A stretch of 64,000 nucleotides of DNA from Mustelus asterias (Eukaryota). The stretch is taken from NCBI RefSeq assembly GCF_964213995.1, contig NC_135830.1, forward strand, positions 12,152,001 through 12,216,000. The letters are read 5' to 3'. Positions 1 through 64,000 of the stretch are shown here, piece by piece. Below the pieces are notes generated by a model that did no database searches, was not told the DNA's origin, and saw nothing but the letters and a program-made list of their open reading frames with translations. The stretch's first letter is position 1. Every line of letters starts with the position of its first letter. Both the position numbers and the translations under genes were made by a program.

Positions 1-418
1 CTCTCCCCTCTCTCTGATGGGGGGATTGTTGCTTCATGTTTGCGTGTGACCCTCACTTCAGTTCCCAGTGGGTGTGGTGCAGCAGCTTAAAGCTGACATC
101 AGTGGTAAAGGCATGGACAATGAGAGAAGCAGGAACACCGAGATCTAAATTGTGTTTGTTTGTCAGAAATGTTGAAATTGTCAGATTTCTCCTCAGTGGG
201 AGGAAAGTCGGTGAAGATATTTTGTAGACTACTGTAATGAATGTGCTCTACTCTGTCTCTAACCCAGGGTGTATCTGAGCTGGGTGCACTGGTTCAACAA
301 GGCTTGGGCCCGAGACGTGAAAATACCTGACTCAAACCAAAGATACATAGTGGAAGTAAAATTGAAAATCAATCAATTAAGCAATTGGGTATTTCATTTA
401 TCGTTGGAGGAAAAAGAT

Positions 419-445
419 TTTATTATTTTTATTGAAGTTTTTAAT
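419..445 (-). terminator. Polyadenylation signals of secreted mu mRNA
   Basis: ATTAAA (440-445) and two AATAAA (428-433, 419-424) within 45 nt of the stop codon. Confidence 0.75.
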
Positions 446-460
446 GTAAGCGAATGATTC

Positions 461-852
461 TCATTGGCATGAATTAACGGTGTCCATCAGTGCAAGGGAA
501 ATGTTCACAAAACTGGGTTTACCGCTGGATTTGTCAACTGTTCTGTTGATGATCTTCAAGGGGATGGCTTCATGTCCCACCACACAGGAGTAAGAAGCAC
601 CGCTGGACCATTCCTCTGCTGCAATGGATAACAGGCTGTACATGAAGAAGGAGCTATTCCCGCTCTCCGCGACCACCTCGGTGTTCCTTTAGTTCCCAGG
701 ATTCACCGGCTTGTCGTTGACGGTCCACTTGACGAAGATCTCTCGAGGGGAGAAACGTCTCACTAAGCAGCTGAGGGAGACGAATCTCTGAGCGGAGACT
801 TCTTCTGCCGAGGGCAGGAGGACAGAGACGAACGGTTCCCGCGGATTTGGAT
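461..852 (-). pseudogene. IGHM: IgM CH4 exon plus secretory tailpiece ([20 protein letters not shown]), interrupted by in-frame TAA at 689-691
   Basis: Acceptor TTTTCTGCAG; reads [63 protein letters not shown]...YSCVVGHEA; internal donor G|GTAAAC at 523/522 for membrane splicing; tail has NIS glycosylation site and penultimate Cys. Confidence 0.92.
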
Positions 853-1353
853 CTGCAGAAAATGTACAATAAATGCCAATAAACTGGAGAATTCCGGAGA
901 GAATGTAACCACTGGCTCGATATCAGAAAAATGTGCTTCGTTTCGATTTTCAATGTTTCCATTTTTGACTTCCAGCTTGGAGCAGAGGTGAACACAATTA
1001 TTTTCTCAAATAATTCAGGGGGCTGGACTGGGAAGTTTCAGAAATTTTACAGCACAGAATCAGGCTATTCGGCCCAACTGATCGGCTATTTTTTTGGTTT
1101 TCTGGTTTTTATGCTCCACATCAGGCTCCTCCCTCGTTATTCGATCTAAACCCAATAACATCGCCTTCAGTTCACTTTTCATTCATCAACACATCAAATT
1201 TCCCCGTAAAAATATCTACAATCCCCAGTTTTTAGTTAGTGGAGTTTCCACTCAGGGGACACCATTAATGCACTGAATGCTGAATATTGACCAGTCCACT
1301 GACACTGGAAATAGACACAGTGACGGATTTATTGCTTCAATCTCTCAGCTCAC

Positions 1354-1662
1354 CTGTTTCCTTGTGGATGGATTTTCTTAAAGGAGTCGGCAGATCCTGA
1401 TGGCTCACCACGCAGTCAAACACAGCCGCACTCAGCCAGGCTTGTGTCGAGATGTTTAAGTTGCTGACCACGCTGTCAGGATCCGCTCCTGGCTTTTCGG
1501 CAATCTCTGATTTCAAATACTTCCTGTCTCGGATCCAGGACACGTTGACTCCATAGGGAGCATTAGAAATGATGCAGGTTAAGGTCAATGTTGCCTCCAG
1601 TAAGACCTGTTCTATTGGTGGTGGCTGTATGGTCACTGTGGTATCAGGGCACTGGGGAGGAT
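1354..1662 (-). CDS. IGHM: IgM CH3 exon ([30 protein letters not shown]...[13 protein letters not shown]...KET)
   Basis: Acceptor TCATTCACAG, donor G|GTGAGC, 309 nt open. Confidence 0.95.
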
Positions 1663-2109
1663 CTGTGAATGACAAATGAAAATCAACCCTAGTTCCCTCT
1701 TCAGAAGCAAGACAGCAGTCTTCAGCCTGAAGGAGACGAAGTTGCCTTCGATATATCAACCTCTAACTATCACCTTTCAACCTCTCTGGAGGATGGAAAA
1801 CCAGCCTGCCAAGTGAAATTATTCTCTTTTTGTTCAAGTATTTTAGCAGCGGTATCATTCTCATGAATCAACATTGCAGTATTCCCCAACAAATATACCA
1901 TTCCTGAACTCAGGAACCAAGTACTGGCAGTTAGTTTATAAGTAGGGTGGATGCACTTCCCAATATTTTACCCCTATGCTGCGACCTGTGAAACAGTCCG
2001 ACACCGACTGTCTCTCCAAATCTTACCAGCTGTCTCAGGAAAAACCTGACATCAAGACCACCTCGCTTACTATGTTACTTCAAAATTGAAGGGAACACTA
2101 CTTCAAGGG

Positions 2110-2410
2110 GAGACAGTGGCATGGTGGTGTTACCAATGGTCTTGTAACCCAGGGCACGACTCTGGGGATACAGATTCGAATCTCACCACTGCAAATGGTG
2201 AAATTTGAATTTAGTAAAAATCTATCATTAAAAGTCAAATGATCATCATGAAGCCATTGTTGTAAAAACCCACCTGGTTCACGAATGCCCTTTAGAAAAG
2301 TAAATCTGCTGTCTTTATCTGGCCTGGCATGCATGTGACTCCAGATCCACAGCAATGTGGTTGACACTTAAGTGCCCTGAGGGATGGGAAATAAATGCAC
2401 ATCTCATGAA
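2110..2410 (+). mobile_element. SINE (Deu-SINE-like) in the CH2-CH3 intron
   Basis: tRNA-like head gagacagtggcatggtggt...gattcgaatctcacc; the same family recurs at 28380-28710 and inverted at 43430-43725. Confidence 0.65.
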
Positions 2411-2582
2411 GGAATAACAAAAATTGCTGTTGTGATGAAATTCTGAATGGGGCACTGTCCTAATGCAGCAAACGACATGACAGCAAATTAGAAGTTGTTC
2501 TATCTTTGTACTAACTTTAATAGACCCCTAATTCCGATTAACAGCGGAATGGTATATTTTATCGTCGGTTTGAGTCTCTTAC

Positions 2583-2894
2583 CCAGAGATCCGCTGATGT
2601 TCTGACTCTGGGTGAATCCTTGATGAGTGACCTGGCAGGTATAGACTACTTTGCTGAACCATTCCTGAGCGGAGACTGTCAGCCGACTGCTGGCCGAGAA
2701 GTTCCCGTTCACTTCACAGGCGGGAGAGGTGATAATTCCTGAATCCATGGGTTGTCCATTCTTCAGCCACTCCACCGTCATTGACTTTGGCTGGAAATCC
2801 ATGATTGAACAGACGATGGTTGCAAATTTTCTGCTGGTGATTTCTTCACTGGAACTCACGGTGAGGATAACGGTTGGGGGGAGAACGCGTGGGC
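2583..2894 (-). CDS. IGHM: IgM CH2 exon ([13 protein letters not shown]...VCSIMDFQP...WLKNG...YTCQVTH...GSL)
   Basis: Acceptor TTTGTTTGTTGAAG, donor G|GTAAGA, 312 nt open. Confidence 0.95.
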
Positions 2895-2989
2895 CTTCAA
2901 CAAACAAATGTTCAGACGTTACTTGAAGATTCAATTGACACCAATTAAAATTAGTTCTTTTATTTTAGCACCATAGCTGCCGATTTGAG

Positions 2990-3545
2990 AATTATATCCA
3001 TGGTTTGGTTGAATTGGCAGGGAAATGGCGAATGGAATTCAACCGTCAAAAGTGCCACACAATGCATTTGGGGAGGGAAAAAAAAGCAAGGCAATAAACT
3101 GGAATGTTAAAAGGGATTGAGGAAATGCAAGACCTTAGAGTGCATGTCCACAGGTCCTTGTAGATGGTAGGGCAGCTGGAAAAGTTGACCAAGAAAGCAT
3201 ATCGGATTAGTTCCTCTATTATTGTGAGATATTGAATACAAAAACAGTGATGCAATGATGGAGCTGCTTAAAACCGAGTTAGGCCACGTTTGGAGTTTGC
3301 TGTACAGTTCTGGTCACCACGTTGCAGGAATAACGTAATGACTCTGGAGAGAGATGAGGTTTACAAGAATGTTGCCAGGGACTGAAAATTCCCGCCATGA
3401 GGCGAGATTGGATAGGCAGGGTTTGTTCTCCTTAGGAAAAGAGGAGGCTGAGGCGTGACATAATTGTGGTTCACAAAATAATAAGGGACGTAGGCAGAAA
3501 TAATTCATTCCCCAAGTGGAGGGCTCAATTACCAGGGAGCATGGT
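2990..3545 (+). mobile_element. Degenerate CR1-type LINE 3' fragment in the CH1-CH2 intron
   Basis: Remnants of W-Q-M-E-F-N..KC..MHLG and RPxLE..VQFWSP motifs. Confidence 0.75.
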
Positions 3546-3866
3546 CACTTAAAAGGTATCTGGGTCTGCATCTCAAGCGCTTTAAGCTGCAATGCTACGG
3601 AGCAAGGGCTGGAAAATAGGCTTACTTTGTCAGGCTAGTTTATTTGTTCTCCCTTTTGGCCAGCACAGACATGATGGGCTAAATGGCCTCATTCTGCACA
3701 GTAACATTTCTGTTGTTCTTTGGTTCTGAGCAACTTTTCAGTCAGTAGGCACTTTCCTGGATTTTGCATAATTCAATTTTTCAGAGTGCTACAGATCAGT
3801 TATAACAAAAGCCTTATACAGTTCAATCAGAGCGTTCCTGTCTTGCCCAAGTTCCACAACACTTAC

Positions 3867-4166
3867 ATTGCATTCCAATGCTCTTGACTGAGTCTCTGTG
3901 TCGAACCTCACACTTGATTTTGCTGCACTCTCCCTCTGACTGGGTGATGATTAACTGGCTGCTCAAGGTGTAAGTTCCCTTTGCGTTTCTCACTGATGGA
4001 TAAGTCTTAAATCCAGTGTCGATCAGCTGCCCATTTTTCTTCCAGGTCAGTTTGGAGACATCTGGAGAGTAGTCCATCGCCAAACAGCCGTAGGTGATGG
4101 AGCCAGCGGAGTTGTGTTGCTGACAGGAAGAGACGAGGCTGTAGAGAGTGGGCGGAGACGGTGTCG
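3867..4166 (-). CDS. IGHM: IgM CH1 exon ([17 protein letters not shown]...[10 protein letters not shown]...KCEVRH...GMQ)
   Basis: Acceptor TTCTTTCCCAG, donor T|GTAAGT, 300 nt open, C1-set Cys/Trp/Cys. Confidence 0.95.
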
Positions 4167-4244
4167 CTGGGAAAGAATAGTCGATTCAACAAGTTAGACT
4201 ATTACCTGCGTTTATTAATTAATCAAACATATTTATACAAGTAA

Positions 4245-4397
4245 GTTTCTATATTAGGTATAGCTCTTGGGGCTAAAGGGATCAGTGGATATGGATAGTA
4301 GGCGGGGTCAGGATATTATTGAGCCATGATCAAAGTGAATGGTGGAGCAGGGTCAAAGGGCCGAATGGCCTCCTCCTGCTTCTATTTTCTATGTTTC
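4245..4397 (+). mobile_element. CR1-type LINE 3' end
   Basis: aagggccgaatggcctcctcctgcttctattttctatgtt tail. Confidence 0.65.
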
Positions 4398-4699
4398 AAC
4401 GTCACGATTTGACTAGAATTATGAACTTAAGTTAATATTTCCCGATTAAAACCTACGCACACCTTTGAGCTGCTGTTACTCCTATCAGTTGGGAATCGCC
4501 ATTTTTGTAGAAACTCATATCACTGTCACCACCTCTATCAGATTGGAAAGACAAAAACATTTTGAGGTCATCGTAATGACATACCATTCATTGGATTAAC
4601 AGAGAAGAGTAAAGACTTTCTCCATTATTTCAGGCACTACCTATTTCTCAAACAACAGCACGTTGTGATGAAGAAGTTGTCTCTTCATTCATATCAGCC

Positions 4700-4818
4700 A
4701 CTCACCTGATGAAAGAGCTCCAAAAGTTCGCAATTCCAAATAATCCTGTTGTACTTTAACCTGGTGTTGTGAGACTCCTTACTGTGCCCACCCCAACCTA
4801 ACGCCGGCATCTCCACAT
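4700..4818 (+). mobile_element. Penelope-like terminal repeat fragment
   Basis: cacctgatgaa...ctcc..aaag...tttaacctggtgttgtgagact...gccggcatctccaca; reverse-orientation copy at 44495-44616. Confidence 0.55.
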
Positions 4819-5137
4819 TGTAATTTTTGGATATTGCCTGTGTTCAAACTGACTGAAGCCCCTTCCTCTCTCCAACTCTCACTCCACAAAACGAAGATTA
4901 GTGACTTTCGTTCAGAAATACCTTCGGAATGAATACTTACTGAATGACCAGGAAACTGGAAATGTGATTACAAATTCAAATAATTGCAACATTGACTAAT
5001 TTAAGGGTCGTACATTAATAGCAAGAGTTGACCATTCGGACGCTGAAGTCTCCTCCAAAGTTCACTGAGATTGCAGATGATCTGGTTGTGGTGCTAGCTC
5101 TATTTTGCACGTCCTCACTCCGCCCGTCGATCACCCA

Positions 5138-5800
5138 CTCTCTGCCCATTTTCCCTGGCTCTCTGCCCTTTCCCCTGGCTCTCTGCCATTCCCTGTGGCT
5201 CCTTTCCCCTTTCACCCGGCTCTCTACACTTCCACCTGGCTCTCGACACTTCCCTCCAGCTCTGTGCCCTCTCCCCCGGCTCTCTGCCCTTTCCCTCAGC
5301 ACCCTACCCTTTTCCCCGGCTCTCTGCCCTCTGTCCCTGCTCACTATTCTCTTTCCCCTTTCCCCTGGCTCTCTGTCCTTTCCCCCGGCTCTCTGCCCTT
5401 CCCCCCTGACTCTCTGTCTTTCCCCCTGACTCTCTGCCCTTTCCCCAGGGCTCTTTTGCACTTTTCGTCGGCTCTCTGTCCTTTCCCCGGCCTCCCTGCC
5501 CTTTATCCTGGCTCTCTCCTCTTTCCCTGATCTCCCTGCCATTTCCTCCATCTCGCTGCCTTTTCTCCTGTTTCTCTGCCCTTTCACCTGGCTCCCTGCC
5601 CTTTCCATTGGCGCTCTTTCCCATTTCTCCTGGCTCTCTGCCCTTTCTCCTGGCTCTCTGCCCTTTCCCCCGGCTCTCGGCCCTTTCCCCAGACTCTGTG
5701 CCCTCCCCCCCGCCCCCCCCGCCCGCCCCAGCTCTCTGCCCTTTACCACGCCTCCTGTTCTCCCCGGCTCTTTCCCATTGTCCTTGGCCCTGAGCCCCCA
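5138..5800 (-). repeat. 20-bp tandem repeat (plus-strand consensus ggctctctgccctttcccc[c/t]), G-rich on the IgH sense strand, in the J-C intron
   Basis: Clear 20-nt periodicity, about 30 units. Confidence 0.9.
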
Positions 5801-5904
5801 GGGATTCCCCCCAGCTCTCCACATTCGCAGGGCAGCTCCCACATTTGAACACCAAACTGCCGCTTGAGATCTTTCTTCTCTCTCGTTACAGACCTCCACA
5901 CACA

Positions 5905-7040
5905 GGTTTAGCGAGTGTGAGTGAGAGAATGTGAGTGCGTGAGGGTGAGTGATTGAAGGAGTGAAAGTGGATGAGTGATGGTGTGTGAGTGATGGAAGGT
6001 GGGTAAGTGAGGGTGAGTGATTGAGTGTGAGTGAGTAAGTGTGGGTGAGGGCGAGAGAACGTGAGTAAATGAGGGTGTGTGAGAGAGGGTGGGTGAGTGA
6101 AGGTGGCTGAATGTGTGAGTGAAGGTGGGTGAGTGAGTATCGGTAAGAGAGAATGAATGAATGAGGGTGAGCGAGTGAGGATGCGTGAAGGTTAGTGAAG
6201 GTGGGTGAGTGAGAGCGAGTGAATGAGGGTGAGGAGTGAATGTGACTTAGTAAGTGAGGGTGAGAGAGTGAGTGAGTCAGGGTGTGTTATTGAGGGTGGT
6301 GTGAGAGTGTGTGAGGGAGAATAAATGCGGATGGGTGGATGAGTGAAGGTGAGTGAGTGAAGGTGTTTGAGTGAGGATGAGTGATTGAGGATCTGTGAGT
6401 TAGGGTGGGTGACCTTGAGTGATGGTGAATATGTGAGGGTGTGTGAGTGAATGTAGGTGCGTGAGTCTCTGTGAGTTTGAATGGGTCAGGTGGCATACGT
6501 GAGAGAGAGAGGGTGATTGAGCTTGAGTGTGTGGGGGTGAGCCTGGGTAAGCGAGGGTGGGTAAGTGGGGAGAGTGAGTGAGGGCGAGTGAGAGGGAGTG
6601 AGACTGGATAAGTGAGGGAGGGTAAATGCGGTGAGTGAGTGAGAGTGATTGAGACAGGATGAGTGAAGGTGGGTAAGTGGGGTGAGTGAGGGTGAGTGAG
6701 AGTGAGTGAGACTGGATAAGTGAGGGTGGGTAAGTAGCGTGAGTGAGTGAGAGTGAGTGAGACTGGGTGAGTGAGGGTGGGTTAGTGGGATGAGTGAATG
6801 AAGGTGACTATGAGTGTTGGTGAGTGACTGAGGCTCTGAGTGAGTGACTGAGGGTTAGTGAGTGAGGTTGAGTGAGTGATGGCGCGTGAGTGTGGGTGAC
6901 TGAGTGACTGAGTGAATGGGGATGAGTGAGTGAGGATGTGTGAGGGTGAGTGGGTGTGAGTGAGTGAGTGCTGGTGAGTGAATGAGGGTGTGAGTGTGAG
7001 TGAATGAGGGTGAGTGAGTGAATGCGAGTGAGTAAGTGGG
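5905..7040. repeat. Degenerate (GTGA)n / (GAGG-GTGA)n microsatellite
   Basis: Low-complexity tetranucleotide repeat. Confidence 0.9.
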
Positions 7041-7047
7041 GGGGCGG

Positions 7048-7365
7048 GGGGATGGTGGCACGGTGGCACAGTGATTAGCGCTGCTGCCTCAGAGTTGGAT
7101 TCCCGACTTGGGTCACTGTCTGTGTGGAGTTTGCAAGTTCCCCCCATGTCTATTTGGGTTTCATTCGGGTGCTCCTGTTTCCTCCCACAGTCCAAAGATG
7201 TGCGGGTTCGGTGGATTAGCCGTGCTAAATTGCCCCTTAGTGTCAGGGTGACTAGTTAGGGTAAATACATGTGGTTATGGGGATCGGGATTGCTGTTGGT
7301 GCAGACTCGATGGGCTGAATGGCCTCCTTCTGCACTGTAGGATCCTATGATTCTATTCTATGATG
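7048..7365 (+). mobile_element. tRNA-derived SINE (HE1-like) with CR1-type 3' tail
   Basis: ggcacggtggcacagtg.ttagc.ctgctgcctca head, ctgtgtggagtttgca..ttc core, gatgggctgaatggcctccttctgcactgta tail. Confidence 0.8.
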
Positions 7366-7379
7366 TCAAGGACAGACAC

Positions 7380-8656
7380 TCTGACGTATGTGAGATGGAA
7401 AGTGTGTGAGAGGGTGTTTGGGTGTGTGTGTGAGAGAGAGAGAGAGAGAGTGAATGTGTGGGAGGGTGCCTGTGTGTGATAGACTACGTTTGCACGTGTG
7501 TAAGACAGTGGGCTGTGCGTGCAAGAGGGGAGAGTGTGTGTGCGAGAAAGGGTGTGTGAGATAATGTGTGTGTGTGAGAGCGCATGTGTTTGAAGAGTTA
7601 TTCTTTGTGTGTGATAGTGTGTCTCACCTTGAAAGTGTGTGTGTGGAGGAGCGGGGAGAATGTGTGTGGGGAGTCTGTATGAGAGAGTACTTCTGTGTGT
7701 GATTGAGTGTGTGTTTATGTGAAAAGAAGTGTGTCTATATGAGATACAGGGTGTCTGTGAAAGAGAGTGCGTGTGCTTGAGAAGGAGGGTCTGTGTGTGG
7801 GAGAGAGTGTTGTGTTCATGTGAAAGACAGTGTGTGCGAGAGGGAGTGCCTATTTGAAAGCAAAATAGTAGGTTCATGAGTGTGTGAAAGTGTGCATGGG
7901 ATTGCGTGTGAGTGAGAAAGATGTGTACAATGTGTGTGGGCGATAGAAGCAATATTTTTGAGTGTGTGTGTGTGTGTGTGTGTGAGCGTGTGTGTCTGTG
8001 ACAGAGAGAAAGAGTTTTTGTGTGTGAGAGAGAGACGTTGTGTGTGGTTTATGTGGGTGAGAGTGTGTCAGACACATGAGTGCTTTTGCACGTGTGTGAG
8101 ACAGTGGTCTGTGTGTGCAAGAGGAGAGAGTGTGCGTAGAGAAAGGATATGTGATATCTCGAATGTGTGTGTGTGAGAGAGAGAGTGTGTGTTTGAAGAG
8201 ATATTCTTTATGTGTGTGAGAGTGTCTCTGTTCTTCAAAGTGTGTGTGTGTGTGTGTGTGCGTGTGTGGAGGGGCGGGGAGAGTGTGAGCGAGAAAAAGT
8301 GTGAAAATTAGACAGAGTGGATGTGTGAGTGTGTGTGAGTGAAATAACGATTGAGAGAAAACGTGTCTGTGATAGGTGGAGTGTTTCAGAGAGATACATT
8401 GTGTATACATGTGTGTTCGTGTGTGAGAGACGGAGAGACTGTGGGCGTGTGAGAGAGAGAGTCTTTGTGAGAGACAGGGTTTGAGAGCAAGATTGTGCGT
8501 ATGTGAGATAATGTGTAAGGGAGTAAGCGTGTGAAAGAGAGAGAAATATGTGCCTGCGTGAGAGAATGCGTGTGGAAGTGTTCGTATGAGAGAGGGAGCA
8601 TGTGAATGAGTGTGAGACGAAGTGAGAGTACGGGAATGTGGGAGGGATAGTGCATG

Positions 8657-8689
<33 letters not shown>

Positions 8690-8690
8690 T
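7380..8690. repeat. Degenerate (GT)n/(GA)n low-complexity tract with an internal duplication (about 7400-7700 ~ 7980-8300)
   Basis: Dinucleotide runs; repeated block cacgtgtgt(a/g)agacagtgg...gaagag...gtggagg(a/g)gcggggaga. Confidence 0.85.
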
Positions 8691-8759
8691 TCCTGGCCCC
8701 AACACAGTGACCACGCGCACAGAAACAGAACAGACATAAACGGTGCAACAATCGAGTGC

Positions 8760-11700
8760 CCAGCAGATAGATCTGTTCAATCTGTCAATTTCATTCAAAC
8801 TGTTGGATTCTAATTGATCAATGGCCAACTTACAACAACAGAAAATTAATAACCTATTTTAAATTAAACTGATATTCATTTCAAAACTCCTTTCGACTGT
8901 TAATTATTCCTCTGTCTCACTTCTCGAAAACTATCTAAAAATGTAATTTCGCCGAAAATGAGCAATCAAAAATAACAGATTCAGGACAGTTCAATGTCCC
9001 TAACAGAGATGCAGTGACACAGCAAGAAGTAACCAAATCAAGAAACATTTAGATTGAAAATCATGACCTGATTAGATCTAATTTCTTAATTAACTGTACT
9101 CAACAAATTAATCAAAGCAAAACACTTTATCGAGTGAGCACAGCTGAGTAAAGTAATGTTTTGTTTCTGAATTCATTTCCGATACAATTGAATATTTTCT
9201 AAAACGGATTGTATTTTGCACGCCTGTACAATATTCAAGGTAGTTTGTTTTGAATTAATCAGCAGCAATCTTATATTTTAAGTTATTGTTAATTACTAGT
9301 TAGTTCTCCTGTCAGCTCATTTGTACTCTGTAATAAAATGGGTTTTCAATCATTCAAAATGTGCTTCTGCCTCCAACATTGTTAAATAATTAGGTTACAA
9401 TTAAATCTTAGACAATGTTAAATATAATTTCAAATTACTGAACAGAAACATTCAGACATCTGTCATTCATTTACTTAAATCTAATCACATTGTAATATTT
9501 TACTTTTTCACTTTTACTACAAGTGTCTTATTATAACCTGCAAACGTGTTAAAATTGCATACTGCTGAATATGTATAGACTGTCACGGCCTGGCAGTTTG
9601 AAATCAATAATACTGCTTCCAAGATTTAGTAATTTAGAACATCCATATAACTTAATTACTGAACACATTGTTTAATTAAAGAAGATCTGAATTAAACAGT
9701 GCAAACACAAAGAGGACAATTGATTCAAATCCTCTGTAACACTAAAACATGATGCAGAATGTAAGTCCAGACTTTTTCTTCATTATAATATTTAATATGA
9801 ATTAAACATAAGGTTCAGATAGAATCAATTCTTCCATTCTGTCATTTATTCTTCCCATAATTCTATCCTGTGTTCAGCAGTAAGGGGAGACATTATGTTA
9901 TTATCAAGTGCAGAGATAAGATTATTTTTATAGTATTTATAATAGTATAATATTTTTATTTAAATTAATCTTTTTGAATTTCAAGCATTAACTTGTCCAT
10001 CTCTAGCCAGTTTCTGTTGACACTTTACTCCAATTCAAACACAATTATGTGAACAATTGCTTGAGTGTCAGCGAATTCCACCTGTCAGAAAACTCTGTTC
10101 GCTCTGTCAAATTTATTCAAACTGTTTGATTCTAATTGATCTAAGGTCAAATTACAACTGCAAAAAAGTCAATTAAAAATTTAAATTCACCTGATGTTCA
10201 TTTCAAAACTCCCTTCGCCTTTTAACTATCTCTCCCTGTCTGTCTCAAATCATGAAATCTGGGCAAAAATGTATTTTTTCTGAAAATGAGCACCTCAAAT
10301 ATAACAGATTCAGGGTAGTGTAATCTCCCTAACAGAGATACAGTGTCTCTGTAAGAATTGTAGTTCATGATTTATTTTAATATGTAAGCATCAGTTAACA
10401 TGAATAAAAGCCCAAACATCTAATTATTTTATTTTTCCGAAACCTTTTTCCTTTATCCCTGCAAGAATTTTCAAACGCAGTTTTATTTTCATTTAGCCAG
10501 AAAACGTGTAACCGTTCAGTATCACAGAGTTGAAACAATACAGAAACAATTGAGAAACACCAAACCATTTCACAAATTTTGAGATGAGATTAGTAATTAA
10601 TTATCTCGGTATCCAATTACAAATTACTTGGAAGGAATAATCTGATTGCGACTGCACAGAAAGAAAATGTAATAATCGGATACATAAATTGCCAAAAAGC
10701 AACGTCTTTTTCTGCAAAACTCGTATTCCAGTGAATGCGAACTTAATCTGGGATATAACGACTAATGCAAAGTATCTTGTTGAATTGAGCGCTGCTATGG
10801 AAACAGTACGTTATCATTGAAATAGTTTCTGGAATTATCACAAAATATTTCCAGCCCAGAAACTTTTCTGGTCATTTTAATTGAACAGAACTATTAGAGG
10901 TGATTAATGAATAATGATATTAACATAAAAAAATCTTTGGTGAATATGGAGTTATATTACCGATCAATAATTGTTTGATTTATCTTAATTTCATGATCAA
11001 ATTGGTTAATGAGAAGTTTGTGATTGCAGCAATGACTTAGTGTCCAAGTGAACTTTGTAAGTCATGATTTATTTTAATATTTAAACATTTGTTAAAATTT
11101 ATAAAAATGTTGTGATATCTTGATTTCATTTTTTTCCAAAACCTTCCTGTTTTCTACTACAAGGACTTTCAAACTCAGAGATTCTTTGCATTCAACCAGA
11201 AAACGTGTAACCGCTCAGTGCCGCCGAGTTTAAACAATGCAGAAACAATGCGGAAACACCAAATCACTTCGCAAATTTTAAACTATCATAGTGACCGAAC
11301 CACAGAATCTCCTGAACATAAACACTACAAAGCACATCACTGAGAGAATTATTCCGCTTCATGAAGAAGCAGCTCAATTATTCATTCAACATAATAAAAT
11401 GTAACATTGCAAGAAAATCTCAATATCGAATCCAGCAAAACAGCTCGTCACCAAATGTATGAATTATTAAACAAAACAGAAATCTGGAATAATAGCAATA
11501 GCATTGTGAAGAGATAGAATATATCCAACACATTAATATGGAAACTTTACCACATTTTATTCATATTGGATCATATTTCAAACATATTTAAACATTTGGA
11601 TGGTAAAAGCTGCAGCAATCACTGAGATTTAACATTGCAGGTTAACCAAATAGTGAATGCACTGACAAACTATATTCTGAACAAACTGCGTAAACTGTGA

Positions 11701-12340
11701 TTTAGTTTTACCTGTAATTATCAATTATGGTTTTCAAAAATACCATTGGAATAAAGCCTGCCTGATTTCAGCATATAATCATGCGTCAAGCAGTTTCAGA
11801 CGCGAAGACTGTTTGTATTCAATCACAAGGTGTGTAACAGCTCAGTGTCACCGAGTTTAAATAATGCAGAATCGCCAAACCATTTCAAAAATTTTACTTA
11901 TTCAAAGTCACCCAGACCCACAATTTCCTCAACAGAAAAAAATATGCATCACTGAACCCCGCATAATGCAGAAGCAGCTCAATTCTACAAACACTTTCAA
12001 CAGAATCAAATGTAACATTGACAGCAAATCTCAAATTTAAATCCAGCCAATCCGCTCATCACCAAACTAATCAATGATTAAATTAACAGAAATATGTCAG
12101 AACCACGCCAGCATTGCGAGTAAGCGGAATATGATCACTCAATTAATACAGAATCTTTAACACATTTTTAAAATATTGGATTAGATTTCAAATGCGTGTG
12201 CAGCAGATGGTACAACCCGCAGCCACTAGATGTCACCGAGTTTATACACTGCAGAAACGTCGAACTGTTTAACAGAAGTTAGAGAGTAACTTTTAAAGTA
12301 ACCCAGCCACACAATGTCCTCAGCAGATAAACACCAAAAT
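8760..12340. repeat. Multimerised AT-rich blocks in the J-C intron
   Basis: 8760-9010 ~ 10085-10335; block gtgtaaccg.tcagt.tca..gagttt.aacaat.cagaa at about 10505, 11203, 11831 and (partial) 12231; 11210-11640 ~ 11835-12230. Confidence 0.8.
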
Positions 12341-12559
12341 ACAACAACCAAGGATTGAATCCCTCAGCATCTCCTTGTCAATTAACAGTAGAATTTTATA
12401 ACCCCCATTTTAAGCATAATCACATGAAACATTGTTAAGATTTTTAGTACAGAATCCACCAAACCACATTTCAGTGAACAAATGAATTAATAAAATCGAT
12501 AAAAAATATAAAACAAAAGTTCAAGGAAAACAGTTACTAAATAATTGCATGGTTCCTAC

Positions 12560-12607
12560 CTGCAGTCACCGTCACCATGGTCCCTTGTCCCCAGTAGCCA
12601 AAGTAGT
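12560..12607 (-). CDS. IGHJ: JH segment (YFGYWGQGTMVTVTA)
   Basis: WGxG motif; donor G|GTAGGA at 12560/12559; 5' RSS with heptamer 12608-12614, 23-nt spacer, nonamer ACAATAACT 12638-12646. Confidence 0.97.
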
Positions 12608-13000
12608 CACAGTGTCACATTCGCTTGGCTGGATCATACAATAACTGGCCCTGCAAAAAATAGACAGAAAAGCCGCCATTATTTTAAATATTCACAAACC
12701 CGAGGAAAAGCAAAGTCAATTAATATTCATGAGATTATTATTGTAATTGTGGATACCGTTCGCTCTACATAAATAACCCTTATGTTTTGTATTTCACCGG
12801 GTATAACATGAACATGTTATTGAAAACACCAAATGATAATTGAATAGTTATCATAAATTTTCCATTTGATTCTCGCTGTTTGTACAGAGCTGGACATAAA
12901 TATTACAGCACTGCAAATAATTTTGGATGGTAAAACAGAGCACTGACCCAGTCTCGGTCAATTAGTGCTGAGGGTTTTTGTATTGACAGTAACTGTTGTG

Positions 13001-13013
13001 CCACCCCAGTTAT
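13001..13013 (-). other. IGHD: DH2 segment ATAACTGGGGTGG with 12/12 RSS
   Basis: 5' RSS: heptamer 13014-13020, 12-nt spacer, nonamer ACAAATACT 13033-13041. 3' RSS: CACAACA 12994-13000, 12-nt spacer, ACAAAAACC 12973-12981. Confidence 0.93.
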
Positions 13014-13392
13014 CACAGTGAGACACAGCATGACAAATACTGAGTCTGACTGCTGACTGTAAAATACAGAGATTTAATTTCACTGCTCTCTCAAAAATCT
13101 GATTCTGCCTCTTCTAAGAGCGAATGAGTGAGATATTGTAGCTTGTCCAAGTCATTATATTTACAAGGGGTATCGGAATGCTTTTAAACCCTCTATGTAG
13201 ATTTAGCATATCGTTCAACACAGATTTTACGGGAAGATTTTTATACCTTTTCACAAACTAATATTGCTTCTGCGCATTATTTCATTGAAGCCTCTTTTAC
13301 TTTGAAAATCCTGCTGTGGTGCTGATCACCAATTTGAGCGATCTCTTTCCATGAGGTTTTTGTATGAGGATGTCGCTGTGCTCAGCACTGTG

Positions 13393-13406
13393 ACCCACTG
13401 CTGTAT
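13393..13406 (-). other. IGHD: DH1 segment ATACAGCAGTGGGT with 5' 12-RSS and 3' 22-RSS
   Basis: 5' RSS: heptamer 13407-13413, 12-nt spacer, nonamer ACAAAAACT 13426-13434. 3' RSS: CACAGTG 13386-13392, 22-nt spacer, ACAAAAACC 13355-13363. Confidence 0.95.
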
Positions 13407-13806
13407 CACAGTGACAGACACTCGCACAAAAACTGCACTTACTTTCTGTTCAGTACTGCCGCTCAATATTCACTTCAAATAGACCATTATTCGTGATGTA
13501 AATTACACTTCATGCAACAGTTTACAAAACACAATCTAAAAACATCTCCTCCAAGTATCAGAAATAGTATAACGAGCATTATATCCAGGTGTGTAATTGC
13601 TGAAACTGTTAACAGTAAATATAAACAGAGTGAAAAGCTCAGCCCATTATGTCTGTGTGTTTTCTTGGTTTAATGTTTAATTTTCACTAAGTTGGGTTTG
13701 TCAGAAGCAGTTTGTGTTTTGCTTCTGATCACTGTCGTTAGTGTTATATTTAAAACAGATACTGACCTTCAGGTTATGATGAAAGTTGCTGAATTCCCTC
13801 TCGAGC

Positions 13807-13845
13807 TGTTCTTGTTCGGGTCCATCCCTAGATCCTCTCGCTGTG
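13807..13845 (-). other. VH 3' recombination signal, 23-bp spacer
   Basis: Heptamer CACAGCG (13839-13845), spacer 13816-13838 (23 nt), nonamer ACAAGAACA (13807-13815). Confidence 0.93.
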
Positions 13846-14150
13846 GTCTCTTGCACAGTAATAGATGGCGGTGTCTTCGGTCTTCAGCCTCGTCATTTCC
13901 AAAGAGAAGATGTTGCTTGAAGTGTCTTTGGACGCAGTAAATCGATCCTTAATTGCTGGGGCGTAGTTGTTGCTGGATGAAGTATAGTACCTCACCAGCC
14001 ACTCCAACCCCTGTCCTGGAACCTGTCGGATCCAGTACATGCTGTAGCTGCTAAGATCGAAGCCGCTGGTTTTACAGGTCAGTGTCAGGGAGCCTCCTGG
14101 ACGCCCGGTCTCTGCCTCTGGCTGAGTCAGCACAACCTGCGTCTGGACAC
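13846..14150 (-). CDS. IGHV: VH exon (L-part2 + V): [53 protein letters not shown]...[11 protein letters not shown]
   Basis: Acceptor TTTTTACAG at 14151-14159; open frame with canonical Cys, WIRQ and YYCAR; followed directly by an RSS. Confidence 0.97.
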
Positions 14151-14282
14151 CTGTAAAAATAGATCAAAAAACCCGAGGATTAATCCTGGTGTAATGATTT
14201 TTGAGTCGGGAATATTACAGAGATGGACTAAAACTGAGACAGTAACTGTGGGAGACTTAGACAATGAAAAATAACTACTCAC

Positions 14283-14328
14283 CGGATAAGAAAGTCAGCA
14301 ACAAACTGAGAGAAATCGCCGACCTCAT
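14283..14328 (-). CDS. IGHV: IgH leader exon (MRSAISLSLLLTFLS-G)
   Basis: ATG at 14326-14328, hydrophobic 15-codon signal peptide, 46 nt, phase-1 donor G|GTGAGT at 14283/14282. Confidence 0.95.
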
Positions 14329-14379
14329 CCTTCTGGTGATTTGGGGGAAATGGTTGTGTCAGGAACTCAGTGAACAAAC

Positions 14380-14520
14380 CAGCTCCCGGACTGTTGGATT
14401 CCGGTCCCAGTGAGCGGCATTTAAATACCCGGCAGAAGGGGGCGGCTTTCCAGGCGCCGCCTGTTGATTCCCTGCTGGAGGCGGCGACTGGATCCAGGTC
14501 CCACCTTCCACACCCAACAG
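14380..14520 (-). promoter_or_regulatory. VH promoter (TATA-like box plus GC/CACCC boxes)
   Basis: TATTTAAAT at 14419-14427, about 90 nt upstream of the ATG; GGGGCGG at 14439-14445; CACACCC at about 14509-14515; local CpG enrichment. Confidence 0.6.
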
Positions 14521-17389
14521 AATGGACTTCCAGATTTACAATAGGTTAATATTAAAATGGACATTTTGTCTGTGTCGGGATATTTGTTTGGCTGAATATG
14601 TTAATTGTATTGTCTCCATTATTTCTGATGGTGATATTGCAGTTCATCATTTCTTTATTTAAAATAACTAATTCCATTGTAGGTGATTTTATTACCACGC
14701 CCCCAAGAAGAGCACAAATCTGAAAATGATGAAATAACATTTTTGGAAAATAAAGAGACCGTCAGTCTGTGTTGCAACAATTCCGGGTCTCTGTCACATT
14801 ACAATAATAAAGCATAATTTATCAGAAGAATTTTTACCGATTTCTGTAACTGAATGCGGAGTATGAACAAAGTGATTGCATTTACAGTGCGGATGGCTAT
14901 CACTGTACAGTTTGGGTTTGGAGATGAGAAGAAACTCTCACACAATACAATGTTTCTCCTTATATTTGTCAAACTGCCCCAATCTCGAAGACAGCCCTTT
15001 GAAAATAATAAGAATTCCGCCCTCCTGATAATTAAATAGTGAGTTGACAGAGAAACATAAAATTAACATCGACTTTTGACAGAGAAGTTAATGAATGGAA
15101 CGGACACGAAGATCATTAAAGTTCTCCTTCAGCATCCAAATCATTGCAGGTCACCCTATCGGCCACCGGCTGTCTAACATTCGCTGGTATTGCGAACACA
15201 GGATATCAGGGCTTTGCGGCACATTGCACAATATCACAAGAATAAATGTTTTATCTTCCATTGAATCAGGTTATGAACTGATCATTTCTCCACTCATTGG
15301 CAGCTATGATTGGAACTCTTCAATAACAGGAATCAGATTATACTGTACAATAGAATAGGGTGTTAATCAGGTACAAGAGACGCTGCTGTTTAAGTGTGAT
15401 ACAGAACGTTCAGAATATTCCAGGAATTCCCGCTGTTCATGTCAGTTTTATGCTGTTCTCTTCATATTATATTTCGATGCATTTTATGCCATTGCACTGA
15501 TTTCAATTGACTGGGGAAATGGGACCATCAACATCTCTCTCTCGCATTTCATGAAGTGGTTAATAAACAGACTTTAAGTATTGGAATGACATTTACTTGG
15601 AAGTTATACAAATGAAAAAGCATCTGGTCACTTTATTGTTTTGCGATACTATTTACTCACATAATGAACAGGACATTGAATGAAAATATTTGATTAGAAT
15701 GATTACGATTTAAAATGTGTCATTCTTGTGGGAATGAAACATTTATTGTTTAAATGGCTGAATCCCATTTTGTCCATTTAGGTTCACGCTAATCTGTCCC
15801 ACACAGTATTTGGCAGCAATCCAGGCTGCTGTCAAATGCTCAAAGTTATTGACAGGAAGCATCTGGGGGTGTTGTGCAGCAGAACAAAGATCTGTTTCCT
15901 CAGTACTGACCGCTTGGCTGCAAGCCAACTTAAAACCCTTCACATTGTCAATGAGGCCTATTTATAAATAAATCTACCCAGTAACAGGACTGGAGGCACT
16001 TTAATTTTTAAAAGTAGTAAATCTGGATGAATTTTTCCCATCTCTAATGAAGGAATTTCATGCAGCTTCTCTGGCACCCTGTTGGCAACAATGGTGATTT
16101 TTCCAACACATCAGGATATTGTGATAGATGGATAGAAAGAATTACAGGCAAACTGAGAAATGTCTCAGAGAGACGATACATGAACATGTATGTTTGTATT
16201 TTCTTTCCCTTTATCTTTCCATGGGATGTTTGGATGCAAAGACCGGCACTTTTTGTCTGTCCCAAATTCCCTTGAACTGACTGGTTTTCTAGGCCACTTC
16301 TGAACATATTAAGGAGTCAGCTATTTTGCTGTCCATCTGGAGTCACATCCTTGTGACACCAGGTAGCGATGGCAGATTTCACTCATTGGGGAATCAGAGA
16401 GGGTCCGATGGTCGCCATTTGTATCTGTTCCCTATTTATTATTTGAATTCAAATTCCACCAGCTGCAATGCTCCGATTTAAATCCCTGTCCCCACATCAT
16501 TGTCCTGGGCCTCTGGATCACTGGGCCACTTCAATTAATATTACGTCACCATCTGCGCAAACAATAAATGAATGATTGTGTTGATGCAAGAATGAATGAC
16601 CGTTGAATGAATGATATGAATATCAATTGGATTGCTGAAGATTTTGATGGAGGAATCAGTGAACGGATGGATGCATTGTTAAATGGTACTGAAAGATGCT
16701 GTTCCACATTCACATATTTGTACTTGACTGGTTCATAAATTGAAACAGTTCCTTGATTCCATTTCTGTCAGTGTAATAACTTCAATACTTCCAGAGGGTC
16801 TGGGTGAAATCAAACCCGATTTTCCAGGGAGTTAGCAAACTGATCCTCACGAAAAGAAGAGGGGATTTTCCTGCGGCACGGATGGTTCATTTCTCTGCTG
16901 ATGCTGAATATTCATATCCAAGATCGAAAGAGGGAACATGATTTGGCTGAGGAGGGAGGATTGTAATATTTGAAACATGTACAGCTAATCACTCAACATG
17001 CCCTCACCCAAATTAGTGAAGGTAACAGGCTGTAAATAAATAATGTGGCAACAGATATATTGTGAAACTCACTGGACAACTACAAGTGTTACATTATTTC
17101 CCAAAACAATGTAATAATGAATCGGGATTTAAAAATTCAGTAAAATCATATAAGGTGCCAGGTAGTTTAATTTTGATCATCACTTTGGAAATCATCACAT
17201 CAGCTATATATCAGGAGTTTAAAGCGCAGAGACTGCTGGGTAGCGACTCATGATCCTCAGTCTAAATTCATTCAATTTCCCACTGCATTCTGGGACAGGT
17301 TTCTATCCTTGGTGACAAAAAGGCCAATACAATGTCAAGAAATGTTAATATCAATGAATTATTCAAAGCAAAGTTGTATAGAATGAAAC

Positions 17390-17915
17390 ACTGAAAACAA
17401 GCAGAAAATGCTGGAAAATCTCAGCAGATCTGACAGCATCTATGGAGACAGAATAGACCCAACGTTTCGAGTCTGGATGACGCTTCAGCAGAGTGTTCCT
17501 AATGCGTTGGAGAGATTATCATTGTTCCTAACAAGGTGTCAGACAAGTTGCATAACTTTCTTGTGATATGTGAATAGTTCAAAGAGGTACTGTTTAATTA
17601 TATGCACTATTTCGAGCCACACACAAGCTGCATCAACTTACATACCGATCCCAAATATCATAATCAACTTATCCATGTTAACTAACCAAATCAACGTCTC
17701 AATCACTAACTATATCCTAAAGAAACTTCCTAATCCCTTTCCAACCTCGTCAGTTCCCAATGTCATCGCCCTCTTCAATTTTCTCCAACTAAAAAAGGGT
17801 CATCCTGATTCGAAATTTTGACTCTATTCTCTCACCACAGATGTTGTCAGACCTGTTGAGATTTTCAGAATTTATTGTTTTTGTTTCAGTTTCCAGAATC
17901 CGCCATGTTTTTCAT
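17390..17915. mobile_element. Penelope-like element with inverted terminal repeats
   Basis: 17395-17492 and 17790-17910 are reverse complements of each other and match the 27198-27407 hairpin family. Confidence 0.6.
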
Positions 17916-18369
17916 TTATTAAAATGCTGAATATAATTGGTGAAATAATTGTTTATCTGTATTAATTGATGTTAATTGGTGAATTGGAACTTCCCCGCCT
18001 GGATATTCCCCTCCAGACGCTCATAAACCTGACTTGGACATATATTACCGCTCCTTTACTGTCGCTGGGTCGGAATCCAGGAGAACCCTTCCTAACAGCA
18101 CTGTGGGTGTACCTACACTGCAGGTTGTGCAGCGGTTCAAGAAGGCGGCTAACCACCAGCTGACCGAATGCACTTAGCAATGTGAAATAAATTATAACTT
18201 AGACAGTCACCCACCTTCCATAAAGTAATTTTAAATAGACTAACCTTTGTGAATGAATGAGAATTGGTGAATGCATTTATTAAATTGTGAATGGACGGTC
18301 ATTAGTGAAAATAATTACTATCTTTCTGAACATTTATGACATTCTCCTTATTTGCTGGAAGATTTAAGG

Positions 18370-18675
18370 TTTGTAGTTCATTTATTAATGTCACAAGTAG
18401 GCTTACATTAACAGTGCTTTGAAGTCACTGTGAAAATCCCCGAGTCGCCACACTGTAGCGTCTGTTCGGGTACACTGAGGGAGAATTTAGCCTGGCCAGC
18501 GCACATTACCAGCATGCCTGTTCGGACTGTGCAGGAAACTGGACCACCCAGAAGAAATCCACGCATAAACGGGGAGAAAGTACAGACTCCGCACAGACAC
18601 TGACCCACGCCGGGAACCAAACCAGTGGCCCTGGCACTGTGAGGCAACAGAGCTAACCACTGTGCCACCATGGCA
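18370..18675 (-). mobile_element. tRNA-derived SINE
   Basis: Reverse complement of the family at 39884-40165 and 49140-49410. Confidence 0.8.
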
Positions 18676-19279
18676 CCCACCATTCCATAAGACATGCATG
18701 ATTCAAATTTATCACACTTTTTGCAAAGTAAACCGATGGAAGAGACTGTTGCAACTACAGGCATATCTCAGTCATAACATCACGGGAAAGATCTTTGCTG
18801 GGGTCACACTTGAAATACATCATCTGCTTGCAGAGCGGGTATATCTGATGTGCAGTTTAGTGATTATACTGGAAGATTTACTCCAGCCAACAACTTCTCC
18901 ATGTTCCATATATGTCCATATCTTTAACGTACTTCGGTCAATCTCGCTAATACATGCAACACCGTCAGCAGGGCAAGGAATACAGGATTTTGGTGATAAC
19001 TGGTTCTACAACAAAGCTAATATCCAATCATGATACAAAAACGATAACACACAATGACGAATGGCAGCTTAAAGGGCAGCAGTTGTGGCCGAACTAACTT
19101 TTCAAAAATTGGCCTCCTCAATCATCAGAAAAGGTGACATATGTAAAGGAAGCCAATCTGAATTGGATGTGTTTATTGTGTGTCCGTCATGTAGTGTAAA
19201 TGGAAGGATGCACGTGATCATTGTGGAATTAATTTGTATCAAACACGATGTATTTCACACAACACACACACACAAGATG

Positions 19280-19895
19280 CTCAATTTGGGTCCCGCAAGG
19301 AGCACTCGATTCCAGAAATTATCTGGAAAGAGTCCAAATTTGGATTTAAAAAAATAAATTAAAAAGGTGAATAGAGAGTGCCTGCCCTTGACATCGACAC
19401 AGCGTCTGACCGTTTGTGGCATCAAGGAGCCCGAGCGAAACTGCAGTCAATGGGAATCAGAGGGAACAGAGTCCACTGCCTGAGTCATACTGAGCACAAT
19501 GGAAGATGATTGTTGATGGCCAATCATGCCAGTCACACGCATTGCTGCAGGAATTCTTCAGGTTAGTGACCTCGCCCCAAGCTTCAGCCTTCATCAAAGT
19601 TCAGAAGTGGAATTTTCACTGATGATTGCACAAAGTTCAGCACCAGTCACAGCTCCTCAGATACTGAAACAGTCTGTGTCCATTTGCAGTAAGACTTCGA
19701 AAACATTTAGTCTTTGGATAATGAATGACAAGGAACATTCATGCACCACAAGTGGCAGGCAATGACAGTCTCCAATGAGGGAGATTCCAAACCACTCCCC
19801 ATGACATTAAATGGCATTACCCATCGCTGAATTCGCCCACTATCAACATCCTGGGAATTATAATTCGTGAAAATCTGAACGGAGACAGACGTTGA
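19280..19895 (+). mobile_element. Old degenerate non-LTR retrotransposon (CR1/L2 group) RT fragment; continues at about 22203-22560
   Basis: ALDI...DR.WHQG-like remnants; uninterrupted paralogue at 38450-39400. Confidence 0.65.
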
Positions 19896-19899
19896 AATC

Positions 19900-22200
19900 A
19901 TGTCCGGTCAGGTCTTCAAAGTTTCGGTAGGGGAACATGTGGCAAATAGTGACCACAATTCTGTTAACTTTAGGATAGTGATGGAAAAGGATGAGTGGTG
20001 TCCCAAGGGTAAGGTGTTGGATTGGGGAAGGCTAACTTTAGTGGGATTAGGCAGAAATTGGCAGCTCTTGATTGGGAGAGGATGTTTGAGGGTAAATCCA
20101 CATCTCGCATGTGGAAGTCTTTTAAGGAACAGTTGTTAGGGCTGCAGGACAGGCATGTGCCTGTACAAAAGAAGGATAGGAAGAGTAGGATTCGAGAACC
20201 GTGGATAACCAGGGAAATTGAGGGACTGGTCAAAAAGAAAAGAGAGGCGTATGTTAGGTTCAGGCAGCTAAAAACGGAGGGAGATCTGGAGGAGTACAAA
20301 GAACATAGGAAAGAATTCAAACGGGGAATTAGAAGGGCAAAAAGGGGTCACGACATGTCCTTGGCAGACAGGATTAAGGAGTATCCCAAGGCATTTTATT
20401 CATACGTTAGGAACAAAAGGGTTGTCAGGGAAAAAATCGGACCTCTCAGGGACAAAAGTGGGGAATTATGCTTGGAGCCCAAAGAAGTAGGGGAGATCCT
20501 AAATGAATACTTTGCTTCGGTATTCACAAAGGAGAGGGATGTGTTGACTCGGAGTGTCTCGGAGGGGAGTGTTGAACCGTTGGAGAAAATCTCCATTACA
20601 AGGGAGGAAGTGTTAGGTTTGTTAGAGAATATAAAGTCTGACAAATCCCCAGGGCCTGATGGAATCTGTCCAAGGCTGCTCAGGGAGACGAGAGATGAAA
20701 TCGCTGGGCCTCTGATGTAAATCTTTGTCTCATCACTGGACACAGGTGAGGTCCCAGAGGATTGGAGGATAGCTAATGTGGCCCCGTTATTTAAGAAGGG
20801 TAGGAAGGATAACCCAGGTAATTATAGGCCGGTGAGCTCGACGTCCGTGGTGGGGAAGTTGTTGGAGAAGATTCGTAGAGATCGGATGTATGCGCATTTA
20901 GAAAGGAATAAACTCATTCACGATAGTCAGCATGGTTTTGTGAGAGGGAGGTCATGCCTCACTAACCTGGTGGAGTTTTTTGAAGAAGTGACTAGAATGG
21001 TTGACGAGGGAAGGGCCGTGGAAATCGTCTATATGGACTTTAGTAAAGCGTTTGACAAAGTCCCTCATGGTAGGCTGGTGCAAAAGGTTGGATCTCATGG
21101 GATGAAGGGGAGGTGGCTAGATGGGTGGAGAACTGGCTTGGTCACAGAAGACAGAGGGTGGTAGTGGAAGGGTCTTTTTCCGGCTGGAGGCCTGTGACTA
21201 GTGGTGTTCCGCAGGGCTCTGTATTGGGACCTCTGCTGTTTGTGATTTATATAAACGATCTGGAAGAAGGTGTAACTGGGGTGATCAGTAAGTTTGCGGA
21301 CGACACAAAATTGGCAGGATTTGCAGATAGTGAGGAGCATTGTCAGAGGCTACAGAAGGATATAGATAGGCTGGAAATTTGGGCAAAGAAATGGCAGATG
21401 GAGTTCAATCCTGATGAATGCGAAGTGATGCATTTTGGTAGAAATAATGTAGGGAGGAGCTATACGATAAATGGCAGAACCATAAAGGGTGTAGAAACGC
21501 AGAGGGACCTGGGTGTGCAAGTCCACAGATCTTTGAAGGTGTCGTCACAGGTGAAGAAGGTGGTGAAGAAGGCATAATGCATGCTTGCCTTTATAGGACG
21601 GGGCATGGAGTATAAAAGTTGGGGTCTGATGTTGCAGATGTATAGAACGTTGGTTCGGCCGCATTTGGAATACTGCGTCGAGTTCTGGTCGCCACACTAC
21701 CAGAAGGACGTGGAGGCTTTGGAGAGAGTACAGAAGAGGTTTACCAGGATGTTGCCTGGTATGGAGGGGCTTAGTTCTGAGGAGAGATTGGGTAAACTGG
21801 GGTTGTTCTCACTGAAAGACGGAGGATGAGTGGAGACTTAATAGAGGTGTATAAAATTATGAAAGGCATAGATAGGGTGAACGGTGGGAAGCTTTCCCCC
21901 AGGTCGGTGGTGACGTTCACGAGGGGTCATAGGTTCAAGGTGAAGGGGGGGGGGGAGGTTTAACACAGATATCAGAAGGACATATTTTACACAGAGGGTC
22001 GTGGGGGCCTGGAATGCGCTGCCAGGCAAGGTGGTGGAGGCGGACACACTGGGAACGTTTAAGACTTATCTAGATAGCCACATGAACAGAGTGGGAATGG
22101 AGGGATACAAAAGAATGGTCTAGTTTGGACCAGGGAGCGGCACGGGCTTGGAGGGCCGAAGGGCCTGTTCCTGTGCTGTATTGTTCTTTGTTCTTTGTTC
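19900..22200 (+). mobile_element. Young CR1-type (HER1-like) LINE, 5'-truncated, ORF2 with stops and frameshifts
   Basis: ORFs 20022-21829 with KSPGPDG, NYRPVS, QHGF, YMDFSKAFDKV, GVPQGSVLGP, KFADD; (ttgttct)n tail at about 22181-22200. Confidence 0.95.
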
Positions 22201-22619
22201 TATGTGGCCACACCAGCAGGTCAGACGCTCGGAGTTCTGCTGTGAACAACGCACATCCTGAATTCCCAACTCCTATCCATCATCTACAAGGCAAAAGACA
22301 TGAGTATGAACAAATATCACAGAACAGTAAAGCACAGGAACAGGCCCTTCGGCCCACCAAGTCTGTGCCGACACAGATGATTGAATATTCTCTACTTGCC
22401 TGACTTGTGCCACTCAAAATCTCAATGTCATTCTGGAGAAAGGAGCTGGCTCGAAGAACACCCCACCCACCAGCTTCCCAAAGCTTGCCACCACATTCTC
22501 AAAGGAATTCATGTTTTGGCAAAAAAGCTGACTTTCCCAGTGACATCAAAATGACAACAATTTTAAACATACCATATCTCTGCCTATATTCAACTAGCTT
22601 CTTCCTCTGTCTATTCCAG

Positions 22620-24300
22620 TAGGCTGTGCCTGGATCAGATTCCAGGAGGTCATGTCTAAGCTATATCCTGCACTTGGCTCAATATTAGGTGTTCGTATAT
22701 GAGACACAGGCCCTGTTTATATTATAATTTCTAAGTTATGGCGGTACTGAGCCATGCTTCTGCTGATCTGACAAGAGGCCGTGTCTCGATTCTTACTGCC
22801 TCAGAACATTTGCCACTGCATACTAAACTGGAGCAACGCTTCATACATGACACATGGTTCTGTCACAGATATTATGCTAATAGTTCATTAGATTTTGATA
22901 AACTAGATCGTATTTACGTTAATGCTGCACCCGTCCATGCATTTATTTATTTATGACTATGTCACGTCTCAGCTATAATTGCATTTTGCAATACCTCCTA
23001 ATTGCTGCATTGTCCATATCTCAGTGTGTATCAGTCTAGGCCCTTTACCAGTAATTATTGCAAATAAACTGGGCTCTGTCTCAGTTTACATCAGTCTAGG
23101 AACTGTATCAGTAATCATTACTAATACACTGGACTCTGTCTCAGTTTACATCTGTCACTGTCCTGTATCTATTAGTAATTATTACTAATGGACTTGACTC
23201 CGTCTCAGTCTAAAGAAATTTAGGTCCAGTTTCATTAATTACAGGGCTCTGTCTCAGTTTATATGCAGAAGCTCCTGTGTCCAGTAAAACTGCACTAGAC
23301 ACTGTCTCCGTTTTATTTTCCTCGACATTGTCATATATCTTTGAAATGTTTGTTTCCTGGGATGTGGGTGTCACTGAAAAGATCAGCATTTGGCCTTTGA
23401 ACATCCCCACATGGCACTCGGAATGAACCCATTTCTATTTTGCTGGATCAGGACCCCGTTTATGTTACATTCGAGTCTGTCTCTGTTAAACACTGCTAGA
23501 CTAGAAATCAGTTTATATTGCACTAGCCACACTCTCTGGTTAAGTAATATTTGATCCTGACCCTGTACATATTTCACGAGACTGTGTCAGTGTTATGCCT
23601 GCACTTAACTTTGCCTCTATTTGAATTATGTCTGCATTCCTCCGCGGTTCTACGAGAAGAAGAGATATTATGTTGGATGAAAAACAGTGGTCTCTGGCAG
23701 GATTCTGAAACAGGCAGCATTGGATCGACAGTATTTGGTCAGTGCGGGCTTCCAGTGCTGAAGGACCTGTTCCTCTGCAGTAACTTTTCTTGTTCTTTGT
23801 TCTGTGTTGACAGTGCATGCTATACAGGTCTTAGTATCCATTTTCAATGCAGTCAGCAGAAGTAGATTTCAAATAACACTGCTTCTTTTCCAGTGCCCAA
23901 GACCTCATAGCATTCCATGTTCAGGAGGATGCAGAGAATTGTGTCCCCCTAAACACTTTCCTCATTACTGGCATTGTCCAGTGCAGTAAAACTGAGACCA
24001 TGTCCAATGCAATATAAACGTGGATAAGGTCAAGTGCAGGAATAAGACTCCATCTATTTTAATACAAACAGACAGGTCTAAATTAATACAAACCGACACA
24101 GCGTCTAGTTTGAAATAAACTGAAACATGGTGATGCATAATATAAACAGGGACAAGGTCTAATTTAGTATAGTCAGAGGAAGCATCTCGTTTAATATGTG
24201 TAGAGATAGGGTCCAGTGCAACATAAACCGAGGTATGACCTTATATAATAGAAGCTGACGCAGGGTAAATTTACTGTCTAATAAAGAGACTGGTTCAACC
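22620..24300. repeat. Degenerate array of a ctgtctcagtttata motif (left) and its reverse complement tataaactgagac (right) around a unique core
   Basis: Motif at about 23074, 23134 and 23247; inverted at about 23987, 24115 and 24140; paralogue at 39770-41700. Confidence 0.55.
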
Positions 24301-24389
24301 CCCATGAAATGTGGAGAGACGGCCTACTGCCTCATCAAAAATTCACAGGACGGGAGTAACATGGGGTTAGCGGTAAAGTTCCCCCATGC

Positions 24390-25150
24390 ATTGCCAAATC
24401 TAACACTCCCAAGGCAGGAATAGCATGATTTAGATACAAAGTGAACCTCCCTTTCACTATCAAAATCAAACATTCCTGGAAAAGGCAGATTGTCTAGAAA
24501 CAGAGTGAAACTCCCTCTACAAAGTCTGCTCAAACACAATGAAGGCAAAGAGACCAGGGACTCTCTCCTAGGTAAAACCACTTGTGCATTTTTCCTTCAG
24601 AGAATCGGGAGGCAAGTTTGAATTGGTGTTCGGTAGAGGGGGAAGATCCCTCGGCACAGATATCAGAAGGACATATTTTACACAGAGGGTGGTGGGGGCC
24701 TGGAATGCGCTGCCAGGCAAGGTGGTGGAGGCGGACACACTGGGAACGTTTAAGACTTATCTAGATAGCCACTTGAACGGAGTGGGAATGGAGGGATACA
24801 AAAGAATGGTCTAGTTTGGACCAGGGAGCGGCACGGGCTTGGAGGGCCGAAGGGCCTGTTCCTGTGCTGTACAGGTCAGGTACAGCAGAGATTAGATACG
24901 GATTAAATCTCCCTCTACAAGTAATATCAAACATTCAAAGGGCAGGTACGTGAGTTTAGATGCAGACTAAATATTCCTCTACACTGTCCAGTCAAACAGT
25001 CCAAGGGCAGGGAAAATTTCTTTGGTACTGCCACATCGAATCCTTGCTACGAGGTACAACACAGGTTAGATACAGAGGAAAATGTATAACATATCCCAAG
25101 ATCATAGAATGCTCAAGAGATCTTTTAGAGTAAATCTCCCTCATGGATTC
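24390..25150 (+). repeat. Degenerate ~65-bp tandem repeat (ttagatacagagtaaa.ctccctctacactgtcc..tcaaaca.tccaagggcagg), interrupted by a CR1 3' end at 24655-24871
   Basis: Recurrent unit; paralogue at 41710-41985; the CR1 fragment is nearly identical to 21964-22180. Confidence 0.7.
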
Positions 25151-25964
25151 CAATTCATTGCATTCCATTCCTTACAACTCTGGCTGAGAGAATACATTGG
25201 GCAACATTGAATTCAGGTTGTGGAGGGAAGACGATGAACTATCGTGAAGAGACAAGACTTAGAACCAGAAGGAGAAAGACAGAGAGAGAGAGATGAAACA
25301 CAGGGAATTTCCACGAACACATTTGCCGTGTTATCACATTTCGGGATCAGAGGGATTCTTTGCTAATTCTGAACATAGATATTGTCATGATTTTTTTTCT
25401 TCATATAATTGATGAATAACTAATGTATAAAAACAATCATTTCTGGAATCCGTTGATCGATTTGCATGTTTGTCTCTATTTCTGTGCTGTGTTGGTGGGG
25501 AAATATTTTTTTGTGTTTTCGTCAGTCAACAATCTAATCTGGGATTTCTATTTCTGTGTTTATTTACATAAACACCTCACTGTTTACAATGAAATGTTCA
25601 TGGCAGCAAAAACAGATAAACCGTCACTTATTCATTCGTTTCAACTCAAAATAGCGGTTATTTTAAGAATATTAACAGTTGGTTCAAAATGAATAGAAAC
25701 CTTTTTAACATACATTACACCAGATGCTATTTAATTAAATGAATAAATACATTCTAATTAAGAGTTTGTTCTGAAAGTTCTGATGTCACAATAAATAAAG
25801 TATCTGTGAACAGGCTGGTATTCCACTGAATGTTAATTTGATTGATGATCTAAATTGCTTCCACTCGACAAGTTAAAACAAAGAGAACTGATGTGTGAAA
25901 TATTCCTGTCATAATTAGTGATCAGACTCACACGAGGGAAGAATAAAAAATCCAGTGTGGTTAT

Positions 25965-26450
25965 CACTAAGTGATACAAGTAGCATTGCTGCCTCACAGT
26001 GACAGGGAAGTGGGTTCGATTCCAACCTTGGCTGACTGTGTGTGGTTTTTCACATTTTACCATGTCCATGTGAGTTTCCTCCAGGTGCTCCGGTTTCCTT
26101 CCAAGGATGTACGGGTTAGGTGGATTGGTACGATAAATTGCTCCTTTGAGTCCAAGGGTGAGCAACGGAGAATCACAGAATCCCGACAGTGCAGAAGGAG
26201 ACCATTCGGTCCATCAAGTCTGCACCAGCTGTCCAGCAGGGATCATTCCCAGGCCCAAGGTGGATTGGGGGTTCTAAATTGGCCCTTCGTGTCCAACGAT
26301 TTGTAGGTTAGAGTCATTAGCCTCTGAATATGTGAGGTTGTCGGGATAGGGTGAAGGCAGGGCCTGGATAGGATGCGCTGCTGGAAAGCAGCTACAGACT
26401 TGATGGGCCTAATGGCCTCCTACTGCACTGCACTGGATTCTATGATTCTG
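25965..26450 (+). mobile_element. Degenerate and nested SINE(s)
   Basis: tRNA-like head, central core and CR1-like tail at 26395-26450. Confidence 0.6.
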
Positions 26451-27152
26451 TGCTGCTATGATCAGGCAGAGGAATGAATATATTCGCATTAATCTCTCAG
26501 CACTTCCAACGTATTGCAACTTTCATTTTAGTAGAGCTTACATTTATAGAACGCTTTACCCGACTTCATGTAGTCCCAAAGTTCTTAAAACTCACTGATG
26601 TACCTTTGCTGAATTTAGTCACTGCTATCATGTTGCAAATACAACAGGTAATGTACGTACAACAAACTCCCACAAACCGAGATGTGATAAATTGCCAGTA
26701 AATTTGTGATTTTGTTTGAAGAATCAGTATTAAGGTAGGATATTGAGGAGAACAGCCTTGCTCTTCAGAATTATATCAATGAGATTTTGCATCCTGGCAT
26801 CGATTTTAAATGTGAATCTGGTTCTCTCTCTGCTGATGCACACTGACCTGCTCAGTAGCATTTGTGTTGCTTTAGTTTTAGATTTCCAGAATCGGCAGCA
26901 CTTTTCACTGTTGTTATTGATCCTCTGGATGTGATCATCACTGACAAAGCCAATATTTAGTTGTCCCTGCTGAGAAGGCGGGTGTGAACCACCTGGTTGA
27001 AACCTGCCCTCTGGATGATTTTATTATTTGTTTCTCCGTAGCAGCTTTGAGACAACTGACTGGCATGCCTGGCAACTTCAGTAGTGGTTAGAAGTCATTT
27101 TCATCATAGTGGAATTGGAGTCTATGTAGGACAGATAGGGTGAAGATAGAAA

Positions 27153-27627
27153 TCTTCAGTTTCCAGTTATTTCCAAAGAGAAGATGTCGTTTAAAGTATA
27201 AAATCAAATTACTGCGGATTCTGGAATTGAAACCAAAAGAGAAAATGCTGGAAAATCTCAGCAGGCCTGGCAATATTTGTGAGGAGAGAAAATAGCTGAC
27301 ATATCGAATGTTTTGACAAAAGGTCATCTGGAATCGAAAAGTCAGCTCTTCTCTCTCCTTACAGATGCTGCCAGACTTGCTGAGATTTTCCAGCATTTTC
27401 TCTTTCCGTTGTTTGAAGTGTCTTTGGTTGATTCTCAATCCCTGGGGTGGAGGAATTGTAGGTTGACCCAAGAAGACACTGTAACCACTGTTCGTGGACC
27501 TGTCGGACCCAGACCATCCAGTTACTGCCAACATTGAATGCGTTGGCTTTGCAGGTCAGTCTCAAAGGGTTTCAGGGGCGCCCACTTTCTGCCTCTCGCT
27601 GACTCAACACAACCTCCGATTCGACAC
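27153..27627 (-). pseudogene. IGHV: Orphan VH pseudogene, 3'-truncated in FR3, no RSS, no leader
   Basis: VESEVVLSQREAESGRP*NPLRLTCKANAFNVGSNWMVWVRQV...KDTSNN, then a 210-bp insertion, then IFSLEIT. Acceptor changed AG>AA; TGA at 27572-27574; L-V intron homology resumes at about 27970-28060. Confidence 0.9.
27198..27407. mobile_element. Hairpin (inverted-repeat) Penelope-like insertion in the VH pseudogene with 12-bp target-site duplication
   Basis: Arms aaagagaaaatgctggaaaatctcagc... and ...gctgagattttccagcattttctcttt; flanks gtcgtttaaagt (27186-27197) and gttgtttgaagt (27408-27419). Confidence 0.7.
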
Positions 27628-27644
27628 TTGTAAAAATATCTAAA

Positions 27645-27965
27645 ATCCTATGAAAATAAAACGCCACGCACTCCGGACATACTCTCTCATCTTATTCCAT
27701 CGGGAACAAGATACAAAATTCTGAGGACACGTATAAACCGACTCAAATTTTTTTTATTTCCTGCTGCAATCAGACGTTTGAATGGACCTATGTCGCCTTA
27801 AGTTCATCTTTCTCTACACCCCAGCTATGACTGCAAAAGTACATTATTCACTCTCTCCCTTCCTTCCCTATATAAGTTATGCTCTGACTGTATAGTGCGC
27901 AAGAAACAATAATTTGCACTGTGTACTAAATATGCCACAATAATAAGTCAAATGAAATCAAATGA
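27645..27965 (+). mobile_element. LINE 3' end inserted into the L-V intron of the VH pseudogene
   Basis: Absent from the paralogous functional intron (14151-14282); ends in aataagtcaaatgaaatcaaat repeats. Confidence 0.6.
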
Positions 27966-28379
27966 AATATATCAAAAACACCAAGGATTATTCCCGGTGA
28001 ATTGATTGCTGACAATGGAACAATCCAGAGACAGACTGACACCGAGGGAGTGACAGTGAGATCCATTGTCATGTCTCTGCTAATCCAAGAGGTGAAATTG
28101 CATTTGAGCATCTGTTACAGAAAAGAAACAATTTCATTGTAAATAAAGCGCCTTTATTTCATCAAACCTTCACAAGGGAATGGACATAAACAGATGACAT
28201 TACCTTATCAGGGTAAAGACGTCAGTCTGATTTATAATAATTCTGTGTCTCTGACACTTTACAGCGAAATATAATTCATTAGAAGAATTATTATCGATTT
28301 ATGTAACTTAATGCTGGGATGATTGTGTTTCAGGTGTGGATAGCTATCATTGTAATTTGGGACTGGATATAAGAAGAAG

Positions 28380-28992
28380 GGAAGCAGTGGCCAAGCGCTA
28401 TTATTGCTAGACAATTAATCCACAAACTCAACTAATGTTCTCAGGACCCGGCTTCGAATCCCGCCATGGCAGATGGTGGAATTTAAATTCAGTAAAAACG
28501 TCTGGAATTAAGAATCTACTTATGACCATGATATCATTGTCGATTGTGTAAAAACCTATCTGGTTCATTAATGTCCTTTCGAGCAGCAAATATTCCGTCC
28601 TTACCTCATCGAGCCGACATGTGATTGCAGAGCCACAGCAATGTGTTTAGCTCTCAACTGCCCTCGACAATGGGTGGGCAATAAATGCTGATCAGCCAGC
28701 GGCACCCATATCCATAGAATCCCTGCAGTGCAGAAGGAGCATATGGGGCCCACACCGACAACGCTCCGAGCCAGGCCCTGTTCCCATCCCTGCTAATTCA
28801 CTTGATTCTATGGGACAATTCATCATCGCCAATCAACCTAATTGGCATATCTTTGGACCATGGGAGTAAACAGTCAGACAATTGGAGAATGTGCAGACTA
28901 CACACAGACAGTGACCCATTCCGGGAATTGAACCACGGTCCCTGATGCTGTGAAGCAGCAATGGTAACCACTATGCCACCGTGCCGCCCACT
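28380..28992. mobile_element. Two adjacent SINEs (Deu-like on +, tRNA/HE1-like on -)
   Basis: Insertions relative to the paralogous region at about 14930. Confidence 0.65.
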
Positions 28993-30824
28993 AATAAATT
29001 AACAAAATAAACTCCTTATCTGATACAATGTTACACCATATATTTTCCCAACAGCTCCTTAACCCTGTGAAAATTAACGGTGAAAGAAAACTTCTTGACT
29101 TACAATTAAGCATTGAGTTGACAGAGAAACATAAAATTGACATTGACTTTTGACAAAGAAGCTAATGAATTAGAACGGACACGGCAATCAGGAAAGTTCT
29201 CCTTCAGCATCCAAATCATGACAGTTCATTTTATTGGCGAGCAGCTGGTATTGGGAACACAAGATATCAGGACTTTGCGGCATAATGCACAATATCACAA
29301 GAATAAATATTTTATCTTTCACTGAACCAGGTTATGAACTGGTCATTTCTTCGCTCATTGGCAGTTATGAGAGGGACTGTTAAATAATTGAAATCAGATT
29401 ATGCTGGACAAAAGAACACGTTATACATCAGGTATAAGTTTTTAATTAGGTTCAGAACATTGAGAATATTCCAGAAATTCCCGCTGTTCAAGGCAGATAT
29501 ATGATTTTCTTTTACTTTTAATTATTTTCATTTTTGTGCCTTTACACTGATCTCATGGGACTGAGGGATTGGGGACATCAGCATCTTTTTCTTGCACTTC
29601 ATGAAGTTGTTCATAAAGAGGCTTTAATTGTTGGAAGGACATTTCTTTGGAAGCTATACAAATGAAATAGCATCAAGTCAATTGACTAGTTTCCGATACA
29701 TTTTAATCACATAATGAAAAGTGCATTCATTTAAAATATTTGTTTCGAAGGAAAAACATTTAAAATGTGCCTTCCTTTTGGGAATAAAACATTTATTGTA
29801 TAACTGACGAAGTCCCATGTTATCCTTACAGATTCACGTTAATCTGTCCTACGCAGTATTTGGCAACTGTCCAGCCTGCTGCCAAATACCCAAAAATATT
29901 TACAGGAAGCATCTGAGGGTGTTTGTTCAGTAAATCAAAAACCTGTTTCCTCAGTACTGAACACTTGGCTGCAAGCCAACTTCAAACTCTCAGCATTGTC
30001 AATGGGGCCTATTTATAAACAAATCGACCCAGCAACAGTCCTGGAGGCAATTTAATTATTTTTAAGTTGCAAACATCTATGAATGTTTCCCATTTCTTCG
30101 GAAAAGAAAGTATTCAGCTTCTCTGGCACCTTGTTAGCAACAATAATGATCTCTCCAACACAACAAAACATTGATGGATGGATATAAAAAAATACCGGCA
30201 GATTATGAGAGTTGATTCAGAGAGGTGATATATTTTATACTAGATAAACATCTATGCTTGTGTTTTCTTTCACTTCATTCTTCCATGGGACGTGAGAATC
30301 TCTGGAAAGGCCAACATTTATTCCCTTTGCCTAATTTCTTTTGAACTGAGTGGTATACTAGTGCATCTCAGAAGGCATTGCCCAGTTAGTTATATTGCTG
30401 TCCGTCTGCAGTCACATCCTGATGAGACCAGGTAGGGATGGCAGTTTTCCTTCATTGGGGAATCAGAGAGGATAATCTGGTCGCTGTCAGGACGTATTCC
30501 AGATTTATTGATTGAATTCAAATTCCAACAGCTGCCAGGGTCGGATTTAATCTCGTGTCTCCACATCATTGGCCTGGGCTTCTGGATTACTGGTACACTG
30601 GCATTAATATTACGCCACCATCTACTCAGCAATAAAGGAATAATTGCGTTGATGCAGGGATGGACGATAGTTGGATGCCTGAATGTTTTGCTTGAGAAAT
30701 CAGAGAGTGGACGGATGGATGGGACGATAGCTGGTCCAAAAATTTGCTGTTCTACATTCGCATATTTGTGATTTACTACTTCAAAAATCGAAGCAGGTCC
30801 TTTATTCCAAGTGTGTTAGTATAT

Positions 30825-32840
30825 AAGACCATAAGTCCATAAGACATAAGAAATAGGAGCAGAATGTGGCCACTCGGTCCATCGAGTCTGCTCCCGCCAT
30901 TCAATGATGGCTGATATTTTTCTCATCTATATTCTCTTGCCTTTTCCCCATAACCACTGATCCTCTTATTAATCACGAACCCATCTATCTCTGTCTTAAA
31001 AACACCCAATGACCTGGCCTCCAACCTTCTACGGCAAGAGATCCACAGATCCACCACACTCTGGCCGAAGAAATTCCTCCTCAGCTCTGTTTTAAACGAT
31101 CGTCCCTTTAGTCTGAGGTTGTGCCCTCTGGTTCTAGTTGTTCCTACGAGTGGAAACATCCTCCCCACGCCCACTCTATCCAGGCCTTGCAGTATCCTGA
31201 AAGATTCAATAAGATCTCCCCTCATCTTTCAAAACTCCAACGAGTACAGATCCAGAGGACTCAACCGTTCCTCATACAGCAAGCTCTTCATTCCAGGAAT
31301 CATTCTTGTGAAACTCCACTGGACCCTTTCCATGGCCAGCACATCCTTCCTTAGATATGGGGCCCAAAACTGCTCACAATACTCCAATTGGGTCTGACCA
31401 GAGCCTTGTACAGCCTCAGAAGTACATCCCTGCTCTTGTATTCTTGCCCACTCGACATGAATGCTAACATTGCATTTGCCTTCCTGAACCTGCACTTTAA
31501 CCTTAAGAGAATCTTGAACAATGACTCCCAAGTCCCTTCGTATTTTTGATTTCCTCAGCATTTTCCCATTTAGAAAATAGTCTATGCCTCCATTCCTCCT
31601 TCCAAGAGCATAACCTCACACTTTTCCAAATTGAATTCCAGCTGCCACATCTTTGCCGACTCTGCTAACCTGTCCAAGCCCTTCTGCAGCCCCCCTGCTT
31701 CCTCAATACTACCTGTCCCTCTACATATCTTTGTATCATCTGCAACCTTAGCAACAGTGCGTTCAGTTCCTTCCTCCAAATCGTTAATGCATACTGTGAA
31801 AAGTTGTGGTCCCAGCACTGACCCCTGAGGCACACCACTAGTCACCGGCTGCCATCCTGAGAAAGACCCCTTTATTCCCACTCTCTGCCTTCTGCTAATC
31901 AACCAATCCTCTATCCATGACAGGATCTTACCCTTAACACCATGTGCACTTAACTTATTTAACAGTCTCTTTTTCGGCACCTTGTCAAAGGCCTTCTGGA
32001 AATCTAAATAAATCATGTCCACTGGCTCTCATTTATCTAACTTCCTTGCTACCTCCTCAAATAACTCTAACAGATTTGTCAGATATTACCTCCCCTTCAG
32101 AAAACTGTGCTGACTCAGTCCTTCTTTATCATGCACTTCCATGCACTCTGCGATCTCATCTTTAATAATGGAATTTAAAGTCTTGCCAATGAACGAAGCC
32201 AGGCTAACCGGCCTATAATTTCTCGTCTGCTGCCTCCCTCCCATCTTAAACAGTGGTGTTGCATTCGCTACTTTCCAGTCCTCTGGTACATTCCCTGCCT
32301 CCAGTGATTTCTGAAAGACCACCACCAATGCTTCCACAATTTCCTCAGTTATCTCTTTTAGAACCCTGTGGTGTAGTCCTTCCGGTCCAGGTGATTTATC
32401 CACCTTCAGACCTTTCAATTTCCCCAGAACCTTCTCCTTAGTGATGGCCACTGCAGTTACCTGTGCCCCCGGACTCTCTTGGAGCTCTGGCATTCCACTG
32501 GTGTTTTCCACCGTGAAGACTGATGCAAAGTAACTATTCAGGTCCTCTGCCATTGCTTTGTTTCCTATTATTAGTTCTCCAGTCTAATTTTCCAGTGGTC
32601 CAATGTCAATGTTTGCGTCTTTCTTACCTTTTTTTATATTGAAAAGAACTCTCCCTGTCTTATTTGATATTACTAGCTAGCTTACACTCATATTTCATCT
32701 TCTCCCCCATTATTGCTTTTTTAGTTGTCCTCTGCTCGCTTTTAAAGACGTCCCAATCCTCTGGCTTCCCACTAATCTTTGCCGCTTTGTATGCTTTAAC
32801 TTTTGCTTTAATGCTGTGCTTGACCTTTATGCTGTGCGAC
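30825..32840 (-). mobile_element. CR1-type LINE, disrupted ORF2
   Basis: ORFs 30923-32842 with YLDFQKAFDKV, GVPQGSVLGP, KVADD; (cataaga)n tail at about 30825-30850. Confidence 0.93.
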
Positions 32841-32949
32841 AACCTTTAGTCCTTCCAGATTTTCTCGGTGAATCCAATCCCCGAGATATCGGGAACAAAT
32901 GAACTAAGAGCAGTCTGACTTTTTTTCCATCTGCTGATGGTGACTCGAG

Positions 32950-33520
32950 TCATAGAGTCATAAAGGTTGAGAGCATGGACACAAGCATTTCGGCCCTACT
33001 TGTCCATACCGCCCTTTTTATTAACCGTTAAGCTTGTCCCAATTTCCCGCGTTTGACCCATAACGCTCTGTACCCATCCTACCCATGTAACTGTCTAAAC
33101 CCTTTTTAAAAGACAAAATTGTACCCGCCTCTACCACTACCTCTGGCAGCCTGTTCCAGACACTTGCCACACTCTGTGTGAAACAATATCCCCTCTGAAC
33201 CATTTTGTATCTCTCCACTCTCATCTTAAACCTATGCCCTCTCGTTTTAGACTCCTCTATCATTGGGAAAATATATTGAATATCGAGCTGATCTATGCAC
33301 CTCATTATTTTATAGACTTCTATAAGATCCCCCCAAGCCTCCTACGCTCCGGAGAAAAAGTCCCAGTCTATCCAGCCTCTCCCTACAATTCAAACCACCA
33401 AGGTCTCGTAGCGTTCCAGTAAAACTTTTCTGCATTCTTTCTAGTTTAATAATATCCGTTCGATAATAGGGTGACCAGAACTGTACACAGCATTCCAAGT
33501 GTAGCCTCACCGATGTCTTC
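32950..33520 (-). mobile_element. CR1-type LINE 3' fragment
   Basis: LECCVQFWSP and TRGHRFK motifs. Confidence 0.85.
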
Positions 33521-33744
33521 AAAATCTTCAAATCCAAGATGGAAAGAGGGATTAGGTTGAGGGGGGAGGATTGTAATATTTGGAACATATGGCCCTTTCT
33601 AGTGCAACAAATCACTCAACATATCATCACCTAAATTAGCGAAGGTAACAGGCTAAAAAAATAATGAGGCAATTGAAATGTTGTGAAACTCACTGGACAG
33701 ATCCAAGTGGTAAATGACTTTCCAATACTGTGTAAGTGTGCAAG

Positions 33745-34060
33745 GGCGGCATGGTGTCATAGTGGTTAGCCCTGCTGCCTCACAACGCCAGGGACCCGGG
33801 TTCAATTCCGTCCTCAGGTCACTGTCTGTGTCGAGTTTGCAGTTTCTCTCCTTGTCTGTGTGGATTTCCTCCGGGTACTCTAGTTTCCTCCTGCAGTCCG
33901 AACATGTGCAGGTCAGGTTGATTGGCCATGTTGAATTAACCCTTGTGTCAGGGGCATTAGTGGGGTTAATATGAGGGGTCACGGGAACAGGGCCTGGGTA
34001 GGATTGAGGTCGCTCCAGACACGATGGGCTCAATGGTCTCACTCTGCACTGTAGATTCTT
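33745..34060 (+). mobile_element. tRNA-derived SINE (HE1-like)
   Basis: Head with A/B boxes (tggtgtcatagtgg, gggttcaattcc), core and tail. Confidence 0.8.
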
Positions 34061-34489
34061 TGTTCCATGAATAATTAATCTGGATCTTAAGATTCTATAC
34101 CGTCACATTAGACATTTTACATTATATATAACATTAGATACACGTCCTTTCAGTTATACAGTCACTTTCAAAATGGTTACACACTCCAGTTATATATCAG
34201 GGGTTTATGTGTGATGATGAGGTGATTACGTGTCAATTCAATAAAGCGCAGAGGCTGCTGGGTAGCTGCTCATTACCCTCAGTCTGATTTAATTCAACTT
34301 CCCAGTGAATTCTGGGACAGATTTGATTCTTTGGTGACAGAAAGGCCAAAGTGACCTCAATAAATTTGAATCTCAATAAACTCCAATAAATAAACTGCAA
34401 TTATATTTGTACCAAATAAAATGCTGAAAATAATTTGTGAAATATTTATTTGTTCTTGTGATTTGGAGATTATTAGTAATATGAGCGCC

Positions 34490-35455
34490 AGGAAATGACC
34501 ATCTCCAAAAAGAGAGAATCTACCCATTGCTCCTTGTCATTCAATTATATTACGATACTGAATCACCCCCCACTATAAACATCGTCGGGGTTACCATTGG
34601 CTAATCGCTGAACTAACTCGATATATAAATGCTCCGGCTGGAATATCAGGTCAGCTTGCTGTGAGTAACTCACCTTCTGACTCCCCAAACCTGTCCACCA
34701 CCTATAAAACTACAACTCAGGAGTGTAATAGAGTTCTTTCCACTTGCTTGAATGAGTGCAGCTCAAACAACATTCAAAAAGCTTTATAGCATTCAGGAAA
34801 ACGCAGGCGGCTTGACTAGCATAGCATTTGCAAATGCTCACTCCCTCCACCACCGACAAACAACAGCAGCATTATACACCATCTACGGTTTCCTCCGGGT
34901 GCTCCGGTTTCCTCCCACAGTCCAAAGATGTGCGGGTTAAGTTGATTGGCCATGCTAAAAATTGCCCTTAGTGTCCCGGGATGCGTAGGTTAGAGGGATT
35001 AGTGAGTAAATATGGAGGGATATGGGGGTAGGGCCTGGGTGGGATTGTGGTCGGTGCAGACTCGATGGGCCGAATGGCCTCTTTCTGTGCTGTAGGGTTT
35101 CTAGGTTTCTAAGTTTCTAAGTATCTACAAGTTTCACTTCAGGAACTCACCAAGACTCATTAGGCAACACCTTCCAACCACAGGACTGTTACCATTTGGA
35201 AGGACAGGGGTAAGAGTTACCTGGGAATATCACCTGTAAATTCCACTCCAAGTCAGTCATAGAACTGACTTCGAAAAATATCGCCCTTCCTTCACTGTCG
35301 CTCGATTGAAATCCTGGAACACCCTCTGTAACAGCACTGTGTGAGTACATACACCACAGGCTTCACAGCAATTCACGAAGGTAGCTCACCACCAGCTTAC
35401 TAAGAGCAATTAGGGATCGGCAACAACTTTTGACCTAGCCAGCAACGATCACATC
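34490..35455 (+). mobile_element. Old LINE 3' region with a nested 5'-truncated SINE (34886-35120)
   Basis: Same old LINE family as 38940-39660; SINE tail gatgggccgaatggcctc...tttctag repeats. Confidence 0.6.
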
Positions 35456-36689
35456 ACTTAAATTAAAACGTAAATATATTAATGTCTATGAATGGTTGGT
35501 AACTGGCGTACAAAATTATGCAACTTTGTGAATGGATGGCAATTGGTGAAAATAAATACCAATTCTGTGAATATTTATGATCTTCTCTTTCTTAATGGAA
35601 GATAGGATGCACTCCACAGGAGATGCTTGATTCAAAAGCACAACACTACCCGGAAAAAAAGCCGCCAGAGGACACTGCAACAACTACAGATATATATACA
35701 TCATTGCCAGTGACACATCTGAAAACATTCATCTGTTTGAAGATCCGGATTATCCTGAAGCACAATGTTGTGTTTTTAATGGAAGATTGACTCTGGAAAA
35801 TATCTGCTTCATATTCCCAATGTACCTATCTTTACCTTCATCAATCTCATCAAGACATTCAACACCGGTAGGAGAGCAGGGACTACCATACTTGGGAAAA
35901 AGTCGCACTCCATCAGGACTCCTCGGTCTCATTCATGACACAGAAAACGACAACATAAAACCACAATTGGTAGCTTCATGGGCAGCATTTGTAACAGAGC
36001 CAACCTCTCAAAAATTGTCCTTCTCAGTCATCAACAAAGGTGACATTTGAAAAAGAAACCACTCTGAAATTGATGTGTTTACTCTGTGTCTATTTTTTAT
36101 TTTAAATGGAAGGACGCCGGTTATCATTGTGAAATTGATTTGTAAACAATATGACGTTTTTCAGACAACGCACACACACACACACACATACATTTTCCTG
36201 CAACTTAAGACTCCACCTTTGCTTCCTGGGGGGCTTAAGAGACAATTACCCCAACTATCTTTCAGATGGAATGAAGAACAAATACATTTTCCCCAGCACC
36301 ATGTTTGCTGAACTGAACATTAAAGGCCCCATTGTCTCCAACAGCGCCCTGGTCAGCATTCCTCCTTCTAACCAAAATGAACAAACATACATTACCATGG
36401 ATTAAGACATTCTGCTCTGATGCTGACCTGGCATCATAGGACCATAGGAGCAGACGTTCCCTTCCAAGCCACTCACCATCCTGACTTGGAAATATATCGC
36501 CGTTCCTTCACAATCGCTGAGTCAAAATCCTTAAATTTCCTCCCTAACGGCATTGTGGGTCTACCCACAGAACATGTACTGCAGCGATTCAAGAAGGCAG
36601 CTCACCATAACCTTCTCAAGGGCAACTAGGTATGGGGAATAAATGTTGACCAGCCAGCGAAGCCCATGTCCCAAGCATGAATAAAAAAG

Positions 36690-37520
36690 CAGACGCAGGC
36701 CATTCAGCTTCTCGAACTCGCCCCCCATTCATAAGATCATCGCTGATCTGTGGCCAAACTCTATGTACCTGCCCTTGGCCCATATCCCTTGATACCCCTG
36801 TTCAATAAAAAAATCGATCTCAGAGATAAATCTAACAATTGAACCAGCACCCACTGGCCTTTGCGGAAGAGAGTTCCAAAAGTCCACCACTCTCTGTGTG
36901 TAGAAATACTTTCCATCAACTCTCCTGAACGGCTTGGCCCTGGTTTTTTTTAAAATTATGGCCCTTTATTCTAGAGTCTGCAACTGTTGGAAAAAATTAT
37001 TGATCCGCCCGATCCTACCCGTAAAAATGTTGTAGATTTCTGTAGGAGAACCCCTCAACCTTCTGAATTCGAGAGAAAAATTCCCAATTTGTCTAATTTC
37101 TCCTCGCAACTTAACCCCTGAAGGCCAGGTCTAATTTTTGTGAACCTGCGTTCAACTCCCTCCAGGACCAAAATCTTTGCAAAGGTGTGGTGCCCAAACC
37201 TGTGCACAGAACTCCAGGTGGGCTCTAACCAGGATTTTGCATAATTGCAGCATAACATCTGCATCGCTATACTCCAGTCCTTTAGATACAAAGGCCAGAA
37301 TTCCGTTGACCTGCTTGACTATTTTCTGCATCAGTTCGTGGCATTTTAAGAAGCTATTCACTTGAACACCCAAATCTCGCTGGGCATCCACTAAATTTTA
37401 CTTTGTGCCTTCTAAAAACTACCTTGATCTATCATTTGGATTATTTGACTTTGTGTGGCATTATCTAAGCGTTATCAATATTGTAAATAATTGAGACCCC
37501 AAGACAGATTCCCGCGGGAC
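36690..37520 (-). mobile_element. Degenerate CR1-type LINE fragment
   Basis: QRDLGVQV and LVRAHLEFCAQVWAP. Confidence 0.8.
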
Positions 37521-38109
37521 ACAACTTAACCTGTATTATTCAGCAACGTACATCTCATCTATAATTCGTTGCACCTTAAATTTGGGGAGTTTCCGCAGAA
37601 GGGGATATGGTATTACATTTATGAATGTGAATTATTTGTATATTACTATCATAAATCATACCTGACAGCGATATATTTACAGTAACTGTAATTGCAGAAT
37701 TTTGCCAGCAGATGGAATTGGCACCTTGATGGTTTACATTACATGAAGAAGGCACTGCCTCAATAAATACTACACTGGACCCTAACTTTGAAGTTCTGCC
37801 ACATGCAGTCCTGAATGGTGATGGACATTTAAACAAGTAACTGCAGCAGGAGCCTCAAACGAAAGCCCCATTTTTAATGATGGGGGAGCTCTGCAAAAGG
37901 TAAAAGAAACAAGACTGAAACAATTGCTGCCATCTTCAGCCAGAAGATGTTCCATCTCGGCCTCTCCCTGATGCCCCGAACATCACAGATGCCAGTCTCC
38001 AAGGAGGTCAACTCATTCAACATGATAACATGGAGGATAGGAACAGGAGTAGACCATTCAGCCCCTGGAGCCCGCTCCGCCATGCAATATGATCATGATT
38101 GATCTGTGG

Positions 38110-39670
38110 CCTAACCCTGTGCTGAAAGCATTGGATACTGCAAAGATTATGGATCCTGACAATATTTCAGCAATAATAATAACGATTTGTGCTCTGGAGC
38201 TAGCTGAGCCTCAGCCAATCTCTTCAAGTACAGCTACATCACGGTCACATACACAACAATGTGAGAATTGGCAGACATGACCTGTTTCAGAAGGTAGGAC
38301 AAACCCAACCCGACCAAATATCCCCCAATGCGTCCTCACTCGATCAACGTAATGGGAACTATGAAGGATCATCTAAAAAACTAATAATAACATAATAATA
38401 GCAATGCTGCTACAACTACAAATACTAGCATTCTGCTGAATGATGCTCTGTTTGGGTCCCACTCGGAGCACTCAGTTCCAGAAATCACTTAAGCTTAGTC
38501 CAAATCTAGTGGAAATAGCTGCTTTAATGAGGTGAGGTGAGAGTGCCGGCCCTCGACATCAACGCAGTACTTGACCGATTGTGGCATCAATAAGCCCGAG
38601 CAAAGCTGCAGTCAATGGGCATCCGGGGAAAAAAACATTCCACTGGCTTCAGTCATACCGAGCACAGAGTAAGATGGTTGTGGCTGTTGAAAGCCAATCA
38701 TCTCAGTCACAGGGCATTTGCTGAAGGAACTCCTCAGGATAGTGCCCTCGGCCTAATATTCACGCTTCAATACAAGATCAGAAGTCGGATGTTCACTGAT
38801 GATTGCACGATGTTCAGCACATTAACAACTTCTCAGATACTGAAGCTATCCGTGTCCGGAAGCAGAAAGACTTAGAAAACATTCAGGTTTTGGCTGTGAA
38901 GTGGCATGTGAAATTCGCGCCACCCAAGTGACAGGCAATGACCCTTTCAGGTAAGGGAGATTGCAATCATCTCCGCTTGCCATTAATGGAATGACTACAG
39001 CCGAAACCCCACTATCATCATTCTGGGAATTGCCATTGATGGAAAATTGAACTGGGACAGCCATGTAAATAATATTGCGACAAAAGCAGGTCAGATGCTG
39101 GGAATTGTGCGCTAAGTAACTCACCTCCAGATTTCCCAAACCTATCCATCATATAAAGGCAAAAGTCAGGATTGTGACTGAATATTCTCCACTTGCCTGG
39201 CGTATGGTCCTGAACCAACCCCCAAAAAGCTCGAAACCACCCAGTAAAAAGCAGGCGGCTGGATGGACACCCCACCAACCACTTTAAACATTCACTCTCT
39301 GCATCACAGATGTACAACTCTAGCCGTGTGAACCATATACAACTTGTATAGCAGCAACATAATCCTTTGGTAGCAACTTCCAAACACATTAACTCTGGCA
39401 CTTAAAATGACAAGGGCAGCAGATGCATGAGAACACAATTACCTGCAAATGCCCATAAAACCTCCATACCGTCTTGACTGGGATCTATATCACTATTTTT
39501 TCAGTGTCAATGGATGAAAATCTTGCAACTCCCTTCCTATCAGCACTGTATGTGTACTTACTCATATGGAATGCAATGATTTAAGAAGAGGGCTCACTAG
39601 CCCATTCTCAAAGGAAAAATTATAAGTGGCAACAAATCCTACTTTACCAGTGACACCAAAACCTCATGAA
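38110..39670 (+). mobile_element. Old degenerate non-LTR retrotransposon (CR1/L2 group)
   Basis: TAKIMDPDNI, PQDSALG and MFTDDCT remnants of RT. Confidence 0.7.
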
Positions 39671-39883
39671 ATGATTTTGAACATGTCATATCTCTGATTA
39701 CGTTCAACTGGCCCCCACGTCTGTTTGTATTGCAACAGGCCATGTCCCAATCACATTACAGCATGTCCTGTCTCTGTTGTTTCTCTACTCGGCTCATTAT
39801 CAGTTGTTCATAAGTGAAGCCAAGGCCTGTTTTAACGATGGTTTCTGAATTATGACTGTGTTGAAATATGTTTCAGTTAATGA

Positions 39884-40165
39884 GGGCGGCACGGTGGCAC
39901 AGTGCCAGGGACCCGGGTTCAATTCCCAACTTGGGTGACTGTCTGTGTGGAGTCGGCACGTTATCCTTGTGTCTGCGTGGGTTTCCTCCGGGTGCTCCGG
40001 TTCCCACTCACCGTCCGAAAGAGGTGCTGGTTTGGTGCATTTTGCCATGCTAAATTCTCCCTCAGTGTACTCAGACAGGCGCCGGAGTGTGACCACTCGG
40101 GGTTCTTCACAGTAACTTCATTGCAGTGTGAATGAAAGCCGACTTATGACACCAATAAATAAGCT
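39884..40165 (+). mobile_element. tRNA-derived SINE
   Basis: gggcggcacggtggcacagtg head; cacagtaacttcattgcagtg...aataaa tail. Confidence 0.8.
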
Positions 40166-43100
40166 TTAAATCTTTAATCTGGGAAGAGACTGTGTCTCAA
40201 TTCCTACTGCAACAGAACCTTTATCTGTGACTCCTATACTGGAGCAACATCCTTCTTGCGTTACAAAAGTTTCGGTCACTGTCATTACACTAACGGTTCA
40301 TTAGATCTAATGAAGTCGACACTGTTTTAGTTAATGCTGCACAAGTGCATGCATTTGTTTATTCAACACTATGCCCTGCCTCTGTTATTATTGCATTATG
40401 TGATCCCTCTAATTTGCTGCATTGTCCATATCTCAGTGTATGCCAGTCTAGATCACATATTCATAATTATTACCAATGCACTTCCCTTTTTCTGAGTTCA
40501 TGTCAGTCTAAATATCGTATCTCCAATCATTAACAATACACTAAATTCTGTCTCAGTTTTTATCAGTCGAGGTACTTCTTCAGTAATGATCATTAACACA
40601 CTGGACTCTGTCTCAGTTTATGTCAGTCCAGAATCTGTATCAGTAATTACTGCTAATGCGCTAAGCTCTGCCTCAGTTAATATCGGTTCAGGCCTGTATC
40701 AGTAATTGACACTATATGTCTCAGTTTATATCGCGCAAGTTCCTGCATTCGGTTAAATTGCACTGGACACCATCTCAGTTTTTCTTGTACTCGTTGATGT
40801 CATCCATATTTTAAAAATATTTCTTTCATGGGATGTGGGTGTCTCTGGTAAGGCCAGTATTTTGCCTTTAACTTCCCACAAAGCACTCGGTACGACCTCA
40901 TTTCTATTTCACTGCATAAGGCCTCTGTTTATATTAAAATAGATCCTGTCTCTGTTAATACTCCGCTTGACCGGAGCTTAGTTTATGATGCACTAGACCC
41001 AATCCTTGTTTATATGACATTTGACCCTGACTCTGTCTATATTTCGCGAGACCAGGTCACTGTTAATACTGCACTATAGTATTCCTCTGTCTGAACTATG
41101 GCTCCATGAACATTACTCCACGGTTCTGTGAGGTAGAGAGATAATATAATGCATAAATATGCTGGGCTAAAAAATCTGTATTGAAACGGAAAGTATTGGA
41201 TCGAGAGTGTATGCTGAGCAGGGTTTGATATCTATTTTCAATGCAGTCAGTAGAATGAGCTTTCAAATATCACTTCTTCTTTTCCAGTTCCCAAGACTAG
41301 TCTCCATCCGTCAGAGTTGTACCTTCAGGAGGATGCAGAGAATCATGTTCCCATAGCCACTTTTCACATTATTGCGCATTGTCCAGTGCAGTAATAACTG
41401 AGTCCGTGCCCAATATAAAATGAACATGAACATGGTCAAGTGCAGAACTAAGACCGCATCCAGTTTAGTACAGAGACAGGTCTACATCAATAAAAGCAGA
41501 GTCATTGTCGATCTCAATATGAACAGAGACATGGTGACGTGTAATATTAACAGAGACAGCATCTAGTTTATTATAAACAGAAAGTACGTCTAGTGTAATG
41601 TGAACAGAGACAAAATCTTCTTTAATATAAACCAAAACAGGGATTAGTTAATTTAACATCAGCAGAGACAGGTCACAGATGAGTGCAATATAGAGTCAGG
41701 GCCTAGTGTCCTATCAAACATTCCAAGGTCAGGTGTAGCATGTGGTTAGGCTGCGAATGTAAAGCTCCCTCCACAGTGCAACATTAAACACTCCCAAGCA
41801 GGTGTAGCACGGGATAGATAAAAAGTGAAACTCCATCCACACTATCTCAATCAAGCATTTCCAGCAAATGAAGACTGTTTAGAAATCGTAAAAACTTCTC
41901 TACACTGTCCATTGAAACAATCGGATGCTGGGACAGAAAGGGTTAGATACAGGGAATGATCAGGAGAAAAGCTCCCTCTATAGTTTGAATTAAATCCATT
42001 TAGTTAGAGGCCTGAAAATAGGCCTGAGAGAATACATTAGCTGGAGTTTGACTTGAAGTTGTTGAGTAAAAACAATGACCCATCGTGGAGAGACAAAACA
42101 AGACACAGAATCAGAGAGGAGAAAGACAAAGAGAGATAAAGCACAATAACTCGTCGCAAATATATTTGCCGTGTCCTTATATTTTGTGATTAGAGGGAAT
42201 CTTTCCTAATTTTGAACATCGATAATCATAGCTTGTTTTGCGCATATAACTGATGAAAACATATGTCCAAAAACAATCACGACTGGAATCCAATGATTGA
42301 TTTGCATGTTTGTCTCTATTTCTGTGCTGTGTTGATGGGGAAATATTTGTTGTGTTTTTGTCAATCAATAAATCTAATCTGGGATTGCTATTTATGTGTT
42401 TATTTACATAAACACCTCACTGGTTACAATGAGATGTTCATGGCAGTAAAACCAGATAAACCGTCATTTATTCATTAGTTTCAATTCAAAATAGTGGTTT
42501 CTTTTAAGTATATTGACAGCAGGTTCAAAATCAATAGAAACTTCGTGAATACCCATTTGACCAGATGCTATTTAATTCAAATAAAAAAATACCCTCTGAT
42601 CAAGAATTTGTTCTGAAAGTTCTGATGTCAGAATAAATAAAACATGTTTGAAAAGGCTGGAATTCCACTGAATGTCAATTTGATTGATGATTTAATCTAT
42701 TGAAACTAGACATGTTAAAACATCAGGCAGAGGAGTGACGATAATCGCATTAATCTCAGAGCTTTTAACATATCAATTCTTGCATTTTATAATAACATTT
42801 GGAAAGGCCTTGCATTTTTATAACGGTTTACCTGACCTTAGGTCGTCCCAAACCATTTCAAACTCACTGATATATTTTTGCTGAAGTTATTCACTGCTGT
42901 AATATTGGACAGACAGCAAGTATTTGGTGCACAGCAAGCTCCCACAAAGCGAGATGTGATAAACGAACAGTCACTTTGTGATTTTAGTTGAGGAATGAGT
43001 GGCAAGGATACTGGGTAGAACAGTCCTGTTATATTGAATTTTATCAATGAGATTTTACATTCTGTCATCGGCCTGAAATAAGAATCTGTTTCACCCACTG

Positions 43101-43429
43101 CTAATGCCCACTGACCTGCCTTTTCTGTTGTTTTACTTTTAGATTTCCGGAATTTACAGTAGTTTGCACTGTTCTATTCATTCTCTGGATATGGGCATCA
43201 CTGACAAAGTCAGCATTTATTGCCCATCCTGAGAAGGCGGTTGCGAACTACCTTTTAGAAATTATTGCCCTCTGGTCGGATTTATTTGTGTTTGACTTTC
43301 TGCAGCAGCTTTGAAACACCTGAATGGCTGTTTTGACAATTTCAGAGGCACGTAAGGGTCAGCTTCATCACTGTGGAACTGGGGTCACATGTAGGACAGA
43401 CAGGCTAAACATAACTTTTTTTATTGATT

Positions 43430-46390
43430 CGTGGGACTTGCACATAACTGGTTGGCCAGCATTTGTTGCCCATCTCTAGTTGCCCTTGGAGGGCAGTTGA
43501 GAGTCAACCACATTGCTGTGACTCTGGAGTCACATGTAGGTCAAACAAGGCAAGAACGGCAGATTTCGTTCCCTAAAGAGGCATGAGTAAACTAGATGGG
43601 TTTTTACAACTATCAACAATGGTCTCATAGTCATCAATAGATTCTTAATTCCAGATAGTTTTTATTGATTTCAAATTCCACCATCTGCCGTGGCGGGATT
43701 TGAACTCAGGTCCTCAGAACATTGACTGAACATTAGTTACATAGAAATTAGGAGCCGGAGGAGGCCAGTCGAGCCTGATCCACCAGTCTTCATGATTATG
43801 GATTATTTCCTATCTCAAGGCCACATTATTGGATTCTGCCCACAACCCCTGATACCATTAAAATCTAATCACAAATCGATTTATTTCTTGAATCTATTCA
43901 ATGGCATGACATCCAAAGCCTTCAGTGCTCGAGCACTCCGTATGTTCACCAGCCTCTGAAGTGAATGAATATTTCCTCATTTCTGTCCTAAATTGGCTGC
44001 CCTATGTCTTGAGACTGCATCCCTGGTTTGAGACTACCTAACCAGCGAAAACGTCCTTCCTTCATCTTGTCTGCCCAGCCCTGTTAGAATTCGGTTAATT
44101 ATTCATAACTTCATTTATTATTAATGCACAAGTAGACATACACTGCAATGAAGTTACTTTGAAATGGCCCTGTGGCCACACTCCAGCGCCTGTTCAGGTA
44201 CGCTGAGGGAAAATTTAGCATGGCCAATGCACCTAATCAGCACGTCTTTCTGACTGTGGGAGGAAAATGGAGCACCCGAAGGAAACCCACGCAGATAGGG
44301 GGAGAATGTGCAGTCTCTGCACAGACAGTGACACAAGGTGGGAATCGAACCCAGGTCCACTGGCATTGTGAGGCAGCCGTGCTAGTCACTGTGCCACTGG
44401 ACCGCCCTCATTTTATATGTTTTGAATGTTTCAATCACAATTTTATGTCTTTCAATCAGATCTCTTCTCATCCGTCTAAACTCGAGTGAATACATGAGGT
44501 GGAGATGCCAGCGTTGCACTAGGGTGGACACAGTAAGAAGTCTCGCAACGCCAGGTTAAAGTCCAACATGTTTATTTGGACTCACGAGCTTTCCGAGTGC
44601 TGCTCCTTCATCAGGTCAGTCAAGTGAATACAGGCCCGGTCGAATCAATTTCGCCTTATAGGACAGTCCCACCAATCCGGGTATCAGCTGCACTCGCCAG
44701 AGTCCCTTTCTTAGGGAGAGAGATCAAATCTACACGCATTACACCAGATGTGGTCTTATGAAGACCCAGCATTGCTGCAGTAAGACTTCCCTCATTCCGA
44801 ACTCAAATCTTCTTGCAACGAAGGCCTTCCTAATTGCTTGCTGCACATACCTCTCCGATTTCATTGGTTGGTGTACAAGGATACCCAGATTCATTTGTAG
44901 ATCACACTTCCAAATATATATTGTTTTGTGCTTTACACACGTATATAACTGTACATTGAACCACGTTGTACTGCAGCTGCCACATGTTCACCCATTCACA
45001 CAACTTGTCCAGATCACATTGAAGCCCCCCTGCATCCTCCTCACAGCTCACAAGTCACTGCACCCTCCTCATAGCTCACAGTTATATATCGCCAGCCGCT
45101 TAGGACATGTTACATTTGATTTCCTTATCCAGATCCCACGGTGGCACAGCGCCGGGGGGGACCGGGTTCGGTTCCCGGCTTGGGTCATTTACTGTACGGA
45201 GTCTGCACGTTCTCCCCGTGTTTACGTGGATTTCTTCTGGGTGCCCCGGTTTCCTCCACCATCCGAAGGACGTGCAGCTTAGGGACATTGGCCATGCTAA
45301 ACTCTCCCTCAGTGCACCCGAACAGGCGCTGGAGTGTGGTGACTCGGGGTTTTTCACAGTAACTTCATTGCAGTGTTAACGTAAGCCGACATGTGACTAA
45401 TAAATAAATAAAATAAGTCGGGATCCTGAAGTACCCCATCACTCGCTGACTGCCACTCGGAAAAAGACCCATGTATTTCCATTCTCTGTTTCTTATCTGT
45501 CACCGAATTCTACACCAATGTCAATACATTATTCCCGATCCCACGTGCTTTAATTTGACCTACTAATATTGTACGAGGAACCGTCTCAAACGTCTTCTGA
45601 AAGTACAAATGCACCACATAGCCTGGTTCCCTTCCCCCTCCCTATTCTATTATTTACAGCCTCAGAAAACGCAAGTATGTTTGTTACGAATTACATATCT
45701 TCCTTAAGCCCATTTTGGCTTCATCAAATTCCGTTAATGCTTTCCAAATATTTTGCTATCATGTCTTTGATAACAGCCTCCAACATCTTCACTGATGCTA
45801 AAGTCAGGCTGTAATTCAACATTTTTACTCTCCCTTCCTTTGTACATGTTGGGATTTCATTTGTCACCCTCCAATCTATAGGAACTGATCCAGAGTGTAT
45901 AGAATTTTAGAGGATGACACCAATGCACCCAATATTTTCAGGGCCATTTCCATTCATACTCTGGGATGTAGATTCTCAGGCCTTAGTGATTTATCAGCAT
46001 TTCACCCCATTAATTTCCCCAGCATGATTTGCTACTAAAGCTGGTGTTCTTCAATGCCAACCAGCTCTTGGTTCCCTAACATTTCTGGGAGGATATTTGT
46101 GTCCCCTTTTGTGAAGATGGAGTCAAGATTTGTGTTCTATTCATCCAACATTTCTTTGTTCCCCATTATAATTTCCCTGGATTCTGACTGTAAGCTACCT
46201 AATTTGTCTTAACTAACCTTTGTCTCTTCAGATATTCAGAGAAGCTTGTACAATTAGTTTCTCTGCTCCCTGCCATTTTCCTTTCATACTCTATTTCCCC
46301 CCTCGCACATTGTGTCTTCTTTTGTTGAATTTTAAAACGTTCCAAACCCTTAGGCTTGTTGCTTCTTCTGGCAATTTTATATGTCTTACA
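43430..46390 (-). mobile_element. Nest of old minus-strand CR1 fragments with inserted SINEs (43430-43725 -, 44110-44408 -, 45138-45415 +) and a Penelope-like repeat (44495-44616 -)
   Basis: Whole block absent from the paralogous position (about 27135); recognisable SINE heads and tails. Confidence 0.65.
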
Positions 46391-49139
46391 AGAAAGAAGT
46401 AAAATTTCCTCTCCTAAAATACATCAGAGAAGAAGATGAGCTTTGGCGAAATATGATTGTTATTAATTAGACAACGATGTTTGATTCAGCTTAATCAATT
46501 AACTGAATTGAAATTTCCCAGTTTCTGGGGTGGAATTTGAACCCTTGCCCGCAGAGCATTACTTCAAGCTTCTGGAATACAAGCTTAATAATAATATTGC
46601 TAAGCTACACCTTAGACTGAAATATCATCACGTCCAATAATGGAACAACTGAACATTCAGCACTTGGTCTCAGGTTGTATCATGAGCTCAGGTATCTGTT
46701 GTGGGAATTGAACACATTGCCATTTGACTCCAACATGATGTTAATTCCACTGAGATAAGACTGTTAACCGATTACAGTTTGTGTTTTGACATGACATTGA
46801 CCTCAGTGTGTCTAAACTCTGAGATCTGTGTCCAATATTGCACTGATGCATTTAATTGTCAGAAGCAAGTCTTTCCTTAGCCTTGAATCTTATTCTGACA
46901 TGATGACATTGATTAATGAGAATCCATGTGAAAGTTTCATCAATTCCGAAAATGACATCGGGAAACATGCGAGGCAGAAGGTGGTGTGGAGCTTGACGTT
47001 CATCATGCATGAGCTGCACTATCAGAACAGCTGAACGCTGAGTTTGTTTCCTTTAGAACAGTGCAGTTTATGGGAGATTTAGTACAGAAGTTCAAAGTTA
47101 TGAATGAGAATCTTTTGCTCATTAGGAAGAAAATGCTATCCATTGGCAATAGGGCCAGTTTATAGAAGACACTGCTTTATTAGTTATTATTTAACTGACT
47201 CAACCCTCTGATTACATTACACCGGTCCATACTTCTATTTATGTTGTACCAGACCCAGTCTTTAATGATACGGCAGCGGACCCTGTCTCTCTTTATCCTG
47301 CATTCGGTCGTTTTTCTTGTTATACTGCACTCAGCCATCTCTCTGTTATGCTACATTAGGTCCTCTTAAATAGTCCTAGAGTGGACCACGGATGTGATTA
47401 TAGTAAGTCGGATCCCATCTCTTTTATATTACACAGGATTTGTCTCTTTACAATACATCAGAACCTGTCTCTGTTAATTCAGCATGGGAGCATGAATATG
47501 TTGCCTGTCGAGCTATTATCAATTACGATACATGTGGGCGTGCCCGTCTGATGCCAATCATTCTTGTTTGGAAGAGTAGGTTCATTTTTTGCTAATATCT
47601 ATAAGTAGCTGTGAGAAACGTCTAATCACTCTGCTATTGTGTGGGTAATATTTAGCGTGAACGTTATAACAATTTCTCAATGATTAACTGGCATTGAGGG
47701 ACAGGTCAATATGAGCAATGGTGCAGTGCTCTTTGCAATATCTTCAGGCAACCTCTGTTCTGATCCATTTTATTAGTTGAATATTGTGTTGCACTATGTC
47801 AATTTGACACAGATTTTAGCGATAATGATTGTTTCGCCTGTCTTATTTTATTAATAGCATTCAACTGACACACTGACGGTATGAGACAGAATTGTGCACT
47901 CGCAATATCGCCGGATGGGCTCCCACAGGCTAATTTTCTAACCAATGATTAATTGCTCATCTGTTTCAGAGAGAAATAAAACGAAATGGCCACAGAACAA
48001 GTTATGTTTGAATAGAATTTAAATATATATATTTTCTGCATTTTCCATTCTTAACTTCAGAATTATTTTTCAGTTTGGGATGTGTTAATCTGCTTAGGCA
48101 CTAAACTCTGTTATTCCCACCCTAAATCTCCTGATCTCCCTTTCCCGTCTAAATCAATCCATAAAACTGCCCCTTTTTTGACCATCCTTTTAGTAATCTG
48201 TTCAAAGATCTCGTTGCTCAAAAACAAGATACTGCGGATGCATGGGATATGAAAAAGGGAATGCCAGAAACACTCAGCAGATCATTAATCATAAATGGAG
48301 TGGTATTAGTGTACTTGTCCATCTCTCTCTCTCTCTCTCTTTCCTCAATCAACACTGCAGTTCATCATCTTGGATTCATAATATTAGATCATATACCGTT
48401 ATCATTGAATTAGAATATGATTCTGTGGAACATACGAATGACCATTTTTTTTATTTCTTACTATAGTACGACCATGTATATGCCTATATTTCACTATACA
48501 TTGAGTTTAGTTTTATTGCACTGCCCCTCCTTCCGCTATTACTGCATTTAACCATGTATTTTTTTTATTGCACAGGAGTTGTCTCAGTTATGACTGTACT
48601 ACACCATATCTCGTTTTATCTTTCTTTCAGCTCTGTGTCTGTATATATAACGCAACCTGAAGTTTAATTTATTAATGCACAGGGCTTTGCTTCAGTATGT
48701 GCTACAATTAACCTTGTCTCAGTAACGTGACACTGTTCACTGCAATAACACATTTAGTGCAGTCATGTACAGTAATGCACTGGGTCATGTCTCTTTATAT
48801 ACAGCATTTGTCTCATTTGAATCATTATTGCAATAGACCTTGTATCTATTTACATTACATTACGTGCCGCTTCATTTATATTACATAAAGACGAGCCGTG
48901 ATATATGCTACAACAATAATCATTTCTGAGCTGTTGTTGCTTAATCAAGAGTCCACATATGTTACATTAGGCTCCATCTCATATATTATTGTTCTAGGCT
49001 GTACGTCATGCATTACTGAGCGCACCCGTACCTCACGGTGCATTACATTGGGTCCTAATAATAAAGCAGGCACTGTCTCAGTTATTAATTTTCTATAAAA
49101 TGCGTTTGATGGATGAGAAAAGAGCAAGAGCAAGCGAGC

Positions 49140-49415
49140 AGGATGGTGCAGTGGTTAGCACTGCTGCCTCACAGTGCTAGGGACCCGAGTTCGATTCCTG
49201 GCTTGGTCACTATATGTGTGGAGTTTGCACGTTTTCCCTGTGTGTGTGTCGGTTTCCTTCCACAGTCCAAACTTGTGATAGTTAAGTGCATTGGAGATGT
49301 CAAATTCTCCCTCAGTGTACCCAAACAGGTGCTAGACTGTGGCGACTGGGGGATTCTCACAGTAACTTCATTGCAGTGTTAATGCAAGCCTACATGTGAC
49401 TGATAAATGAACTTT
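49140..49415 (+). mobile_element. tRNA-derived SINE
   Basis: ggatggtgcagtggttagcactgctgcctcacag head, gagttcgattcc B-box. Confidence 0.8.
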
Positions 49416-51389
49416 TAATAAATAGATAGATACTAACTTAGGAAAAGAAGTGTATTCGTGTGGATGAAGGAGGTTGGAAGAATGCGTTTCATCTTGTTAG
49501 GTATTGCGCATCATATCTAATTGCTCTCGTATTGTGTGCAATAATTTGTTGAAAGCTTGGGATGAATCTTGTAACATCCTCTTGTTCAAAAGAGATTGAG
49601 GAACTCAATTAATGTACACCACGTTGCACTGCAAATGGACACTCGGGCAATTCAGCATGACCACTCCTCCTAACCCGCAGATTTTTGGACTGCAGAAGGA
49701 AAGCCGTAAACTTGGCAGAAACCTACGCACATACGGGGCGAATGTGCAAACACCACACAGACAGTTACACAAGGCCGAAATGGAACCTGTGCCCGTAACA
49801 ATGTGAGGTGTCAGTCCTAACAGCTATGTAAATAATTGCAATTACTTTTAAGCATGTTATGGTAATTTATTCAGTATTTAATTGTACATTCTATGCCTCA
49901 GTCAATACCTAAAGTTAATTAACTGCTCTGGACGCTCTTGAATGTGATATACAGCTGGCCATTCCGCTGCCAAGGCAATGCATCTTTCAAGTGACTCACT
50001 GAACTTCTCTCCTCTCTTTCTCTGTCTCAGATTGTACCTAAATCAGATAACCTCTCTTCTCTCTCTCATTCTCCTTTAGCTCACTTACACAGGTACCCAT
50101 GAGCCGGATCTGGCTACTAGTTCAAAAAAGTGTTTAATTTTTATGCTTAAGGCAATCGGTGAATGAAAAGATGAAGCACAACAATCTCAACAGAGGGAAA
50201 TTCAGTGCCGGAAACAGACCAGTTCACTCACTTACACTCTCTCCTCGATTTCTCTCACACAACACCTAACACATTTAAACTTTCTATTTTTGAACACCTC
50301 TGCGGGAAAAAATCGTTGCTTTAATTTTCCCTCTTTTCGCTCAGTGGTAATCTTCAGTCCATCTTCCTTTCAATTAACATTTTTAAACCCCAAATATGAT
50401 CATTTCTTGATTCATTAAAATGGCAATGGAAGTGAATGTAATGCTGAGGCCGGCAGCAATTCTGTGACTGTTCTGGATGCTTTCAGAGTGAGTTCACCCT
50501 CGCAGGCAGGAAGACTGTTCACGGTGATAACATTAAACTGGCCCCGTTTGTTTCATTCTCAGGTAACACAACTTCCCGATTCCTGCTGCCAGTTCCAAAC
50601 CGCACATCTCACTTCTGAGCAAAAAATAAATCCAGGGGCCACAATCTGGTGAGAACATCTGTCAGTGCGGCCTATATCTGTCCACAGAGTCGGGGCAGAG
50701 ACACACAGATCACATTGCGGTGACATTTACAAATGAGTCTGTTGTGATCTGTTCAGAGTTTCCATTCCTGGACATAACTGGATGGTCAGTGGATCAGTCA
50801 CTGAGCTCCCCCGGGTTCCGTAAAGGAAGGGAATGATAGCTGTTATATTTCATTGTTTGACCATTTTCTCTCCATCTGCTATTTATTTATTGTTCCTCAG
50901 CTTTTATCTTTCAGCATCCCGTTTTTCATTATCCTAACTCTCCCGGTGTCTTTCTCGGTCTATCTCTTTGTGAGTCTTTTGAACACATTTATTAGAATTC
51001 AAAATCATGAACTTGTGAGTGGGGTGATGAAAGAGAGAATATTTAAACTCGAAGGACGGTCGGTAACCAGTGGGCAAAGATGTATTTTATTGTGCAGGGC
51101 GACAGAAATTTAATTGTTTACTTTTACACAAGAGTTGTTATGAACTGGAATAAAGAGCTTGAAAGGATGATGGCATCAGATTTCACAGTAACTTTGGAAA
51201 ATAAATTAGATATATCCTTCATGGAGCTAAAATTTGAAGGATTTTCGAGAATAGGTCCATTTTAATTGATCTTATATATCATTGTCCGAGCATCTTTTTT
51301 GTGTCTCCCCCTGTCCTTCATTGAGACTGAATAAAATGCAGTATTTATACAGCTGTCGTCTTGTGCTAATCTTATCTTTTGACAGCACT

Positions 51390-51400
51390 TGTGTGTGTGT

Positions 51401-51431
<31 letters not shown>

Positions 51432-51502
51432 GGGCGGTGGGGGGGGGGGGTGGGGGTGGGGGGTGGGGTGGCGGATGGGGGTGGAGGGAGGTGGGAGGGG
51501 GG
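51390..51502. repeat. (GT)n microsatellite followed by a G-run tract
   Basis: Direct reading. Confidence 0.9.
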
Positions 51503-51749
51503 CTTCTATTTACAAGCCATCGCTTTGAACAAATTAGCATTGGATCGAACTTGTTTAGGAAAAGCACAATAATCCTTAACCTTTATTGCCTCCGATGAGA
51601 TTTTTATATTTAATCTTTCCAGTCTTCACATGTCCTAATTCTGTCTGTAAATGTTGAACTGTTTGTAAGAATGAGAAGGAACATGTTATTTTCTGTTCCT
51701 CCGACAGATTCACCATTGTTACCTCAGATAACATACATTTTTGGAGTCA

Positions 51750-53383
51750 AGAACAACAAAGAACAAAGAACAGAACAGCACAGGAAACAGGCCCTTCGGC
51801 CCTCCAAGCCAGTGCAGCTCCTTGGTCCAACTCGACCAATCGTTTGTATCCCTCCATTCCAAGGCTGCTCATGTGACTATCCAGGTAAGTCTTAAACGAT
51901 GCCAGTGTGCCTGCCTCCACCACCCTACTTGGCAGCGCATTCCAGGCCCCCACCACCCTCTGTGTAAAAAACGTCCCTCTGATATCTGAGGTATACTTCG
52001 CCCCTCTCACCTTGAGCCCGTGACCCCTCGTGATCGTCACCTCCGACCTGGGAAAAAGCTTCCCACTGTTCACCCTATCTATCCCCTTCACAATCTTGTA
52101 CACCTCTATTAGATCTCCCCTCATTCTCCGTCTTTCCAGGGAGAACAAACCCAGTTTACCCAATCTCTCCTCATAGCTAAGACCCTCCATACCAGGCAAC
52201 ATCCTGGTAAACCTTCTCTGCACTCTCCCTAACGCCTCCACGTCCTTCTGGTAGTGTGGCGACCAGAACTGGACGCAGTACTCCAAATGTGGCCTAACCA
52301 GCGTTCTATACAGCTGCATCATCAGACTCCAGCTTTTATACTCTATACCCCGTCCTATAAAGGCAGGCATACCATATGCCTTCTTCACCACCTTCTCCAC
52401 CTGTGTTGCCACCTTCAAGGATTTGTGGACTTGCACACCTAGGTCCCTCTGTGTTTCTATACTCCGGATGACTCTGCCATTTATTGAATAACTCCTCCCT
52501 ACATTATTTCTTCCAAAATGCATCACTTCGCATTCATCCGGATTAAACTCCATCTGCCACCTCTCCGCCCAATTTTCCAGCCTATCTATATCCTGCTGTA
52601 TTGCCCGACAGTGCCCTTCGCTATACGCAAGTCCAGTCATCTTCGTGTCATCCTCAAACTTGCTGATTACACCAGTTACACCTTCTTCCAAATCATTTAT
52701 ATATATCACAAATATCAGAGGCCCCAGTACAGAGCCCTGCGGAACACCACTGGTCACAGACCTCCAGCCGGAAAAAGACCCTTCGACCACTACCCTCTGT
52801 CTCCTATGGCCAAGCCAGTTCTCCACCCATCTAGCCACTTCTCCTTGTATCCCATGAGCCTTAACCTTCTTAACCAACCTGCCATGTGGGACTTTGTCAA
52901 ATGCCTTACTGAAATCCATATAGACGACATCCACGGCCCTTCCTTCATCAACCGTTTTTGTCACTTCCTCAAAAAACTCCACCAAATTTGTAAGGCACGA
53001 CCTCCCTCTTACAAAACCATGCTGTCTGTCACTAATGAGATTGTTCCGTTCTAAATGCACATACATCCTGTCTCTAAGAATCCTCTCCAACAACTTCCCT
53101 ACCACGGATGTCAAGCTCACCGGCCTATAATTTCCTAGGTTATCCCTGCTACCCTTCTTAAACAACGGGACCACATTCGCTATCCTCCAATCCTCAGGGA
53201 CCTCACCCGTGCCCAAAGAAGCGACAAAGATTTCCGTCAGAGGCCCAGCAATTTCATCTCTCATCTCCCTGAGCAGTCGAGGATAGATGCCATCAGGCCC
53301 TGGGGCTTTGTCAGTTTTAATGTTCCCTAAAAAACCTAACACTTCCTCTCTTGTAATGGAGATTTTCTCTAACGGGTCTACCA
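51750..53383 (-). mobile_element. Young CR1-type LINE, 5'-truncated, uninterrupted 545-codon RT-region ORF
   Basis: ORF 51747-53384 contains the RT motifs without stops; (aagaac)n tail at 51750-51780; catalytic motif reads FEDD rather than FADD. Confidence 0.95.
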
Positions 53384-56276
53384 TGATTGATTCCCCCCCT
53401 GGGAATAACAGCTCTTAGTCAGGTGGAGTCAGTCACTCTTGTGGCTGTCATCGGTTTCCAATCCGTGTTTGCCACACAAATCCCTGCGTCACTCATCATG
53501 ACAAAGAAACCCGCGCAAGGCCCTAGAAACGATTGCTTCCTTATATCAGGTCCCAGTCTGACTCTGGGTCTAGCTATCTCTGTTAGTGATACACTGGAAC
53601 CAGTCATTCCAATTATAATGTTCTAATTCTCTATGATTATCTTTGGAAACCGTTACCCAATCAGTTGTGAATTGGAACCTATATCCGGTTCTGTTACGGT
53701 TGACACCTGCCAGTTATTATTGGACAAATTACTTTGTTCTGGAATGCTCACACGCAAAAAAAAACGTTTAATTAAATGTTATATCATGTTCTGTCTTTCT
53801 TCTTCTATATATCCCATACATTGGTTTACATGACTCTCCCGGCCAGTTTATGTTATCGTTGCGCCAGCATATCTGTCTACATTAACTGAGATTCTGTCTC
53901 TGTTGTTACTGCATAATTTTAAATCATTTATGGGATGTGGGCATCACTGGCATCTGTTGCCCTTTTCTAATTGCCCTGACAAAATGGTGATGAGCTGCCA
54001 TCTTGAACAACAGCAGTCCATGTTCACCAGGCAATATCACGGTTTATATCACACAAGGTCTGGCCACTCTTATGATACACCTGATTCATCGTATTACCGA
54101 GATTGTACAACCTATAGACAATAGAAAATATTTAGGATGGTTAGCATGGAATTGGTGAATGTAACGGTTAAACAGAAATATTGCTCCTTCTGTGAAGAGC
54201 AGCAGATGTTTCAATCCTTTGGATCAATGGGAATATGAAGTCTCAGAATTACACGTGTAATTATCTCCTGGCGGCTATATGTCCAGGTTCATTTTCGCCA
54301 TTATTTTCACAAATCAGCACATAATTGAGTTTTTATCAGGAATTTCAGTGAGACACTGAGAAGATAAATTTCCAGTCATTTCCTCGTCATTCGAGATGGG
54401 ATTTATCCATTTTCCAACAGATCTCTAAAGGCAGATAAAGCAACGCTGGGAACAAAGTAGACTGAAATAATTTTGCATACATGAGCACACAACAGAATAG
54501 TTGTCAATAAATAGTGACATATCTAATGTCATTCAGTTGAAATACATGAACTGTTTGGTCTTTTCATGCACTCATGGAAGGCAGAGATGGGCTGAAGGTT
54601 ATCTCTGGGAAAACTGAAGGGAAATTGTTAAAAGAGATTATTGTTCCAAAGGGAGTTATTAGAAAATAGAATGTTTAATATAAATAAGTACGCAAATATC
54701 TTAGCACAGAACTGATGTGGTATTTCTTAGACATAGAACCATAGAACCCCTACAGTTCAGAAAACTGGTCCACCGAGTCTGCATCCTACCATGGGCCTCC
54801 CGCTTGCCCTATCCCCGTTAGCCCCGCACGATTACCACGGCTAATACACATACCCACATGACGCAAAGGGGCAATTGTGCCTGGCCATTCCGACTAACAT
54901 GATCTGTTTTAACCTAAACGAGGGATAGGCTTTTGTGGAGCAACACAGAGACAAGGCCGAGTGCACCAATTATTGATACAGCACCTGTACTAAAATGAAT
55001 GGAGGCTGCGTCGAGTTCATTCATTACTGAGAGCGTATAGAGCGTATTACTAACCAGCGTAGTGTTTCCTCATTTAAACAGAGACATGCAGTCTGCAGTT
55101 GTTACAAAGACAAGGTATATTCTAATATAAGTAGAGACAGTGTGCACTGTAATTTAAACTAAGACAGGTTCTAGTGTGATGTAAACTCACATCGGCGCTT
55201 TCAGAATATAGGGATATGCTCTAGTGTGATATAAACAGAGATGTGGCCCAGTGGAATAAAAAGTGAGGCAATGCAGAGACAAGTAATAATTGAGAGAGGA
55301 TAATGTGTGAAATGAGCAGTGATATGGATTAGCGCAGTAATAAAGTAGAGAACATCTCACGCAATAAAACTGACACCAGGCCTCGTGTAATTTTGTCTGA
55401 TGCTGGGCATTGTATGACATAAACTGAGACAACACCTTATGCAGTAATTTCAGACCAAGGCCTTAGATTGATATAAGATTTGACAGGGGCAAGTGCAGCA
55501 ATAAATGAAACAAGAAAGAGGACAATAATTAGAGACAGGATATGATTCGGTATAAACAGGGAGGTGGGATGGTGCAGCAGTGATTGAGATATTGTCGATG
55601 TTTGCATATACATGGCAGGTTCCAGCAATGTAATAACTCGTGTAATACAAACAGAAACATGTTCTGCTGCAGTATCAGGAGTAACAACAGAGATATGGAG
55701 TAGCATGGCAATAGCCGAGAATTAATTCCGTGCTGTCATAACTGCCAGAGTATACGGCGTAATATCAAATGAGACGTGGTGCAGTGTAGATGTTGCTGAG
55801 TACAGAATCAACTGAGACTTGTTGTCATATAATCAGAAGTATGTGTCATATAAACTGGGTCTAGTTTGGGACAGAGACTGAGTCTATTGCAGCGATAACT
55901 GAGACGATCTGTTTCGTGTCGTGCCAAAAAGCACGATTTCACTGCCATCTCCTGGATCACCTCTGCTATTGCAGATGTTGGGAAATGCTGATTTTAGTTG
56001 CTGTTTCTTACTATTTAATGGGCTGTATTCCCAGCAGGCAAGGCCAATGCATATGTTGGCAATCTGGATTTATTGGCTTTCTAGAACATCTCAGAGGGCG
56101 GGGAAGCACCAATCGCTTGTGGGCCTGGAGTCATCTATCGGCCAAACTGGGAAACGATGGACAGTTTCCTTTTCTGCTGGGCATCAGAGAATCTGTTATA
56201 TTTCTTGTAATGGCCGCAATTACGGAAACGAGCTTTAAATTCAAAATTGCAATTGCATTTCCAAACCCACGTTCTG

Positions 56277-58003
56277 TTATGGAGCCCAAAGAAGTAGGGG
56301 AGATCCTAAATGAATATTTTGCGTCGGTATTCACAAAGGAGAGGGATGTCTTGACTGGGAGTGTCTCGGAGCGGAGTGTTGAACCGTTGGAGAAAATCTC
56401 CATTACAAGGGAGGAAGTGTTAGGTTTGTTGGAGAATATAAAGACTGACAAATCCCCAGGGCCTGATGGAATCTATCCAAGGCTGCTCAGGGAGACGAGA
56501 GATGAAATCGCTGGGCCTCTGACGCAAATCTTTGTCTCGTCACTGGACGCAGGTGAGGTCCCAGAGGATTGGAGGATAGCTAATGTGGTCCCGTTATTTA
56601 AGAAGGGTAGGAAGGATAACCCGGGTAATTATAGGTCGGTGAGCTTGACGTCCGTGGTGGGGAAGTTGTTGGAGAAGATTCTTAGAGATAGGATGTACAC
56701 GCATTTAGAAATGATTAAACTCATTAACGATAGTCAGCATGATTTTGTGAGAGGGTGGCCATGCCTCACTAACCTGGTGGAGTTTTTTGAAGAAGTGACC
56801 AGAATGGTTGACGAGGAAAGGGCCGTGGATATCGTCTATATGAACTTTAGTAAAGCGTTTGACAAAGTCCCTCATGGTAGGCTAGTGAAAAAGGTTGGAT
56901 CTCATGGGATAAAGGGGGAGGTGGTTAGATGGGTGGAGAACTGGCTTGGTCACAGAAGACAGAGGGTGGTAGTGGAAGGGTCTTTTTCCGGCTGGAGGCC
57001 TGTGACTAGTGGTGTTCCGCAGGGCTATGTATTGGGACCTCTGCTGTTTGTGATTTATATAAACAATCTGGAAGAAGGTGTAACTGGGGTGATCAGTAAG
57101 TTTGCGGACGACACAAAATTGGCAGGACTTGCAGATAGTGAGGAGCATTGTCAGAAGCTACGGAAGGATATAGATAGGCTGGAAATTTGGGCAAAAAAAT
57201 GGCAAATGGAGTTCAATCCTGATCAATGCGAAGTGATGCATTTTGGTAGAAATAATGTAGGGAGGAGCTATACGATAAATGGCAGAACCATAAAGGGTGT
57301 AGATACATAGAGGGACCTGGGTGTACAAGTCCACAGATCCTTGAAGGTGACGTCACAGGTGGAGAAGGTGGTGAAGTAGGGATATGGCATGCTTGCCTTT
57401 ACAGGACGGGGCATAGAGTATAAAAGTTGGGGTCTGATGTTGCAGATGTATAGAACGTTGGTTCGGCCGCATTTGGAATACTGCGTCCAGTTCTGATCGC
57501 CACACTACCAGAAGGACGTGGAGGCTTTGGAGAGAGTACAGAGGAGGTTTACCAGGATGTTGCCTGGTATGGAGGGGCTTAGTTATGAGGAGAGATTGGG
57601 GAAACTGGGGATGTTCTCCCTGGAAAGACGGAGGATGAGGGGAGACTTAATAGAGGTGTATAAAATTATGAAAGGCATAGATAGGGTGAACGGTGGGAAG
57701 CTTTTCCCCAGGTCAGTGGTGACATTCACGGGGGGTCATAGGTTCAAGTTGAAGGGGGGGTAGGTTTAACACAGATATCAGAAGGACATATTTTACACAG
57801 AGGGTGGTGGGGGCCTGGAATGCGCTGCTGGGCAAGGTGGTGGAGGCGGACACACTGGGAACGTTTAAGACTTATTTAGATAGCCATATGAACGGAGTGG
57901 GAATGGAGGGATACAACAGAATGGTCTAGTTTGGACCAGGGAGCGGCACGGGTTTGGAGGGCCGAAGGGCCTGTTCCTGTGCTGTATTGTTCTTTGTTCT
58001 TTG
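56277..58003 (+). mobile_element. Young CR1-type LINE, 5'-truncated; same subfamily as 19900-22200
   Basis: ORF from MEPKEVGEILNEYF through KFADD; later stops; (ttgttct)n tail. Confidence 0.95.
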
Positions 58004-59499
58004 TGGTTGGATTTGAAAATATATCTTGAGAAAATTTCCTTCCCTCAGAATTACTCTCCCAGTGATATTACTACTCTGCCACTGTCTCACTTTTCCACGT
58101 TGGTAAATCACTTGCAGCAGAGAAGAAGGCCATTTTGAAGCGTCATTTGTGTGTTGGTCCTGTAAATGAGCAATTCATCCAATAACACTCTGTACCCCAC
58201 AGTCCAGCATTTTGTTCATTTTCAGACAATAATCCAATCCCACTTTGAATCCATCAATTGGCGCTACCTGCACCAGACTCTCAAACAGCACATTCCAGAT
58301 CTGAATCACTCACTGTCTGAAAAAGTTTTTCGTTATGTCTCCATGCTTCTTTCACCAATTAACTTCAACCGCGCACTCTGTGACAAGATCAAAGAACAAG
58401 AACAAAGAACAATACAGCACAGGAACAGGCCCTTCGGCCCACCAAGCCCTCGCCGCTCCCTGGTCCAAACTAGATCCTTCTGCCATTGAACAATTCCTCT
58501 CTTTCTACTCTGTCAAGACCCCTCAGGATTTTGAAGGGCTCAATGGGATCACATCAGTCACTTCCTGTCAAGGAAATCAGTCCGAACATCTCCAATATAT
58601 TTTCGTAACTGAAATTTCTGATCTCTGGAACTAATCTCGTGTATTTCCCCTGCATCCAGCCTATTGGCTTTACATTCCTCCCTACGTTTGGTGCCCAGAT
58701 TTGGACGCAATTTTTCAGTTGACTATTTTCCATTGCTTTCTACACATTTAGCATAATTTCGTTGCTTCTGTATCCTTTTCCCCAATAGACAAAGACTGTT
58801 AACTATTTTGTTTACCACCGTTTAAACCTATCTTCCACCATGAATGATTTATGCACATATTCAATCAGGTCCCTCGGCGTCGACACCAACTTTCATAGCG
58901 TTTTCATCATTTCCATTTGTCTCTTCACATTCAGCTTAACAAAACGAATCATGTAACTTTACTCTGCAATAAATTAAATGCCCAATTGCACGCCCATTCC
59001 ACCAATTCGTTTTTTTCGTTCTGAACTTTTGCATGAACTTCTGATGGTTTGCAATGTTTCCAAAATTGTATCATTCACAGATTTTGAAAGTCTGACCTCC
59101 ATACAACGCTCTCGGTCATTTCTATGTCAGGAAGGTCAAGGGTCAATTAACCGATTCCTGGCAACTTCACTACAAGCTTTGTTCCTGTAGGAAAAACAGC
59201 AACGACTTGTTTCCTGGCACTCAGCCAATCACAGAAGGCACGTAATCGCCAAACACGTTGGGACTGGAGTCACCTATGGGCCAAACTGGGAAATAATGGA
59301 AGGTTTCTTTTTCTGCAGGCCATTAGAGAATCTGTTATATTTCCTGTAACGGCCGCAATTACGGAAACGAGCTTCAAATTCAAAATTGCAATTGTATTTT
59401 AAAACCCACGACCTCTTGTAGTTGGATTTGAATATATATCTTGACAAAATTGCCTCGCCTCAGAACTACTCTCCCAGTGATATTGCATTGACTGGGACA

Positions 59500-61900
59500 G
59501 CCATAGTATTAGAGGGTTGGATGGAGAGAAATGTGTTTAGTGTATTCAGGAGGAATTTCTCATTCAGGATGTGGATTTCCTGTCTAGAGCGGGGGCAAAA
59601 CTTGACCTTCTCTTGGGAAATAAGGAAGGGCAGGTGACGGACGTGTCACTGAGCGATCACTTTGGGACCAGTGATCATAATTCTATTAGTTTTAAGATAG
59701 CTATGGAGAATGATAGGTCTGGCCCAAAAGTTAAAATTCTAAGTTGGGTCAAAGCCAATTTTGATGGCATCAGGCAGGAACTTTCAACAGTTAATTGGGG
59801 GGGTCTGTGGAAGGCAAAGGGACGTCTGGTAATTGGGAGGCTTCAAAAGTGTGTTAACCAGCGTTCAGAGTAAGTACATTTCTCTCAGGGTGAACGGCAA
59901 TGCTGGTAGAGGTAGGGAACCCTGGATTACTCGGGATACTGAGGCCCTGGTCAAGAAGAAGAAGGAGGCACATGACATGCATAGGTAGCTGGGATCAGGG
60001 GAATTCCTTGAACGGTATAGCGGGTGTAGGAGTAGAGTTAAGAGAGAAATCAGGAGGGCAAAAAGGGGACACGAGATGGTTTTGGCAGATAAGGCAAAGG
60101 AGAATCCAAAGAGCTTCTACAAATGCATAAATGGCAAAAGAGTAACGAGGGAGAGGATAGGAGCTATTAAGGACCAACAAGGCCATCGATGTGCGGATCC
60201 ACAAGAAATGGGTGAGATCCTAAATGAATAATTCTCATCAGTGTTTATTATTGGGAAAAGCATGAGTGTTAGGAAACTTGGGGAAATAAATAGTGATGTC
60301 TTGAGGAGTGTACATATTACAGAGAAGGAGGTGCTGGAAGTCTTAAAGCGCATCAAGGTCGATAAACCACAGGACCTGATGAACTGTAACAAAGGACATT
60401 ATGCGAGGCTAGGGGGGAAATTGCGTGTCGCCGAGCAGAGATATTTGACTCTGCGAGAGTCACAGGTGAGGGGCCTAGAGATTGGAGGGTGGCAATTGTT
60501 CTGCCTTTGTTTAAAAAGGGCTGCAGGGAAAAGCCTGGGAACTACAGGCCAAAGAGCCTCACATCTGTTGTGGGCAAGTTGTTGGAAGATATTTTGAGAG
60601 ACAGGATCGACAGGCACTTAGATACGCAAGGACTGATTAGGGACATTCAGCATGGCTTTGTGAGTGGAAAATCATGTTTCACAAATTTGATTCAGTTTTC
60701 GAAGGGGGAACCAAGAAGGTAGACGAGGGAGTGCAGTTGATGTTGTCTACATGGACTTCAGCAACGCCTTTGACAAGGTACCACATGGTAGGTTATTGCA
60801 TGAGGTTAAATCTCACGGATCCAGGGTCAGGTAGCTAAATGGATACAAAATTGACGATGACAGAAGCCAGAGGGTGGTTGGAGAGCGATGTTTTTCAAAC
60901 TGGAGACCTTTGACCAGCGGTGTGCCTCATGGATCCGTGCTGTGTCCACTGTTATTTGTCATTTATATTAATGATTTGGATGAGAATATAGGAGGCATGG
61001 TTATTAAGTTTGCAGATGACACCAAGATTGGTGGCATAGTGGACAGTGTAGGTTATCTCGGATTGCAACGGGATCTTGATCAATTGCGCCAGTGGGCTGA
61101 CGAATGGCAGATGGAGTTTAATTTAGACAAATGCGAGGTGATGCATTTTGGTAGATTGAACCAGGGTATGACTTAGTCAGCTAATGATAGGGCGTTGGGG
61201 AAAGTTACAGAACAAAGTGGAGTCACAGGTGGACAGAGTGGTGAAGAAGGCATTTGGCATGCTTGGTTTCATCGATCAGACCATTGAATACAGGAGTTGG
61301 AATGTCTTGTTGAAGTTGTACAAGAGATTGGGAAGGCCACACTTGGAATACTGTGTGCAATTCTGGTCACCCAATTATAGAAAGGATATTATTAAACTAG
61401 AAGGAGTGCAGAAAAGATTCACTAGGATGCTACCGGGACTTGATGGATTGAGTTACAAGGAGAGGCTGGATATACTGGGACTTTTTCCTCTGGAGTGTAG
61501 GAGGCTGAGGGGTGATCTCATAGAGATCTGTAAAATAATGAGGGGCATAGATCAGCTAGATGGTCAATATATTTTACCAAAGTTAGGAGAGACTAAAACT
61601 AGAGGGCAGAAGTTTAAGGTGAGGAGGGAGAGATACAAAAGTGTCCAGAGGGGCAATTTTTTCACATCGGGGGTGGTGAGTGTCTGGGACAAGCTGCCAG
61701 AGATAGTAGTAGAGGCGGATACAATTTTGTCTTTTAAAAAGTATTTAAATAGTGACATGGGTACGATGGGTGTAGAACGATATGGGCCAAATGTGGGCAA
61801 TTGGCATTAGCTTTGGGGTTTTAAAAAAAAGGGCGGCATGGACAAGTTGGGCCGAAGAGCCTGTTTCTATGCTGTAAACCTCTATGATTCTCTGACTCTA
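59500..61900 (+). mobile_element. CR1-type LINE including part of the endonuclease domain, disrupted
   Basis: LDLLLGN...HFGTSDHNSI, NYRPKSLTS, KFADD; ctatgatt/ctctatga tail. Confidence 0.92.
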
Positions 61901-61901
61901 T

Positions 61902-62800
61902 GAGTTCAGGGGGATGGAGTCAGAGGGAATAGAGCAGGGAGAGAGGATCCCTGGGATGATTTTCAGTGTGTTCTGGACGATGATATGAGAGGGAATGGAG
62001 CAGAGATCGAGGTTCCCTGGGGTGATATTCAGTGAGTTCAGAGCGATGCTATCAGAGGGAATGGAGCAGAGAGAGAAGAGCCCTGGGGTGATGCTCAGTG
62101 TGTTCAGGGCAATGGAGTCAGAGGGGATGGAGCAGGGAGAGAGGATCCATGGGGTGATGCTCAGTCAGGTCAGGGCGATGGAGTCAGAGGGAATGGAGCA
62201 GGGAGAGAGGATCCATGGGGTGATGCTCAGTCAGGTCAGGGCGATGGAGTCAGAGGGAATGGAGCAGGGAAAGAGGATCTCTGGGGTGAAGCTCAGTGAG
62301 GTCAGGGCGATGCTATCAGAGGGAATGGAGGAGGGACAGAGGATTCCTGGGGTGATGTTCGAAGAGTTCAGGGTGATGGAGTCAGAGGGAATGGAGCAGG
62401 GAGAAGGGATCCCTGGGATGATAATCAGTGAGTTCAGGGGGATGGAGTCAGGGGGAATGGAACACGGAGAGAGGATCCCTGGGGCGATGCTCAGTGGGTT
62501 CAGGGCGATGCTATCAGAGGGAATGGAGCAGGGAGAGATGCTCCCTGTGGTGATGTTCAGTGAGTTCAAGAAGATGGAGTCAGAGGGAATCGAGCAGGGA
62601 GAGAGAATCCATGGCTTGATGTTCAGTGAGTTCAGGGGGATGGAGACAGAGGGAATGAAGCAGGGAGAGAGGATACCTGGGGTGATGCTCAGTGAGTTCA
62701 GGGACATGGTATCAGAGGGAATGGAGCAGGGAAAGAGGATCCCTGGACTGATGCGCAGTGAGTTCAGGGGGAAGGAGTCGGAGGTAATGGAGCAGGGACA
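61902..62800 (+). repeat. 66-bp minisatellite, about 13-14 units (gagggaatggagcagggagagaggatccctggggtgatgctcagtgagttcagggcgatggagtca)
   Basis: 22-aa periodicity in ORF 61995-62810. Confidence 0.9.
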
Positions 62801-62814
62801 GTGTTTTTAACCAC

Positions 62815-63670
62815 TAAACTAGTCCTAATTGCCTGCATTTGGTCCAAATCCCTCTATACCAATCTTACTCATGTATCTGTCCAAACACTTTCTAAAAGAC
62901 AATATTGTACCCGCCTCTACTACTAGAACCATAGAACCATAGAAAATTAAGCTCAGAAACAGGCCTTTTGGTCCTTCTTGTCTGTGCCGAACCATTTTTT
63001 GCCTAGTCCCACTGACCTGCACTTGGTCCATATCCCTCCACACCCCTCTCATCTATGAACCCGTCCAAGTTTTTCTTAAATGGTAAAGGTGACCCGCATT
63101 TACCACTTCATTCGGCAGCTCATTCCACACTCCCACCACTCTCTGCGTGAAGAAGCCCCCCCTAATATTCCCTTTAAACTTTTCTCCTTTCACCCTTAAC
63201 CCATGCCCTCTGGTTTTTTTCTCCCCAAGCCTCAGCGGAAAAAGCCTGCTTGCATTCAAACTATCTATACCCATCAAAATCTTATACACCTCTATCAAAT
63301 CTCCCCTCAATCTTCTGCGCTCCAGGGAATAAAGTCCCAACCTGTTCAATCTCTCTCTGTAACTCAGCTTCTCAAGTCCCGGCAACATCCTTGTGAACCT
63401 TCTCTGCACTCTTTCAACCTTATTTACATCTTTCCTGTAACTAGGTGACCAAAACTATACACAATACTCCAAATTCGGCCTCACCAATGCCATATATAAC
63501 CTTACCATAACACTCCAACTTTTATACTCGATACTCCGATTTATAAAGGCCAATGTACCAAAGGCACTCTTTACGACCCTATCCACGTGTGACGTCACTT
63601 TTAGGGAATTCTGTACCTGTATTCACAGATCCCTCTGTTCAACTGCACTCTTCAGAGTCCTACCATTTAC
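62815..63670 (-). mobile_element. Two CR1-type LINE 3' fragments (62815-62925; 62926-63670 with (agaaccat)n tail)
   Basis: QRRFTRMLPG...SLERRRLRGDLIEVYKI motif. Confidence 0.85.
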
Positions 63671-63699
63671 CATTACCAGTAATCATGAACCATTTACCA

Positions 63700-64000
63700 T
63701 GAACCAGGCCAGGTGTTAGATTTGGAGGGAGGTGAGCACTTTGGTGACAGTGACCACAATTCGATTACGTTTACTTTAGCAATGGAAAAGGATAGGTATA
63801 TACCAAAGGGCAAGAGTTATAGCTGGGGGAAAGGAAATTATGATGCGATTAGGCGAGATTTAGCTGGCATAGGTTGGGGAAGGAAACTGCAGGGGATGGG
63901 CACAATTGTAATGTGGAACTTGTTCAAGGAACAACTACTACGCGTCCTTGATAAATATGTACCTATCAGGCAGGGAGGAAGCAGACGTGTGAGGGAACCG
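63700..64000 (+). mobile_element. CR1-type LINE ORF2 fragment running off the window
   Basis: GEHFGDSDHNSITF...W.KGNYD.IR in frame. Confidence 0.8.

What the first reader, a model, noticed from the sequence alone, without database searches (positions are those of the whole stretch)
689..757. Otherwise intact IgM cluster with a nonsense codon in CH4: a recombination-competent V(D)J donor without a usable constant region
Seen: CH4 reads GGG AAC TAA AGG AAC ACC in frame, 53 codons into the exon, and LVRRFSP has Arg where C1-set domains have the conserved G-F-x-P. Leader, V, D, J, all RSSs, CH1-3 and all splice sites are intact. Established: shark IgH clusters rearrange autonomously; VDJs can be expressed with C exons of other clusters; IgH V segments can trans-rearrange to TCR-delta. 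Inference: the stop precedes the internal TM donor (523), so no membrane BCR can be made and that mRNA would be an NMD target. The secretory mRNA has the stop in its last exon, should escape NMD, and would encode a CH1-3 plus half-CH4 chain lacking the second CH4 Cys and the polymerising tailpiece. The V(D)J could still contribute to the repertoire through inter-cluster switching or trans-rearrangement.
Basis: partly seen in the sequence, partly recalled or inferred. Interest (0 to 1): 0.7.

Follow-up and report, generated by a model that had tools for sequence, protein, structure and literature searches.

The report
Recently broken shark IgM gene copy
One of dozens of near-identical shark IgM antibody gene clusters has a single-letter stop in its last constant exon and is likely an ordinary, recently dead copy; its intact variable part could in principle be borrowed like that of any other cluster, but nothing shows it is kept for that.

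Summary
The in-frame TAA in CH4 (691-689, minus strand) is in the assembly and occurs once in the genome; 29 of 29 paralogous CH4 exons have Tyr. Leader, V, D1, D2, J, RSSs, CH1-3, tail and both TM exons are intact. The copy has 49 private substitutions over 14.6 kb, and its C exons drift at the intron rate (5 of 6 changes alter protein), so a real young pseudogene is likelier than a lone assembly error. Public contigs lack the TAA, but they also lack the five other private letters I could check, so they cannot decide. No selective conservation of V was found. Two other clusters of 35 have C-exon lesions, and shark IgM pseudogenes are published. Verdict: ordinary birth-and-death casualty. Residual use: a unique VH on a dead C is a natural marker for inter-cluster switching; CH3-to-TM1 skipping would be in frame. 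The scan noted other dead or C-less IgM clusters in this genome before.

The parts
14283..14328 (-). Leader exon (MRSAISLSLLLTFLS, phase-1 donor GTGAGT)
   Evidence: no private change vs 39 paralogs
13846..14150 (-). VH exon, open; CDR1 [11 protein letters not shown]2 [10 protein letters not shown]
   Evidence: Pfam V-set E 8.6e-19; 4 aa from nearest paralogs, CDR2 string unique among 40; 49-nt FR1/CDR1 pattern occurs once in the genome
13807..13845 (-). V 23-RSS (CACAGCG / ACAAGAACA); one private spacer change at 13832
13393..13406 (-). D1 with 5' 12-RSS and 3' 22-RSS
   Evidence: D1 with its RSSs identical in several paralogs (e.g. L038, L039, L047)
13001..13013 (-). D2 with 12-RSS on both sides (3' heptamer CACAACA, shared with paralogs)
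12560..12607 (-). JH (YFGYWGQGTMVTVTA) with 5' 23-RSS; donor GTAGGA (private +4 change at 12556)
3867..4166 (-). CH1 exon, open; two private amino-acid changes (3950, 3895)
   Evidence: junctions seen in paralog RNA
2583..2894 (-). CH2 exon, open
   Evidence: junctions in RNA run X5
1354..1662 (-). CH3 exon, open; one private amino-acid change (1588)
   Evidence: junctions in RNA run X5
523..852 (-). CH4 exon to the internal TM donor at 523
   Evidence: C1-set E 5.2e-21 read with X at the stop; CH4-to-TM1 junction as loose end in X5
689..691 (-). Premature TAA at the conserved Tyr of NYK/RNT; removes the second intradomain Cys, the tail and the TM frame
   Evidence: Tyr also in nurse shark and Triakis IgM and human IgG CH3
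755..757 (-). Arg of LVRRFSP: majority-subfamily residue, not a lesion
   Evidence: 29 of 29, 29 of 35, RNA contig
461..522 (-). Secretory tail (…DTVNSCQ*), intact but downstream of the stop; AATAAA at 433 and 424

Best explanation
This is a complete, unrearranged shark IgM heavy-chain minicluster with one stop codon in CH4, likely a real and recently dead copy in a large birth-and-death gene family. The stop is likely one C-to-A change from TAC, the codon of its closest constant-region relatives (C91a/C71a, 98.3%). Predicted behaviour: RAG can still join its V-D-D-J. The membrane mRNA would be an NMD target and encode no anchor, so the cell would get no receptor signal and would go on to rearrange another cluster or die. 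The secretory mRNA would escape junction-dependent NMD but give a chain ending in half a domain with an unpaired Cys, likely held and degraded in the ER (inferred from general Ig folding, not tested). The VDJ is then a passenger. Its V could occasionally be used in TCR-delta chimeras or switched, as with any cluster, without that being why it is intact: it is intact because the copy is young.
For: TAA unique in the assembly; 0 of 29 and 0 of 34 paralogous CH4 exons have a stop there. No near-identical second copy: best C-side relatives 97-98%. 49 private substitutions over 14,575 nt, 22 of them transitions, no own-only inserted base, so the copy has its own history and the TAA is one change among many. 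C exons carry private changes at the intron rate (6/1441 vs 39/10365, Fisher p=0.82); 4 missense, 1 nonsense, 1 silent. In 29 paralogs without C lesions the exon rate is 0.49 of the intron rate with 0 stops in 66 changes. Six random exon changes include a stop with probability about 0.22-0.24. Other C-lesioned clusters exist: C150 (CH2 2-nt deletion, unrearranged intact V-D-D-J) and C437 (CH3 stop); 5 of 40 lack most C exons in the ~20 kb fetched. Literature: nurse shark has 9-12 functional IgM genes and three pseudogenes (PMC5192425 passage); rearrangement is proposed to stop once a viable mu chain is made, and nonfunctional VDJs are transcribed and mutated (PMC2435157 passages).
Against: No read-level proof: at 689 all contig depth in five runs is TAT or TAC. 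The relaxed-selection signal is weak against the paralog ratio (one-sided p=0.06-0.13). The V side has fewer private changes than the C side (4/2769 vs 45/11806, p=0.066 with the enlarged panel; p=0.018 with the V-selected panel). Heterozygous versus fixed is unknown, so this may be a null allele of a living gene.
Confidence: 0.72

Rival explanations
1. Assembly or polishing error: the real codon is TAC (or TAT) and the cluster is a normal functional IgM gene.
For: The region is a segmental family with CH4 exons 98-100% alike. TAA is absent from contigs of five runs, four samples, two studies. It is the only inactivating lesion in the cluster.
Against: The same contigs also lack the other private letters that could be checked (467, 876, 1088, 1588, 3578 read only as the paralog letter where covered), so they do not represent this copy at all; contigs drop rare variants. 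TAA is not a blend of the two paralog states, since neither has A at that place. The copy has 48 other private substitutions and four private missense changes in C.
Confidence: 0.12
2. One reading: the cluster is kept as a V or VDJ donor for TCR-delta trans-rearrangement or inter-cluster switching while its constant region decays.
For: V, RSSs and the region upstream of the leader match intact paralogs. V has 0 private missense changes and the V side has fewer private changes. IgM V exons join TCR D-J-C (PMC5931798 passage), IgH and TCR alpha/delta are linked (PMC12227049 section 6), and V regions are expressed with other clusters' C (PMC4279169). I recall a nurse-shark precedent (IgM G2C/V2C, C-defective, V used in TCR-delta chimeras) but could not read it.
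Against: Only about 1.5 private changes are expected in L+V+J at the C-side rate; P(0 missense)=0.31. The low rate extends to non-coding flanks (1/399 exon vs 3/2370 flank). The same V-low asymmetry occurs in intact clusters (C91c, C112, C71b, C166) and the reverse in others (C89, C124, C123, C479), which points to mosaic exchange. The V is 4 aa from intact clusters. No protein with this V was among 70 hits. Switching is heightened by immunisation and concurrent with hypermutation (PMC4279169), which a receptor-less VDJ does not trigger. Pseudogene rearrangements were not seen by Southern blot in nurse shark (PMC2435157).
Confidence: 0.09
3. The stop is bypassed: CH3 splices straight to TM1, giving a teleost-type membrane IgM without CH4, so B cells can be selected on this VH but can secrete full antibody only after switching to another cluster.
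For: CH3-TM1-TM2 is in frame with no stop; TM exons and their splice sites are intact. Teleost membrane IgM lacks Cmu4 (PMC5192425); shark IgW and IgNAR have short membrane forms (PMC4279169); nonsense-associated exon skipping occurs in Ig RNAs (PMC7072976).
Against: Shark membrane IgM typically has four C domains (PMC4279169). The RNA run shows the CH4-to-TM1 junction and no CH3-to-TM1 loose end among the rows shown (158 rows not shown). CH1, CH3 and TM1 of this copy carry private missense changes at a neutral-looking rate. In-frame skipping follows from the phase-1 exon design and needs no selection.
Confidence: 0.05

Closest known systems
Elasmobranch IgM heavy-chain minicluster (V-D-D-J-Cmu1-4-sec-TM1-TM2); named relatives Triakis scyllium IgM (P0030) and nurse shark IgM (P0027, P0034)
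   Same: Same segment order, RSS spacing, four C1-set exons, secretory tail ending …SCQ and two TM exons; V 73-79% identical to these proteins.
   Different: Stop at the conserved CH4 Tyr; Arg instead of Gly in the CH4 BC loop, which is a family-wide change in this genome.
Nurse shark IgM pseudogenes (G2C; Groups 6-8) (PMC2435157 passages; PMC5192425 passage)
   Same: Non-functional members of a multi-cluster IgM family; G2C is a close sibling of functional Group 2 genes.
   Different: The passages I saw do not state their lesions. That G2C is defective in its C exons and lends its V to TCR-delta chimeras is recalled, not read. The copy here has a single point lesion.
Inter-cluster isotype switching and IgH-V/TCR-delta trans-rearrangement in nurse shark (seen through PMC4279169, PMC5192425, PMC5931798, PMC12227049; primary papers not held)
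   Same: The intact V, 23-RSS and J-C intron are the substrates these routes need.
   Different: No transcript links this VH to another C; these routes are open to all clusters and do not require a dead C.

Membership tests
Shark IgM minicluster | One V, two D, one J with paired 23/12, 22/12, 12/23 RSSs | tested here: met
Shark IgM minicluster | Four C1-set constant exons homologous to Cmu1-4 | tested here: met
   Pfam C1-set on all four; CH4 matches solved mu constant chains and named shark IgM
Shark IgM minicluster | Secretory tail contiguous with CH4, internal donor, TM1 and TM2 exons | tested here: met
   junctions confirmed on paralog RNA
Functional IgM gene | Open reading frame through CH4 | tested here: not met
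   TAA at 691-689
IgM pseudogene (constant-defective) | Inactivating lesion present in the animal's DNA | tested here: inconclusive
   In the assembly; only collapsed contigs available, which lack this copy's checked private letters
IgM pseudogene (constant-defective) | Relaxed selection on C exons | tested here: inconclusive
   Exon rate equals intron rate, 5 of 6 changes non-silent; versus paralogs p=0.06-0.13
IgM pseudogene (constant-defective) | No functional protein made | not testable with these tools
   Predicted from the stop; needs cDNA or protein data
Maintained V(D)J donor | Intact V and RSS | tested here: met
Maintained V(D)J donor | V conserved beyond neutral expectation | tested here: inconclusive
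   No excess over flanks; asymmetry shared with intact clusters; low power
Maintained V(D)J donor | Transcripts joining this VH to TCR-delta or a foreign C | not testable with these tools
   No repertoire reads offered; protein search found no identical V
Maintained V(D)J donor | TCR-delta D-J-C cassette in reach on the same contig | not tested
   No TCR-delta constant sequence was obtained from a tool; earlier scan notes report such cassettes elsewhere in this assembly

The most novel reading that the evidence does not exclude
The cluster is a membrane-only IgM: CH3 splices directly to TM1 (in frame), B cells are selected on its unique VH, and secretion of full antibody requires switching to another cluster's constant region. 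It would be a natural obligate reporter of shark inter-cluster switching and a living parallel to teleost membrane IgM.
Probability: 0.05. Interest if true: 0.65.

Novelty: new member of a known kind. Interest (0 to 1): 0.15.

Why it matters
As a pseudogene it matters little: it is one more casualty in a family of dozens of clusters. Its practical value is as a marker. The VH is distinguishable (49-nt pattern unique in the genome, CDR2 string unique among 40) and its own constant region cannot give a full chain, so any full-length transcript carrying it must come from switching, trans-rearrangement or CH4 skipping. That would allow a background-free count of these events, whose frequency and direction are still open. 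The correction that Arg is the expressed norm also prevents mis-calling most IgM clusters of this genome as defective.

Tried and rejected
Arg as a second lesion: rejected. Read test of the stop: only Logan contigs were offered (5 of 24 runs laid); inconclusive because five checked private letters of the copy are missing too. Search for an allelic or sister copy: none above 98%. V-versus-C asymmetry as evidence of V selection: p rose from 0.018 to 0.066 once C-side relatives were added, and intact clusters show it too. Apparent CH2 stops in C306 and C667 came from my exon boundary and vanished with the right acceptor; they are not counted as lesions. Protein search with V for a switched or chimeric product: 70 hits of 153 candidates, none identical; the seven chimera-sized hits fetched held no recognisable TCR constant region. 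No CH3-to-TM1 loose end among the rows shown (table cut; TM1 not in the laid stretch). Primary papers on switching, nurse shark IgM genes and Ig-TCR chimeras were not held (PMC2590587, PMC3360817, PMC3190574, PMC3839419, PMC3222143, PMC7039070, PMC7909615, PMC12010099); a search for 'nurse shark' plus 'IgM 2C' found 0 papers, and searches gave no paper on a C-defective shark cluster acting as donor, so I do not claim it is unpublished. No absolute dating was attempted. No structure prediction was run, as it could not change the verdict.

Full report
Observation. The minus strand of window 852-461 is an IgM CH4 exon plus secretory tail. It translates as PNPREPF…[16 protein letters not shown]…NPGN*RNTEV…YSCVVGHEA…DKSSGKPSF…NSCQ. 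The TAA at 691-689 follows 53 whole codons, lies between the domain's Cys (residue 29 of the exon) and second Cys (residue 90), and is 166 nt upstream of the internal TM donor at 523. An exact 31-nt pattern across it matches once in the 3.68-Gb assembly. The residue is Tyr in nurse shark and Triakis IgM and aligns with NYKT of human IgG CH3.

Anatomy. Leader 14328-14283, V 14150-13846 with a 23-RSS, D1 13406-13393 (12/22), D2 13013-13001 (12/12), J 12607-12560 (23), CH1 4166-3867, CH2 2894-2583, CH3 1662-1354 are all open with GT/AG sites. TM1 and TM2 lie 2.76-3.04 kb beyond the window's first base and are intact. A spliced RNA run (X5) confirms the CH1/2, CH2/3, CH3/4, J/CH1 and CH4/TM1 junction positions on paralogous transcripts. 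The J donor is GTAGGA where 37 of 39 clusters have GTAAGA; its effect is untested.

The family. A CH4 search gave 107 candidates, of which 40 were scored, all 98-100% identical; a V search gave 192 candidates, 40 scored. Of the 29 paralogous CH4 loci returned, all are open, 25 read TAT AAG and 4 TAC AGG, and all read LVRRFSP. I rebuilt the 40 best V-hit clusters over 20-40 kb each. 35 have CH4: 29 LVRRFSP, 6 LVRGFSP; 22 TAT, 12 TAC, 1 TAA. Point lesions in C occur in 3 of these 35 (this copy, C150 with a 2-nt CH2 deletion behind an unrearranged intact V-D-D-J, C437 with a CH3 stop), and 5 of 40 lack most or all C exons in the stretch fetched. This panel is biased towards V genes like the query and is not a census.

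Real or error. The five runs laid (5 of 24 listed; labelled organism A; contigs only) show only TAT or TAC at 689, the depths summing to the total. But at 467, 876, 1088, 1588 and 3578 they also show only the paralog letter where covered: the copy seems absent from these collapsed contigs, so absence of TAA says little. Indirect evidence favours a real change. No copy above 98% exists in the assembly. Against the 39 clusters plus 57 further loci (many overlapping the same clusters) the copy has 49 private substitutions in 14,575 nt, 22 transitions, and no own-only inserted base. TAA is one step from TAC, the state of its closest C relatives C91a/C71a (98.3%), and is not a blend of the two paralog states.

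Selection. In the C exons 6 private changes fall in 1,441 nt: 4 missense, 1 nonsense, 1 silent, the same density as introns (p=0.82). In 29 paralogs without C lesions, exons carry 0.49 of the intron density and no stop among 66 changes (C150, C437 and clusters with low coverage left out). The contrast is suggestive only (one-sided p=0.06-0.13). For V, the single private change is silent; about 1.5 were expected and P(no missense)=0.31. The V side as a whole has fewer private changes (4/2769 vs 45/11806, p=0.066; p=0.018 before adding C-side relatives), but this includes the non-coding flanks, and intact clusters show the same or the opposite skew, as expected from mosaic exchange between clusters (two J-C intron types at 97-98% and 85%). 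So there is no sign that V is being kept.

How it likely works. Shown: the sequence, the single lesion, the family context. Inferred: RAG can rearrange it, since RSS heptamers and nonamers equal those of paralogs. The membrane mRNA has a stop more than 50 nt upstream of a junction and would be degraded (rule from PMC7072976, passages); it encodes no anchor anyway. Shark B cells are proposed to stop rearranging when a viable mu chain is made, and carry transcribed, mutated nonfunctional VDJs (PMC2435157, passages), so this VDJ would be such a passenger. The secretory mRNA would escape junction-dependent NMD and give a chain with half a CH4; ER retention is my inference, and truncated Ig chains can be toxic to plasma cells (PMC7072976), which would make the copy mildly harmful rather than useful. 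Switching between clusters is heightened by immunisation and concurrent with hypermutation (PMC4279169, passages and section 2 part 1), so a VDJ never selected through its own receptor gains little from it. V-to-TCR-delta joining (PMC5931798 passage; PMC12227049 abstract, section 6, passages) uses only V and its RSS and is indifferent to the C region; this V could take part like any other.

All C exons are phase 1, so CH3 can splice to TM1 in frame with no stop. Teleost membrane IgM is built this way (PMC5192425, passages) and shark IgW and IgNAR have short membrane forms, but shark membrane IgM typically keeps four domains (PMC4279169). I found no evidence of such a splice. It is the most novel reading left, at about 5%.

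Comparison with what is known. It is a shark IgM minicluster by every structural test and fails only the open-frame test. IgM pseudogenes among shark clusters are published (three in nurse shark, PMC5192425; G2C and Groups 6-8, PMC2435157). I recall that the nurse shark G2C gene is defective in its constant exons and that its V appears in TCR-delta chimeras; the primary papers were not held and this comes from no call. If right, even the donor idea has a precedent. Supplements were not consulted. Earlier scan notes describe other dead, C-less or joined IgM clusters and TCR-delta cassettes in this assembly; none near this window.

Verdict. Observation partly confirmed; interpretation partly supported. 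Likely a young constant-defective IgM pseudogene or null allele (0.72); assembly error 0.12; maintained donor 0.09; CH4-skipping membrane form 0.05. New member of a known kind, interest 0.15.

Noticed in passing
window 27625-27420 (minus), upstream flank 29104-30823: Decayed VH relic (43% identical to a paralog V, with a stop and deletions), same orientation as the cluster; its upstream flank is 75% like 15030-16775.
   Followed up: partly
CH4 codon 757-755 and paralogs: Gly-to-Arg change in the CH4 BC loop is carried by 29 of 35 clusters and by expressed RNA, while Triakis and nurse shark IgM have Gly; effect on IgM structure unknown.
   Followed up: partly
40-cluster panel (L037-L065, L126-L145): 12 of 40 clusters are partly or fully germline-joined: 9 with V joined (VD, VDD, VDJ) and 3 with D-D or D-J joined.
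   Followed up: no
C173, C91b, C87b, C71g (L037, L041, L065, L126): JH with one extra T before the WGQG codons, changing YFDY to TTLTT while the frame stays open; 4 of 39 J segments.
   Followed up: no
C150, C194, C479 (L083-L084, L086-L087, L116-L117): TM1 not found within 5.8-8.8 kb downstream of CH4, where it normally lies at about 3.6 kb; C194 and C479 have open C exons and could be secretion-only clusters.
   Followed up: no
C91:775097-789224 and C71:5424601-5438730: Two clusters nearly identical over about 14 kb (0-1 private changes): very recent duplicate or uncollapsed haplotype.
   Followed up: no
J-C intron 12559-8760 across paralogs: Two intron types (97-98% and about 85% to the window) combine freely with different C and TM-region types, showing recombination between clusters in the germ line.
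   Followed up: partly
window 20473-22198, 51752-58008, 60461-63669: LINE-like reverse-transcriptase fragments (class recalled from motifs), including an inverted pair at 51752-53381/56378-58008, and a 66-nt tandem repeat at 61901-62801.
   Followed up: no
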